The translations under genes and the position numbers were made by a program. 64,000 bases of DNA from a virus (lineage: Duplodnaviria; Caudoviricetes): IMG/VR virus record IMGVR_UViG_2786546475_000015, positions 32,001 through 96,000 of that record; one strand, 5' to 3'. Shown piece by piece: positions 1 through 64,000 of the stretch (positions within the stretch are counted from its first letter, which is position 1; every line of letters begins with the position of its first letter). The notes beneath the pieces are model-generated. The model was not told the origin of the DNA, made no database searches, and saw only the letters and a list, made by a program, of their open reading frames with translations.

Positions 1-351
1 TGTATTGCGTTTAACAACATGGATTTTCAAATGTGTTTTGATTTAGCTAAACATAATCCAGAATATGATAGGCGTAAAATAGTATTTTATTGTGATAGCC
101 CCTATGTTCCGCTAACAAGCGATTTCAATTATAGCGCGGAAGGGTTTACTATTGATGACCAAAAACGTTTAGCTCGATTAGCGGAAGAATGCGATCATAC
201 TGTTATCATTAGTAATCACGATACGCCTGTAACACGTGAGTTGTACAAAAATGCGACTAAAATTATATCGTTCCCTGTACAACGTACGATTAGTAGTAAA
301 GGCGGTAAACGTGAAAAGGTAAAAGAATTGTTGGCTTTTTATGAACGATGA
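1..351 (+). CDS. dam: DNA adenine methyltransferase, C-terminal part (truncated by window start)
   Basis: Frame is open from position 1. Motif IV-like VFYCDSPYVP (DPPY variant), then Y..EGF..DDQ.RLA, ISNHDT..TRELY, V.RTIS.KG..R.KVKELL, typical of the Dam C-terminus. Confidence 0.88.
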   Translation, partial: CIAFNNMDFQMCFDLAKHNPEYDRRKIVFYCDSPYVPLTSDFNYSAEGFTIDDQKRLARLAEECDHTVIISNHDTPVTRELYKNATKIISFPVQRTISSKGGKREKVKELLAFYER

Positions 352-1154
352 ATTTATTGGTAAAGTGAACGAAGAATTTGTAGAACCACTATCTGGTGAA
401 ACTATAACCATCGATGGTGTTGAAATGCAATATATAGATGAACACGATATCCACGATTCAGAAATAACAGCGTTTTTATATGGTAGAGACTTTACATTAC
501 GGCGCGAAGGAATCAAGGTCTATTCTTATGATTCGTGGGTAGAAACGTATTGGCATGATGATTGGTGTTTGTATGAGTAGAAATAAAATGAATGATGTGT
601 TAGGTGATTTTACCGTATTCACAGAAATCGGTAGAAACTTCCTATACCACAAAGACAACCAAATCGCCGAATGCGTTAACGGCGATTATAAAGAGCGTTA
701 TGGATCGATTGAGGGTTGGATTAAGAGTATCGAAAAACGTGAAACCAAACGTATCGATAAAATTGAAGAACAGATTACCAATCTGAACGACGAAATGCGA
801 GAACGTACTAAAATATTAGTTTCTTGTGAAAGTGTTTTAGAATCGTAATAATGTGTTATAGTGTAACAAAAGAGAGGTATTTATGAGAATATGTGGATTA
901 GAATTTCTTTTGTTAGCATTACTAGCATTATTTAAAAAGAAACAGGATGGGTTATGAGTAAAAAAGATTTAGATCGAATCGAAAACATGTTGGTTGAGAT
1001 CGCAAGTCATTGTACGGCGTGTGTTAAAAACGAAATCGAAGTATCACCCGAAGATATGGATTTTGGTTGTCATGTAGATGACGCGTATATGATAGGCGTT
1101 AATAATGGCAACGCACAATTAGCTAAACGAATATTAAAATATATTGGTGTATAA
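341..1154 (+). other. Three small hypothetical ORFs (341-580 acidic, 555-848, 954-1154)
   Basis: Tightly packed co-directional ORFs with no recognisable motif. Confidence 0.6.
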
Positions 1155-1320
1155 TGGCTTATCCAAGTTTTTTCGATTTATTTAAAGGTAAAGCGGTCAT
1201 GAACAAAGCTACAAAAATGTTTGGACATGTAGTAAAGTTTGGCTACTACAATAAACATACTGTATTTGTTAAATGGGCTGATGAAGATGAACCAATTGAA
1301 CACGAAGTTAAGGATATATC

Positions 1321-1992
1321 ATGGTAGAAAATGATATCATTATTGATTACGAAAGTTTAGGTATGCAACCTGACGGAATGGTTGTAGATTTAGCCGCTGT
1401 CGTATTTAAAGATAATGAAGAAGTACCCGACTTTAAAGAGTTAAAGAAAAACGCTTTTCATGTTAAATTTAAGATCAAAGATCAAAAAGGAAAACGAGTT
1501 TCAGATCAGAGCGTTAAAGAGTTTTGGAAAAAACAACCAAAAGAAGCACAAAAGATTTTATATCCAAGTGACGTAGACGTTACCGTAGAAGAAGGTACGA
1601 AAATGTTTCTTGATTGGTGTAAGCGTGTTAAAGTAAACTTTTGGAAATCGCATATCTATTCACGCGGTAATGAGTTTGATTTAGGATTTCTTACTAATAT
1701 TTTACGTGAGACATTCAATACACGTGATACGTTTAAATTATTCCCTGTTGCATTTTGGAATGCACGTGATGTACGCACCGCTATTGAGAATAGATTATTG
1801 ACTAGGGATATGGTTCATGCCCCACTAAAAAAAGGCGTTCTCGATGGTTTTGTGAAGCATAGTAGCGTAGATGATTGCGCTTGTGCTGTCATGGAATTAA
1901 TTTATGCGCGTAGGTATGCGTTAGGTTTAGATGAACCACCAAGTGAAGATGAAGTAGACGAAAATACAGTAAACAGAAGGGTAAAACATTGA
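1321..1992 (+). CDS. dexA: Exonuclease A (DEDDh 3'-5' exonuclease)
   Basis: IIDYESLG, SRGNEFDL, FWNARDVRT.IE, LDGFVKH..VDDCA, RYALGLDEPPSE match T4 DexA along its length. Confidence 0.93.
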   Translation: MVENDIIIDYESLGMQPDGMVVDLAAVVFKDNEEVPDFKELKKNAFHVKFKIKDQKGKRVSDQSVKEFWKKQPKEAQKILYPSDVDVTVEEGTKMFLDWCKRVKVNFWKSHIYSRGNEFDLGFLTNILRETFNTRDTFKLFPVAFWNARDVRTAIENRLLTRDMVHAPLKKGVLDGFVKHSSVDDCACAVMELIYARRYALGLDEPPSEDEVDENTVNRRVKH

Positions 1993-2357
1993 AACAAGTA
2001 GAAAGTAAACATGCCGATATGGTAAATGAATTAGTTTGGTTGTGTCATAGTCGAGCTAAAGATATGGGTTGGCATGATAAACCGCGTGAGATTGGTACTG
2101 ATTTGGCATTAATCCATAGTGAAGTATCAGAAGCTTTGGAAGGTTTTCGTAAAAACTTAATGGATGACCATTTAAAACAGTACCCGATGCCGTTGGTCGA
2201 ATTAGCAGATACCGTTATTCGTTGTTTTGATACAGTCGGTAAAGTCTATGGTTATAACGCGTTGGGTAAAGCGTTTACAGATAAATTGATTTATAATGCC
2301 GAACGCCCCGATCATAAGAAAGAAAATCGTGAATCTGAAAAAGGTAAAAAGTTTTGA
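1989..2357 (+). CDS. MazG-like NTP pyrophosphohydrolase
   Basis: LALIHSEVSEALEG...VELADTVIRCFD...K..YN..R.DH, the all-alpha NTP-PPase pattern. Confidence 0.85.
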   Translation: MKQVESKHADMVNELVWLCHSRAKDMGWHDKPREIGTDLALIHSEVSEALEGFRKNLMDDHLKQYPMPLVELADTVIRCFDTVGKVYGYNALGKAFTDKLIYNAERPDHKKENRESEKGKKF

Positions 2358-3019
2358 GTGATAGTAATGTAGAAATTTTTGATGGATTAGAACTAGTTAG
2401 TAGCACTGAATTGAGAAATTCTATATTAGTGGCTAATTATAAACTAACGCGTGATATGCCTATTGGTGATTATTACCAAATGTTAGAACGTTTACGAGAA
2501 CATTGGATGAAATCTGGTTATATTACGGTTCATATCAATGTGAATCGTAAATCACAATCATGTAAGACTTTGAGTGAACAACATTCTATCGGTTACGGTG
2601 TTAACCGTAGAGTGTTTTATATAGATGTAGGTGATAATAATGAATATTAAACACGGCACACATGTAGCAGAAGTAGAAGTTCCGAGTGAGGACTATAAAG
2701 CAAAGGTAGCTGTAAGTTTTTCTAACGATTGGACATTGGATTATTTGTCGAATCATGATATTGACAAAGAGCAAATTTTCTTGGTTCAATTTGATACGTC
2801 TAAAGAATTGGATGATGTTGATAATTATAATGAAGTTTTGGATTCATTAGAAGTATATCCAGACCACTTATTATCACAAGCCGCTTGGATCGGTAATTTT
2901 AGCGAAGAATCAATTCCAGAAGTTATTTCGCATAAAATTAGACAATTGTTCACAAGTCCTATGGGTAGTCAATTTAATGTGGAAATTGTTGACACAGAAA
3001 AACCAGAATTGGTGAAGTT

Positions 3020-3367
3020 ATGAATATTAAACAAATCGCACAAATCGCACATGAAGCAAACCGCGCTTATTGTCTTACTATCGGTGATGAATCTCAATTA
3101 CCTTGGGAAGATTCACCAGATTGGCAAAAACAAAGCGCGATGAATGGTGTAGGATTTGTTCTATCAAATCCAGATAGTACACCAGAAGATAGTCATAATA
3201 GTTGGCTGAAAGAAAAACGTGAAAATGGTTGGACGTATGGCGAGATAAAAGATCCAGAAGCTAAAACACATCCATGCTTTGTTGAATACGATCAATTACC
3301 ACCAGAACAACGAGCAAAAGATTATTTGTTCCGTAATGTGGTATTAAGTTTTAAAGATTTTATTTGA
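3020..3367 (+). CDS. RyR-domain protein
   Basis: SHNSWLKEKRENGWTYGEIKDPEAKTHPCFVEYDQLPPEQRAKD is the RyR repeat signature (H..W..K..GW.YG..D..K.HP...Y..L). Confidence 0.85.
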   Translation: MNIKQIAQIAHEANRAYCLTIGDESQLPWEDSPDWQKQSAMNGVGFVLSNPDSTPEDSHNSWLKEKRENGWTYGEIKDPEAKTHPCFVEYDQLPPEQRAKDYLFRNVVLSFKDFI

Positions 3368-3392
3368 CATATAAAAACTAGTATGAAAGAAT

Positions 3393-3421
3393 AAGCCGTA
3401 ACATTGAGTTACGGCTTTTTT
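3393..3421 (+). terminator. Intrinsic terminator; a possible promoter TTGACA at 3364 lies just upstream
   Basis: Perfect 10-bp stem aagccgtaac/gttacggctt followed by a T-run, right after the RyR gene. Confidence 0.75.
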
Positions 3422-4191
3422 ATTGGGAGATTTATGATTTATATTAGTCTTTTACTCGAAAAACGCGACATGACTATTGCTCTATTGACAGTATTATTAT
3501 TTTCGGCTTTAGCTACAACGGTATTTACGTTTTTCTTACCCAACCGATGGCTGTTAACATTAGGTCTATGGATAGCATGTTTGGGTTTATTTTTGACACT
3601 TATTCCAACGATTAATGATATCAAACGCGAAATAAATGAAGTACAACTAATAATTGATAGTATCAAATCGGGTCTTAGTATTGTAACCGATAAAGAAATT
3701 CATTGGACGGAAAAACACAGAGTTTATAATCGGAAAGTGATTAAAGGTGAATATAATATTGAGGTAGAAGATTTTGATTATTGGGGGTGTGTTAACAAAT
3801 GCGCCGATGATGTGAATGGTTATATGGGGTTAACCAAAAGTATGATTCTATATAATTTTATATTTAAATGCGATTAAGAAAGTTGAATCCGTTGACCATT
3901 AACTTTACCAATGTCAGAGTATAAGAAAATGATACTGATGGTGTCGTCTATAACAATTAAGGGTATTACGATGAAATTAAAAGAAATGATGGGTGTAGAA
4001 ACACTAGGTGCTTGTGACAATCTATCGGATGGTAGTTATTTAATTTCTTATAAAACTATTCATCTTAATGGAAATTTAAGCCATAAGCGTATTGATGTTC
4101 TAAGTATGACGAATGGTATTGGTGTACTAGGTGGTGTATTCCTTTTCGACCGCGATGCGAAATCACCAGTAGAAGAAATTTACAAAATCAT

Positions 4192-4219
4192 TTGACATGG
4201 TGTTCAGAACGTGTATACT
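4192..4219 (+). promoter_or_regulatory. Sigma70-type early promoter (class II, 16-bp spacer)
   Basis: TTGACA-N16-TATACT, followed by AAGGA and ATG at 4255. Confidence 0.75.
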
Positions 4220-4254
4220 TATAGATGTTGATTAAAACGAACTAAGGAAAAGTT

Positions 4255-4434
4255 ATGAATTGCTCAAAACTTTACGTAGTACAAATTGTTGAAGATTCTA
4301 CTGGCGAAGTCGTTAAAGATTTCGAACCGCAACCTTATAACAAAGCGTGTAAGATTGAATCTGGTGTGTCTATTAACATGGATCACGAACGTTTTTCTAC
4401 TTACATCGAAGTATATAACAAAGAACAGGAGTAA
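4255..4434 (+). CDS. Small early hypothetical protein (59 aa, not in ORF track)
   Basis: RBS aagga, ATG 4255, TAA 4432-4434; first gene after the promoter. Confidence 0.7.
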   Translation: MNCSKLYVVQIVEDSTGEVVKDFEPQPYNKACKIESGVSINMDHERFSTYIEVYNKEQE

Positions 4435-4436
4435 TT

Positions 4437-6146
4437 ATGAATAACCGAGAAATTGATATTTTAGTTGCTGAAAAGCGTTACGACCACGTTAATACCGAAG
4501 CACCAGACGCGGTATGGGTTGGTAACAAACAGGAAGGTACTAACGTTATTAGTGTGTTGGGTGTTTATAACCCAACACGTAATATGATCCAAGCTTTAAA
4601 GTTAGTGATTGACGCTGAAATCAGTATTGATTGGGATAATAAAATGGTATTTAAGGGTGATAAGTCTGAAAAATTCTCGGACAAAAGCGATTTACCGTAT
4701 GCTATTTGTTCAGTTTATTTACAGGTGAAATAATGTTTTATAAATCCGATTTTGAAAATATGTTGGAATATTCCGAAGAACCATTGTATTTAGACGAAAT
4801 TACTTTTGTTGAGCGTTTCCGAGAACCTTTAAAAATGGGTGACGTATATGGCGCTGTAATCGATTCTAACGGTGATATTTATTACCTAACCCGTTATGCT
4901 ATGCATGGTGTTGTAGTCGCTATGTTGGACAAAGAAACCGCAGATATGATTGGTGTACCACAACCAACGGGTAGTGTTGAAGAATTACCTACTATGGCGT
5001 ATCAATGGTATTATTTGAACATGAATAAATTTACCGATTTAATTACGATTTCGGCTACCGATAATCATGTTGGTGTTCGTTGGGGTATTGAGGAAGGTAA
5101 GCGTCCTAACGAAAAACAATTAGAATCTTTGGGTAAATTCTTGACAAAGAATTACAAATATGCGAGTATTCATGGTGAATGTGGTTCTGGTTATAATTCT
5201 GTTAAAGAATTTATGAAAGATATGCATAGTGGTGTTTGGATCGATATGGTTGATATCAAACAAGAATACGAAGATTCGAACGAAGATTTGAATGAAGAAG
5301 GATTTTCGTTTCGATTTGGGGAATAACATAAGGTTTTAATATGAAAGTTGATTTTAAAAAAGACAAAACATTACGCGAATACGGTATTAGTGTCGGTGAT
5401 GTATTAATTCATAATAACAATTCGTATTTAGTAAAGATTGAGGATCTTGATAGAACGATAACACATCTTGAAAATTTCGAGATATCGGTTTATCGTAAAT
5501 TTAAAAATAGCCACGATTTAAAATTTGTTGCTTTAATTAAACGGAATAGATTCGATGAAATCGTAAAAACATTACATCGCCAAAGGAAGTTGACTAAAGA
5601 AGAATTGACATGCTTTGTTAAAAACATCGACAAATTCTTTGAACCCAATATAAAAAATATTGTTTATTGTTATAAAAAAGGTAAGAGCTACAAAATTAAT
5701 CGTATTTCTTTATCCCAATTAAAGATTAATTTTGATAATATCGTTAATAGTACGGAACGTAATTTTTATTGGTTCGAAGCTCCCGCTATTGAATACACAA
5801 AACAAGCATGGTATTATATGTCTAAGCGTCAGAAGCGCGATTTTGAAGATTTCTTACTTGAGGTAGAATAATGAATAGATGGAATGTTACAACTAAAGGT
5901 GTTAATGCTATCCAAAACATGCGCGAACGGAGAGATTTTAAAAAATTACGAGAAGCATTAAACGCAAAGATTAATATTGCGTCTAAATCGGGTTTTGGTA
6001 GTGTTACATTCAAATATGATAATCCTAAGTTTCCGTATGATTCTATGGATTTGATGAAGCATGATTACCATAATGAAGATATCATTTTTCAATATGGCGT
6101 TAAGATTGGTGTAGGTTATCTAATTAAACTAACTTGGTTGAAATGA
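4437..6146 (+). other. Hypothetical ORFs 4437-4733, ~4733-5326, 5341-5871, 5871-6146
   Basis: Stop/start-overlapping operon, no recognised motifs. Confidence 0.6.
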
Positions 6147-6153
6147 GGTATAC

Positions 6154-6627
6154 ATGAACATGTTTAAAGCGTTGGGTATGGATATGTGTTTGGAATTACC
6201 ATCACAAAAATTCTTTGAACCCAATGAAAAATTCTTTGAATGTATGAAACGGTTCGATAAAACTATTGTTGATGTAGGCGCTGGTATGGGTCAAGTCACT
6301 AAGGGTTTATGCGAACGCGGTCATTTATGCGTTGGTATCGATAATAACTATCGTGAAGGTCAATACGGATATATCTTAACTATGGATGCTTTTGATTATC
6401 CGTATAAAAAGGATACAATTATTTTAGTGTGTCGTCCTAATCATAGTGGTTGGGTAGAAGATTTATTCGAAGAAACAAATCAAACATTTATTTATGTCGG
6501 ACTAGAACATAATTTAGATATCGATTTGAGTTCGGATATTCGTTCTGATATGAAATTATTAGCGTCTAACGTTGGTGATGACGGAGAAAATATGTATTTA
6601 TTACGAGGTTGTTATGAAAAACATTGA
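6154..6627 (+). CDS. Class I SAM-dependent methyltransferase-like protein
   Basis: Motif I IVDVGAGMGQV followed by CVGID. Confidence 0.75.
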   Translation: MNMFKALGMDMCLELPSQKFFEPNEKFFECMKRFDKTIVDVGAGMGQVTKGLCERGHLCVGIDNNYREGQYGYILTMDAFDYPYKKDTIILVCRPNHSGWVEDLFEETNQTFIYVGLEHNLDIDLSSDIRSDMKLLASNVGDDGENMYLLRGCYEKH

Positions 6628-6957
6628 AATTAAAACTTCTTTCGATCCTAATATGATTAGACAGACTATTGACGTAAATCATGGGATGTATAAAAACAGC
6701 CAAGAACAGATTATCAATTTATCCGAAGATGGTGTTAAACAAGCTTTAAGTAAGTTAGGATATTTGAATAAAGAACAAGCTTTACACTTAACGAATACGG
6801 TAGAACAACTACAAAAAGATAAAGATATTTTGTTGGGTGAAAAAATAAATTATTAGGTGAAAATAAAGATTTGATGCAATCTAAAGATTTGTTGAAACAG
6901 ACTATTAGACAGTTGTGTAAATTTATTGGAGAAAATAATAATGAAAACATTTCATGA
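6614..6957 (+). pseudogene. Hypothetical ORF apparently frameshifted in an A6 run at 6840-6845
   Basis: Frame 0 stops at 6856. The -1 frame continues NKLLGENKDLMQ...ENIS* to 6957 and fills the gap to the next gene. Confidence 0.5.
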
Positions 6958-7354
6958 ACTAGAAATTTTACCAAGCCTTGGTGATACCGTAAAATTCGTA
7001 CCACATAGTGAAGCGATTTATGAGCATTATCGCGGATTAGAAGGTAAAATAATTACCAACGAACCAAAACAAACGTATACAGTAGTTGATATCAGTGGTA
7101 ATATCATTAAAGCCAATGGTAATATCAGCGGTCATACGTACTGGTTTAATGATGCTCATTGGCGACCAGTACGCGATACAACACCTATTGATTGGCGTAC
7201 GCGTAAAGATGCATATAGAGATTATAAAAAATATAAAAATGTAAGTGCGATCGGGCGTAAATATGATATTAGTCGGCGTTCGGTAGGTCGTATTGTCGCA
7301 GAAATTGAAGATATGTCATGGTTTCGTCGGACTTTGATTAAATTAGGGTTTTAA
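6941..7354 (+). CDS. Hypothetical protein with C-terminal helix-turn-helix
   Basis: NVSAIGRKYDISRRSVGRIV resembles the N-terminal HTH of RIIB in this window. Confidence 0.6.
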   Translation: MKTFHELEILPSLGDTVKFVPHSEAIYEHYRGLEGKIITNEPKQTYTVVDISGNIIKANGNISGHTYWFNDAHWRPVRDTTPIDWRTRKDAYRDYKKYKNVSAIGRKYDISRRSVGRIVAEIEDMSWFRRTLIKLGF

Positions 7355-7966
7355 TGAGTAAATTGGCTAATTTACGCGTATGTGCGTCATGTGAATGGAT
7401 TTTTCGTTTAGATCAACATAGTGTTGAATGTCCTAAGTGTCAATTTGGTTCATATGGCGCTCGGCGCGTATATGGTGATAAGTGCTATCGGTTTGAGAAA
7501 ACACAACAACCGTGGTACGATAAGATTATGACACACTATTCAATTAAATTGAGGATGGAAATAGATGATTTTCAAAGCAGGAACAGAATTGGAAAATGTA
7601 ACCTTTTTAGATGAATATGTATTAGAATCAAAGGATACAGATTTTGGTATTTTCGTGACTATGGTTAACGGTCAAATGGCAGAAGTACCTTGGGCTACGT
7701 ATAGCGTAAATGGTAATAAACATGTTGTTAATTTGGCTAATGTTCAAGTGGTTACAGTAAAATGATTAAATTAATTAATAGGTTTTTACGATGGCGAAGT
7801 TATCGCAAGAACTTAGCAGTTCGCTATAAAATGGCTACTGGTAAATCATTACCTTGGGCTTTTGGTATGAGTTCGAAAACCGCTGAATTAATCATTGAAG
7901 AATATTATTTATTTGGTGGTCGAATGGAAAATGAACGCGAACCAGACGAATGGGATGATATAATGG

Positions 7967-8353
7967 ATGATATCAATGACTGATTATCAAAAATTAAGAG
8001 AATTAGGTTTCCAATACCTAGATTCACCTTATTTTTGTGAAAAGGATAGACTCAAGTTCAATATCAAGCGTGAGGAACACGTAAACCTTGTGTACGCCAT
8101 TTTAATTGACCAGAAGTTGAAGTATATTGGTAGAACAAAAGATTTCAATGTACGCGTACACACGTACAGGAACGCCAAATACTGGTGTAATGCGTTTACA
8201 TCAAATAAGGTTAAAACGGACAGACTAGAAAATGCGGTTCGTCGTGGTCGTCAAGTAGAATTCTATTGCATTTATAGTGATAACTATGATACTCTAGAAG
8301 AAGAATTAATAAGTCGGTTCAATCCGACTTGGAACAAATACTTATGTTGTTGA
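7967..8353 (+). CDS. denA: GIY-YIG endonuclease II (host DNA degradation)
   Basis: LVYAILIDQKLKYIGRTKDFNVRVHTYRNA...VEFY...LEEELISRFNPTWN aligns with T4 EndoII. Confidence 0.85.
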   Translation: MISMTDYQKLRELGFQYLDSPYFCEKDRLKFNIKREEHVNLVYAILIDQKLKYIGRTKDFNVRVHTYRNAKYWCNAFTSNKVKTDRLENAVRRGRQVEFYCIYSDNYDTLEEELISRFNPTWNKYLCC

Positions 8354-8360
8354 GGTTGAT

Positions 8361-9738
8361 ATGGACAGATATAGCGCTGATGAAATTAGTAGTACTATCG
8401 TTGATGTAAACGAAATGATTGAACGTTTTGGTCGTGGATTCTTATTCGCTAGTGATACTGGTTATCTATTTTATTGCTTTAATGGTGATAAAGACTATTA
8501 TCGTTTTAAAGAAAATGATATTCACGAATCCGACGATGGTGTGAAATGGAGTGATATCATTAAATCCGATATGGATGGTAGAGGTGATTTAGAATTCCTA
8601 AATTTACCAAAATTCTTTTTTATCGATAAAGACGGTAATAAAACCAAAGAGCCTGTATATTATGAGTAAAGAGTTTGATTATATCGACGTTAAATCTATG
8701 TGGGATGAAGCTGGTTATATATGCGAAAATAAATTTGTAGCCGATTCCGAAATAGAACGCGTTGTTAACATTTTAGTTGATGAAATTAATAGATTACGTG
8801 TACGAGTCAGTGAATTGGAGTCGAAATGAAAGGTTATTTAGGAACAGAAGTAGTCAGCCACGAAGAAGCTGGTTTTAAAGATTATACACCCTTCGATTGG
8901 GTTATGTATTTTATTGAATGTTACGGACAATTTGACGGTTCGCATCACAAAGATTGGGTAATGGATCAAGTCGCACGTATTTACAATGGTACACCAATTA
9001 TCGTTGAAAAGGCGAGTTGGGATAATGGTCATTACGAATATCGAGTACATCTAGACAAACCCACAGAAAAATACCATAAATGGGTTCGTGATATGAAAGA
9101 CGGTGAAGATGGTGCGAATACTTATAGTTATGACGAAGGTATTGCGCCATGACCGATCTAGAAAAAGAAATTCTGGACATGGTTCATAAAGGTTTACTGT
9201 TTAACGACTATCTAGGTGATGGTGAATGGATAGAAGTATGTCCTTTATGCAACGCGGCGGTGTGTTTTGGTAAACAACATACTAACGATTGTCCGACGAC
9301 ATTATTAAGGAAAGAACGTGATGGATAATAGAGATTATGCAGTTTTCTACGACGACGAAGATGAAATTGAAAAGTTATCTATTTGGTGTAGTAAAGAAGA
9401 AGCTTTAAAAATACACAAAAATATTGATTTCCAGACAGTAATACTTAAAAGAGTAAACTTAGATGACTGAAAAAGATAAAGAAGCAATTGAACGTATGGT
9501 AGAACGTCATGGTGTTGATAGGATCATGATTATTTTACCTAAACGTTTAGACAAATCTAAACTTGACGATATTAATTGCTATGGTGTATATTGTAGTGAA
9601 TTCGTACCAGATAATGAAATTTGGCTTCAAGTAAAATATGACGAAACTTTAAATTACAAATATTATACAGATACCAACAAAACGAGTCGGAAGCTAATGT
9701 CTAATATAAAATCTCGAAAACGGAAATTTTATGAATAA
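8361..9738 (+). other. Hypothetical ORFs including 8361-8669, 8826-9152 and 9463-9738
   Basis: Packed co-directional ORFs. Confidence 0.55.
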
Positions 9739-9783
9739 ATTTATTTTTGTGAAAGAAAGTTATAACAACAAAGTGGAGTTCGA

Positions 9784-10074
9784 ATGATGAAAGAAGGCAA
9801 ACAAGAATTATGGAATTGGTTTGGATTGTCATATGCTAGTTTTCTGACTATCCCGCGTGTATTAATGCATCAAATGTCAGATGAATGGCAAAGTGAAATG
9901 TGTAGACTTTTACAGGAATACGACGAAACTTTTCCTAACGTGTATAAACAAGATATTGGTATTACAGTATAGTTTAAAAAAGATGGTAAATTCATTAAAC
10001 CACCGAAATGGGCTATCGATTATCGTCATCCAGATTTTGAAATGATTAAAGAGTTAAAAGGTGAAAATGGATAA
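9784..10074 (+). pseudogene. Hypothetical gene interrupted by an in-frame amber codon (9970-9972)
   Basis: The frame stays open past the TAG (FKKDGKFIKPPKWAIDYRHPD...) to TAA at 10072-10074, overlapping the next ATG at 10067. Confidence 0.6.
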
Positions 10075-11278
10075 GCTAATTAACAAATTAAAATCGATAG
10101 CGAAAGATACCGCCAAATACGGTTTTGAAGAAGAAACTATTTGTGGTCGAGCCGCCGAAGCGATTGAACAACTTCAAAAACGTGTGGCAGAACTTGAGGA
10201 TTCAGTTACTATATACAAAGGTACTGTCGAAGATTTAGTCGAATATCGTGATAAAGTAAAGAAAGAAAATCAAGCACTGGTGGCGTATATTGAACGTGTT
10301 AAGAAAGTGGTAATCGACGGTGTTGAACTAGCAGAACAACCATGTCTAGACGATCTTGAAATAGGTGGTTACTACCAACAAATGGCTTTAAAACTTGAGC
10401 CTATTTTGCTATATGAAGCACCACAAACTAGCTTAACCGAATTTAGAAAAGAACAAGCGGTAAAAAGCTTTATCGAAGGTTGTCAAGCGGTCGCAGAAGA
10501 ACAAAATTGTCCTATGCCTTTCAATGTACAACATAGGGCTGAACAACACGCAGAAATGGTGTAATTATGTTAAATGATTCAATACATGTTCATTGGACAG
10601 GTCGTTGGAAAATGGACGACGAACCCGATCCAGATGATCCTATGAATACCTATTTTCATAGTCGGGAAATAATGTTTCCGTATAAACCAAAGCTTAGAAT
10701 TCCGCAAGTAGAGATTGAAATTAAGTATCTGGATCACTACAATGAAATTGTAACAGCATGGGTACGACTAGATGGTAATGAAGAACTACGTGGTATTGTA
10801 CCTGACGAATTTATCGATACAGGAAAAATTATTATTTATGGATAAGTACGAGTTAAGACTATACAGACCAGACAATAGCTACGAAAAGATCGAAATAGGT
10901 TCTGTAATAGCTGATAATCTTATCAAAGGTCGTTATAAACAGAGAAGTAGTAACCCATTTGATTGTTATGAAATTTATCTGAACGGTGAATATTATCGGT
11001 CTGGTATTTTAAAATGGTATGGTGATATTGGTAGTCGAGCGTTAGATAACATCATACCTAATGTATATTTGTGGGTAGAGGAAATCGACGGTGATTATAA
11101 AGTGTTTTGTAGTCAACATAGAGTGCATTCGCCGATAAATTTTGAATGGAGAAGTACGTTCAAAGAATATCCCACCGCTGATATTTTATACGAAATCAAA
11201 GAAAACGCTCAAGCCTATATCAAAGCCCGTAGAGATTTGATTTTAGACCACTTTAAAAGAAAATTGAGTAAATGATAG

Positions 11279-11347
11279 AAAGCCCTTGCATCGTCGAGGG
11301 CTTTTTGCTATCATGGGTTTGTTGGTTGATGACTAGGAGATTTTATG
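11279..11347 (+). promoter_or_regulatory. Fused terminator-promoter-RBS cassette, copy A
   Basis: Hairpin aaagcccttg/cgagggcttt plus T-run; -35 TTGCAT 11286, 17 bp, TGc-TATCAT 11309; AGGAGA; ATG 11345. Confidence 0.85.
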
Positions 11348-11569
11348 AATAAATTCGCTAATATCGTTTGTAACGCTCATGCTTATGTCAATGAGTTCGA
11401 CAAAGAACTTGATAAAATGGAAGAAGCGCATTTTGGCGACGAATTCAGTGAAGCGTTGACAGCGGATATGCACTTTGCTACTATTAAAGCTGATTACGAT
11501 TTTCTTTCTGAACGATTCAGTGATGAAGAAATCGCAGAAATGCAAGAGTTTGTAATGGATAACCTTTAA
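11345..11569 (+). CDS. Small, highly acidic early protein (DNA-mimic candidate)
   Basis: 74 aa with about 19 D/E against about 5 K/R; first gene of cassette A. Confidence 0.7.
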   Translation: MNKFANIVCNAHAYVNEFDKELDKMEEAHFGDEFSEALTADMHFATIKADYDFLSERFSDEEIAEMQEFVMDNL

Positions 11570-11708
11570 GGAGATATCATGATATTAGATAATAAACGAT
11601 ATATCGTCACTTTCGGCGGTGGTAAACGAATTGATATGTTAGGAAAATTTTTAAAAGTCATACTACGTCATGGTAGCGACATTGTTTCATGGGAAATAGG
11701 AGAATAAT

Positions 11709-12521
11709 ATGTACTACATTTCAAGCGGCGAACAGACCAAAATGTATACTTTACGTATTAGATACATAGAAGAACTACGCGGTATCGCAATCGAACGCGA
11801 TTACTATATTCGTAACCTATCTACAAACCCCGATAAAGCGTTACAAGTAGCGCGTGATTTAGGTTATGACGTAAGTAAAAAACCAGAATTTACGCTGGAA
11901 GAAATTCGTCGCCAAAAATCAGAAGAACAAGCTAAACGCTATGAAGAACAGCGTATAGCAGAAGAACGCGAGCGGGTTTTAAAAGAAAACCGTATGATCG
12001 ACGATATCAAAAATTATCGTTTTCCATTCGGTAAGTATAAAAATCAGAATTTTGCGTCAGTACCAGAAGATTATATTCAATATTGGTTGAGCGTGGAATT
12101 GGGAGAACATGATACTGTTTTACACGCGTTGGTAAGCGTATTGGCTTCATTATTTCCTGAAATTGTCGAACGTATTAAGCGCTCTAGTGGTAATGGCGAA
12201 TATTTTGGCGAAATCAAAAAGCGTTATCAAAACCTGAAAGGTGAAATCGTTAAAGTCACTGGTTTTGATGGTTTTTATGGTTGGAGTAATGTTTATAACA
12301 TCATCCTAGAAAATGGTGAATTAGCGGTTTACATGGGTTCTGCTTATATTGGTTATGATGACAACGGTTTTGTTCCCGCTAAAGTGGGCGATAAAATCAA
12401 ATTCGCTGGTACTGTAAAAAATCATAGCGAGTATGACGGTAAAGCACAAACCAAATTAGCCCGTTTGACCATTAAAGAAATGAATGGTGTTAAAATTAAG
12501 AAAGGTGAAAGGGTTGATTGA
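11709..12521 (+). CDS. Hypothetical protein with an FGKY (DUF3820-like) motif and a likely C-terminal OB fold
   Basis: FPFGKYKNQNFASVPEDYIQYW; the C-terminal GDKIKFAGTVKNHSEYDGKAQTKLAR is OB-like. Confidence 0.6.
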   Translation: MYYISSGEQTKMYTLRIRYIEELRGIAIERDYYIRNLSTNPDKALQVARDLGYDVSKKPEFTLEEIRRQKSEEQAKRYEEQRIAEERERVLKENRMIDDIKNYRFPFGKYKNQNFASVPEDYIQYWLSVELGEHDTVLHALVSVLASLFPEIVERIKRSSGNGEYFGEIKKRYQNLKGEIVKVTGFDGFYGWSNVYNIILENGELAVYMGSAYIGYDDNGFVPAKVGDKIKFAGTVKNHSEYDGKAQTKLARLTIKEMNGVKIKKGERVD

Positions 12522-13452
12522 TTATTACATATATTTCGTTTTATCGTTGTGGGCTATCATTTTAGCCCACGTACCATTTAAAAATGGTCGTAAACGTTTG
12601 TGTATCGAATCGTGGGGAGATTTCTTCACTTCATTGATAGTAGCGATTGTTCCGTTCTTAAATGTGCTTATATTCGGTTCTATCGCGTTTTATAGGAATA
12701 AGATTTATGATTAATATGACTACAATAGGTAGTATCGGTTATTTAATAACCATAGCACTGATTTATCGTATGGTATTTGTACTACCAAAGAATTGTTTAG
12801 ATTACGAAATTAGTAAATCGGATAAGTGGATAGCTATTGCGTTTATGGCATTCTTTATGTTATGCTTTATCTTGTGTTGGGTATCTTATGTGTTAGCGGG
12901 TAATTATGAAATTTGTTAAACAATATTGGATGGTATGATTGTTAGAAGTGAGGGGTAAAAATGAATACAGTAGAAGTCGGATCTATTATTTTAATTAATT
13001 TAGCAGAATTTAAAGTTGTTGGTGTTCAATCGCCACGTAGTTTAGAAATCGTATCGACTGAACCAGTACCAGAAGGATTTAAACCTAAAGTACAATACAT
13101 CGATGTAAACCAAATCGATAAAGTCGTTAAGTGAGTCAGCGTTTTACGAGGTAATCGATTTCGCCAATCAAAAATAGTAGCAGAAGGTAACACAAATGAA
13201 ACATTGGATTAGTGTTTGTAAAAATGTAATCGCGTCAAATAATAAACGCGGTTGGAAAGATCCACAACCATCTATTCGTGTAGCAACCGCGAAATATGGT
13301 AAAGTAGTAACGCGTAGTAATCGTGTTGGTATCACCGACAAAGACGGTAATGTTGTTGCTGAAATCGTGGCTACCACAGATGGTGAACCTGTTATTGGTT
13401 GTGGCGCGAAAGTTGGATTAATCACAGAATTTGAAACAGTGGATTTAGAATC

Positions 13453-13860
13453 ATGAAAAAAGAACAAGTAGATGAAATGAGTTTAAGTGAAGCAGTTAAT
13501 TACGCTTTGAGTAAAATTATTGAACAGGGTAAACCTTGTAAAAACAACGGTTATTGTGCTTACGGTTATGATGGTAATCATTGTGCTATTGGTTGGTTAT
13601 TAGATGAAGATGACGATGCATTGATGGGTTATAATGGTAGTCTTAATTATCTAATTATCGATTACGGTGATAAAGTTCCAGATTTGATAAAGGATAATAC
13701 CTGTATCTTTGAACCGTTACAAAAAATTCACGATGTATCAAATAAAGAAATATTTAATACAAAACTTTATGAATTGAATGCTTACGCCGTTGATATCGAC
13801 CAAGATTTATTAGACAAGTGGATCGCTATCAAAGAAAATGAAATTAAAACAGTGGATTAA
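13453..13860 (+). CDS. Hypothetical protein, tandem paralog 1
   Basis: MKKEQVDEMSLSEAVNYAL.KIIEQGKPC...CAY...HCAIGWLL...LQ.IHD. Confidence 0.8.
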   Translation: MKKEQVDEMSLSEAVNYALSKIIEQGKPCKNNGYCAYGYDGNHCAIGWLLDEDDDALMGYNGSLNYLIIDYGDKVPDLIKDNTCIFEPLQKIHDVSNKEIFNTKLYELNAYAVDIDQDLLDKWIAIKENEIKTVD

Positions 13861-13865
13861 GAATC

Positions 13866-14267
13866 ATGAAAAAAGAACAAGTTGATCAAATGAGTTTAAC
13901 CGAAGCCGTAAACTACGCTTTGGGTAAAATTATCGAGCAAGGTAAACCGTGTAGAAATCCTGATAATGGTTATTGTGCTTATAGTGACGGAAATGGAAAC
14001 CATTGTGTCGTTGGTTGGTTATTAGATCATGAAAATGAAGAATTGATGAAATGGGATGGTGGAGTATCATCTTTATCAGAAACGTACAAAGAACGTCTAC
14101 CAAAATTAATTATTGATAATGTCGAATTGTTTTACCACTTACAGGGATTGCATGATTATGATAGTCTTGCGAAGGTGGATTTTGATATCGATGTTATTAA
14201 AAATTGTGTCGATATCAATGAAGAATTATTAAACAAGTGGTTAGCTATCAAAGAAAGGAATTGGTAA
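13866..14267 (+). CDS. Hypothetical protein, tandem paralog 2
   Basis: Near-identical N-terminus and the same Cys/His pattern as 13453-13860. Confidence 0.8.
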   Translation: MKKEQVDQMSLTEAVNYALGKIIEQGKPCRNPDNGYCAYSDGNGNHCVVGWLLDHENEELMKWDGGVSSLSETYKERLPKLIIDNVELFYHLQGLHDYDSLAKVDFDIDVIKNCVDINEELLNKWLAIKERNW

Positions 14268-14412
14268 TGAAGGATAATATTAGTGTATCTATATCGGGTG
14301 ATGTAATCATTATCCAAATCGTTAGAGACGGTGAAGTTATGCAATATACTATGAACGTTCACGAAGCCGTTTCATTTCGTAATATTCTGACTAGGGTTAT
14401 CGAGGAAGCGTA

Positions 14413-17400
14413 ATGAGTGAGTTAGAAAATTTAAGACAACGACTACGCGATTTGATTCATTCGCAATGCAATACACGTGGTTGTAAAGATTGTCCATATA
14501 AGTTTGAAATTGACGGTATCGGTGGTGAATGTAGTGCTACTGATCTAGAAAGTAAAATCATGGATATCGAAATGAAGGATATGACGAATGGGTAGAATTT
14601 GTGATAGATGCGAAAATATAATCGATTGGGAAGATGAACGTCGATTAGGACGTGGTAATTGTAGTTGCACTCCACATGATGTACACTACCTAGAATACAT
14701 TTTCACTTTATACGCTAGATCAGAAAAAGAAGCGATCGAAACATTCAGATACTTTCTTAATCGTTGTTCGCGAACTAAAGACGAAGTATCGATAGCAAAT
14801 TTTGCTTGTGGTAGCGAACATGATAATGTGATAAAAAGTGAAAAATACGTACCCGATATTTCTTATATTAAAGAAAGGGCGGTAGAGGGTGAATCATGGA
14901 AAGTGCGACTCAATGAGGAATTTGTGTGAACAGCGTAGAACATTTATTCGATAAACGAATAGTACAACAAAAAGATCAGATTATTCAGAAACAAGAAGAA
15001 TTGATCGAATCGTTACAAACGTCTATCAAACAACGCGACGAAAGGATGAAATATGTTGTTGACATCATCGACGATATATTAGAATGCGAACCACATGTGG
15101 CTAGATTATTTTTATCAGATTTGAGTGTTAAGTTGAAATCATGAAAGAAGAACAAATAAAACATGAACTTTTTAAATTTGTTGATTGGGTTATCGATAAT
15201 AAAGATCCAAATCAACTAATGGAAGCCTATGATGTTTATGTCTTAGAGGAATTAAATCATGAAGAAAATCAATAAAGCCGAAGCTAGAGAATGGCGCGAA
15301 CAGCAAAAGTATATCGAACAATGTGGTAAAGACCTTGAACGTCAAAAACTATTACTGTATAGTGCTGGCGTAAAACGTAAGTGTGGCTATCCATGTGCGG
15401 ATATTATTCGTAGGTTAGGTCATGCCAATGTAGCGGATAAAATCAGTAAAGCGTATTCGTTGTTAGAAGATGCATTTGAACAGTTTGAGAGGGAAACGAA
15501 ATGAACAACGATCTAGTAATTAATCAAGGCGCGTTTAACTTAGGCTTACAAGCCCTTCGTCGCGCTGGTAAAGATGAAATCGCGGAACAATTAGAATCTG
15601 ATTGTGAATGTATCCCCGATGAAATCAAGCGATTAAACGAAAAACTTGAGTTAGTTAAAAAAGAGATTAGATATGCTATCGCTCATGCTAAAGCGTTGTT
15701 ATCATTCACAGATCATGGTGGTCGTAATGGGTAAGATTAAAGAAATTATCATGCATTGGCGTATGGGTCAAATTCGTGACATTTATCGTGATGGTGTAGA
15801 AACAGCTAAAAAGCATGAATGCGCCGTACGATTCGAATTTAATGGTGTAGAAATCGTTGTAGACCAAACTTGTAATTTAGAATTAAGTCAAGATGATTGG
15901 TCGGAGATTTATAACGCAGTCGGTAAGGAAAAAATACTACATTTATGTTAGAGTCGAATCAATACAAATTCTTAACTGATGTAAATAACGAGCGTGGTTG
16001 TTGTGAATCATGTCCAAATCGTTCGTCAGAAGCTAGTGAGTACGCTCAAAACACTGGATGCTTACCAACGCCTTTCGATATCATAAAAGGCGTCGAGAAT
16101 GGCGATACGTGGGAATGTCATTCACGCGAAAATAAAGTTTGCGCTTGCGCTAATAATTATGCTACTATGTTCAATATCGAGATTGGCGACAAACCCACAT
16201 GCGGTTTAGGTCATGGTACACTAAATGGAGAAGAATATTAATGAATAAACAAAATAAACCCGATTGGAACGAAGTTATTGGTGATTGGTTGTGTCAAAAT
16301 CCTGATGGTCAATGGGTTAGTTTTTACCAAAAACCACAACCAGATAAAATTCGTGATATGGGTAATAGCGATATCCATTATTGGTCTGCTGATCGCGGTC
16401 ACGCCAATACATATAGTTTTGGTGAAGTTATTGGTGATTGGAAAGAAACATTAGAAAAACGTCCTAGTCAAGAAGAAAACTCAAAAGAGTCGGAAAAATA
16501 TTTCGAAGTAGTGACACAATACACTATGCGCGGGAAAGATGGTAAACAAGTAGAAATTGTTGTTATCAATACTAACGACATAACACAACAAGAAGAATTA
16601 AATCGATTCGAGCGTGTTATTGAATCCAAATTAGGCGTTCCAACTCTTGTAGTTAACATTGGTGAATAATTATGAATAAACAAATTTTAAATTATATTAT
16701 TTGTGTGATCATCTGGTTCGCTTTTGGGTTAGTCGTATCGCTGTCAATTGCTCAAAATTGGGATATAGTTTATACCAATGAAATCAAAACTATCGAACGA
16801 GCGGAAAACGCTTGCAAAAAACATGAATCCGTTCCGTATACCTACGATTGGAAAGGTAATGTTAAGTGTGAGAACGGCATTTCATTTAACGTACAGGATT
16901 GGTGATGAAAAATTATAAACTAGGAAATTGGTTGCGTGGTGGGTTTTCGCGTCACTTTAAATCTAAAGAAGAAGCTTGGAAAGTATTAGGTAGTAGATAC
17001 CTTCTTTCATTTCCGTGTGAAACTATTATTGATGGTGAATGGAAAGAAAACCCTAAAGGTGGTAGAATGGTTAATTTATATGTCGAAGAAGAAAACCAAT
17101 ACGGTATTACACAATGGTTGGTGTGTAAAAGTGATTATTTTAATATGAATGAACGTGTTGATATAGATTCGTATAAATTTCATACACATTCACCGACTGA
17201 TTTCTACTCATAACGGAGAAAAAATTGATTAAAATTATTTATGCTATCGTATCCCTTAACATTATTTTTCTATCGGTTAGTGGTGAAAGGGAGTTTAAAC
17301 TAGCTATGTTATGTTATTTCATCGGGATCATCGGTGGTATGCTATTACGAGGTAAAAATGGTGAAGTTTAAACCAGACGCGAATAAAACAACGGTTAACG

Positions 17401-17669
17401 GTATCAAGCGTCAAGTCGTTTGTGCCGCTAACAAATATCCTTGCGGTACTATTGTGTTGGGTGTACGTCATTTTTGTCCTTTAATGCGTCAGAACATTAA
17501 AGCCCACGGAATCAAGCCAACACAAATGGATATGATTCAAGGCTTTGTAGACCAATGGGGTAATTTCATGGATCGTGAAGAAGCGTTAGCGGTAGTCAAA
17601 GCCAATGGTCGGTTCATGCGTGATACTGGTTTCCATTCTAGGGAATTATTCACGGAGAATTGTTACTAA
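14413..17669 (+). other. Run of about 12 small hypothetical ORFs, several Cys-rich
   Basis: Packed co-directional ORFs. 17358-17669 (VVCAAN..GVRH..QGFVDQWGNFMDREEA) resembles a widespread uncharacterised phage family. Confidence 0.55.
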
Positions 17670-17785
17670 TGATTTTTATTCAGTTATTTTTAATCGTTTT
17701 TGGTGTGTGGTTTAATTATACTAGCTACCATAAAGAAGATGCTATATTCGGTATTGTAGTTGCCGCTATTGGTGGTGTATGGTTC

Positions 17786-17814
17786 TTGATTGATTTAGTA
17801 TGGTCTGCTATAAT
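17786..17814 (+). promoter_or_regulatory. Sigma70-type promoter with extended -10
   Basis: TTGATT-N17-TATAAT with TGc directly before the -10 box. Confidence 0.55.
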
Positions 17815-17844
17815 CGGCGGTTGGTTAAATTAAAGGAATTACTG

Positions 17845-18024
17845 ATGACTCCAATTAAAGACAAGGGAATTGCGGTCGAAGATCGCGAAATTCTAGAATC
17901 CATAGAATTTCAAACACCAAAAACAGTCGTCAAAGGCGATGTAGAAAAACGCAAAAATAAAACGCGTAATATTCCATGTCCGATTTGCGGTAGTGGTAAG
18001 AAATTCAAAAAATGTTGTTGGTGA
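17845..18024 (+). CDS. Small SEC-C motif (SecA C-terminal Zn-binding) protein
   Basis: RNIPCPICGSGKKFKKCC at the C-terminus; RBS aagga before ATG 17845. Confidence 0.8.
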   Translation: MTPIKDKGIAVEDREILESIEFQTPKTVVKGDVEKRKNKTRNIPCPICGSGKKFKKCCW

Positions 18025-19497
18025 TATTATGAAACAATTATTATGTAAAGAAAGTATTTTAAAAAATAGTATTGTAGTTAACGTCGGTAAATTAACGAAT
18101 TTAGATAAATCACGTATCAACCGTTATCTTAAAGATATCACTGGTGATTTATATGGTATTGGCGATAATGTTAATAATGTAGAATATATGTGTTATGCAA
18201 ACGGATCTTTATGTGGATATCCGTATGGTACTCCGTTAGCCGAAGATACACCACTAGTTTCTTATTATGATTTTATTCAATACATGAAACATGGTCTTAA
18301 AGGTCAATTAGAAGATGGTATGCGTGTTTTGACCGAAGATGGTACTAAGCTTTGGAAATGCGGTAGCTTTTTTACAAACGGTCATATGAAATTAGATATC
18401 GCTGATTACCATATTAATTTAAAACACTCTTTTTCGTACTTAAATATCGTCAAAATTTTTGCCGCAAATGATTTTAGTGGTGACACTATTTACGAGCGAC
18501 CAGAAAAGGTCAAAGTAACACTAGACGAAATCGCCCATTGGAAAGGTGTCAGTAAAGATCGAATCGAAATCGAGGGTTTATCATGATTTTTGAAAAATAT
18601 ATAGAAGTGATGACTAAACGTGCAGTTGAGTTGGCTAAAATTATCTATATCACTCAAGTAGAACTTGGTGAACAAGTAGAATTGGATGAACTTATTCCAG
18701 TTTTCCATAAATTGGATATAGACAACATGTTCTTTTATATTGAGTTTCGTGATAAGCGATATGTTCATTCTGATGAAATTGGTATATCGGTTGACTTGGT
18801 AGTAGAAGAAGAATCGTTTAATAAAGCAATTTCAGAATTTTGGAAAGACCACAAATCAACCGTAGAACGTTTAGCAAAAGAACGTGAAGAACAATCACGT
18901 GAACTTAAAGAAAATAAAGAACGTAAAGAACGCGCTGAATACGAACGATTGAAAAAGAAATTTGGGGGTTAATTATGACATTATTAATTGCATGTTTACT
19001 TATCCATATGATGGGATTATCGCCTTGGTTTTATGCACTAGCGGCTTTAATATGGATTATTCATATAGTTTATCATGGTGATGAATCATGAGTAAACCGA
19101 AACCAGTTAAGACATTTGCTATTCGTCATAAAGAAACAGGCGAATATTTTTTAGCGGATAGTGGCAAAAATGCATGGCGTAGTATTGGTGCGGCTAAGAA
19201 CGCATTCGCTTATCATGGTGCTAGTAGGTATTACAGATCCGACGAAAAAGTTATAGATATTTGCAAGCGTTTAAAAGTCAAACCAATTAAGAAACTCAAT
19301 GCTTATAACGAATACGAGTATCGTGTACCATATTTCGATGAACAAGATGTGTGGGAAATCGTTGAATTATCCGCTAAGGTAGAAGATTGTGGTAAACGAC
19401 TAAAACAAGCTGAAAAGCTTTTACAAAGCATTTATGACTACGGTTACTACGAAGAAAAACGAATGGAAGTAGAAAATTTCCTATTTAATGAAAAATA

Positions 19498-19561
19498 AGG
19501 CTTGCAACGCGCAAGTCTTTTTGCTAACATGTACTTGTCATTAATTAAAGGAGATATTATG
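19498..19561 (+). promoter_or_regulatory. Fused terminator-promoter-RBS cassette, copy E (divergent)
   Basis: Hairpin aaggcttgc/gcaagtctt plus T-run; TTGCAA 19502, 17 bp, TGc-TAACAT 19525; AAGGAG; ATG 19559. Confidence 0.75.
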
Positions 19562-19978
19562 AAAACCAAGAATGTACGTATTCGACTTAAAGATATTCGT
19601 AAAGGTAAAACTGTTTACATCGCGCACCCAAAGTTTGGTGTTGTTCGTGCTATTATCAATTCTAAACCGTTTATGAATCGGGATATTGGGCTGTTTGTAC
19701 ACGTCCTAGAAGAAAACGAATATTTTGAGGGTGGTTATTACGAAACTACCAAAAGCCTTTCTGATATGGGTGTTTACAACGTTTATAATTATCGACGTAC
19801 ATTCCATAATCACGAACAAGCCGAGCGTTATGTAGATCGATATGTAAATGATAAAGGATTCCTTGAACATTGGGAGCGTCATTTAAAATCAGTAGACCGA
19901 ACTTTCAGTAATTGGAACGATATTTACGCACCAGTTGATGATGACGATTTAGTTGATATGGACGATTATCATGCTTAA
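19559..19978 (+). CDS. Early hypothetical protein
   Basis: Strong RBS, first gene after cassette E. Confidence 0.7.
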   Translation: MKTKNVRIRLKDIRKGKTVYIAHPKFGVVRAIINSKPFMNRDIGLFVHVLEENEYFEGGYYETTKSLSDMGVYNVYNYRRTFHNHEQAERYVDRYVNDKGFLEHWERHLKSVDRTFSNWNDIYAPVDDDDLVDMDDYHA

Positions 19979-20193
19979 TTTGATATTAGCTTTACTTTGG
20001 ATGTTTCTTTACGGCATATCTGTAATAGTGTTAGTATATAAAGTAGTCTACCCGATCTTAGACCGTTTTGATATCGAAGGTTGCACATACGCGCTAATTG
20101 CTATCGGGTGTTTATTTTTGTACTTCATATTCACCGTGGATTGGTTTTTCAAAATTTTTGTGGACATATTGAAAATGGGATTAAGTAGTTGAA

Positions 20194-20646
20194 ATGAGTA
20201 ATTTTTCAGAAAAGTTTATTAACAACATTAAAGAAAGTCTTACCGAAATGGATAGTTCTTGCGAACATGTCGATTTCGGTAATGTGTTAGAGTATATCAA
20301 ATCACTAGAAGCTGATGTTGAATACTGGAAATCGAAAGCTATGAAGCCGACCACCATGTATGATCGTGTCGTTGATGTTTCTCGAAAAGTAAATCCACGA
20401 ATGTGTAGCTATGTTATGCTAAAAGTCATGGAAGAAGTTGGCGAATTAGCGGAAGAAGTTAATATCAATAGTGGATTTATCAACAAACCAGTAGGTAAAG
20501 ATGGTGTTTTAGGTGAAGCTATCGACGTAATCGTTACTGTAATGGATATCATTTATTTGACTAATCCAGATATTACTAACGACGAACTGACAACTATTTT
20601 AGATAAGAAATTATCTAAATGGTACAATAATTGTAAACAAGTTTAA
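20194..20646 (+). CDS. MazG-like NTP pyrophosphohydrolase
   Basis: KVMEEVGELAEEV...GEAIDVIV...KKLSKW (EExGE...E..D motif). Confidence 0.85.
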   Translation: MSNFSEKFINNIKESLTEMDSSCEHVDFGNVLEYIKSLEADVEYWKSKAMKPTTMYDRVVDVSRKVNPRMCSYVMLKVMEEVGELAEEVNINSGFINKPVGKDGVLGEAIDVIVTVMDIIYLTNPDITNDELTTILDKKLSKWYNNCKQV

Positions 20647-20655
20647 GGATTTATA

Positions 20656-21201
20656 ATGAATAAAGCAGAAATTAGAAAATTGTTGTATAAAGTAATCGAA
20701 CACGTATTATGTTTAGATTTACTAGACAGCCTACCAGTACCAAACCAGAGTTTCGATACATACATGGATAGTTTAGATCAAGTTGAATTTGTTATGGCTG
20801 TCGAAGAAGAATTTGCATTAGAAATTCCAGATTTCGATGCCGAACGTATTAATAACATTGACCAAGCCGTAGAATATATCGACAAACATTTAAACGGTTC
20901 GTCGGAAAAATCGGAAGAATTGATTGATGACTTTCTTACATCACGCCAAAAAGAAGCTATTAAAGCACTTATTGATGAACGTGATTACCAAGAAAGTGTA
21001 TGGTGCGAGTTAAGCCTACCAAAACAACACTTGAATACGCCTAGTCATTGGTTAATTTATATCCAACGCTATCTGAATAAAGCGATTATGGATGAAAATA
21101 ACCAAGGCGATTTTTGTACTATGGACAACATTCGTAAAATCGGTGCTATGTGTATGGCGGCGATGGAACAGAATGAAATTGTGGAGCGTCAAAGTGATTG
21201 A
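20656..21201 (+). CDS. Acyl carrier protein fused to a degenerate MazG-fold helical domain
   Basis: N-terminal DSLDQVEFVMAVEEEFALEIPDFDAERINNIDQAVEYID closely matches bacterial AcpP, including the phosphopantetheine Ser. C-terminal ER.YQ..W...H...W..YI...IRKIGA..MAAME. Confidence 0.8.
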   Translation: MNKAEIRKLLYKVIEHVLCLDLLDSLPVPNQSFDTYMDSLDQVEFVMAVEEEFALEIPDFDAERINNIDQAVEYIDKHLNGSSEKSEELIDDFLTSRQKEAIKALIDERDYQESVWCELSLPKQHLNTPSHWLIYIQRYLNKAIMDENNQGDFCTMDNIRKIGAMCMAAMEQNEIVERQSD

Positions 21202-21784
21202 GTTTGATCAGTACGTAGTTATGAGTAAAGATCGCAAATGGATTGCTTGTGGTACACCACGTAATCGAGAATTGCGGTTAATTGAAGATTTAGGTAATAT
21301 CCGTATTCTTACTTACAAAAGTAAAGGTGTAGCGGAAAGTGGTTTTAAAAAACATTGGTTTAGTACGTATAACCATAATCGCGGTGAGAACGGTCATATC
21401 GAACCACCAAAAGAAAATGATTTAGAAGCTGTTAAAATGAAAGTAACGTATAATGAGGTAGAGTGATGAATGCATTTGAAAGAAGTTTATTCCATGAAAT
21501 GGTTAGTGAATATAACATTAAGCGAACATTACACGAAAAAGGTGATCGTGTAGAAAAGATGATTCGTTTAGTAGTAGAATCATCCGATAAACAAGAAGAT
21601 AAAGAACAATATTTTCGCGAGATCATTAAATCGGCTGGAGAACAATTCGGTCTTGATGTTGTTATAAAAACAATGCTTACCGAAAAAGGAACAGAAATAG
21701 GGTGGGTTATTTCTAGTGGTGATCTTAATTTAAATCGCGAAACGACATGGTATATGATTTAAATCAATAATTGAAAGGTATAGT

Positions 21785-22177
21785 ATGAATAATTTTATTA
21801 AAGTAATTATGTTAGTATTAAGTGTATTTGTTTTGAACGCGTGTACGGATGCGCGTATTGCGTCAAGCAACATTAGTAAAGCGTCCGATTATTTTGAAGT
21901 AGACCGTCGAGTTGTTTTCTACAACGGTATTACTGGTGAATACATGTTAGTTATTCGCGGTAAATGTTCTGTCGAACCATTAAAGGATAAATTAGAGGTT
22001 ACGTGTAAGACGGGTGACGAAAAATATAAAAAGCATTACTTAGGCTTGTCCGATAACGTAACATATTTTGTAGAGCAATTAGAATCAATTGGTGTAAACG
22101 TTTATCAATACCGTGTAGTATTTAAACCAGAAGCGGTCATTCCAGATATGGAGGTTGTCACCAGTGATCAACCTTAA
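21785..22177 (+). CDS. Phage lipoprotein
   Basis: Signal peptide with lipobox LNA-C, then a beta-rich domain (RRVVFYNGITGEY...YKKHYLGLSDNVTYFVEQ). Confidence 0.75.
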   Translation: MNNFIKVIMLVLSVFVLNACTDARIASSNISKASDYFEVDRRVVFYNGITGEYMLVIRGKCSVEPLKDKLEVTCKTGDEKYKKHYLGLSDNVTYFVEQLESIGVNVYQYRVVFKPEAVIPDMEVVTSDQP

Positions 22178-22725
22178 AATTGAATTAGACGGAGTTAAAC
22201 ACTCCGTCCGACATTTACTAGAAACTCATAATAGTGAAATGAGTAAAATGATCCAAGAAGAAATTGAGCGTCAGATTACACAGGATTGGGTTAAACACCG
22301 TATTCGACAAAGTGTGACTGATTGTATCAATAAATCAATTGATAGTCTTGCAGACAATCACAGGCTTCGTGAAGCACTAAAAACAGTCATGATCGACCAA
22401 TTATTAAAGGATTCTTAATGTATTATAGATTCATTTTGGAACAATTAGTAGCAAACAATAAATTAACGCTATCTGATATATGCGATATAGTTAATAAGTT
22501 TTTAACGGGTATAGACATTGATACTGATGATATCGAAAATTTCTTTACTGTCCTTAATAAAGTTTTTGATATTCCTATTAAGGTAGAGTTAAGTCAAAAA
22601 TCTGAGTATAGATTTGATAATTCAAATAGTAATCAGATTATCGAACCAATCAACTATCTTAAAGTACAGATCGATAATGGTGTACTAACATATCAAGAAA
22701 CGGAACAGGGGTTGCAATTAATATC

Positions 22726-22998
22726 ATGACAAATGAAAACCTATACGATTCAACATTCGATCTAATCACTAATGACAATGCCGATTCGAAAATAATGAAT
22801 ATGAAATCTAATATGATTTTAGAGATTAGAGAAGTCACATCTGGAAAATATACTCAAAAAGATTTAGCTAATAAGCTAGGTGTAACACAACCACGTGTAA
22901 GTAAATTACTAAACGGTCATTTATACGATTTTTCGTTACAAGAATTGATTAAGTATTTAATCAAATTAGACGTTACCGTAGAAATTTTTGTAGATTAA
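22726..22998 (+). CDS. XRE-family HTH protein (HigA-like)
   Basis: YTQKDLANKLGVTQPRVSKLLNG...FSLQELI.YL..L...VEI. Confidence 0.85.
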   Translation: MTNENLYDSTFDLITNDNADSKIMNMKSNMILEIREVTSGKYTQKDLANKLGVTQPRVSKLLNGHLYDFSLQELIKYLIKLDVTVEIFVD

Positions 22999-23074
22999 TT
23001 TTCAGAAGCCCTTGCGTAAGCAGGGGCTTTTTGCTATCATGGGTTTGTTGAATTGATTTAAGGAGATTTTATGA
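22994..23074 (+). promoter_or_regulatory. Fused terminator-promoter-RBS cassette, copy B
   Basis: aagcccttgc-gtaa-gcaggggctt plus T-run; TTGCGT 23012, 17 bp, TATCAT 23035; AAGGAG; ATG 23071. 76/81 nt identical to 55010-55090. Confidence 0.9.
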
Positions 23075-23650
23075 ATAAGCGCGAACGCCTTGAACAGATT
23101 AAAAAATATGGTATTGACGCGGGCGAAGCGTTAATGTTAAGTTCAGAAGAAGAAATCAACGATTGGATTGATCGTGGTTTAATTGACGAAGATTTTCATT
23201 ATTGGTGGTCGAACGCTCAAGAAGAACTTCGTTGTATGATGGCTGAATTCATTTAAGGAGATAATTATGAAATTAGGTACTGAAACTGGTTCTTTAGTTA
23301 ACCACTTATATTCGCGAATTGAAAAAATCAAACCAGAAATTGGTATGGGCGCGACTATTTTGGGTTGGACAGATCGTAGTCCAGCAACAGTAATCGAAAC
23401 GTTTACTAAAGGTAAGTACGATTATATCGTTGTCCAAGAAGATAGCGCCAAACGCGTTGATAACAACGGTATGAGCGAAAACCAAGAATATGAGTACACA
23501 CGTAATCCCGAAGGTTGTACGTACACATTCCGTGTTATCAAAGACGGATTTCAAGAAGTCTACAAAGCCGAAAGCGGTCGATACAATAAACTAGACGGTA
23601 AAGGTTTATTGCTTGGTACACGCGAAAAATATTACGATTTCTCATTCTAA
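23071..23650 (+). other. Two early hypothetical ORFs (23071-23256 acidic; 23267-23650)
   Basis: Joined by a TAAGGAGAT stop/RBS junction. Confidence 0.7.
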
Positions 23651-24347
23651 TAGTGGTAATATTCACTATAACGTCAATATTCCTACATAATAATGAAAAT
23701 TAACAATAATGGTGTAATCATGAGTCGTACTATCAGAGGTTCTAAACCAAAAGGATATGATTTTAATTCTAAACGATGCTTCGGGTGTGTTAATCTTGGG
23801 TGCGGTAAAGTAGCGAAGCAGATTACAAAAGCTAAAGAGCGTACCCGTAAGCGTTTACAGTTACGAAAAGAGTTGAGGAACTTATAATGGAAAAATATAA
23901 TTTAGGTAAACCAGTTGTCCGTCAGTGTTGGTTGAATATTGAAACAGGCGAATTCAGTAAATCTTGGTTTAAAGGTGAGTTCGGTAATACAGTAGAATCA
24001 ATTCTGTCGGATAATTCTATTGATATTAAGTGGAAACTTATCGAATATAGCGTATTAAATGATAAAGATTTTGAATTTATGGATTGTATGAGACTACGAT
24101 AAGTGGTATCATTAATTTTTTTAGGAGAGAGTATGTATATTCCAAAACAACTTAATTATAACCAGCTACATCAATTACGTTTATCCGCGTACGAACATGT
24201 ACAGGATCATAACATGCGATTCGGTCAAGCGTTTGTTTACGCCTATTCACAAGAAATTAACAGTTCTATTCGTTTCGAATCACTGTTTTATACCGAATCC
24301 GTTGATGAAGCGGAAACATTAATCAATTCTTTTATAGCGGAGTAGTC

Positions 24348-24887
24348 ATGAGTACCGAAACATATAAATGGAACGAATTACTTAGTAAATTGATCGAAGA
24401 ACCAGAATTAGAAGTTCAAACCGATACAAAGGCATATAGTTTTGTTAATCGTTATTTAAACGAAAAGCAATACGGTATTCAGACCGCTCATGCGTTAGCA
24501 CGTTTAACATGGTTAGATAAAAGTCAAATTGTTTTCGATTACATGAAAGGCGAACAAAAATTGATCGTGTTGAATGGTGGTGGGGCGCGTGATATGCGAA
24601 AGACATTGATTAATATTGGTGAAATTGATAGCACTTATTTTTCCATTCAATGGTTTAATGATATTGATATTAATCCCCAATCACCGAGCGCGATTGTAGT
24701 AATCCCTAGTCGTAAAATGCAACACATTATCGACGAAGTTCGCGCTAACAGTAAAGGTCGAGTACGGGTAAGTGGTAATTTACTATTAAACGGAGAAAAT
24801 GAATTTTTGATTAAATCGACACCTGATGGGTTGAATCAAGCCGAATTAGAATTGGTAGAAAAGATTGTAAACGGTCGTACGGTATGA
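24348..24887 (+). CDS. Possible Pth2-like (peptidyl-tRNA hydrolase fold) protein
   Basis: FVNRYL..KQYGIQTAHA...KLIVLNGG resembles Pth2-fold motifs (Q..HA; K.V.L). Confidence 0.45.
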   Translation: MSTETYKWNELLSKLIEEPELEVQTDTKAYSFVNRYLNEKQYGIQTAHALARLTWLDKSQIVFDYMKGEQKLIVLNGGGARDMRKTLINIGEIDSTYFSIQWFNDIDINPQSPSAIVVIPSRKMQHIIDEVRANSKGRVRVSGNLLLNGENEFLIKSTPDGLNQAELELVEKIVNGRTV

Positions 24888-25838
24888 TGTGGCTAAGAAA
24901 TGCTTTACTTAGATTAATGATTTCTATGAATAGCGAAATGGATGGTTACATCTATTATAAAGGAAAAGTTTTACCCGCGTTTTATAGCGAGAAATTATTA
25001 GGAAAACGATATTTATTAACTAATTATGTCAGTAGTGGTACTTACATATTACTAGATGATATGCGTTTATATCCATATTTTTCTGTTATCACGAAAGACA
25101 TTTTTGATATGCCGATGTTTATCGGTGAAGCCGATTACGTGAAATTAAAAAAGGAAAAGTAATGAATTACAAACAAGTTTGTGAATCTTTAGAACATGCA
25201 GACGAGCGTTTTAAATTAGCCAAAATCTATAACGACAACACAAGTGTTGGCATGTATCGCGGTGATTTTATCGATAAACGTATCAAAGAATTGCAAAATG
25301 AAATCAATAAACTAAAACAAGCTAAATCGGTCGAAACACAGATGAACATGCGTGGTTGGTCTTTTTTTGATATCAGCAATGATATTGAATACGACGAATA
25401 TGGTATGTTTGTAGGTACAAAGGATGAATTATTTGAACGTATTCCAAACCCATCGTGTTATAGTCGATATGATGAAGATGATGAATGGGAACAATCATTA
25501 TGAAAACTGATTGGGTAAATTGTCCTATCTGTCATCAACCAGATATGGAAGCTGTTCATTACGGTGATGAAGATGGTTGGTATGTTAATTGTGTGAATTT
25601 GTCATGTCCTAGTAATCAAGTAGGTACACGATATGCAGATTTAGAGCGACCGCCTAAACCACCAAAAGTGATTAAAGGTCATTCTATGCATGGTTGGGAT
25701 GATGAACCCATGATATGTACGACAATTAATGTTTTTCGTAGTGATGTGAAAGCACCGATTGGGTACTTAAAACCAGATCATAACAACGAAAATTGGTCTA
25801 TTCGTGATAATTTATTTACACGTTTTTATAAAAAGGTA

Positions 25839-25866
25839 TTGACATGGTTTAAACGGTCTGTATAAT
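25839..25866 (+). promoter_or_regulatory. Consensus sigma70 promoter (class II, 16-bp spacer)
   Basis: TTGACA-N16-TATAAT. Confidence 0.85.
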
Positions 25867-25916
25867 AGTACTTGTTCTGTTGGAGAACTTCTTTTAATCG
25901 AAATGAGGAAATTATT

Positions 25917-26033
25917 ATGAAAATGTTTTTTAAATCACGTAAAGCTATGCGTCAATTCAAAGGTTCTGCTAAGAAAGTAGACCAAGGCGCGAAAGCACAA
26001 CAAGGTCGCCGTTGGGCGGTTCAAGTTAGTTAA
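25917..26033 (+). CDS. 38-aa basic peptide, monocistronic (not in ORF track)
   Basis: RBS GAGGA; MKMFFKSRKAMRQFKGSAKKVDQGAKAQQGRRWAVQVS; flanked by its own promoter and terminator. Confidence 0.8.
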   Translation: MKMFFKSRKAMRQFKGSAKKVDQGAKAQQGRRWAVQVS

Positions 26034-26035
26034 TT

Positions 26036-26056
26036 AAAGGGCGTTCGCGCCCTTTT
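26036..26056 (+). terminator. Intrinsic terminator with UUCG loop
   Basis: aaagggcg-ttcg-cgcccttt-t. Confidence 0.85.
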
Positions 26057-26631
26057 AGGAGTGATTATGAATACAGCCTTTAGACATGGTTATGAAGCTT
26101 CTAAATGGGAAGGTAGTAACGAAGAAATAAATCCGTATACACCATACGAACCAGAATGGTATGATTGGTTAAATGGTTGGTTCGCTGGACATGAGGAACA
26201 AAGAAATGAAAAACGTAAAGTTTAAAATCGATAATAAAGTTGTCGCAAAATTAGTTACAGATAAAATCAAAGCTTTGGCTACCGAAGGAGAAATTTTATA
26301 TCCTCTAGTTTATCCAAACGAATTTTCTATTGAACCACTATACGTGTACATCGATAACGAAGGTCGAGTTACATACGATTTAGATGAACTAACATTTGAA
26401 CGTGTAAAAGAAACGCAAATCCATTACCTACACTTTTTGACGGGTACTACTGACGGTCGGTTATTCACTAATGACATTACCGATAATATCTATCTGCAAT
26501 TAGGTGATACCGCTTATTGGATCGATATTTATACTGGACAGTTAGAATGGCATCCATTCAATTTAAGTAAGACTTTAAAAATGCTAAACGGAAATTGGTT
26601 AATTGACGTTAACGAAAAAGCGTTATAGTCA

Positions 26632-26665
26632 TTGACAAGCCCGTTATAACCTGTATAATGGGCTT
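26632..26665 (+). promoter_or_regulatory. Class II promoter overlapping a hairpin
   Basis: TTGACA-N16-TATAAT; inverted repeat aagcccgttata/tataatgggctt includes the -10 box. Confidence 0.8.
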
Positions 26666-27442
26666 TGTTGAGTTAGGAAATCGCTTAAAGGAGTTGATAT
26701 GAACAAGTGGAAAATCGTTTTAAACAATGGCGATATTGGTATCGTAGAAGGTAAAAAACTACTAAAAGCGGTTAAAGAAAGTCCTTTTAACCCATCTGAT
26801 GTAAAATATTACGAATTGTTGAAATAGGAGTTGATATGAACATTTCAGAACTTAAAAATCGTGTCGCTAATGCCGTTGCCGATTACAACAAAGAATTCAT
26901 GGCTACACACGACGAACCAGATTTTGGTGAATGCGGTAGTGCTGTCGTTTTAATTAGTTTTGGTCGTAAGCGTAAAATTAAGGAAGCTTTTTTAGATGAA
27001 GTTTTACTAGGTATGGATTGGAGTTCTGCTAGTAAAAAAACATTCGTTTTTGAATATGACGGTAACGCTGGTGTTCCAGTACCAACACAATATGCTGGTT
27101 ATTACCGCCAACGAGCTTACCTTGTATCGCGTATTCTAAAAGAATGGTTAGAAGAAAACGGTCAAGAGGGTGTTGACGTACACGTACATAGTTGGGTGGA
27201 TTAATGAATATTCGTGATATATCTATGCAAATTAAAGGCTTGGAAGATTTTCGTAATGATTACGTTTGTATAGCGAAACAAATGAACAAAAATGATTTAG
27301 GTATTGGTGGAGAATATATTATCACCACCATAAAAGCTATGGATGTTAGGATAGGCGAATTGGTTGATCAAAGAAAATCATTAATAGCAAAGCAGATGGA
27401 AGAAAGGCGTAATGAAATGAAACAAAAATTAAAAGGTTTAGT

Positions 27443-28015
27443 ATGAGTAAATTTTTATTAACAGATATCGACGGTTGTGTACTTAATTGGCATAAAGGCT
27501 TTATTAGCTTTTGCGAAATGTTAGGGTTTAAATTAGACAAAAATTCAGACCATACCGATTATGACATGGCTACGTGGTTTACTAATATGTCGTCGGAGCA
27601 ATTTCGCGGATTAGTGACATTGTTTAACAATTCACAATTTTCTAATTTATGTCCACCATTATCTGATGCTGGAACATATTTACCATTAATCGCTAAAAAC
27701 CATCGTGTCGAAGCGTTAACCGCGTTTGGCGATCGTCCAGAACAAAAGGAAATGCGTAAGAATTTGATAAACGCGTTATTCCCTAATGTGTTCGATGAAA
27801 TTCATGTAATCGATTTACAAGAATGTAAGCGTTCTTATCTAGAGCGTATTAAACCAGATATTTTTATCGAAGATAGTTTACGACACGCTGATAGTTCGCT
27901 AGAATTGGGTATCGAAACATGGATGATTAAAACACCATATAATGATAGTGATAAACATCAATATTTGGATAAATATGAGCCGTGGAAAGATTTATATAAA
28001 CGAATGGGTGAATAA
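27443..28015 (+). CDS. HAD-family phosphatase, T4 gp30.2-like
   Basis: LLTDIDGCVLNW, TAFGD, NL.NALFP..F, FIEDS..H. Confidence 0.8.
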   Translation: MSKFLLTDIDGCVLNWHKGFISFCEMLGFKLDKNSDHTDYDMATWFTNMSSEQFRGLVTLFNNSQFSNLCPPLSDAGTYLPLIAKNHRVEALTAFGDRPEQKEMRKNLINALFPNVFDEIHVIDLQECKRSYLERIKPDIFIEDSLRHADSSLELGIETWMIKTPYNDSDKHQYLDKYEPWKDLYKRMGE

Positions 28016-28482
28016 TGAAAATAGGTAAATTTAATTTCGAATACAAACCTTATCCGCATGTATGGTGGATTAGCGACAAATTACCAAAAAATACAAACGG
28101 TAATACTATCTTGGGTTGTATTCGTTTGAAACCGAATTATGACGAATCTACGTATCAACATGAATTGATGCATGTATTTCAGAATTATGTCGTTAATCTG
28201 TTAGCATTTGCGTTAATACTTTACATTTACCCACCACTATCGCCTTTGGCGTTTGGTTTACATGGTTTATTGTATAAGTATTGGGATCGATTCCGCTTTG
28301 AATGTGAAGCTATGGCGATCGCCGTATCCGTCGAATATCGAGCATTCCCTAAAGATCCCGACCGTTGGATTAAAAACTATACAGATGCTATGAACAAAAA
28401 TTACGATTTAGATGTTCGTAAGTATAACAAAGATTATATTTATAAACGCATCCGTGGTTATTGGGAAATGATGTTCAAATGA
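28015..28482 (+). CDS. HEXXH zincin-like protein with a hydrophobic segment
   Basis: YQHELMHVFQ...FECEA. Confidence 0.55.
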   Translation: MKIGKFNFEYKPYPHVWWISDKLPKNTNGNTILGCIRLKPNYDESTYQHELMHVFQNYVVNLLAFALILYIYPPLSPLAFGLHGLLYKYWDRFRFECEAMAIAVSVEYRAFPKDPDRWIKNYTDAMNKNYDLDVRKYNKDYIYKRIRGYWEMMFK

Positions 28483-28707
28483 GTATCAAAGAAGATATAA
28501 AGTCAGAATTGACTAACCGTATGAAAAGTTTGTACGGACAACGTTATTCAGCAAAAACGATGTATTTGCTAGAAAAGACAATCAGCGATTATTTAGAAAG
28601 TATTAATATCGATAATCCAGTTAATAATATTCGTATATTAAGTGGCGTGAGTAATACTTCTATATACATCGTAAATTTAGACTTAGAAATTATTATTGGT
28701 CGTTAAT

Positions 28708-29163
28708 ATGGATATAGGTAGTGGAAACGGTTATCCGTCATCCAAACTTTCTAACTTCGCGCCACACTCATTTACTATCGATGGTATTGAGTGTGGTTCT
28801 ATGGAAGGTTTTTTGCAATCATTAAAGTTCAAAAGTATTGAAATGCAAATTCAAGTTTGTTCTTTATTTGGTAAGAAAGCTAAATTTCGTGGTAAGCGTA
28901 AGAAGTGGTGGCGGGATCAGATTTTATATTGGCGTGGCGTTCCAATTTATAGACATAGTGATGTTTATCAAAATCTGATTACACGTGCGTATGACGAGTT
29001 AGCCAAAAACGAGAAATTTAAAAACGCTATTATCGCTAGTAAGGATGCTGTTTATACTCATAGTATGGGTAAAAACGATCCGTCGAAAACGATTTTAACG
29101 GAAACCGAGTTTTGCGGTCAGTTAAATCGTGTTCGTAATAATATTTTAAAAGGTGATGTATGA
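28708..29163 (+). CDS. NADAR-family protein, T4 gp30.3-like
   Basis: LSNFAPH.F.IDG...SMEGFLQSLK...LYWRG...HSMG...TILTETEF. Confidence 0.85.
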   Translation: MDIGSGNGYPSSKLSNFAPHSFTIDGIECGSMEGFLQSLKFKSIEMQIQVCSLFGKKAKFRGKRKKWWRDQILYWRGVPIYRHSDVYQNLITRAYDELAKNEKFKNAIIASKDAVYTHSMGKNDPSKTILTETEFCGQLNRVRNNILKGDV

Positions 29164-30576
29164 GTATTATTAATGAAGCCTATGATGAAATTGAAAAGGT
29201 CGAAGAATTAGTTGGTGAGGATGATGATAATCTCGCTGAATTAATTTATGATATGAGTCAAGCTATGGATGATATATGTTCTGTAATCCATCGCGCCAAA
29301 GCCTATAAAAGAGAGCTACAACGTAATGGTTAGTGATACCAAGTACAAAGACCTAGAAGAACGTTATTATCGCCTTAGAAGTGCGTACAGCGCTGTTTTA
29401 GAGCGAATTAGTAACGGTCGTATAACAGAACCTTGTGTTGATACCGCTTATGTGTTATCCTTGCTTTATGGTAAAAATTATTTAGATAATGATTTGAGGT
29501 AATTATGTTTCATCAATTTGACTTTAACACGTTCGTTAATGGTAAACAGGGTGAATGTGTATCCGACAAACGCGGTAATGACATTTTTTGTTTTCATACA
29601 GAACCAGAAGTTTTTATAGACAAAAATGATGGATTATGCGTTAGATTTGAATTCGTTTCAAAATATAACGATGATCCGACAACATCAAAAACAATCACAC
29701 TTTATAAGAGAGATTTCGACAATGGCTAATGAAGATTATATTAATGCAATCGAACAATACGGATTTGTTACTTTCGCTGGCGTGATTTATGCTTTGTCTA
29801 CACATACCGTTATGGAGTATAATGAAAGTAATCAAACCGAATATTATCAGATGGGTATTGCCCCTAGCGGCGAAAAAGTTATTATCGATTACGATTCTGA
29901 AATGGAAGCGTTTAGCGTTAGTTTAGCAAATGATTAGTATCCAAGAAGAAGGCAACTTACAGAAATTAATCGATATCGCTAATCCATCATTAATGCCTAT
30001 GTGTCAAATAGTTGACTCTAACGATAGGGTTTTTAATGTCGGTTGTGAAGGTATGATTATGGAAAATGGTCGATTGGGTCTACAAATGAATCACCCCGAT
30101 TTGGTTTGTATGTCGCGTGAGGAATATGAATCTACTAGTAAGATTACTAGTGGCGAACACGTCATGATTCCAAAATCGAAAGAACATGCTAGATCAATGG
30201 TAGCGGTGGCTATGAATTATTTAGGTAATAATTATGAGTAAGGTTGTTATGAGTGTTAAAAATTTAGACGATTTAAAAGAAATAGATAAAGAGATCAATG
30301 AACTCAAGAGTTCTGTTCGACGTTATACGAAAAGTATGAATACATTAGCTGATTTTCGTCGCGGAGAAGTACCGAATAAAGATTTCTTATGTATTAGTGG
30401 TAATATGAACTACCGATATGAAGTAGACGGTAATACTAAAGATATTATCGAACAACAATTAGAGGTTTATCAACCAGATTTTATTCGTGCTGTTGAAATG
30501 CGTTTGGAATCTATTATACGTGGTTTGAAAAATCAAATTTCGTTGAAACAAAGGCAAATGGATAACTTTTTTAAAA

Positions 30577-30822
30577 ATGATTGAAAATATTATTGTTGAT
30601 AATGGTAATGTTTTGGATTCTGATAAAGAATTAATCTTTGGCGATGAAGAAGTGATTACGACCGAAGTTATGCCATTACCCAATTTATTACATACATTAG
30701 GTGTATATAAATCGACTTCGCAAGCTAGGAAAGCTGGTCGGGTTGGTGATATACCAACGGGGTATACTGAATACAAAGCGTCGAAGAAAGTTAGACTTTT
30801 TATTTGGAATCCTACCGAATAG
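30577..30822 (+). CDS. Small protein with an S4/TyrRS-C-terminal-like motif
   Basis: LPNLLHTLGVYKSTSQARKAG resembles the S4-like L..LL...G...S.S.AR motif. Confidence 0.45.
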   Translation: MIENIIVDNGNVLDSDKELIFGDEEVITTEVMPLPNLLHTLGVYKSTSQARKAGRVGDIPTGYTEYKASKKVRLFIWNPTE

Positions 30823-30824
30823 TA

Positions 30825-30868
30825 TTGACATTAAAGCCTATACCTGTATAATCATGGGTATAGGCTTT
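30825..30868 (+). promoter_or_regulatory. Class II promoter with the -10 box in a hairpin loop
   Basis: TTGACA-N16-TATAAT; perfect 12-bp stem aaagcctatacc/ggtataggcttt followed by T-rich sequence; GGAG; ATG 30884. Confidence 0.8.
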
Positions 30869-31276
30869 TCTTTTGGAGATATTATGAATATTGTAGAGTT
30901 GAAAAAACACGTTAAAAACCAACATAACGATTGGTCGATTATGTGGCAAGAAGAACGTTCAGCCGCTATTTTATCAGAAGCCAAAAAACTCTATTTGAAT
31001 GGTCGTTTAAAAGAACGTACTTTCAAAGCCGCTAAAAATTGGGCTAAGAAAGAGATTGATCGTAAAATTTATATGGGTGGAGAACTTTATGTCTAATATC
31101 GAACGAATGATTATCAACAATCTAGAATCTGGTGTTAACAATAATAAAATGTTAATGGAAACACACCAATGGAACGGCGACAAAGAAATGTACAATTATT
31201 TTAAAGGTCGTTATGAATACGCCAAAGGCTTATTAAATTCTATCAAACAATATAAACTCGACGATTTGGGTTAATC

Positions 31277-31921
31277 ATGCGTAGAGAAAAACGTTTTAAA
31301 CCAGTATTAAGAATTGATAAAAAACTAAAACATCGCATTAAGCGTAAAAAATCACGCGATAAACGTGATATTGAATTCGATTTACCAGATTGGTATGTGG
31401 CTTTACTTTATCGTTGTACTCATTGTTTTTATACTGGCGAAAAATTCGAAAAGAAAGGTGATAATCGCATGTCACTAGAACGAGTTGATAACGATAAAGG
31501 TTATATCGTCGGTAATGTTATCCCTGTTTGTACTCGCGTTAATCTACTAAAAAATGATTTAGATGATAGAGGGTTGGTTGATGCTATCGAAGATCGAGAA
31601 GAAAAAATTGATGAATATAAACGTCAATCCGATTCATTGATTAAGCTTATTAACAAAACCAACGATAGAATGTCTGATTATCTTTATGATTGGGATTGTA
31701 AACAACTCAATAAAGTGAATATCAATAATTTAAATCAATGGCATAAAAACCTTAATCATTATATTGATAAAATCGTTATTCTACAAAAAGACATAGAATT
31801 ATTGGAAATGGCGTTGACAGCGGAATCGTATTACCGTAAAATGTCAAAAAATGCAGTTATGTTATGCTTAATGTATCAACAAGAATTTAATCCTAAAGAA
31901 AGATTCGGAGTAAGTATTTAA
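31277..31921 (+). CDS. srd: Srd-like protein (putative anti-sigma/decoy)
   Basis: R.IEFDL...CFYTGEKF...MSLERVDNDKGYIVGNVIPV...N followed by a coiled coil, as in T4 Srd. Confidence 0.75.
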   Translation: MRREKRFKPVLRIDKKLKHRIKRKKSRDKRDIEFDLPDWYVALLYRCTHCFYTGEKFEKKGDNRMSLERVDNDKGYIVGNVIPVCTRVNLLKNDLDDRGLVDAIEDREEKIDEYKRQSDSLIKLINKTNDRMSDYLYDWDCKQLNKVNINNLNQWHKNLNHYIDKIVILQKDIELLEMALTAESYYRKMSKNAVMLCLMYQQEFNPKERFGVSI

Positions 31922-34095
31922 TGAAAACAGTATATCCAGATGATAAGATTTTTCGTGGTCGTTCTACGGAATCTAAGTCTTTTGGTTTTACACCAAGTGG
32001 TAAAGCGTTTAAAGCATTCTCTAGTTCACTATATACACGCAAAATTCGTGCGGTAGTACGTGAGACGATGACGAATGGGTTAGATGGTCATATCAAGAAT
32101 GGGAATCCAGAAGAACCGATTAAAGTCGCCCTACCCAATAAACTATACCCACAATTTACGGTTCGTGATTATGGTACTGGTATGGAACATGATTTTATTA
32201 TGAACGAATATTCTAGTTACTTTAAGTCTACTAAAGATGACAGTAACGATGAAGTCGGTGGTCATGGTCTTGGTTGTAAAAGTCCGTTCGCTTATACATC
32301 ATCATTTACCGTTAAATCGTATCAGAATGGAGTTCTACGCGTTTATTCTTGTTATATGAAAGCCAACGGTGAGCCTAGTATTGATTTCCAGTTAGAAACG
32401 CGTACAGACGAACGTAACGGTGTTGAAGTATCAGTACCAGTAGAGGAAAATGACTTTAATCGATTTGAAAATGAAGCGGCGTACGTAATTTCTACATTTG
32501 ATGTAAAACCAGATATCAACGTAAACCCAAAATTCGAAATGGAGCATTTCATTGATTCCGTTTACGTAACTGACGTTTCTCTAGAATCTAAAGTAATGAT
32601 CCGTATGGGTAATGTAATTTACCCACTATCTAATAACGATGATATTCGTGATGTTTTATGGAAAACTAATTTTCGTAGTAAAATTAATAAAACTATTATT
32701 ATTGATATGCCTATTGGTGAAGTACCAGTAGCGGTTAGTCGAGAAAATATCGAATATGAACCGTGGGTAGTCGAACATATTTGCGAATACATCAATAAAT
32801 TAGATGAACGTATTGATAAAATGGTTGACGATCTATATCAATCCGTGGTAGATGATGAAAACGGTTATGATATCATGAAAGAAAAGATGCCTAACTGTAT
32901 CGATTATTATAAGAAAAGAGAATTTATTTGTCCTATTCCTTATACAAGAAAGCATTGTGGGATTAACGACCAAAGCGGTCATTACCATAATCTAATGAAA
33001 TCACCAATTTCAATGCTTGAACGTATCATGAACGGAGAACAAGAAACTATTTATGATACCAACAAAAATAAGGAATTCAGTGATATTGATGCGGAAAGTG
33101 AGCCGTTTTATACATTGTTCAAAGCTTATAATAGCTTTGGTAATAAACGTAATATCTATGGTCGCCCGTCATTAGCTACGACTGTAAATATGCCTAACGT
33201 GTACACTGATTGGGATAAATTTTATCTACTAGAACGTAACGCACCTATTAAGCGTTCTATCGAAAATAATATGTGTAACGATTACACGCATTATGGCAAC
33301 TATTTCATTATCGATAAAAAGGTTTTAGATGAACATAAAAAACTGATTGATTTTATGTTTGATAATCGTGTAGAATATATGAAACTTGTCGATAAAAATA
33401 AAGTTGATAAGATTCCTCGGACTTATGGTAGTTATAACATCTATGCTGTTAAAGCACGTAGATATTCATTGGATAAAAAAACTCGCGATAAAGCGGTCGA
33501 TCTAGAAGATGCACTAAACAGTCTACGTCATAGCGATTTTAGTTTTGATGGTAAAACAGTCGTTTATTGTGAACACAAAAGCGGTGGTGTTTATATCGAT
33601 GGGTTTCTTAGTAAAATAGGTATTGAGAAATTTAGTAGAAGTTTGAATGATATCGGCGTTACCGTAGTCGGACTACCTAAATGTATTATCAAACAAATTA
33701 AAGAATATGATGGTGATTATAAGTTCGTTCATTTAAAATATGTTATATTGGGTATTGTTAATAATTTATTAAAACGCTCGCGTAAAATTATTAGTGTAAA
33801 AGCTACGCCGTTGAAGTATTTGGATCAATACAAAGGCGTTGACGTTAATAAATTTAAATATAAAATGAAATGTATTAGTGATTTATCAGATTTCAAATAC
33901 GATTGGGCTTTTTGTGATAAACCAATGAAGAAAAAAATTATTAAAATGTATAAAAACATTAATAATAATGATGAAATGATAAAACATCTAAATGATAAAC
34001 TGATCGAAGAACATCCCGTATTAGAATATGTAGAAGTTGGTATTAATGACGAAAGAGATTTCAAAAAAATTATTAAAGGTATGATAAATGAGTAA
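31921..34095 (+). CDS. rIIA: RIIA protector from prophage-induced early lysis
   Basis: GHKL ATPase motifs (RAVVRE..TNGLD, VRDYGTGM, STK.DSND.VGG.GLGCKSPFAY); 724 aa; adjacent to rIIB. Confidence 0.95.
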   Translation: MKTVYPDDKIFRGRSTESKSFGFTPSGKAFKAFSSSLYTRKIRAVVRETMTNGLDGHIKNGNPEEPIKVALPNKLYPQFTVRDYGTGMEHDFIMNEYSSYFKSTKDDSNDEVGGHGLGCKSPFAYTSSFTVKSYQNGVLRVYSCYMKANGEPSIDFQLETRTDERNGVEVSVPVEENDFNRFENEAAYVISTFDVKPDINVNPKFEMEHFIDSVYVTDVSLESKVMIRMGNVIYPLSNNDDIRDVLWKTNFRSKINKTIIIDMPIGEVPVAVSRENIEYEPWVVEHICEYINKLDERIDKMVDDLYQSVVDDENGYDIMKEKMPNCIDYYKKREFICPIPYTRKHCGINDQSGHYHNLMKSPISMLERIMNGEQETIYDTNKNKEFSDIDAESEPFYTLFKAYNSFGNKRNIYGRPSLATTVNMPNVYTDWDKFYLLERNAPIKRSIENNMCNDYTHYGNYFIIDKKVLDEHKKLIDFMFDNRVEYMKLVDKNKVDKIPRTYGSYNIYAVKARRYSLDKKTRDKAVDLEDALNSLRHSDFSFDGKTVVYCEHKSGGVYIDGFLSKIGIEKFSRSLNDIGVTVVGLPKCIIKQIKEYDGDYKFVHLKYVILGIVNNLLKRSRKIISVKATPLKYLDQYKGVDVNKFKYKMKCISDLSDFKYDWAFCDKPMKKKIIKMYKNINNNDEMIKHLNDKLIEEHPVLEYVEVGINDERDFKKIIKGMINE

Positions 34096-35140
34096 AATTA
34101 ATCAAAAAACAAAAAATGCCGTAGTATCATTTTACTACGGCGATGGTGAACGTAATAAAGCTAAAACAGCACGTAAATTTAAGATTAGTTCACGTAGTGT
34201 TGGTCGTATTATCAAAACTGAAGTATTATCAAAACTGAACCCCACACCAGAATTAAGAAAATTAATGAAAGGTGAAGGTGAAGATGTACCGAATACAAAT
34301 TCATCGCCAGAAGAATGTGGAATCGATGATTTAGATACAGGTGAATATTTAGTAGCTGATAGTCCAAATTCGACTAACGCACCCGAATCGGATATTGTGA
34401 TCGAAAAACACAATTCCATTCCAAAAGATACGACTATCGTTAATTGGACTGGTGGGTTAAAATTCATTAGTTTGGTATTGAGTAACGGCGAATCTATCAC
34501 CATTAATAGCGACGACAAACGCTATGACGGTGTTAAAGAAGCGTTATGGAATGAAGATATCGATAAAGCTTTAGAAATCGCGGATAGCGCTACCGAAATT
34601 AAAAAATGGTCTAAGAATGGCGTGGTTATTAGAAACGGTCAATTGACTGTACACGGTAAATTAATGACAGGCGCAGTAGTTGATCACATCATTCAATCAT
34701 TTGAGACTGGACGCGATTTCGATAAATATGTTAACTTCTATATCAAGTTGCTACAAAATACCGATTCTGATAGTGTACGTCAATTGCTACCATTCATGAA
34801 ACATAATGATATCGATGTTGATTCAGACGGTAATATCATTGCGTGGAAAATGGTTGACCAAGACTATAAAGATCATTTTACAGGTAAAATGGATAACAGC
34901 GTGGGCGCTGAACCTTGGATGCCGCGTGAAGATGTAGTTGACAATCCCAAAAAAACATGCGAAGCTGGATTACATGTATGCGCTAAAGCATATATCGGAT
35001 TTTTCTCTGATTCGCGTATCGTAAAAGTATTAATCGATCCAGCGAACGTAGTAAGCGTACCTAACGATTATAACGGCGCTAAAATGCGTGTATGTCGTTA
35101 TAAAGTTATCGAGGATGTAACGGAGACGTTTACCAAATGA
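34088..35140 (+). CDS. rIIB: RIIB
   Basis: N-terminal HTH; QL.PF..HNDI...G.I.AWK; C..GLHVC..Y; VVSVP.DYN.AKMRVCRY. Confidence 0.95.
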   Translation: MSKINQKTKNAVVSFYYGDGERNKAKTARKFKISSRSVGRIIKTEVLSKLNPTPELRKLMKGEGEDVPNTNSSPEECGIDDLDTGEYLVADSPNSTNAPESDIVIEKHNSIPKDTTIVNWTGGLKFISLVLSNGESITINSDDKRYDGVKEALWNEDIDKALEIADSATEIKKWSKNGVVIRNGQLTVHGKLMTGAVVDHIIQSFETGRDFDKYVNFYIKLLQNTDSDSVRQLLPFMKHNDIDVDSDGNIIAWKMVDQDYKDHFTGKMDNSVGAEPWMPREDVVDNPKKTCEAGLHVCAKAYIGFFSDSRIVKVLIDPANVVSVPNDYNGAKMRVCRYKVIEDVTETFTK

Positions 35141-35421
35141 ATTTAATGAAATTTTATCAATGTTGTTTAGACGCTTGTAAAGATCCTAACACGATTACTA
35201 AAGATATTACTAAAGTATTCGATGATATGGATATGAGCGTCGATGAAGCATTGAGCATGATTCAAGCTATTCAAAATAATATTGAATACTTCAAAAATTT
35301 AGAACAAACTGATAAAATTAAAAATGAACTTGAGATTCGTACGAGGATTTCATTAGAATTGGGTATGTGGTGTGAACGTGTGGGGTATATTCACCCCACA
35401 CCAAACGGATTGTATCACTGA

Positions 35422-36054
35422 TTACTTAGCACGTCCTATGGTTCTTGCGTTTTGATTACAGTAGATCATTATTCTACGCTTGAAATCCGCTTTACCTGAT
35501 TCAGTGTAAGGTAGACTATCGTACCACATGTAGACAACCATACCGCTATAAATATTGTTTAGATTGAACACTGGACAACTATAACGGTAAGCCGCTTGCA
35601 TCTGTCTAGATGTGTGTACGATCCCGTTTGAACCTTCTTCTGAATACGGAGAACCTAAAACGTGTGACTGGTATTCTGGTGTTACTTTCGATACAGCCAT
35701 ACCGTAGAGATCATTTGAGGACATTCTATTAGGAAGTTCACCTTCGAACGCAACGATATCTAAATATTCGTTGATATTGATAGGTCTATATTCCAAAACC
35801 ATAACACTATCTGGATTGATAAGAGCGTACGCACTTTGTACTTGTTCTTTAACAACCGTGTTATATTTTTCTTGTCGTTTTTGTTTGATTTCTTGGTATA
35901 CAGTATCTACCCGACTGTCAAATATTCCTTGTATGATTTGTTTATGGCTTGTCCAAACGATAAATACAAATACAAGGACTATTGCTATAAACATTCGGGT
36001 TAGCAACACCTTTGGGCGATCACCGCTTAACAATTGTGATAATAATTCTTTCAT
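35422..36054 (-). CDS. t: Holin T
   Basis: Single N-terminal TM. Periplasmic domain YSCPVFNLNNIYSG...C.Q.AR.IGRAK matches T4 T. Confidence 0.92.
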   Translation of the reverse strand: MKELLSQLLSGDRPKVLLTRMFIAIVLVFVFIVWTSHKQIIQGIFDSRVDTVYQEIKQKRQEKYNTVVKEQVQSAYALINPDSVMVLEYRPININEYLDIVAFEGELPNRMSSNDLYGMAVSKVTPEYQSHVLGSPYSEEGSNGIVHTSRQMQAAYRYSCPVFNLNNIYSGMVVYMWYDSLPYTESGKADFKRRIMIYCNQNARTIGRAK

Positions 36055-36075
36055 TTTTATTCTTATGGTTATTGT

Positions 36076-36880
36076 ATGTTTAAATCAAATCTTAAAAATT
36101 CACTAGATAATGTGTGTACTCTTATTTATGGTCGTAGTGTAGAGGATCATGTAGGCGACGACTTACCACAAGCGGTTATGGAATTTGCTTATTTAATGAG
36201 CAAAGACTACAAAATGTCGCGAACTAAGCTACCAACCGACTATAAAGTAATCAAAACAGCTTGCGAACACTACAATAAAAGTGGTAAGCTACGTACACAT
36301 TACGAGGTAACTTAATGAACTATAATAAATATTTAGATATTTATCTAAAAATAGGCACAATAATTAGCACGATAACAGCATCTTCTGTTTATATTAATTC
36401 AAAGCTATTTATTTTATCTGTATCAGTCTATATTTTGACTGCGTTTGCTATGGTATTTTTGGCAAGTCCGATATTAAAACAATTTAAAATACCGAAATCT
36501 CATACGTCACTAGAAAGTATGGTTAATTTATATTCTACTAATAAAGTAAATCCACTAGTTTATATGACGATTGCATTTATTATTGAAGCGCTAATTTTAG
36601 TTGGTGCGTTGAGAATTTTTTGGGGTTAATTATGAAATTAGAACAAGGTTATGGTACTATCCAAGATGATTACCGTGGAATGGGATATGTACTAAAAGAT
36701 GGTAATTTGGTATTAGAACGTGTAGAATTCGAACGCGGTACACGATTATTTGCGGTAGTAGAACGAGACGAGAAAACAAGAAAAATTAGTTCTAGTCTAC
36801 GAAATGATGATACAACACAACGTGTACGCGTAAATGGAAATGTCTTTGATAAAAATAATAAAGTGAGATTAGTTAAATAA
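36076..36880 (+). other. Three hypothetical ORFs (36076-36315; 36315-36629, membrane protein; ~36632-36880)
   Basis: Stop/start-overlapping ORFs leading into asiA. Confidence 0.6.
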
Positions 36881-37122
36881 TGAATAAACGATTAGAATTA
36901 GTTTTAGATATTGTAGCTGTTGTCAAAATTTTAATTCGTACGGAAATGGATCATATAATTGACGAGAAGAATTTATTCATAGAATTTTTAAATGAATCTG
37001 GATTTAGGACATTAGGCGGCAAAGAATTTACAGTAGCTAACTACAATATCATGATGAAAAGATTGAAACCCTACGAAATTTCAATTATTAAGGGATATTG
37101 TGAGGGTGAATTATTGGTATAA
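36880..37122 (+). CDS. asiA: Anti-sigma70 protein AsiA
   Basis: MNK.LE.V.DI..V..ILI.....I......FI.FLNE.G matches the T4 AsiA N-terminus; located near the fibre and holin genes. Confidence 0.85.
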   Translation: MNKRLELVLDIVAVVKILIRTEMDHIIDEKNLFIEFLNESGFRTLGGKEFTVANYNIMMKRLKPYEISIIKGYCEGELLV

Positions 37123-37123
37123 G

Positions 37124-37147
37124 AAAGGGGCTTAACGCCCCTTTTAT
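37124..37147. terminator. Bidirectional terminator between convergent asiA and the tail-fibre operon
   Basis: aaaggggc-ttaac-gccccttt with A/T runs on both sides. Confidence 0.8.
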
Positions 37148-37398
37148 TTTACTTCATCGATTTTTGATTTAGTATCTGTTGTATAGAAATTGAATATAAA
37201 GCGATAGTTAAGCGATAAAGCACCGATAATACCAGTAATCGCTACACCTTCACCTATACTCGCGGGTTCACTGTTAGTAACCCATTCCAATACGTAATAT
37301 ATCATCCAGCTATTAAATATTAATCCCGATATAGAGATTAATTTCAATTCTTTTATAACCTTAGATATTGCTTTTAGTATTTTATCTAACCTATTCAA
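37144..37398 (-). CDS. Small two-TM membrane protein (possible holin-like)
   Basis: Two hydrophobic segments with charged termini; last gene of the fibre operon. Confidence 0.55.
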   Translation of the reverse strand: MNRLDKILKAISKVIKELKLISISGLIFNSWMIYYVLEWVTNSEPASIGEGVAITGIIGALSLNYRFIFNFYTTDTKSKIDEVK

Positions 37399-37407
37399 TA
37401 TACCCCC

Positions 37408-38055
37408 TTATAAACCGCCACTTGGTGTACCTACGGTTACTTGTAGGTTTACGTCTGTTGTTATTTCAGTTGATGAATTATTCAATTCACGCAAATGAAC
37501 CCTAACATTAATATCGTTTGGGAATCCTTGTGTACTATTAGAATTTAACTGTACACTCACATCACCGCTAGTTGGTCTATACCAAGAAGGCGCTCCATTC
37601 ACGTATACAGAATTTGGTGTGTTATTACCAAGTAGTTCGAAGTATAATTGAGTATTATTAGCCCTAGCAACCGAACCATCCCAACGACCAAGATTAATTT
37701 CTGAACTTTCAGTGCGTTGGTTAATTTGACCATTTTGCTTCATAATCAATTCTATTAACGTATAAGTGTTAGTAGAATTAGAACTTTGCATAAAGCTAGG
37801 AATGTCCGATAAATCACCATCCCATGTAACAACACTACCTTCTTCTGCGAATAATTGACCTAAATCAGTACCATCGGCGCGTTGATATCCCGTAGTACCA
37901 AAAGCCGATCCTTGTGAGACACGTTCAAAACGATTGGCTACGTCATTACCATTCGACATGACGTAACCAGTATCGGGTATCGGTGATGTTAACGTACGTA
38001 GTTCGAAAATATCATCAAAATCTCGACCATCATTTATTTTGTATTCAGTTGCCAT
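37408..38055 (-). CDS. Putative fibre-tip adhesin (gp38 position)
   Basis: Immediately downstream of the distal fibre; three N-terminal Y...xG.D....F repeats followed by a beta-rich domain. Confidence 0.6.
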   Translation of the reverse strand: MATEYKINDGRDFDDIFELRTLTSPIPDTGYVMSNGNDVANRFERVSQGSAFGTTGYQRADGTDLGQLFAEEGSVVTWDGDLSDIPSFMQSSNSTNTYTLIELIMKQNGQINQRTESSEINLGRWDGSVARANNTQLYFELLGNNTPNSVYVNGAPSWYRPTSGDVSVQLNSNSTQGFPNDINVRVHLRELNNSSTEITTDVNLQVTVGTPSGGL

Positions 38056-40441
38056 TAAACATACCTTTTACTTTATCAATAATTAATCGAATTAAAGAAC
38101 GGTTTTTGAATTCTTCTAATTCTTTCTGTAACACGTCTAGTCGTCTTGATGTTTCAATCGAATGCAATGTACCAAGTTTACCGTAATCTACGGTTAGATA
38201 GCCATTCTCGCTTTCTGACACGACTTCTGGATATATTTTCTGTACGTCTTGGGCGATTACACCAACATCGTACTTACCAGCGTCATCTTTTTCTACATTT
38301 TTATCCCAAATCCATTGTTTTGAATTTAGTTTTCTGTTAGACTTAGGTGTATAATTGCTAATGTTGTGCTTTAATTTTTCGTCAGACGAAATTTTAAAAC
38401 CAGAAGCTTCTACATTAAACCTAAATTCCCATGTATTATTAGTGACATAGTTACGCGCTGTCCAATAATCATTACCTAGATACGTTCTATATAACGCTAT
38501 TTGGTTATCACCCGCGCCTGATAATTGGTTATTACCCGCATATTCTATACCACCACCATGTGATGTTTGACGACCTACGAATAAACGACCTGAATCTGGA
38601 CTACTGTTACCGTAAATACCTAAAAATGAATTCGACGTAGATTTAATACGAACATCTGTATCAGAACCGTTATCTACTGATAAATTAGTATTGAACTCAG
38701 AAGCGTTGCGACCAATAACAGCAAATCTAGTACCACCACGCCATAAATATAGTCCTTCACCAGCGGATGTAGCACTATCGTTATTGTCACGCAACCAAGT
38801 AATACCGTATTGGTTAGAACTAGCAGACCAACCCGGACCAGCCGCGCCACCAGAATAACTATCACCGATAGAGAATATATTACCACCCCATGTAGATCCA
38901 CTACCAGAGTTATATCCATAACCACCAGTGAAGCCATATCTCATAGCTAGTTGAGTGCTATTAAAGTTACGACTAATACGATTATCCGCTAAATATCCAC
39001 TTGATATATTGCTCGCATCTAATTGAGTAAGTTGGCTACCATTACCATTGAATGTACCATTGAACGTACCACCACTGAATGTTGATGATACGACACGATT
39101 AGCGGTTAAATCGCCGTCTAAATCAATACCCGCATTAGAATCTGAACTAGGCGCACCAGTATTGTTACTAAAATACCAAATACCATCACGAACAAATGTA
39201 CGTAAACCACTATTGTTAGTGTTATCGTCATAATCGTTAAGATAAATGTATTTACCAAGATACGAGTTTGTTGTACGTGTTACGCTATTATCTACGGATA
39301 ATGTTCTATTAGCGCTTAAATTACCGCCACCAGATAAACCAGAACCAGCGGTAATCGTTCTTGTTTGTCGAACATATCTACTATCGCTTTCTGCGATAGA
39401 GAAAACTTCTAAATTAGAACGTGCGCCCGCTACACTCGAAGCCCCTGTACCACCGTTCGGAATAGATAAATCAGTACCAGACCAATTACTGTTATTAATC
39501 GTATCTTGTGTCGATAAATCACCAAGATTTAAAGCGTTACGCGCACTTGATGAAGTTGTACCCAACGCTAATTGGTTGCTATCATCCCAAACTTTACGCC
39601 AACCATCCCAAGTACCACCACTTGACATGTTGAAATACATACTCTTAGAACCATTACGAGATATGGCTATTAGGGCATTAGCGTCATCATTATTACTAAA
39701 ACTTAGAACTCTAGATACTTCACTAGCGTAACTATTGGTTGTATTAGTATCGGTAGATCCAAATCCAGCATAACCGATATTAAAATAATCTGATATATAC
39801 GGCGAACCTTGGTTACCAATACCAAATGAACCATTCACTAATAACTCATTATTACCAGTACCTACATCATAAGTAGCCGCATTACCAAGATTTAAATTAG
39901 CGTAAACATCGTTTAAATCGGTAATATCGCTTAAATTATTGTCAGCATTTAAATATCTGTTATCTGATTCAGTTCTTGTGTATAATTGAGACGATGAATA
40001 TGTTTCCGATTTACTATATACATCTAAATTAGTACGCGCTTGAGATTTACTACCCAAGTCATTTAAATTTTGAGACGTATTTAGGTAATTATCGTCTGAT
40101 TCAGTCTTAGAATATACACCGATAGCATTTCTGAAACCGCTATCAGTTGTTTGCGTTAATACAGAACGTGTGAATGTACTTGTACGCGCATTAAAGAAAT
40201 CTGTTGTTCTCAACGCGGTCATATACACATTATCAGTACCCGCTTGAGCTTGAGCTTGTGTAGCTACTGAATAATTCTGTAAATTAGAAAGACCTACATC
40301 GGCTTGTGTAGGTTTATCAAATTCGGTATAAACTTTATGGTCGTTGTAAAACAACGAATCACCATCTGGAAGAAACGGTAAATTACCGCCGCTCCAGATG
40401 GTGTTGCCACCGATTGTTGTATTTAATTTTAAATCACTCAT
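38045..40441 (-). CDS. Distal long tail fibre B (gp36-like head, gp37-like shaft, intramolecular chaperone)
   Basis: The N-terminus MSDLKLNTTIGGNTIWSGGNLP...KVYTEFDKP matches T4 gp36. C-terminal SSDEKLKHNI...GVIAQDVQ..YPE.V...VDY is an S74-type chaperone. Confidence 0.88.
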   Translation of the reverse strand: MSDLKLNTTIGGNTIWSGGNLPFLPDGDSLFYNDHKVYTEFDKPTQADVGLSNLQNYSVATQAQAQAGTDNVYMTALRTTDFFNARTSTFTRSVLTQTTDSGFRNAIGVYSKTESDDNYLNTSQNLNDLGSKSQARTNLDVYSKSETYSSSQLYTRTESDNRYLNADNNLSDITDLNDVYANLNLGNAATYDVGTGNNELLVNGSFGIGNQGSPYISDYFNIGYAGFGSTDTNTTNSYASEVSRVLSFSNNDDANALIAISRNGSKSMYFNMSSGGTWDGWRKVWDDSNQLALGTTSSSARNALNLGDLSTQDTINNSNWSGTDLSIPNGGTGASSVAGARSNLEVFSIAESDSRYVRQTRTITAGSGLSGGGNLSANRTLSVDNSVTRTTNSYLGKYIYLNDYDDNTNNSGLRTFVRDGIWYFSNNTGAPSSDSNAGIDLDGDLTANRVVSSTFSGGTFNGTFNGNGSQLTQLDASNISSGYLADNRISRNFNSTQLAMRYGFTGGYGYNSGSGSTWGGNIFSIGDSYSGGAAGPGWSASSNQYGITWLRDNNDSATSAGEGLYLWRGGTRFAVIGRNASEFNTNLSVDNGSDTDVRIKSTSNSFLGIYGNSSPDSGRLFVGRQTSHGGGIEYAGNNQLSGAGDNQIALYRTYLGNDYWTARNYVTNNTWEFRFNVEASGFKISSDEKLKHNISNYTPKSNRKLNSKQWIWDKNVEKDDAGKYDVGVIAQDVQKIYPEVVSESENGYLTVDYGKLGTLHSIETSRRLDVLQKELEEFKNRSLIRLIIDKVKGMFNGN

Positions 40442-42897
40442 TTAAAAACCCTTTTTATTTTATTTATCAGAGTTTTAATTAAAGAACGGTTTTCCAGTTC
40501 TTCAATACGCTTAGTTAATTGTTCTACGGTTTCTTTTAGTTCTATCGAGTGATGTACACCTAATCGACCGTAATCTACTGATAAATAACCTGTTTCTTTA
40601 TCTTCGCTAACGCATGTTGGGTAATATTTCTGTACGTCTTGAGCGATTATACCAGTATCGTATTTTTCTCTAATAGACTTAGCAACGTATTCGCTATTAC
40701 TCCAATACCAAGATTTTAAACGAATACCGTCATTAACGGTTAAATCGGTTTGTTCATCTTTTAATCGAGTATCGGAACTAATTTTAAATGATGTAGCATT
40801 AATTCTATCCGTAAAGAATAAACCACCACTAGCCGCAGTAACTTTGATATAATCACTACCATCATACCAAGCTTGTCTAAAGTTACTTGTACTACCACTA
40901 CTAGTTCTACCGTATATATGTAATCTAGCTTTATCACCATCCTCGCTACGGGAATCCATTTGTTGGTGAGCGCTATCAGAACCACTAACATCAAATTCTA
41001 AAGTACCAGTAATAGCACCACCACTAGTTGAAATAGCCCCTATTTCGCTAGGTTTAGGTTTATTGCCTGTATGATACATTTCATACCAATCACCCCAATT
41101 ACCAGAATAATAACCACGCATAAACCAACGTGGAGTAGTACCGTATGTTTGGTATTGTTGGGTAACACCAGCCGATTTTTGTACTAATAAAGAACCAGCG
41201 TGACCGTATGGATAAGAAGAATTAGTATCCGCATTTTCATTTTGAAAATAAAAACCAACCGAGCTATCGGTGTTTAAGTTATTTAAATTCGTGGATTCTA
41301 AATCAGTAGCATTAAATGGAATAGAATTATTACTTAAATTATTATTAGATATAGTACCCGAAATATTACTTGCTTGTAAGTTTGTTATTCCAGAACCATT
41401 ACCGTTAAAACTATTTGCAATTAATTCACCAGAACTAGTCAAAGATAATAAAGTATCCCAAGATATAGCGCTACCAGAATTACCGCCGCTACCATATTTC
41501 ATTTCCCATATAGGATCGCCTGTTACACCTAAATCCCAAAAGAAAGCCTGTTCACTACTTACCAAATAAGTTTCATCGTTTCCATTTGTCGCGTTCCATT
41601 TTAATTGTATTCTACCATTACCATCTTGAACACTAAGTAAAGCAGACGAAGTACCACCCACTAACTCTATTGTATCGCTATTTTTACCAGTTCGGTTATC
41701 TCCACCCAAAGTGATATTATCGAAATCTACATTACTACTTGTATTCAGTGATTGATTTGCGAAATTAGTCATACTAGTTGTTATTGTAGGTAATCGGTTT
41801 GATACGATAGTACCGCTAACAATATCACTTGCATCGTGAGTATGACTTAAATCAGTGGTTAAATCACCATAATTCAAACGGTCTAAAATTAAAGTACCAT
41901 TACCACTACCCGAAACACCAACAATACGACCATCATATGCAGTAATCCACTGATTAACGTTAGTATTACTAAACGGTAAATTAGAATAAGAAACAGTACC
42001 AACTAAATTATCAACACTTAAATCAGTTAGACCAGAACCGTTACCAGAAAAAAATGATCCAGATAAAGCCAAAATTTCACCAGAACTGGCGATTTTTAAT
42101 CGCTTCTCTAATCCATGTTCACCTGATGATGTACCAGTTGGCGTAGTCCAAAAAGATATAGACATAGCACCAGTATTATTACTAGAAAATGTTTGTTCTG
42201 CTTCACCTATTACAGCCGCACCGAAACGAGGAACTAAAGGACTCAAATCATTATCAGTACTACCAAATTTAATCGCGGGTGTATATTTACTTGTTGTATT
42301 AGCGCCACCCATTAATAATTCTAGACCATAATCCGTACCATCAAAACTTTGACTACCATTTAAAGGGTTATTAATTTTTACAGAACCTTGAGTCACGTCA
42401 AAGTTCATTCCATTATTTACGGTCTGTTCTCCCGAAGTACGTAAGACGGTAGAATCAATACTAATAGTTCTATTCGCTTCTAGACTACCACCACCATTTA
42501 AACCATCACCAGCGGTAATAGTTCTTGTATCCAACGCATATTTATCGTCGGTTTCGGTTTTAGAATACACGCCTAAACGTGTACGCATAGCCGAATCTGT
42601 GTTATCCGTTAATAAAAGTCTTGAAAAGTTAGTTGTTTTTGATGTAAAATGATCACTAACACGTAACGGAGTCATATACAATGAATTACTTGTTCCTGTA
42701 ATCGCTTGGGTTTGATCCGCTACACCATAATTTAAGACATTAGAAAGACCTACATCGGCTTGTGTAGGCTTATCAAATTCGGTATAAACTTTGTGTCCTT
42801 CGTAAAACAAAGAATCACCATCTGGTAGTACGGGTAGATTTCCAGCACTCCAAATGGTGTTACCACCGATTGTAGAATTTAATTTTAAGTCACTCAT
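40284..42897. repeat. Direct repeat: 5' ends of the two fibre genes (40284-40441 and 42740-42897)
   Basis: ttagaaagacctacatcggcttgtgtagg(t/c)ttatcaaattcggtataaacttt is shared almost exactly; the copies are 2456 bp apart. Confidence 0.9.
40438..42897 (-). CDS. Distal long tail fibre A (gp36-like head, gp37-like shaft, intramolecular chaperone)
   Basis: Same gp36-like N-terminus; C-terminal SSDTRLK...GIIAQDVQ..YP..V...VDY chaperone. Confidence 0.88.
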   Translation of the reverse strand: MSDLKLNSTIGGNTIWSAGNLPVLPDGDSLFYEGHKVYTEFDKPTQADVGLSNVLNYGVADQTQAITGTSNSLYMTPLRVSDHFTSKTTNFSRLLLTDNTDSAMRTRLGVYSKTETDDKYALDTRTITAGDGLNGGGSLEANRTISIDSTVLRTSGEQTVNNGMNFDVTQGSVKINNPLNGSQSFDGTDYGLELLMGGANTTSKYTPAIKFGSTDNDLSPLVPRFGAAVIGEAEQTFSSNNTGAMSISFWTTPTGTSSGEHGLEKRLKIASSGEILALSGSFFSGNGSGLTDLSVDNLVGTVSYSNLPFSNTNVNQWITAYDGRIVGVSGSGNGTLILDRLNYGDLTTDLSHTHDASDIVSGTIVSNRLPTITTSMTNFANQSLNTSSNVDFDNITLGGDNRTGKNSDTIELVGGTSSALLSVQDGNGRIQLKWNATNGNDETYLVSSEQAFFWDLGVTGDPIWEMKYGSGGNSGSAISWDTLLSLTSSGELIANSFNGNGSGITNLQASNISGTISNNNLSNNSIPFNATDLESTNLNNLNTDSSVGFYFQNENADTNSSYPYGHAGSLLVQKSAGVTQQYQTYGTTPRWFMRGYYSGNWGDWYEMYHTGNKPKPSEIGAISTSGGAITGTLEFDVSGSDSAHQQMDSRSEDGDKARLHIYGRTSSGSTSNFRQAWYDGSDYIKVTAASGGLFFTDRINATSFKISSDTRLKDEQTDLTVNDGIRLKSWYWSNSEYVAKSIREKYDTGIIAQDVQKYYPTCVSEDKETGYLSVDYGRLGVHHSIELKETVEQLTKRIEELENRSLIKTLINKIKRVFK

Positions 42898-43046
42898 GTA
42901 TATTCCAAATCGTTATAGTTATTTTAATTTTTATTACTAAATCGAATTTTAACAGTTTCCTTTATATATAATTATTATAGGAATTACTGTTAAAAAATGC
43001 TTTAAAGCATAATGTTAATAGCGCCCTTGGCGCGTAAGCCGTAGGC

Positions 43047-44651
43047 TTACATTTCTGTATAATTTATTGCTTCTAATTTTCTAGTCGTAAACGACAATAA
43101 AGATACTTCTTTGATTACTGGTAATGCATATTTTACATCTGATGTAGTCGTGTTATCTTTATCAGAAACGTATATTTTTAATCCGTTTACACCACTAGTC
43201 ATTTGAAAAACTGAACTGTTATTAGGGTTGTCAATATCAAATTGTGATTCGTGATATCCTATTACCGAGTTTTTGAAATCGATTACATCGCCATTAGTCC
43301 ATGTATAAGGTAGAACCCAAAAATACATCAACTTATACGTATCACCAAAATCACTACTTGGTATGTTAACGGCTTCTGGATCTGTTACAGGAGAACCTAA
43401 ATCATCTAATAAATCGGCGGTGACACCATTATCAAACGCTTTAACACCCAATGAAACGCTACCAGAATCTTTAGTAGCTTTAACCCATATACCAATAAAA
43501 TAAGGTTTTGTATTATCTACTAAGCATTCACTAGCACTATTCAACGTTATAGAAGTATCTGTTTTGGTTACCGCTCTATCTTGATTATTGGTTAATACTT
43601 GATCGTTCCAATAAACATCCTCGATAACATCTTGTTCTAACTCAACACCACTATGAGCGTTGGCTTCTAAATCAGAATCTTCATACCAATCGGTATCAAA
43701 AATATCATGTCCATGTACGTTTTGTGATACTTTACTACTGTATATACCTTTTGAACTTATAATTGTATCTTCTGGTATCGGACTAAACCCATTGTGTAAA
43801 CCAATTTGGATACTATCAATTTTTGCAGTACCCGAACCTGTATGAACCGTTCTAACAACAATACGATTAGTACCTGTTGGTGTGTCGTAAATGATGTTAT
43901 AAGATTGCCACAAATCAATAGAATCACATGTAAATGACATAACATCCAATGATGTAGTATTATCAAAAAACTCTATCTCTAATGATACGATTGTGTTAAT
44001 ATCATTCTTCATAAACGCACTAGCGGTGATGTAACTATCGTTGTTTATCGCTTTATCAACTAATACCGTGTTAGATGAATATTCGGTGTCATCTTGATAT
44101 ATAGGCTTACCAAATCCGTTATCACCTAATTCGTTTATATTCTTGAACGTAGTTGATAAAGTAGCCGTAGGACTTGTTGAAGTCGTACCACTAACAGATT
44201 CATATACAAAACCGAATGTACCATGACAAATAGCTGAATAACATGTCTTAGGTTTACGATTTAAAAAGTTAGTACCTAACCATTTCCATGAACCTAGACG
44301 CTCAAATTCCGCATCAATTGATAGTGTACTACGAATACCTTTTGTACCGCCTGTCGCTAATAAAGCGATATGATCAGCGCCTAAATTTTGTAAACGACTA
44401 ATCAATGCGCTTCTAGCTGTTGTGTTATCGTAAATGTCGTATACACCGTCTGATAAAACATTCATAGACGAATCAAATACGACCATAGCTAATCCGTTTA
44501 AACTTGGATTACCATGTTCAGTACCGTTAATAAGCACTGAACGGCTACCATTCGAACCGTTCGTACCTACTACTTTTACAGAGTTGTCTATTTTGTTTTC
44601 ATCTAGTTTTACGGCTTTTATACCTGTTCTACTAAATTCTAAAAAACTCAT
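43047..44651 (-). CDS. 35: Long tail fibre hinge/knee connector
   Basis: Lies between gp34 and the gp36-like genes; its start overlaps the gp34 stop (TAATG); N-terminus resembles gp35. Confidence 0.75.
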   Translation of the reverse strand: MSFLEFSRTGIKAVKLDENKIDNSVKVVGTNGSNGSRSVLINGTEHGNPSLNGLAMVVFDSSMNVLSDGVYDIYDNTTARSALISRLQNLGADHIALLATGGTKGIRSTLSIDAEFERLGSWKWLGTNFLNRKPKTCYSAICHGTFGFVYESVSGTTSTSPTATLSTTFKNINELGDNGFGKPIYQDDTEYSSNTVLVDKAINNDSYITASAFMKNDINTIVSLEIEFFDNTTSLDVMSFTCDSIDLWQSYNIIYDTPTGTNRIVVRTVHTGSGTAKIDSIQIGLHNGFSPIPEDTIISSKGIYSSKVSQNVHGHDIFDTDWYEDSDLEANAHSGVELEQDVIEDVYWNDQVLTNNQDRAVTKTDTSITLNSASECLVDNTKPYFIGIWVKATKDSGSVSLGVKAFDNGVTADLLDDLGSPVTDPEAVNIPSSDFGDTYKLMYFWVLPYTWTNGDVIDFKNSVIGYHESQFDIDNPNNSSVFQMTSGVNGLKIYVSDKDNTTTSDVKYALPVIKEVSLLSFTTRKLEAINYTEM

Positions 44652-47527
44652 TATGGATTCTCTACCCAAGTAAATTTAACTGTTTCGTTTACTGGATCGG
44701 GTTCAATTCTCAAATTACCAATTTGAATATAGTTATTAACAGAGATATCATCGAATGTAGTACCAGAGATACCCGCTTTTTCATCGATTTGTTCTTGTAA
44801 TAACCTAACCACATTAGCGGTAGCCGCTTGTGTTTGGCTTGTACTGTCTACTGCGTTATTCAGTTGAACAATACCTTGTTGAGAAGTTGTAGCCGATGGT
44901 ACACTTTTCAGTTTGTTAAAATTAATTTTAGCGTCTGATTCAATAACTGTTGTACTATTAACAGCATAACCAGCGCTTGAACGTAGTAAACCACTTGTAT
45001 TAGACGAGAATAGTTCGGTATAATCCGTACCATTACTTGAATAATCAAATACAAAACGTCCATCAAAACCAATTCTAGAACGCGTGTAATGTGCGTTATT
45101 GCGATTTAAACCATAACTTGGTGTATTATCAGCAGTAGATTTAACTGACATTAAACCAGTTGTGTTTTGTACTAATAAATCACCGTTTATAGTATCGCCT
45201 TGGTTTGATACGTACGTATTATCTAGTGTTTTACCGTTTTGTGTTATTACACCACTAACTAATGTATCAGTAACGTTTAAATTACCATCTACGTCTACAC
45301 CAGTTGCGGTCGTCGCTAACCTTTGAGTACCATTGTATCGTAAGTTAACAGCACCGTTTGTGGTTACGTCGAAATTAGATACAAATGAACCTGTATTATC
45401 ATCACCAATACGGAATGTTTGACTAACGCCTGTTAGACGTACATCACCATCGGCTGAACGAATTAATGAAAATGTTTCACTATCATCGCCGTTGTTGAAT
45501 ATTAGTCCTTTGTTTTCTGTAATAGTTAACGAACCATTTAATCGGTCGTCTACATCACTACGTAAGAAACTAGTACTATCGATACCATCTAACAATTCGC
45601 TATCTACGGCTTTAGCCCCACTTGGTAAGAAGTAAGTTAAAGCGTGATTTAATGTACGCGGTGTTACCACAAATCCGCTATGATCGTAATCATCTACGGC
45701 TTGAGAACTACCGTTAACGTTATCACCGATGAACGCACCACCTTTCGTACTTGTTTGAACAGTACCACGATAAGATTGCGAACTAATCGCGTTTGTACTT
45801 GTTCTAGTCCAACGTAATAACTTAGCAGGGGTAATCGCGTTTGTGTCGTTAGTACCCGCGTCTGTTTCTGTATTATCAGCAATTTCTAATACACCCGCTA
45901 ATGTTGTTGTAGCGCGTCTTGCATCCAACTTCTTAGGTGTGATAATATGTGTATCGTTGGTATTACTATTAGCTTCTGTTTGTGTAGCTACTTCTGCTAG
46001 ACCGCGAATTGTTTCCGTAGCTTGTCTACTATTTAGCAATTCTGGTGTTACAATCGCGTCATTAGCGAAAGAACCTGATGTAGCAACTTGTAATTCCGAT
46101 GATGTAGCTAAACGTGTTAAACCACGACGAGTAGTTGTAGACGTTCTATTAGCTAGTGTTAACGGGGTTACCGCACTATCATCAATCGGACTATCTTCAT
46201 AGTTTTTATTAACTTCTGTTTGTGTAGCTAATGGGATGATACCCGCACGATTACGATAATTTTCATCAACTTTATCTATACGATAACTGATAATATCGAT
46301 AGTCCAGCAATCGTTATCCTCACAATACGTCAAACGCAATGTAGGAGAACTAAAGTCACTGACTAGAGTAATACTGGTACTTTGCGTTAATTCGCCTTCT
46401 GTTGGTACGTCAGAGAACTTATTCTTGATGTATTTGTTGATATCACCAAGGATTGTGTGTGGTGTATTCGGATCACAATTAATAGTAATCGATGCACCCA
46501 CATAACTATAAGTATTAGTCAATTCGATGAAGTCGCCATTGTTAGCGTCTTTTGGTAACGTAATGTTAATAGCACTTGTTGGTGATGTATGACGAACCGC
46601 GATATGCTCTAATGGTTTAGCGACATAATCAGACGTAATGATATTAGTACGTGTACGGATATCCGCATCAAATACACGCCAACGGTTTTGCGTTTTATCA
46701 AATACAACCGCACCCCAACCAATAGTATTAAACGTTTTTTCTGTTGTCGTACTATTATCGATTGTATGTGTACTATCTGGATGTACTTTTAAAACAGTAC
46801 CGTTAATCGAAGCTAATCCATCGATATCGTAAGTTTCAAACAAATCACCATCTTCTGCATAACGTGGTAACGTCAATACGAATTGACCAGTTGATGAACG
46901 ACGATAAAGTTTTTCGCTTGCTGTAATCTGGATGTTACCCGCATTGGCTACGCGTGAGTTACCACGATCCTGAATAGAAACTACCCATTCAGCACCATTA
47001 AAGATAAAGATATACAATGCTTTTTTCTTAGTAATAATAAACTCATTACCAAAACCATTGATCGTAATAGAACTAGTTACACTTGCTTTAAGTGTAGCGA
47101 TATCACCACCTTCATCTTGGACAGCAATAATTTCACCGTCTAATGGTGATGTAGGTAATTCAATAGTAATAGGGTTACTTTGGTTTTTGATCAAGTAACG
47201 ATTACCAGCGGTAGCCGCGATTGTTCCTTGTGTTTCTCGGATAAATGGCGTGTCTGTACGAACCGCAGACCATAAATCTGGATCAAACGCACCCGCAGGA
47301 GCGCTGATATCTGATTTAGCAGACCACAATCTGTTTTCTCGGATAATGACGAACCCGCTTTTATACGATCTAGTAGGATCGTAATCCTGAACTGTGTTAT
47401 TTTCTGTATAGTATGATACGTTAACCGCATCTTTGTTTTCGCCGTTTCGTGGATCGCCTAGATTTACTAGAGGATTGTCAGATCCATCGAAACCCGAAAG
47501 TGATTTAAAAGGTTTTTTAATAGCCAT
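44651..47527 (-). CDS. 34: Long tail fibre proximal subunit
   Basis: KKPFK..SG.D...VN.G...DAVNV.Y..ENNTVQ.YDPTR.Y; repeated RGL...AT..E...TP.L motifs; C-terminal IGNLRIEPDPVNETVKFTWVE; divergent from rnh. Confidence 0.93.
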   Translation of the reverse strand: MAIKKPFKSLSGFDGSDNPLVNLGDPRNGENKDAVNVSYYTENNTVQDYDPTRSYKSGFVIIRENRLWSAKSDISAPAGAFDPDLWSAVRTDTPFIRETQGTIAATAGNRYLIKNQSNPITIELPTSPLDGEIIAVQDEGGDIATLKASVTSSITINGFGNEFIITKKKALYIFIFNGAEWVVSIQDRGNSRVANAGNIQITASEKLYRRSSTGQFVLTLPRYAEDGDLFETYDIDGLASINGTVLKVHPDSTHTIDNSTTTEKTFNTIGWGAVVFDKTQNRWRVFDADIRTRTNIITSDYVAKPLEHIAVRHTSPTSAINITLPKDANNGDFIELTNTYSYVGASITINCDPNTPHTILGDINKYIKNKFSDVPTEGELTQSTSITLVSDFSSPTLRLTYCEDNDCWTIDIISYRIDKVDENYRNRAGIIPLATQTEVNKNYEDSPIDDSAVTPLTLANRTSTTTRRGLTRLATSSELQVATSGSFANDAIVTPELLNSRQATETIRGLAEVATQTEANSNTNDTHIITPKKLDARRATTTLAGVLEIADNTETDAGTNDTNAITPAKLLRWTRTSTNAISSQSYRGTVQTSTKGGAFIGDNVNGSSQAVDDYDHSGFVVTPRTLNHALTYFLPSGAKAVDSELLDGIDSTSFLRSDVDDRLNGSLTITENKGLIFNNGDDSETFSLIRSADGDVRLTGVSQTFRIGDDNTGSFVSNFDVTTNGAVNLRYNGTQRLATTATGVDVDGNLNVTDTLVSGVITQNGKTLDNTYVSNQGDTINGDLLVQNTTGLMSVKSTADNTPSYGLNRNNAHYTRSRIGFDGRFVFDYSSNGTDYTELFSSNTSGLLRSSAGYAVNSTTVIESDAKINFNKLKSVPSATTSQQGIVQLNNAVDSTSQTQAATANVVRLLQEQIDEKAGISGTTFDDISVNNYIQIGNLRIEPDPVNETVKFTWVENP

Positions 47528-47597
47528 TATGTAAATCCGTTTTTATTGTTAAAATGTGTGATATTATGTATCTGTATTTATTTAGTGAGGTAAATTT

Positions 47598-48500
47598 ATG
47601 CTAGACGATCTAGATGACGGAATGAAACAAGGTGTACATCTTGTCGATTTCAGTCAAATTATGATTTCGAGCGTTATGGCGGCGTTCGATGAAGGCGAAC
47701 CGATTACGGTTCAAGATATCAGAAAAGTATTTTTGAATGTCTTAAAACACAACGTCATAAAACGTAAAAAAGAATATCCTATTGTAGTAATCGCTTTTGA
47801 TGATAAACGTGGTGGTTATTGGCGTGAAAAGATTCACCCAACGTATAAAGCAACACGTAAAAATAAGCAAAAGAAAACCAAATGGGATTGGGATACGATT
47901 CACGAAGCTATGGGTACTATTCGCGATGAATTAAAAGAATATTTCCCATATATCACAATTTCAGTTCGTGGTGTTGAAGCGGATGATATCATCGCAACAT
48001 TAACTAAGACGTTATCAAGTAACCATAATATATTTATTACTGGTGCAGATGGTGATTTCGCACAATTACAAGTTTTTCCTAATGTTCGACAATGGAATCC
48101 TATTCACGAAAAATGGGTGAAACCTAAAACGGGTGATCCGCGTACTGATTTATTAACCAAATTAATTAAAGGTGATACTAAAGACTCTATCCCGAATATT
48201 AAATGTCCTATCGATTGGTATGATGTTAAAGAGGAAGGTAAACGCGCACCATCAATTACTAAAAAGTTCTTGAAGCCTATTTTTGAAGCTGATAACCCAC
48301 AAGAACTATTGGAAGGTGATGAACTGGATAGATTTCAACAAAACGAAAAATTAATTAGTTTTGAATTTATTCCAGAACATATTCAATCGGAAATTATTGA
48401 ATTATACGAAAATACTAAACCAGCACCTAAATCGAAGTTGCATAAGTATTTCGTAAAAAATAGATTGACAGATTATATGGCAGAAGCGGGTAGTTTTTAA
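47598..48500 (+). CDS. rnh: RNase H / 5'-3' exonuclease
   Basis: LVDFSQI, GYWR..I..YK..R, EADDIIA, DGDF.QL, KGD.KD.I. Confidence 0.95.
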   Translation: MLDDLDDGMKQGVHLVDFSQIMISSVMAAFDEGEPITVQDIRKVFLNVLKHNVIKRKKEYPIVVIAFDDKRGGYWREKIHPTYKATRKNKQKKTKWDWDTIHEAMGTIRDELKEYFPYITISVRGVEADDIIATLTKTLSSNHNIFITGADGDFAQLQVFPNVRQWNPIHEKWVKPKTGDPRTDLLTKLIKGDTKDSIPNIKCPIDWYDVKEEGKRAPSITKKFLKPIFEADNPQELLEGDELDRFQQNEKLISFEFIPEHIQSEIIELYENTKPAPKSKLHKYFVKNRLTDYMAEAGSF

Positions 48501-48784
48501 TGAAAACAGAAGTAGTAGTAGAAACATTTCCATTGACTAACGCGAAAAAACAACAAATTAGTCTGGAAATCGAATGTATAAAAGAAACATACGACGAGTA
48601 TACTTATATAGAATCAGTGTTAGAATGGTGTGATGTTAATGATGTTGATGTAACAGAAATTAAGAAATACATCAATGAGACATTGATTAGAAAAATTGAG
48701 GTAGAAGCTAAAGATGCAAACCTTATTAAAAATAAAGACACCGCCAAATCCAAAAAGGATGATCAATGGCTTTTCGGTGTTTAA
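48500..48784 (+). CDS. 33: Late transcription coactivator gp33
   Basis: TY.E.V..W...D......K.I...LI.KI..EA...NLI; located between rnh and 59. Confidence 0.85.
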   Translation: MKTEVVVETFPLTNAKKQQISLEIECIKETYDEYTYIESVLEWCDVNDVDVTEIKKYINETLIRKIEVEAKDANLIKNKDTAKSKKDDQWLFGV

Positions 48785-49358
48785 ATTATATGTTGCATTA
48801 AAAGCCCACTTTAAAGGTACATTCGACGTAGAAAAATATCATTGGAATATGAAAGTATCGGTTAATGCTTACAGAAAGAGAAAAGACCGATACTTCTTTG
48901 ATAAATTATCTGACAAATATAATATCAGAGAATTAACCATGATATTCGCGTTTAATTTCTTATCTAATGATAATGCATGGGCTGGCGACTTAGTAGATTC
49001 CGATGCTATATCATTTTTTAGAAAACGCGAAGGTGAAGTTAACAACGCTTACAACATGTTCAAAGATGATCTAGAGAACATGATATATTTTTGTCGTAAA
49101 CGTGAAATTAATTTCAAAAAAATGTTCGATTGGGATGATAATCATCCTATAATATTTAAGATGCTTCAACAAGACGCTATAAGCTATGAAACGTTTGTGA
49201 TAATCGACACCATAGGAAAATTTACCCATAAGTGGGATAACACTGATGTTATATGGAACGAATACAGAAAACGTATCGAAGCTTATAAGAAAATTTTAAG
49301 CATAAATACTAATACTTGCAGAGAATTGTTCAAGTATACACTTAAAACAGCTATCTAA
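48714..49358 (+). CDS. 59: Helicase loader gp59
   Basis: NG.SV.KLY..LK.HF.G..DV.KY.W...AY.KR.D.YFF.KLS.KY; ISYETF. Confidence 0.93.
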   Translation: MQTLLKIKTPPNPKRMINGFSVFKLYVALKAHFKGTFDVEKYHWNMKVSVNAYRKRKDRYFFDKLSDKYNIRELTMIFAFNFLSNDNAWAGDLVDSDAISFFRKREGEVNNAYNMFKDDLENMIYFCRKREINFKKMFDWDDNHPIIFKMLQQDAISYETFVIIDTIGKFTHKWDNTDVIWNEYRKRIEAYKKILSINTNTCRELFKYTLKTAI

Positions 49359-49403
49359 CAGTATAACTAATTTTTAACTATTTTACAACTAAGGTATTAA
49401 CTT

Positions 49404-50336
49404 ATGGGATTCAAAAGAAGTAACATATCTAAAATCCAAAATCAACTAGATAACATGACTTCTAGTAACAACTACGAAGATAAAGATGAATGGAAACTTG
49501 CCACCGATTCAGCGGGAAATGGTAATGCCATTATCCGATTCTTACCAAGTAAAGATGATGACAGTCTACCGTTTGTTAAAATTTACACACACGGATTTAA
49601 TCATAAAGGTCAATGGTTTGTTGAGAATTGCCCTACCACACTTAATAAAGATGGTGAAACGCTTAAATGTCCAGTATGCGAATCTAACAGTGAATTATGG
49701 AATACTGAATTAGAAGCCAACAAAGATATTGCACGTGATCGTAAGCGTAATCTTTCTTATTGGTCTAATATCATGGTTATTAAGGATAGTAAAAATCCCG
49801 AAAACGAAGGTAAAGTATTCAAATACCGTTTTGGTTCTAAGATCATGGAAAAAATTCAGAAAGCGGCGAACCCACCAGAAGAATTAGGTGATGATCCAGT
49901 TGATGTTACTTGTGTTTTTGATGGTGCAGATTTCTTCTTGTCTACTAAGAAAGTTAGCGGTTATCAAAATTATGATGACTCGCAATTTAAATCGCCAAAA
50001 CCGATTAAGAATATCGATGATGAAGAATATCAAGATGAATTGATGAAACAAATGCACGATTTGAATAAAATTGTTGCGCCAGATCAGTTTAAATCTTATA
50101 ATGATCTTAAAAAACGATTAGACCGTGTTATTGGTGAAACTAAGTCAGCTTCAAAAGCAACGGCTGATGCGGAAAAAGAACTAGACGATTTCGATACAGA
50201 ATTAAATTCTGCTAAGAATGAAGGTAGTGTAGATGATGACGTTTTTGATGATGACGTTAGCGATTCCGTTGATTCGTCTGCTGATGTTGACGATGACGAT
50301 TTAGATGATCTATTAGATGGTTTAGACGAAGATTAA
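49404..50336 (+). CDS. 32: Single-stranded DNA-binding protein gp32
   Basis: EWKL..D..GNG.A.IRFLP, HGF, ENCP...CPVC zinc site, acidic C-terminal tail. Confidence 0.97.
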   Translation: MGFKRSNISKIQNQLDNMTSSNNYEDKDEWKLATDSAGNGNAIIRFLPSKDDDSLPFVKIYTHGFNHKGQWFVENCPTTLNKDGETLKCPVCESNSELWNTELEANKDIARDRKRNLSYWSNIMVIKDSKNPENEGKVFKYRFGSKIMEKIQKAANPPEELGDDPVDVTCVFDGADFFLSTKKVSGYQNYDDSQFKSPKPIKNIDDEEYQDELMKQMHDLNKIVAPDQFKSYNDLKKRLDRVIGETKSASKATADAEKELDDFDTELNSAKNEGSVDDDVFDDDVSDSVDSSADVDDDDLDDLLDGLDED

Positions 50337-50338
50337 TT

Positions 50339-50362
50339 AAGGGGGCTTTCGCCCCCTTTTTT
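50339..50362 (+). terminator. Intrinsic terminator after gene 32
   Basis: aagggggc-tttc-gccccctt plus T-run. Confidence 0.85.
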
Positions 50363-50375
50363 GACCGAGGAATAT

Positions 50376-51218
50376 ATGAAAGAATATAAAGAAGTATTAG
50401 AATATACACTCAAACATGGTTCTATGAAAAATAATAGAACTGATTACAAAACTTTATCTACTAACGCATATCTAAGTAGAATGGATGTTAGTGATTCATT
50501 TCCAGCTACAACAATTAAAAAGATTGCATGGAAACCAGCGGTAGGTGAATTCCTATGGATGGTAAGTAGTTCAACAAATGTCAATGATTTACGAGAGATT
50601 ACTTATGGTAAGGGTTCTGATAAAAAGACTATTTGGGATGCTAACTACGAACATCAAGGTAAAAATTTAGGTTATGTAGACGGTTATATGGGTAAAATTT
50701 ATGGTCACCAATGGCGTAAAGGTAAATTCGATCAGTTACAACGCGTGATCGATAAGATTCGTACTATTGGCGATGATCGTAGATTATTAGTTAATTCATG
50801 GAATATCGACGATTTAGAAACGATGGTAGTACCACCATGTCACTACGCGTATCAATTTTATGTAGATGGTGATAAATTAAGCCTATCGTACGTCATGCGC
50901 TCTACTGATTTAGGTCTAGGCTTACCCTTTGATAATGTACTTTATGGGCTTCTGCTTTATGTAGTCGCACAAATGACAGGTAAAAAACCGCACATGCTGA
51001 ACTTTATTAATTCTGGCGATATTCATATTTATGAAAATCATATCGATGCGGTAAAAGAAATGTTAAAACGTGAACCTTATCCAGCACCGAAACTAAATAT
51101 TAAAACACCGTTCGATCAAAATTCTACGTTGGAAGATGTAGTAAAGAGTGGTGTAGAAAACTTTGAATTAGTTGACTATAAATGTCACCCACGTATAAAG
51201 ATGGACATGGCGGTATGA
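50376..51218 (+). CDS. td: Thymidylate synthase homolog with Asp at the Asn177-equivalent site
   Basis: TTIKKIAWK, YG.QWR, RRLLV.SWN, PPCH, RSTD..LGLPF-D, GDIHIYENH, MAV C-terminus; no intron. Confidence 0.92.
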   Translation: MKEYKEVLEYTLKHGSMKNNRTDYKTLSTNAYLSRMDVSDSFPATTIKKIAWKPAVGEFLWMVSSSTNVNDLREITYGKGSDKKTIWDANYEHQGKNLGYVDGYMGKIYGHQWRKGKFDQLQRVIDKIRTIGDDRRLLVNSWNIDDLETMVVPPCHYAYQFYVDGDKLSLSYVMRSTDLGLGLPFDNVLYGLLLYVVAQMTGKKPHMLNFINSGDIHIYENHIDAVKEMLKREPYPAPKLNIKTPFDQNSTLEDVVKSGVENFELVDYKCHPRIKMDMAV

Positions 51219-51622
51219 CGAAAGAAGAAAAACGAAAATATACCACAAAAATTGTACTTAGAACAATTGGTGTAATCGCATTACTAGGTTATTGTTTATT
51301 ATTCCTGTATGTAAACTATAATACCGAACGTAAGGGTATTACTAGTACACATGATTGGACATACCAAGGAATCGAAATTGTTCCGCATGTCTACCCAAGT
51401 AAAGCCGAAGTGAATGAAGCGTATAAAGTATGGGTTAGTAGTCAAGGTTACAACTACGACCACCAAGAACGTGTTGGGTGGGCTACGTGGAGTGACGATA
51501 ACTATTGCGAAGTTCATTTTCCTAGAATAAAAAACGAAAACGATAAAGAAACATTAGAAATAATTGGTCATGAAATTGCCCATTGTTTCTATGGAAATTG
51601 GCATAAAGAGGTTAGTAAATGA
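51215..51622 (+). CDS. Membrane-anchored HEXXH metalloprotease-like protein
   Basis: N-terminal TM helix; C-terminal GHEIAHCFYGNWH. Confidence 0.65.
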   Translation: MTKEEKRKYTTKIVLRTIGVIALLGYCLLFLYVNYNTERKGITSTHDWTYQGIEIVPHVYPSKAEVNEAYKVWVSSQGYNYDHQERVGWATWSDDNYCEVHFPRIKNENDKETLEIIGHEIAHCFYGNWHKEVSK

Positions 51623-53871
51623 GAGTTACTAAAAGTTCTGGTATCACACAAGAGTATGACGAAGATAAAATTTTAAATGTTATTAAGTGGGCTTCATATG
51701 ATTGTGAAATTGACCATAACAGTATCTTAGAAGAATTAAACCAATACATGTATGATGGTGTTTCTACGAAATCAATCCACAAAAATTTAGTAAAAATCTG
51801 TGCTGATAAGATTTCAGTTAACACACCAGAATATCAATATGTTGCCGCAAGAACATTGATGTTTGGTTTACGTAAAGATGTATACGGTTGTTTTCAACCA
51901 CCTAAACTATACGACCATATTAAGCATAAAACTATTATAGGCGTATACGACAAAGAAATTTTACAAAAATACTCAAAAGAAGAAATAGATTTACTCGACG
52001 AATACATCGATCATGATAAAGATTTTGATTTAAGTTATGCGGGCGCGATGCAACTTAAAGAGAAATATCTAGTGAAAGACCGTTCTACTGGTGAAATTTT
52101 CGAAACTCCGCAGTTTGGTTATATGTTAATGTCTATGTGTTTACACCAAGAAGAAGATATTACCAAGCGTATTGAACGTGTTGTTAAGTTTTATGATGTG
52201 GTTTCTAAAAAGAAATCGAGTATGCCTACACCAATTATGGCGGGTGTACGTACACCGACCAGACAATTTAGTTCGTGTGTGTTAATTGATAGTGGTGATG
52301 ACTTAGAAAGTATTAACGAAACTTCATCGGCTATCGTTAATTATATTTCTAAACGTGCGGGTATCGGTATTAATGGTGGTCGTATTCGTGCGGAAGGTTC
52401 ACGAATTCGTTCTGGTGAAGTACGTCATACTGGTGTTATCCCATTTTGGAAATACTTTCATGCCGCGACTAAAAGTTGTAGCCAAGGTGGTGTTCGCGGT
52501 GGAGCGGCAACTATTTATTACCCATTATGGCATTTAGAAGCAGAAAAATTATTAGTTCTTAAAAATAATCGTGGTGTTGATGAAAATCGTATTCGTCAAA
52601 TGGATTATGGTGTTCAGATTAATCGACTTATGTATGAACGTCTAGTTAATAACGATTATATTACGCTATTCAGTCCTGATGTTGCGAATGGTAAACTATA
52701 CGAATATTATTTTTCTGATCCAGATAGATTTAAACAAGTATATGAAGCTCTAGAAGCCGATACAACGGTACGAAAGAAAAGAGTAAGAGCATTAGAGCTA
52801 TTTTCTAATTTAATGCTTGAGCGTTCTAGTACGGCGCGTATTTACATACAAAATGTAGATAATGTAAACCAAAATAGTCCGTTCCAAGAACCTATCTATC
52901 AAAGTAATTTATGCGCCGAAATCGCGTTACCTACATCACCTATTATGAAAGATAGTGGTGAAATCGCATTGTGTACATTGGCGGCATTTAACTTAGGCGA
53001 ATTAGAATACGACGAAATTGATGATGTAGCGCTTACAGTGGTTCGTGCATTAGATAACCTATTAGATTATCAACATTATCCAGTAAAACAAGCGGAAAGG
53101 GCTAAACTACGTAGAAGTTTGGGTATCGGTGTAATCAATTACGCATATTTCTTAGCTAAAAACTTTACTAGTTACAGCGAAGATGATTCTAAAGAATTGA
53201 CGCATGTTTGGTTTGAAAAGATTCAGTACGCATTAATTCGTGCTAGTATGTTACTTGCTAAAGAAAAAGGTAGTTGTGGTGACTTTGATAAAACTACATA
53301 CGCTCAAGGTATTTTACCTATCGACCGTTACAATAAAAATGTAGATAAATTGACCGACAATAAGCTATATTGCGATTGGGAAAGTTTACGACAAGATATC
53401 ATGCGTTATGGTATGCGTAATAGTACTTTATCCGCATTAATGCCTAGTGAGTCAAGTTCACAAGTCCATAACGCTACAAATGGTATTGAACCGCCACTTG
53501 GTAGAGTTAGTGTAAAGGGTTCTAAAGATGGTGTATTTAATCAAGTAGTTCCAGAAGTTGATACATTAGGCGATGAATATGAATATGCGTGGGAATTAGC
53601 CGCTAAGGGTAATAAAGGATATATCGAAAAAGTAGCTATCATGCAAAAATTTGTGGATCAAACGATTTCATCTAATACACGTTATGATCCGTCGATTTAT
53701 CCTGATAATAAAGTTCCTATGAATGTTATGCTTAAAGATTTATTAACATGCAACCATTACGGAGTCAAAACTTTATACTACCACAATACACGCGATGGGG
53801 CTGATGGTTCGGAAAGTACAGAAGAAGTTGAAGTCGTTAGAGATAGCGACTGCGATACATGCAAGGTGTAA
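51619..53871 (+). CDS. nrdA: Class Ia ribonucleotide reductase alpha subunit
   Basis: ATP cone, PTPIMAGVRTPTRQFSSC, SQGGVRGG, SNLCAEI, LYYHN, C-terminal CxxC. Confidence 0.98.
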   Translation: MRVTKSSGITQEYDEDKILNVIKWASYDCEIDHNSILEELNQYMYDGVSTKSIHKNLVKICADKISVNTPEYQYVAARTLMFGLRKDVYGCFQPPKLYDHIKHKTIIGVYDKEILQKYSKEEIDLLDEYIDHDKDFDLSYAGAMQLKEKYLVKDRSTGEIFETPQFGYMLMSMCLHQEEDITKRIERVVKFYDVVSKKKSSMPTPIMAGVRTPTRQFSSCVLIDSGDDLESINETSSAIVNYISKRAGIGINGGRIRAEGSRIRSGEVRHTGVIPFWKYFHAATKSCSQGGVRGGAATIYYPLWHLEAEKLLVLKNNRGVDENRIRQMDYGVQINRLMYERLVNNDYITLFSPDVANGKLYEYYFSDPDRFKQVYEALEADTTVRKKRVRALELFSNLMLERSSTARIYIQNVDNVNQNSPFQEPIYQSNLCAEIALPTSPIMKDSGEIALCTLAAFNLGELEYDEIDDVALTVVRALDNLLDYQHYPVKQAERAKLRRSLGIGVINYAYFLAKNFTSYSEDDSKELTHVWFEKIQYALIRASMLLAKEKGSCGDFDKTTYAQGILPIDRYNKNVDKLTDNKLYCDWESLRQDIMRYGMRNSTLSALMPSESSSQVHNATNGIEPPLGRVSVKGSKDGVFNQVVPEVDTLGDEYEYAWELAAKGNKGYIEKVAIMQKFVDQTISSNTRYDPSIYPDNKVPMNVMLKDLLTCNHYGVKTLYYHNTRDGADGSESTEEVEVVRDSDCDTCKV

Positions 53872-53874
53872 TTA

Positions 53875-55014
53875 ATGACAGTATTTAATCAAGCTAACGT
53901 TGATCATTTGAATCAACCTATGTTTTTTGGTGAAGAATTGGGTATAGCCCGATTCGACACCTACAAGCATTCACAATTTGAGAAGTTAACAGAAAAACAA
54001 CTTTCATTCTTTTGGCGTCCAGAAGAAATTGATGTTTCTAGAGACGCAATCGATTATAGTAAGTTATCAGAAGCGGAACAACACGTGTTCACCGCTAATT
54101 TAAAGTATCAGACGTTATTAGATAGTGTACAAGGTCGCGCACCGAGTGTAGCGTTTTTACCTATCGTTAGTGATACTGCGTTAGAGAACTGGATCGAAAC
54201 TTGGTCTTTTAGTGAAACTATTCATTCACGCTCTTATACTCATATTATGCGAAATGTTTACAACGATCCATCAAAAGAGTTTGATAATATCGTTAGTAAT
54301 CAAGAAATTATGAAACGTGCTAGTGTAGTGACTAAACATTATGATGAATTAATCGCGGTAGCTAGGAAATGGAATGATTTAGTCGAGACGACTAATTGGG
54401 ATAAAGACGAAACGTTGACGGATATAGAAGAATTGCTACGTAGAAAGTGTAAAGAAAAACTTTACCTTACTATGATGGCTGTTAATATCTTAGAAGCTAT
54501 TAGATTCTATGTAAGTTTCGCGTGTTCGTTTAATTTCGCAGAAAATCAATTGATGGAAGGTAACGCTAAAATCATCAAGCTAATCGCACGTGACGAAGCG
54601 CTACATCTAAAGGGTACTCAATATATCTTGCAACAATGGCATCGTGGTAAAGACGATCCAGATATGCACGATATAGCAGAAGAACTTAGACCAGAAGCGA
54701 CACAATTATTCTTAGATGCTGTTAAACAAGAAAAATCGTGGGCTGAATATTTGTTTAGTTTTGGGTCTATTCGCGGATTGAGTTACAAAAAATTATGTGA
54801 ATATATCGAGTATGTCGCAGATCATCGTATGCGTTCGGTTGGTTTAGATAGTCCGTTCCAACGTAAAAAAGAAAATCCTTTACCTTGGATGCAGAAATGG
54901 TTGAATAGTGATGCGGTACAAATCGCACCACAAGAAGCCGAAATATCTAGTTATTTAATCAATCAAGTCGATCAAAACGTTGATGTGACCGATTTATCTA
55001 AATACGAATATTAA
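53875..55014 (+). CDS. nrdB: Class Ia ribonucleotide reductase beta subunit
   Basis: FFWRPEE, LLDSVQGR, ETIHSRSYTHI, EAIRFYVSF, RDEALH, APQE. Confidence 0.98.
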   Translation: MTVFNQANVDHLNQPMFFGEELGIARFDTYKHSQFEKLTEKQLSFFWRPEEIDVSRDAIDYSKLSEAEQHVFTANLKYQTLLDSVQGRAPSVAFLPIVSDTALENWIETWSFSETIHSRSYTHIMRNVYNDPSKEFDNIVSNQEIMKRASVVTKHYDELIAVARKWNDLVETTNWDKDETLTDIEELLRRKCKEKLYLTMMAVNILEAIRFYVSFACSFNFAENQLMEGNAKIIKLIARDEALHLKGTQYILQQWHRGKDDPDMHDIAEELRPEATQLFLDAVKQEKSWAEYLFSFGSIRGLSYKKLCEYIEYVADHRMRSVGLDSPFQRKKENPLPWMQKWLNSDAVQIAPQEAEISSYLINQVDQNVDVTDLSKYEY

Positions 55015-55090
55015 TTTTCGGAAGCCCTTGCGTAAGCAGGGGCTTTTTGTTATCATGGGTTTGTTGAAACGATTTAAGGAGTTTTTATGA
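55010..55090 (+). promoter_or_regulatory. Fused terminator-promoter-RBS cassette, copy C
   Basis: TTGCGT 55028, 17 bp, TATCAT 55051, with the -35 inside the terminator stem; starts at the nrdB stop. Confidence 0.9.
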
Positions 55091-57041
55091 CAGGTCATAT
55101 AGTTTACACGGACGACATTGTTCGTATTACATGGAATGGTAGTTCTACTTTTAACATTTACAGGCTATCATACGATGGTGCATATTGGATTAACATTGAT
55201 GTATTTACCGTTTATTTTGATGATTCTGACAAGTTAGAAAAAGCAAAAAATATTGCTAAAAATCATATGAAAGAAATTTATGAGGGTTATTAATGGGAAA
55301 TATCAAATACCGTATGTATTTAAAAGACGACAATGGGTATATCGAAGGTGATGATATCGGTGATATGATTAAGAAAGCTAATGAAATGGGTTATCGTGCG
55401 TCAAATTTCGATTTCGAGATCATTATAACCGTTCATAAACCAATTGATTATGTCGATATTAAAACGACAATTATGCCCGAAAATATTTCTTTTGAAACAA
55501 TTTCTTAATTAATTACCAAAAGCCCTTGCATTGCAGGGGCTTTTTTGTTACCATGTATTTGTCGGTTGGGAAAACAAACAAAGGAGAACATCATGGCTTA
55601 CGTATCCAAAGAATTGAAAAGCAAACTAGTAGCGAAACTTAAACCGCTTATGAAAGAGTATGGCGTTCGCGCTACTTATAAAGTTCTAAACCATTCTAAA
55701 TTAGATATCAATATTCGTAGTGGTAAGTTGTTTAAAATCGCCAACGAAGATTCAATGTCTGTTTATGGTATTGGTAGCGAACCAAGTAAAGGTATTATCG
55801 AATCATTTGGTAGCGATTCAAAAGAAATTGAATTGTTGAAGAAAATCTTTGATATCATTAACGAAGAAAATTATGATAATTCAGACGCTATGACTGATTA
55901 CTTCGATGTCGGTTTCTATTGGGAAATCAATATCGGTACTTGGGATAAACCTTACAAGTGGGTAGGTGAGTAATGAAAATCAAAATTAATGTTTTAATGA
56001 AACATCAATGGGGTGATTTCGATATAGAAATTAAAGAACCTGTTATCGCGTTTAAAGATCCAGAAGAAGCCAAGATCCAATTAGCAGAAAGAAAACAAAC
56101 CGAAACTATTAATGAATATGGCGAGAAAGACTTCTGGTATTCATTAAAAACAATTACTTTGGAGGAATAATGCGTAGAGTTAATATAGAACGTCCTAATG
56201 GCGAAGCGTACTGGTTTGATACAGCATACAAAAATGGTGTTGATATCATTCGCGAATACATCGAAGAACGTGCGACCGAAGAAGGTATTGACGAATTCGT
56301 TTCTGGTGTGTATACTGTTCACTATGACATGGGGATTGCAGAAGAAGTTGAATACACCGCCCCAAAATTTGTGTTGAAATAATTTACAAAAGGAAATATT
56401 ATGAAAACGTTAGTTACTTTAAAAACAACTCAAACAATATTACACTTGAATTCAATTCTACATATGAGTTGTTCATGTACGTAAAACGACACGGTATCGA
56501 TTTAAGCGGTTATTCTATTAATGCATTTGTTCGTGCGCCTGTCGCCGTAGAATGTGTTGTAATTAATACTACTATTCTTTAAGGAGATATTATGCGATTA
56601 GTAGAATTGAAATTTCCAGATGATGAAAAATTTTACAAATTCCAAACTTTCGAAGTCAAGAAAGAAAAGATTCTCGAAGCGTATATCGAAGAATGTGCTG
56701 TTGTTAATGGTTTAACATCATTCCCTAGTGGGGTTGTCGTTATTAAAGACGGTGATGAATACAAATATGTATCATACAAAAAACCAGAGTTTAAATCAGT
56801 AAAGTATGGTGTTGATTTGTTTATTAATAAAATCCTATTTAACGCCGATCCAGCGAACACATGTTGTGTAGAAAATGATGTTTGGGATGAATACTTTGCA
56901 GAAGCCGTTGAATTTATGATTTCGGATGAATCTGATATAAATAATGTATTATCAGAATCATTTGGTACGGAAATCGAATTAGATGAAACTACCAGAAATA
57001 TTATCAACGGAGTAAAACGTGAAATTCAACGAGCTTTATAG
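55087..57041 (+). other. Inserted early-gene module of about 7 small ORFs (55087-55293, 55293-55508, 55593-55973, 55973-56170, 56170-56382, 56401-56582 frameshifted, 56592-57041)
   Basis: Follows cassettes C and D and sits between nrdB and rnlA. Confidence 0.7.
55518..55595 (+). promoter_or_regulatory. Fused terminator-promoter-RBS cassette, copy D
   Basis: aaaagcccttgc-att-gcaggggctttt; TTGCAT 55526, 17 bp, TACCAT 55549; AAGGAG; ATG 55593. Confidence 0.85.
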
Positions 57042-57459
57042 CGAATTATTAGAATACGTAACAGGTGGTAGTCGTTCGCCAAAGAAATACGATAAAAGTG
57101 AAGAAGCAGAAAACGCAAAGAAATCAGCACTACAAGCGACTTATTCTAGTGGTATGAAAATTGCGGTATCAACTCATGCGGGTTCACAAGCAAAAGTAAG
57201 ACGTTCAGATTTAGAGCCAAATGATTGGCGTACATATCTTAAACGAGCCACTAAAGCGTTAAAAGGTAAACCAGAGGGTGATTACCTTATCTATTCAAAA
57301 CAATTGGAACAGGGCGTTGTCATGGCGTTTTATCCCAATAATAAACTGTTACGATTGATTACAGTTTTACCTAAAGGAAAAGGATTCGCTAAAGCGGGTA
57401 CTGAAAAGGTCATGGTAGAGAGCGTAGAAGTAGAACTAGAGGTTATTGAGGTTAAATAA
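57019..57459 (+). CDS. Putative internal head protein with a capsid-targeting-like leader
   Basis: MKFNELYSELLE leader (LxE site); GGAG RBS; TATAAATA at 56936-56943 upstream. Confidence 0.5.
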   Translation: MKFNELYSELLEYVTGGSRSPKKYDKSEEAENAKKSALQATYSSGMKIAVSTHAGSQAKVRRSDLEPNDWRTYLKRATKALKGKPEGDYLIYSKQLEQGVVMAFYPNNKLLRLITVLPKGKGFAKAGTEKVMVESVEVELEVIEVK

Positions 57460-57718
57460 TGAGTAATTTAAGTTCGAGAAATGTGTGTAGCGAACTATTC
57501 GATATTCAGAAAATACAGGATATGTCTTTACCGCGATTGAAAAAATTCAAAACAGCTTGTTATAAAGCTATCGGTAATCGTTTTTTGCGTTGCGATTATT
57601 GTGGTGAATTGCATTGTGAATACGCAAAATACAATACAGATGACGAAATTGTGTTAAAAGAAAAAGAAATTTCGGATATTAACATGAACAATATTAACAA
57701 AGTTATGGCAAACAAATC

Positions 57719-58867
57719 ATGAAGCAAATGTATGACAATTTAAAGGCGTTGACACAAAAGAATGATATGTTTTTTAGTTCTATTCAAACAACGCCAAGTA
57801 ATAAACCAGTAGAGATTTTTAGTTACCACATCGCTAGTTATAGTGATTGGTTAGAACCCGATGCTATCGAGTGCCGTGGTATTATGTTTGATATCACGGA
57901 TAAAGAAAATCCAGTAATCCTTTCGCGCCCGATGGAAAAATTCTTTAACCTTGGTGAAAATCCTTTAGCTTTACCAGAAGATGTGTTACCGTTAGTTAAA
58001 ACCATCGAAGAAAAACGTGATGGTTCATTGATTAGTACATATTTAGACGATGGTAAGTTGTACACAAAAAGTAAAGGTTCGCTTTATAGTGACCAAGCTA
58101 ACGACTCTAATCGCTTTTTAATGCGTTCAGAGAACAAAGATTTTAAGCAAGCCCTTAAAACATTGGCAGAATTGGGTTATACCGCGAATATGGAATACAC
58201 TTCGCCCAAAAACCAAATCGTATTAAAGTATGAGAAACAAGAATTAATTGTTTTAAATATTCGTAATACCGAAACAGGTGATTATTTAACGCTTGATGAT
58301 TTGGCTGAATTAGATGCCGAAAATCCAGAACATACTATTTATACGCATATCGCGGAACGATTTGTTGATTACGAAGAAGTTGATGGTATGTCCGACGAAG
58401 ATGTTGAACGTATTCGTGATATGAAAGGTATCGAGGGTTATGTGTTAGTTGGTCAGAATCAACGAGTTAAGTTAAAAACTGATTGGTACGTTAACTTACA
58501 TCGATTGAAAGATAACATTAACAACAATCGTCGATTAGTAGAAAGTGTTGTAGAAAGTCGTACAGATGATTTACGTCAATTATTTGAACACGACCAAGGA
58601 AGTATTGACAAAATTAAAGAATTTGAGCAATACGTATTAAGTAAAATTAAGTCTTGTTTAGCCGAGGTTCGTACTGTTTATGAACGTGTAAAACATTTAG
58701 ATCGTAAACATTATGCTATCAACGCACAACGATATGTTGACTACACACCTTTGTTTAGTGTTATTATGCGTCAATTCGACGATTATAACGAAGAAAATGT
58801 AGTAGAAAATATTAAACAAATCGCATTAAAAAATGTAGACGATTTTATTCCTATGCATTATAAGTGA
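57719..58867 (+). CDS. rnlA: RNA ligase 1 / tail-fibre attachment catalyst
   Basis: ECRGIMF, RPMEKFFNLGEN, motif I KRDGSLISTY, KSKGS, EGYV, KLKTDWY..LH. Confidence 0.96.
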   Translation: MKQMYDNLKALTQKNDMFFSSIQTTPSNKPVEIFSYHIASYSDWLEPDAIECRGIMFDITDKENPVILSRPMEKFFNLGENPLALPEDVLPLVKTIEEKRDGSLISTYLDDGKLYTKSKGSLYSDQANDSNRFLMRSENKDFKQALKTLAELGYTANMEYTSPKNQIVLKYEKQELIVLNIRNTETGDYLTLDDLAELDAENPEHTIYTHIAERFVDYEEVDGMSDEDVERIRDMKGIEGYVLVGQNQRVKLKTDWYVNLHRLKDNINNNRRLVESVVESRTDDLRQLFEHDQGSIDKIKEFEQYVLSKIKSCLAEVRTVYERVKHLDRKHYAINAQRYVDYTPLFSVIMRQFDDYNEENVVENIKQIALKNVDDFIPMHYK

Positions 58868-58873
58868 GGTTAT

Positions 58874-59374
58874 ATGATTATTGGTTATGAGAAGGGTGAT
58901 TGGGTTCAATTAGCGTTAGAAGCTATCGACAACGAAGCCCCGTTATGGTTTGGTCATGGTTGTAACTGTCGAAAAACGATGGGTGCTGGTGTGGCTGAAC
59001 AAGTAAGAAAACGTATTCCCGCATTATACGAAGCGGATCAAATGACAAATACTAACTGGTTAGGTAATTGGTCATTCTGGATGCCTAGAGGTCGAGATCA
59101 TTCAATGATGTTGTTTAATCTTTATACACAGAAAAATTTGGGTGCAGACGCTCGATTAAAATCTATTTTTGATGTATTTACTAGATTAAACGATTTATAT
59201 TTAACTCTAAAACTTGCTATGAATAAAGGGTTTCCGTATAGTATTCCGACTGAAATTGTAATTCCTATGATCGGTTGCGGTATTGGTGGTTTGAAATGGG
59301 AAGATGTAGCCAAAGTCATTGACGAAGCCACACCAGATTTACCAGTACGTGTTATCGAATGGGAACGGAGTTGA
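58874..59374 (+). CDS. Macrodomain protein (T4 tk.4-like)
   Basis: HGCNC..TMGAGVA, NLYTQ, PMIGCGIGGLKW. Confidence 0.9.
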   Translation: MIIGYEKGDWVQLALEAIDNEAPLWFGHGCNCRKTMGAGVAEQVRKRIPALYEADQMTNTNWLGNWSFWMPRGRDHSMMLFNLYTQKNLGADARLKSIFDVFTRLNDLYLTLKLAMNKGFPYSIPTEIVIPMIGCGIGGLKWEDVAKVIDEATPDLPVRVIEWERS

Positions 59375-59662
59375 TATGGATAAGAAATATGTAGCACGAC
59401 AATTAGCATTAGTAGTGAGAAATATTCAAAAGGGATTTCGCGAGCCTGTTGGTATTAATATAAAAATGGATAGCGAATTCGATATCAATAGTGATATTAT
59501 CGATATGGATGAATATTATATTTGTCTAGAAAATTATGGATATGAATTCAATTTTTTTAAATCGGTGACACATTTTAAAGGTCGGAAAATTACTTGGAGT
59601 TTAAATATATATTTGACCGACATAATCAAAAACATTCCAGATAAACGAGTAAGAGAGTATTT

Positions 59663-60118
59663 ATGTTCTATGAACCAAAAAAATTCACAGTAAAAGAATT
59701 AGTACCGCCAGAAGTTTATGAAGCGCGTGGTGAAAAAGCGTTGGAATTGATTGATGTTAGGATCGTCATGATTCTCGATCATTTACGCGAAAAGCTTGAT
59801 AAACCGATTACGGTTAATAGTTGGTCGTGGGGTGGTCATTATAGCCAATCTGGTTTACGTGATGTTGGTCATTACGGTTCGTCTGAAAAATATTTCAATA
59901 GCTTTAGTCAACACAAATACGGTCGTGGTGTTGATTTCCGTGTAAAAGGTATGACAGCCGAAGAAGTACGTCAATATATCTACGACCATAAAGACGAAGG
60001 CGCGTTGAAATATGTTACGTTCGTCGAAGAAGATGTATCGTGGGTACACGTAGACGTACGTAATTGCGAACGAATCACGCGTTGGAGTCCAGATAGAGGA
60101 TTTTTGGAACGCTTATGA
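59663..60118 (+). CDS. Peptidase M15-family Zn endopeptidase (candidate endolysin)
   Basis: LR.KL.KPI.VNSW...SGLR, SQHKYGRGVD, WVHVD zinc ligands. Confidence 0.85.
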   Translation: MFYEPKKFTVKELVPPEVYEARGEKALELIDVRIVMILDHLREKLDKPITVNSWSWGGHYSQSGLRDVGHYGSSEKYFNSFSQHKYGRGVDFRVKGMTAEEVRQYIYDHKDEGALKYVTFVEEDVSWVHVDVRNCERITRWSPDRGFLERL

Positions 60119-60334
60119 AATTAAGCTATCAACAAGAAAAATTTATCAACTATTTGTTAGATGATTTTAGATTTACTATCGGTTGTAATAGTCGAGGTTA
60201 TACTATTAAATCGGTAGTAAATTTCAATTGCACGTTATACTTGACTATGACTTTTAGATCTTTATTGAATAAAGGATTAGTTTCGGTTAGCGAAAATAGA
60301 GTTATACTAACAAACAAAGCGAGAGAACTTTATG

Positions 60335-60362
60335 ATCCGTGTTGGTAAACACGGATTTTTTT
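60335..60362 (+). terminator. Intrinsic terminator
   Basis: atccgtgtt-ggta-aacacggat plus T-run. Confidence 0.75.
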
Positions 60363-60790
60363 GTATAGGTGATGTATGTTAAATAATAGTGAAATTGAAA
60401 CAATAGAAAATCAAGTAAGAGAGTATAATAAAACTGTTGATACCGACGAAAATACTTCTACGCGTGTATCGATGGGTTATAGTAATGAAAAGATTCAAGA
60501 TCAACGTATCCCTAATCTTAAACATATGCGATTATGCACTGATTTAAATCAAATCGAGGATGAACGGTTAAGATTGCAAATTAAACGCGACTACGCGCTT
60601 ATGAGTAAGCGATTTAATGATATGCGAGATAAGTGCGAACATCTTAAAAATGATATCTATGATACGTTCCCTACACAGATTACTAGATTAACTAAAGATG
60701 TACGAGATCAACTTGAAAACGAAAATCGATTGTTTTATGTAAACGATGGTAACCAATATATTATTTTACCATTTCCAGTAGAGAAAATTA

Positions 60791-60818
60791 TTGACAATAA
60801 AAACTAGTCGTGTATTAT
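60791..60818 (+). promoter_or_regulatory. Class II promoter (16-bp spacer) upstream of the frd-pseT block
   Basis: TTGACA-N16-TATTAT. Confidence 0.7.
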
Positions 60819-61022
60819 GACTAAGTAACATAACAAAGGTGATTCTATGAATAACTACTTTTCTAGCGTTGGATGTATGCCACGTCATTACTTTGAAGTT
60901 GTTATCTTAAACAAATGGGCTTTTACTACGGCGATTTGCCATAGAAATGTAAAACTATCTGATGGTAGTCATTGGAATCACCTTTTTAAAGGGTTCTATA
61001 TAAAACAAAACACAAATAAGGG

Positions 61023-61559
61023 ATGGTAATGAAATTTAATTTGATTATGGCTGTTGATTTTGCCGATAATATCGGTAAGGGCGATGGTTTACCTTGGAAA
61101 CAAAAAGCTGATATGATTCGATTCGTAGAACTTACAGACGGTCATACCGTTGTCATGGGGCGTAAGACGTTTGAATCAATCGGCAAAAAATTACCAAATC
61201 GCATTAATTTGGTTGTCACATCCGAACCAGAAAAAATGGAAGAAAAGTATGGCGACCAAGGTTTAAGTTTAATATTTCTCAATTTCGAATCGCTGAAAGA
61301 ATTTCTTGATACTACTAGTTTCACAAAAGATAAGGTATTCTTCATTGGTGGTCGTTCCATTTGGGAATGGGCTTTTGAAAATGGGTATGCGGAATGTGTT
61401 TACCTAACTACCGTATGTAATGCGCGGGTTGATTTAGGTGATATCAAATATCCAGAAATTAGCGAGCGAATAAAAGAATACGATGTTGTTTACGATTTGT
61501 TTGCAACACAAGACAAAGACAATGATTTCAATTGCCGATTCTACAAGTTGAAACTATGA
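61023..61559 (+). CDS. frd: Dihydrofolate reductase
   Basis: IG....LPW...DM..F...T.GH.VVMGRKTFESIG..LPNR.N.V; FIGG. Confidence 0.95.
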   Translation: MVMKFNLIMAVDFADNIGKGDGLPWKQKADMIRFVELTDGHTVVMGRKTFESIGKKLPNRINLVVTSEPEKMEEKYGDQGLSLIFLNFESLKEFLDTTSFTKDKVFFIGGRSIWEWAFENGYAECVYLTTVCNARVDLGDIKYPEISERIKEYDVVYDLFATQDKDNDFNCRFYKLKL

Positions 61560-62044
61560 AACTGATTTTATTACTATTATCATTACTATCATTCAATGCG
61601 GTCGCTTCGTGTACCGCATTTGATTTCAATCAACGTAACGTATTACAACGTGCATATGATTATGGCGTTGAATATGATATGGGTTGGTCTTTAGCGGCTA
61701 TCGCATGGAAAGAATCAAGCGCTGGTCGTAATATGGCTAATTGGAATGATCCAAGTGTTGGTGTATTTCATAACCTATTAAAGTCGGTAGCTAAACGCGA
61801 GGGTGTATACGGTAACGAGGAAAAAGAAGTTATTCTAATCGTACGTCTTATGCACGAATTTGAGTTTAGTGCTAAACACGCTGTTCTAGAATTGAAATAT
61901 TGGCAGAAACAATACGGTAAAGATTGGCGAAAAATTTGGTCAAGTTATAACGCTGGCTGGAATTGGTTCAATGGAATTAAATACAGCGATGATATCGCTA
62001 ACAAAATTCAATATTTAAAACGAAATAAATGTATTAAGGTATGA
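61556..62044 (+). CDS. Secreted lytic transglycosylase-like protein (T4 vs.1-like)
   Basis: Signal peptide ending AVA; AIAWKESSAG (catalytic ES), EL.YW, SYNAG. Confidence 0.82.
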   Translation: MKLILLLLSLLSFNAVASCTAFDFNQRNVLQRAYDYGVEYDMGWSLAAIAWKESSAGRNMANWNDPSVGVFHNLLKSVAKREGVYGNEEKEVILIVRLMHEFEFSAKHAVLELKYWQKQYGKDWRKIWSSYNAGWNWFNGIKYSDDIANKIQYLKRNKCIKV

Positions 62045-62045
62045 T

Positions 62046-62468
62046 ATGATTAAGAATTTTATATCGAGTTACGCCCTACCTATTATAATTGGTATACTAT
62101 TATCTACTGGTGGCGCGTTGTGGTGGCAATCGTTAAAAATAGATGATTTAAACCAAACGATTAAGACTCAATCGAACAAAATTTCTGAATTAAATACCGC
62201 CAACGAAAATATGAGGGCGACTATTAATAATTTAGAATCAGATATCGAAACAGAGAAAGCTAAATTAGCTGATGTAAGCGATTTAAATCGCGAATACGAG
62301 CAAAAGTTACGTGATTCACAAGAACAGTTGGAACAAGCTAAAGGTCGTCAAGAGATTGTTTGGAAAAAACCGACATTAGTTCAACGCATGATACGTTCTA
62401 ATTATAGTGATTTCGTAAATCAACTATCATGTATAACAGGGGCTAAAGAAAAATGTTCAGAGCAATAA
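62046..62468 (+). CDS. pseT.3: Inner-membrane spanin (Rz-like)
   Basis: N-terminal TM, long coiled coil, KP.LV, C-terminal cysteines. Confidence 0.82.
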   Translation: MIKNFISSYALPIIIGILLSTGGALWWQSLKIDDLNQTIKTQSNKISELNTANENMRATINNLESDIETEKAKLADVSDLNREYEQKLRDSQEQLEQAKGRQEIVWKKPTLVQRMIRSNYSDFVNQLSCITGAKEKCSEQ

Positions 62469-62830
62469 TTTTAATATCTACTCTATTACTTGGTTCATGT
62501 TCTATATTAACACCAGAACCAGAAGTGATTAGAGATACAGAATACGTAGAAAAGCCTTTACTACATCCAGATATGCCTAGACCACTACGTGCGTATAATC
62601 CCGATTGGATGGTTATTACAAAAGAAACGATAGCAGAACAACCAGATAATTTTGTGGCTCAAGGTCTTGAATGGGATCAAGGACAAGAATACGCTATTTG
62701 GTTAGAAGATGTTAAGCGTTATATCAATCAATTATTATTGGTTGCTTGTTCTTATCGTGGTGAATTAGATGAACAAGTTTGTGATAACGTAAAAAAGAAA
62801 CAAAAAGAGGTTGAAAATGATTCCAAGTAA
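62453..62830 (+). CDS. pseT.2: Outer-membrane spanin lipoprotein (Rz1-like)
   Basis: Lipobox LGS-C, Pro-rich, WL.DV.RY..Q....C.YR..L.E..C. Confidence 0.85.
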   Translation: MFRAIILISTLLLGSCSILTPEPEVIRDTEYVEKPLLHPDMPRPLRAYNPDWMVITKETIAEQPDNFVAQGLEWDQGQEYAIWLEDVKRYINQLLLVACSYRGELDEQVCDNVKKKQKEVENDSK

Positions 62831-63038
62831 AGGTACTATTATAAAAATACCAGAAAATACCATCGGTTACATTAAACGTTCTACCGACAATCGCGTTGAT
62901 TACGAGATTCAAGTAGGCAAAGATTCTTATCTATGTACCGAATTTTCTGTAAAAGGAACTACTTACATTAAAGATGGATTATTTAAAGTAGTAGGTAGTA
63001 TTGAAATTCAGAAAACTTTAAAAACAGCGAAGTGATAT

Positions 63039-63992
63039 ATGAATAAATTTATTATGCTTACCGTGGGTGCAAGTTCTAGCGGTAAAACTAGTGATGTATT
63101 AAGTCGGTTTAAGAAAGAAATTAAAAGCGGTGAAGTAGTAAACGTTAATCGCGACGATATTCGTTTTGGGTTGTTTACTGATGGTGAACGCGATTGGACA
63201 CGTTACAAGTTCAATAAGAAAAATGAAGCATTGGTTACTACGGAACAAGATGAACGTATCCAAAAAGCCATTGATAACGAACAAAGTATCATTATCAGTG
63301 ATACCAACTTGAATCCGAAAATTCGTCAAAAGTTCTATGAATTAGCACAAAAGCATGATTACGATATTTTTGAGTACAATTATCATGTATCATGGGATGA
63401 ATTAGTTAAACGTAATGCACAACGTTATGGTGGCGTTAACGAATCACTGTTATGGTCTATGTTCAAACGGATGTGTCGGTATACTTGCATTTATCCGTCT
63501 AAGAAAGAGCAGTTTCAGTTTGAATCATACAAAGAAGAACCAACGTTAGACAGTACTATTATTGTTGATATGGATGGTACGACTTGCGACATGACAGGTA
63601 TTCGTAAGCCTTATGAATGGCATAAAGTAAGTCAAGATCGTCCACGTCATGAAATCATCGATATGGTTCGTGGATTGGCTATGACTACTGGACATGTTAC
63701 GTTTTTGTCTGGTCGCGATGGTCAATGTTATGACGATACATGGGATTATATTGATACCCATATCATGACAGACGATATGAAACGTTTGGATATTAAATGG
63801 GATCTTTATATGCGCGAAGAAGGCGATCAACGTAAAGACGATATCGTTAAATACGAACTTTACGATGAATTTATTCGCGGTCGCTTCAATGTTAGCGCGG
63901 TATTCGATGATCGCAAAAGCGTAATCCGTATGTGGAGCGCAATCGGTCTACCGAATATAGTAGATGTTGGTTCGTATAATGTCGAATTCTGA
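63039..63992 (+). CDS. pseT: Polynucleotide 5'-kinase / 3'-phosphatase
   Basis: P-loop GASSSGKT, NRDDIR, SDTNLN; HAD domain DMDGT, SGR, R..D.RKD..VK, DDR. Confidence 0.96.
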   Translation: MNKFIMLTVGASSSGKTSDVLSRFKKEIKSGEVVNVNRDDIRFGLFTDGERDWTRYKFNKKNEALVTTEQDERIQKAIDNEQSIIISDTNLNPKIRQKFYELAQKHDYDIFEYNYHVSWDELVKRNAQRYGGVNESLLWSMFKRMCRYTCIYPSKKEQFQFESYKEEPTLDSTIIVDMDGTTCDMTGIRKPYEWHKVSQDRPRHEIIDMVRGLAMTTGHVTFLSGRDGQCYDDTWDYIDTHIMTDDMKRLDIKWDLYMREEGDQRKDDIVKYELYDEFIRGRFNVSAVFDDRKSVIRMWSAIGLPNIVDVGSYNVEF

Positions 63993-64000
63993 TTTAGGTA

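Follow-up and report, generated by a model that had tools for sequence, protein, structure and literature searches.

An aspartate-177 thymidylate synthase homologue in a marine T4-like phage: a predicted dCMP methylase whose product may serve mainly as a thymidylate intermediate

Introduction

What does an enzyme of the thymidylate synthase (TS) family make when the asparagine at its dUMP/dCMP specificity position is an aspartate, and where does the product go? The question is raised by a gene at 50376-51218 (+ strand) of the window, by which we mean the whole 64,000-nucleotide stretch analysed, i.e. bases 32001-96000 of a complete IMG/VR phage genome (165,977 bp, with direct terminal repeats). 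A first-pass annotation had read this gene as a candidate dCMP methylase, with two possible fates for 5-methyl-dCMP: a 5mC-substituted genome, or a dCMP to 5mdCMP to dTMP route passing through a deaminase.

Earlier work has described and assayed this enzyme class, the rule for its specificity and the deaminase route, with Xp12 and metavirome enzymes. Asp177 (E. coli numbering) switches the substrate from dUMP to dCMP in engineered enzymes, as cited in PMC8670742. In vivo, 5mdC was made by five of seven metavirome Asp177 enzymes and by the Xp12 enzyme, and deaminase-family enzymes convert 5mdCTP to dTTP (bioRxiv 10.1101/2024.12.05.627091). From in vivo assays it is also known that enzymes with a bulky hydrophobic residue 143 give methyl products and those with an acidic residue there hydroxymethyl products, and that Asn169 (D169N) is the mark of 5-hydroxy-dCMP synthases (PMC13326640). 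The phage enzyme is a new td-derived member of this known class, in a new marine T4-like lineage.

Results

The gene occupies the td slot of a T4-like phage

The phage, which occurs in marine metagenomes (none of the sequencing runs listed as containing it is of RNA), is placed among the T4-like myoviruses by gene order and similarity. Its UvsX, gp41 and NrdA are 54-57% identical to those of T4, its DNA polymerase is just 44% identical to that of any isolate, and the G+C content of the complete genome is 34.6%.

The td-type gene encodes 280 aa, from an ATG at 50376, preceded by a GAGGA Shine-Dalgarno sequence, to a TGA at 51216-51218. Its upstream neighbour, as in T4, is the gene for the single-strand DNA-binding protein gp32 (49404-50336, +), after which a G+C-rich terminator hairpin followed by a T run can be read from the sequence at about 50340-50362 (+), just 5′ of the TS start. 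Downstream come an ORF for a small membrane-anchored HExxH protein (51215-51622, +), nrdA, encoding the large subunit of ribonucleotide reductase (51619-53871, +, 57% to T4), and directly after it nrdB, for the small subunit (53875-55014, +). The TS stop overlaps the start of the small ORF (ATGA), whose end in turn overlaps the start of nrdA, and these three genes are therefore read as a translationally coupled unit. The td slot recognised by the first-pass annotation, with its order gene 32-TS-orf-nrdA, is found again in the contig of P0002, the sole close relative (72% identity), where the order rnh-dsbA-gp59-gp32-TS-orf-nrdA is the same as in the phage.

Two neighbours deserve a separate mention. 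The small protein has a membrane helix at its N-terminus, an HExxH (GHEIAHC) at its C-terminus, and no matching family in Pfam or PHROG; its counterpart at the same place in the P0002 contig is 49% identical and retains the HExxH. A weak match to gp42 (E 0.12) on the ORF downstream of TS was put down to chance. As for nrdA, its frame in the P0002 contig (L014:6332-9568) is at least 1079 aa long and runs off the contig, against 750 aa here, which suggests an insertion such as an intein.

The TS product matches Pfam Thymidylat_synt (PF00303) with an E value of 8.4e-76 over profile positions 1-266 of 266, and scores 199 bits on TIGR03284, for a cut-off of 108. Its best match of solved structure is T4 td (1TIS, E 5.6e-64), and it keeps an intact TS C-terminus; the earlier description of the protein as ThyA- or td-like rather than gp42-like stands. 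It is about 44-47% identical to T4-like td, and has in common with T4 td the T4-type insert after NVNDLR, the gene 32-nrdA slot, the catalytic residues and the C-terminus. It differs from T4 td by the replacement of Asn177 by Asp, of Ala179-Ser180 by Val-Leu and of Gln165 by Met, by the lack of an intron, and by an frd gene that is not adjacent.

Aspartate replaces asparagine at position 177

In the HMMER alignment to 1TIS, ...RSTDLGLGLPFDNVLY pairs with ...RSVDVFLGLPFNIASY gap-free, and with both HMMER and MAFFT the segment RSTDLGLGLPF-D-NVLY pairs gap-free with RSVDVFLGLPF-N-IASY. As the alignment to solved TS structures has no gap, Asp186 (GAT, 50931-50933, +) occupies the position of E. 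coli Asn177, 31 residues past the catalytic Cys155 (TGT, 50838-50840, +, within PPCH; E. coli Cys146), exactly as had been noted from the sequence. Asn is present at this position in the E. coli and T4 enzymes, and characterises dUMP-specific thymidylate synthase (EC 2.1.1.45), in which it reads uracil and keeps cytosine out. Asp is found in the same alignment column in T4 gp42, another point on which the first reading was right, and in the Xp12 TS homologue. Among the 269 most similar TS-family proteins, position 177 is Asn in 256 and Asp in 11; P0002 also has Asp. The rest of the active site is retained in the alignment of these 269 homologues (R21, E58, W80, Y94, R126/127, C146, H147, R166, S167, D169, H207 and Y209, the phosphate-binding Arg residues among them), and the C-terminal closing segment ...KMDMAV is intact.

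A sequencing or assembly error, or a gene in decay, might have produced such a codon. Three more marine runs, belonging to two other studies, have contigs in which GAT at 50931-50933 is unchanged, which brings the codon to four runs (X1-X4) and three studies overall. These contigs differ from the TS gene of the window at 25 other positions, 22 synonymous and 3 non-synonymous. The four runs, the 22:3 ratio and the Asp in P0002 rule out error or decay, to which we give practically no credence. Judged from its sequence, the gene is a real, expressed-looking T4 td orthologue under purifying selection.

A second change accompanies Asp177. Residues 179-180 are Val-Leu in the phage enzyme (Val188, Leu189) and Ile-Leu in P0002; among the 269 homologues, Ala179 is found in 247 and Ser180 in 254 (about 93%). 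The hydrophobic 179-180 pattern recurs in unrelated Asp177 viral TS families. In the tree, the phage TS clade is long-branched and falls within the T4-like td group; as drawn, the tree has two origins of Asp, and its well-supported branches are compatible with one. The convergence at 179-180 and the long branch both point to an adapted enzyme more than to a stray polymorphism.

Two other residues were considered as markers. Met165 was rejected as a co-marker of Asp177: it is present in 48 of the 269 homologues, most of them with Asn177, and only residues 177 and 179-180 therefore mark the switch. His147, the second discriminating position of PMC8670742, was discarded likewise, since it has not changed in the phage TS or in any other TS-like Asp177 sequence that was examined.

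Asp177 is also found elsewhere. The td-slot Asp variants P0008 and P0033 adjoin frd in T4-like contigs. When IMG/VR viral loci (L017-L031) were recovered by peptide patterns taken from the phage TS, 15 of 17 had Asp at 177.

The active site predicts a dCMP methylase

We infer substrate and product from the sequence, its conservation and its active-site signature, read with published rules. The phage enzyme combines Asp at 177, a non-acidic residue at 143 (Val152) and Asp at 169 (Asp178), as does a dCMP C5-methyltransferase. Asp177, Val143, Asp169 and the intact C-terminus therefore lead to the prediction of a reductive dCMP methylase (5-methyl-dCMP synthase), not of a hydroxymethylase or hydroxylase. 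On this point the first-pass prediction agrees with the published diagnostic residues (PMC13326640, PMC8670742, bioRxiv 10.1101/2024.12.05.627091).

A product such as 5-hydroxymethyl-dCMP or 5-hydroxy-dCMP, destined for a hypermodified cytosine as with T4 gp42 or the RB69/DLP3 5-hydroxy-dCMP synthases (PMC13326640), appears very improbable. Asp177 is common to all these enzymes, and Met165 to gp42 as well. The phage enzyme, however, has a hydrophobic residue 143, not the Asp or Glu of a gp42-type dCMP hydroxymethylase, and has not undergone the C-terminal loss of gp42; it has Asp178 where the RB69 gp48-type 5-hydroxy-dCMP synthase has Asn169. Searches of the genome found no glucosyl or arabinosyl transferase, TET/JBP, alc or denB, and the avoidance of restriction sites described below also speaks against a hypermodified cytosine.

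The closest functional precedents are the Xp12 dCMP methyltransferase and the metavirome Asp177 enzymes (MetaGPA; Yang et al. 2021, PMC8670742; bioRxiv 10.1101/2024.12.05.627091), which have in common with the phage TS the PF00303 fold, the catalytic Cys, Asp177 and Asp169. Those systems, like the phage, also encode a dCMP-deaminase-family enzyme and a DHFR, and in both a thymidine supply by way of 5-methyl-dC nucleotides is proposed. Unlike the Xp12 enzyme, to which it is 25% identical, the phage TS comes from the lineage of T4 td and has retained both His147 and the ...MAV C-terminus; moreover TS, cd and DHFR are dispersed in the phage rather than adjacent. The engineered E. coli N177D and L. 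casei N229D enzymes carry the same single specificity change on a canonical scaffold, whereas the phage enzyme is natural, conserved across strains and in a diverged relative, and bears extra substitutions at 165 and 178-180.

Nucleotide metabolism genes and the dUMP alternative

A search of the remaining genome for gp42, a dCTPase, a dCMP deaminase and a second TS, as proposed with the first reading, returned cd; gp42, a gp56-family dCTPase and a second TS were not found. More broadly, no second TS, ThyX, gp42 or dUTPase (trimeric dUTPase was searched) was detected in the complete 166-kb genome, and the gene at 50376-51218 is the sole TS-family gene of the phage. By tblastn, gp42 had no match to the genome at E 0.01, and T4 gp42, gp56, a-gt, b-gt, dam, alc, denB, tk, ndd, motA and gp1 gave nothing convincing over the whole genome; gp1 was missed in this way and later found by profile, as a member of PHROG 139.

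The cd gene (genome 100325-100825) encodes a T4-type dCMP deaminase, 48% identical to T4 cd. Of the positions that at least 85% of 116 other dCMP deaminases share, none is altered in the cd clade of the phage, so that its sequence gives no hint of 5-methyl specificity. Dihydrofolate reductase (frd, 61023-61559, +, Pfam DHFR_1 E 1.4e-31), which the first-pass annotation had reported correctly, would recycle the dihydrofolate left by a reductive methylase. A MazG-like nucleotide pyrophosphatase (1989-2357, +, PHROG 5658/3301), beside dexA, is a candidate supplier of dCMP from dCTP, and a second one is encoded at 20194-20646 (+, PHROG 1247); both lie outside the T4 gp56 family (gp56 is PHROG 173). 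The specificities of these two proteins and of the gp1-family dNMP kinase (PHROG 139) are putative, and Pfam is blank for all three, as it is for a ParB-like protein.

The kinase gene, at L007:12915-13574 (genome coordinates), maps to the variable a-gt slot, with gp55 on one side and gp47 on the other, and shares this slot with the ParB-like protein and a C5 methyltransferase; in T4, gp1 adjoins gene 3 instead. Just past the window, cd is directly followed (L009:4825-7897, genome 100825-103900) by genes for a T5 A1-like ‘DNA transfer’ protein of PHROG 1745, for a Mom-family DNA modification protein matched by Pfam at E 2.5e-38, and for a NERD/PD-(D/E)XK-like nuclease.

The denA-like endonuclease II gene (GIY-YIG, 7967-8353, +) is present as reported. 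It had been noted as fitting a phage with modified cytosine; endonuclease II homologues exist in more than 1200 T4-like records, and being so widespread in T4-like phages denA is not diagnostic.

With this gene content, the enzyme might still methylate dUMP, alone or together with dCMP, giving ordinary dTMP synthesis and ordinary DNA. Placed in a hydrophobic pocket beside Met165, Val188 and Leu189, the Asp would probably be protonated and would then read uracil. A sole TS in the syntenic td slot, with canonical catalytic residues (His147 included), a hydrophobic residue 143 and a canonical C-terminus, would be expected of such an enzyme, as would the retention of a T4-type cd, which would supply dUMP, and genome statistics resembling those of an unmodified phage. 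Against this, natural Asp177 homologues gave 5mdC when assayed, the 179-180 substitutions converge with those of other Asp177 families, and the clade has a long branch. We consider an Asp-tolerant or dual dUMP enzyme unlikely, and nevertheless a serious rival, because cd has no distinctive changes, His147 is unchanged and the predictions are sequence-based.

Restriction-site avoidance argues against full 5mC substitution

Sites were counted over the whole genome and compared with the numbers expected from a maximal-order Markov model. GGCC was absent (96 expected), as was CCWGG (62 expected); CCGG was found 9 times instead of 158, GCWGC once instead of 38, GGWCC 9 times instead of 48, and GATC 420 times instead of 744. 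Nine 6-bp palindromes were also at zero (CCATGG, CCGCGG, CGCGCG, CTATAG, CTTAAG, GGATCC, GGCGCC, GGTACC and GTCGAC), among them GGTACC with 28 expected, CTATAG with 25 and CTTAAG with 21. In all, at least twelve C-containing restriction sites are extremely avoided, and TCGA, ACGT and TGCA are not avoided.

In the controls T4 (hmC) and Xp12 (5mC), observed/expected ratios were near 1 for GGCC and CCGG, and they were also near 1 in all 14 other distinct IMG/VR Asp177-TS loci. Two Asn177 T4-like loci do avoid sites (CCWGG, 0 for 26 and 0 for 34 expected), and the P0002 contig has no GGCC, for 8 expected. Several of the L017-L031 loci wholly avoid GATC (0 for 26 to 53 expected) and not GGCC or CCGG. 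Since avoidance requires ongoing selection by type II enzymes, and wholesale 5mC removes this selection, the counts argue against full 5mC.

Upstream of the window (L007:10673-12499, genome coordinates) lies a gene for a C5 DNA methyltransferase that looks functional, with motifs I, IV, VI and X all preserved. A Hint/LAGLIDADG intein of roughly 334 aa splits its PCQ motif exactly at the catalytic Cys of motif IV, with junctions GGFP|CFTKD...VVHN|CQPFS. DNA in which all cytosine is 5mC would leave this enzyme without a substrate, which counts against full substitution. Its extein is about 274 aa long, with a very short target-recognition region. An N6/N4 methyltransferase is encoded as well, between gp47 and gp46.

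These data bear on an arrangement like that of Xp12, in which a pyrophosphatase drains dCTP, 5mdCMP is made, the gp1-like kinase phosphorylates it, all cytosine of the virion becomes 5mC, and the deaminase diverts part to thymidine nucleotides. In Xp12 and PaMx74, 5mC takes the place of all cytosine. A full set of candidate genes for such an arrangement is present (Asp177 TS, gp1-family kinase, both MazG-like pyrophosphatases, cd and DHFR, and no second TS), and the TS-cd-DHFR trio is common to Xp12. At least twelve C-containing sites are nevertheless avoided here, as against none in Xp12, T4 or the 14 other Asp177-TS viral loci, a C5 methyltransferase is encoded, and no gp56-family dCTPase was found in the genome. 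We therefore hold this arrangement to be distinctly improbable. The virion DNA looks not to be fully 5mC-substituted, avoidance being a proxy that partial substitution would leave in place; at most, part of the cytosine would be 5mC. Of the two fates first suggested for 5-methyl-dCMP, site avoidance and the C5 methyltransferase disfavour the 5mC-substituted genome, and the route to dTMP through the deaminase is the favoured one.

Discussion

We infer the fate of the product from gene content and genome statistics, and favour, with modest confidence, the following explanation: the predicted dCMP methylase would furnish mainly a thymidylate intermediate, in a phage whose DNA would not be fully 5mC. 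The Asp177 enzyme would convert dCMP and CH2-THF to 5-methyl-dCMP and DHF, the T4-type cd would deaminate 5-methyl-dCMP to dTMP, or the triphosphate to dTTP, with the phage DHFR regenerating the folate. The usual order would thus be swapped, with methylation first and deamination second. Some 5mC may reach the DNA through the gp1-family dNMP kinase. A genome of 65% A+T demands much thymidine, which such a route would supply, bypassing dUMP, in a phage without dUTPase.

dCMP deaminases accept some 5-substituted substrates (EC 3.5.4.12 description). The cd of the phage keeps every position conserved in ordinary T4-type dCMP deaminases, and the one deaminase characterised in the literature, a member of another branch of the family, acts on triphosphates. 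His147 is retained in the phage TS, while it is replaced in the Xp12 enzyme and in gp42. The gp1-family kinase and the MazG-like pyrophosphatases, finally, would also be needed by a phage with 5mC DNA. A more radical statement is one that we put forward only tentatively: the DNA would be canonical and sensitive to restriction, and all thymidylate made by the phage itself would come cytosine-first from the Asp177 enzyme and an ordinary cd, never from dUMP.

Asp177 TS homologues have served as a genomic marker for modified-cytosine phages and as a source of enzymes for methylation sequencing, and an independent td-derived lineage is added here, in marine T4-like phages. The part worth following up is the conflict between the signature of the enzyme and the restriction-site statistics of the genome. 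If dCMP is indeed methylated while the DNA remains largely unmodified, Asp177 could not be relied on to mark modified genomes, and 5mC genomes predicted from such a marker would need a second check. Phages would then use the cytosine-first thymidylate route as plain metabolism, and a dUMP-free route would exist for its own sake, for instance to keep uracil from the DNA of a phage without dUTPase.
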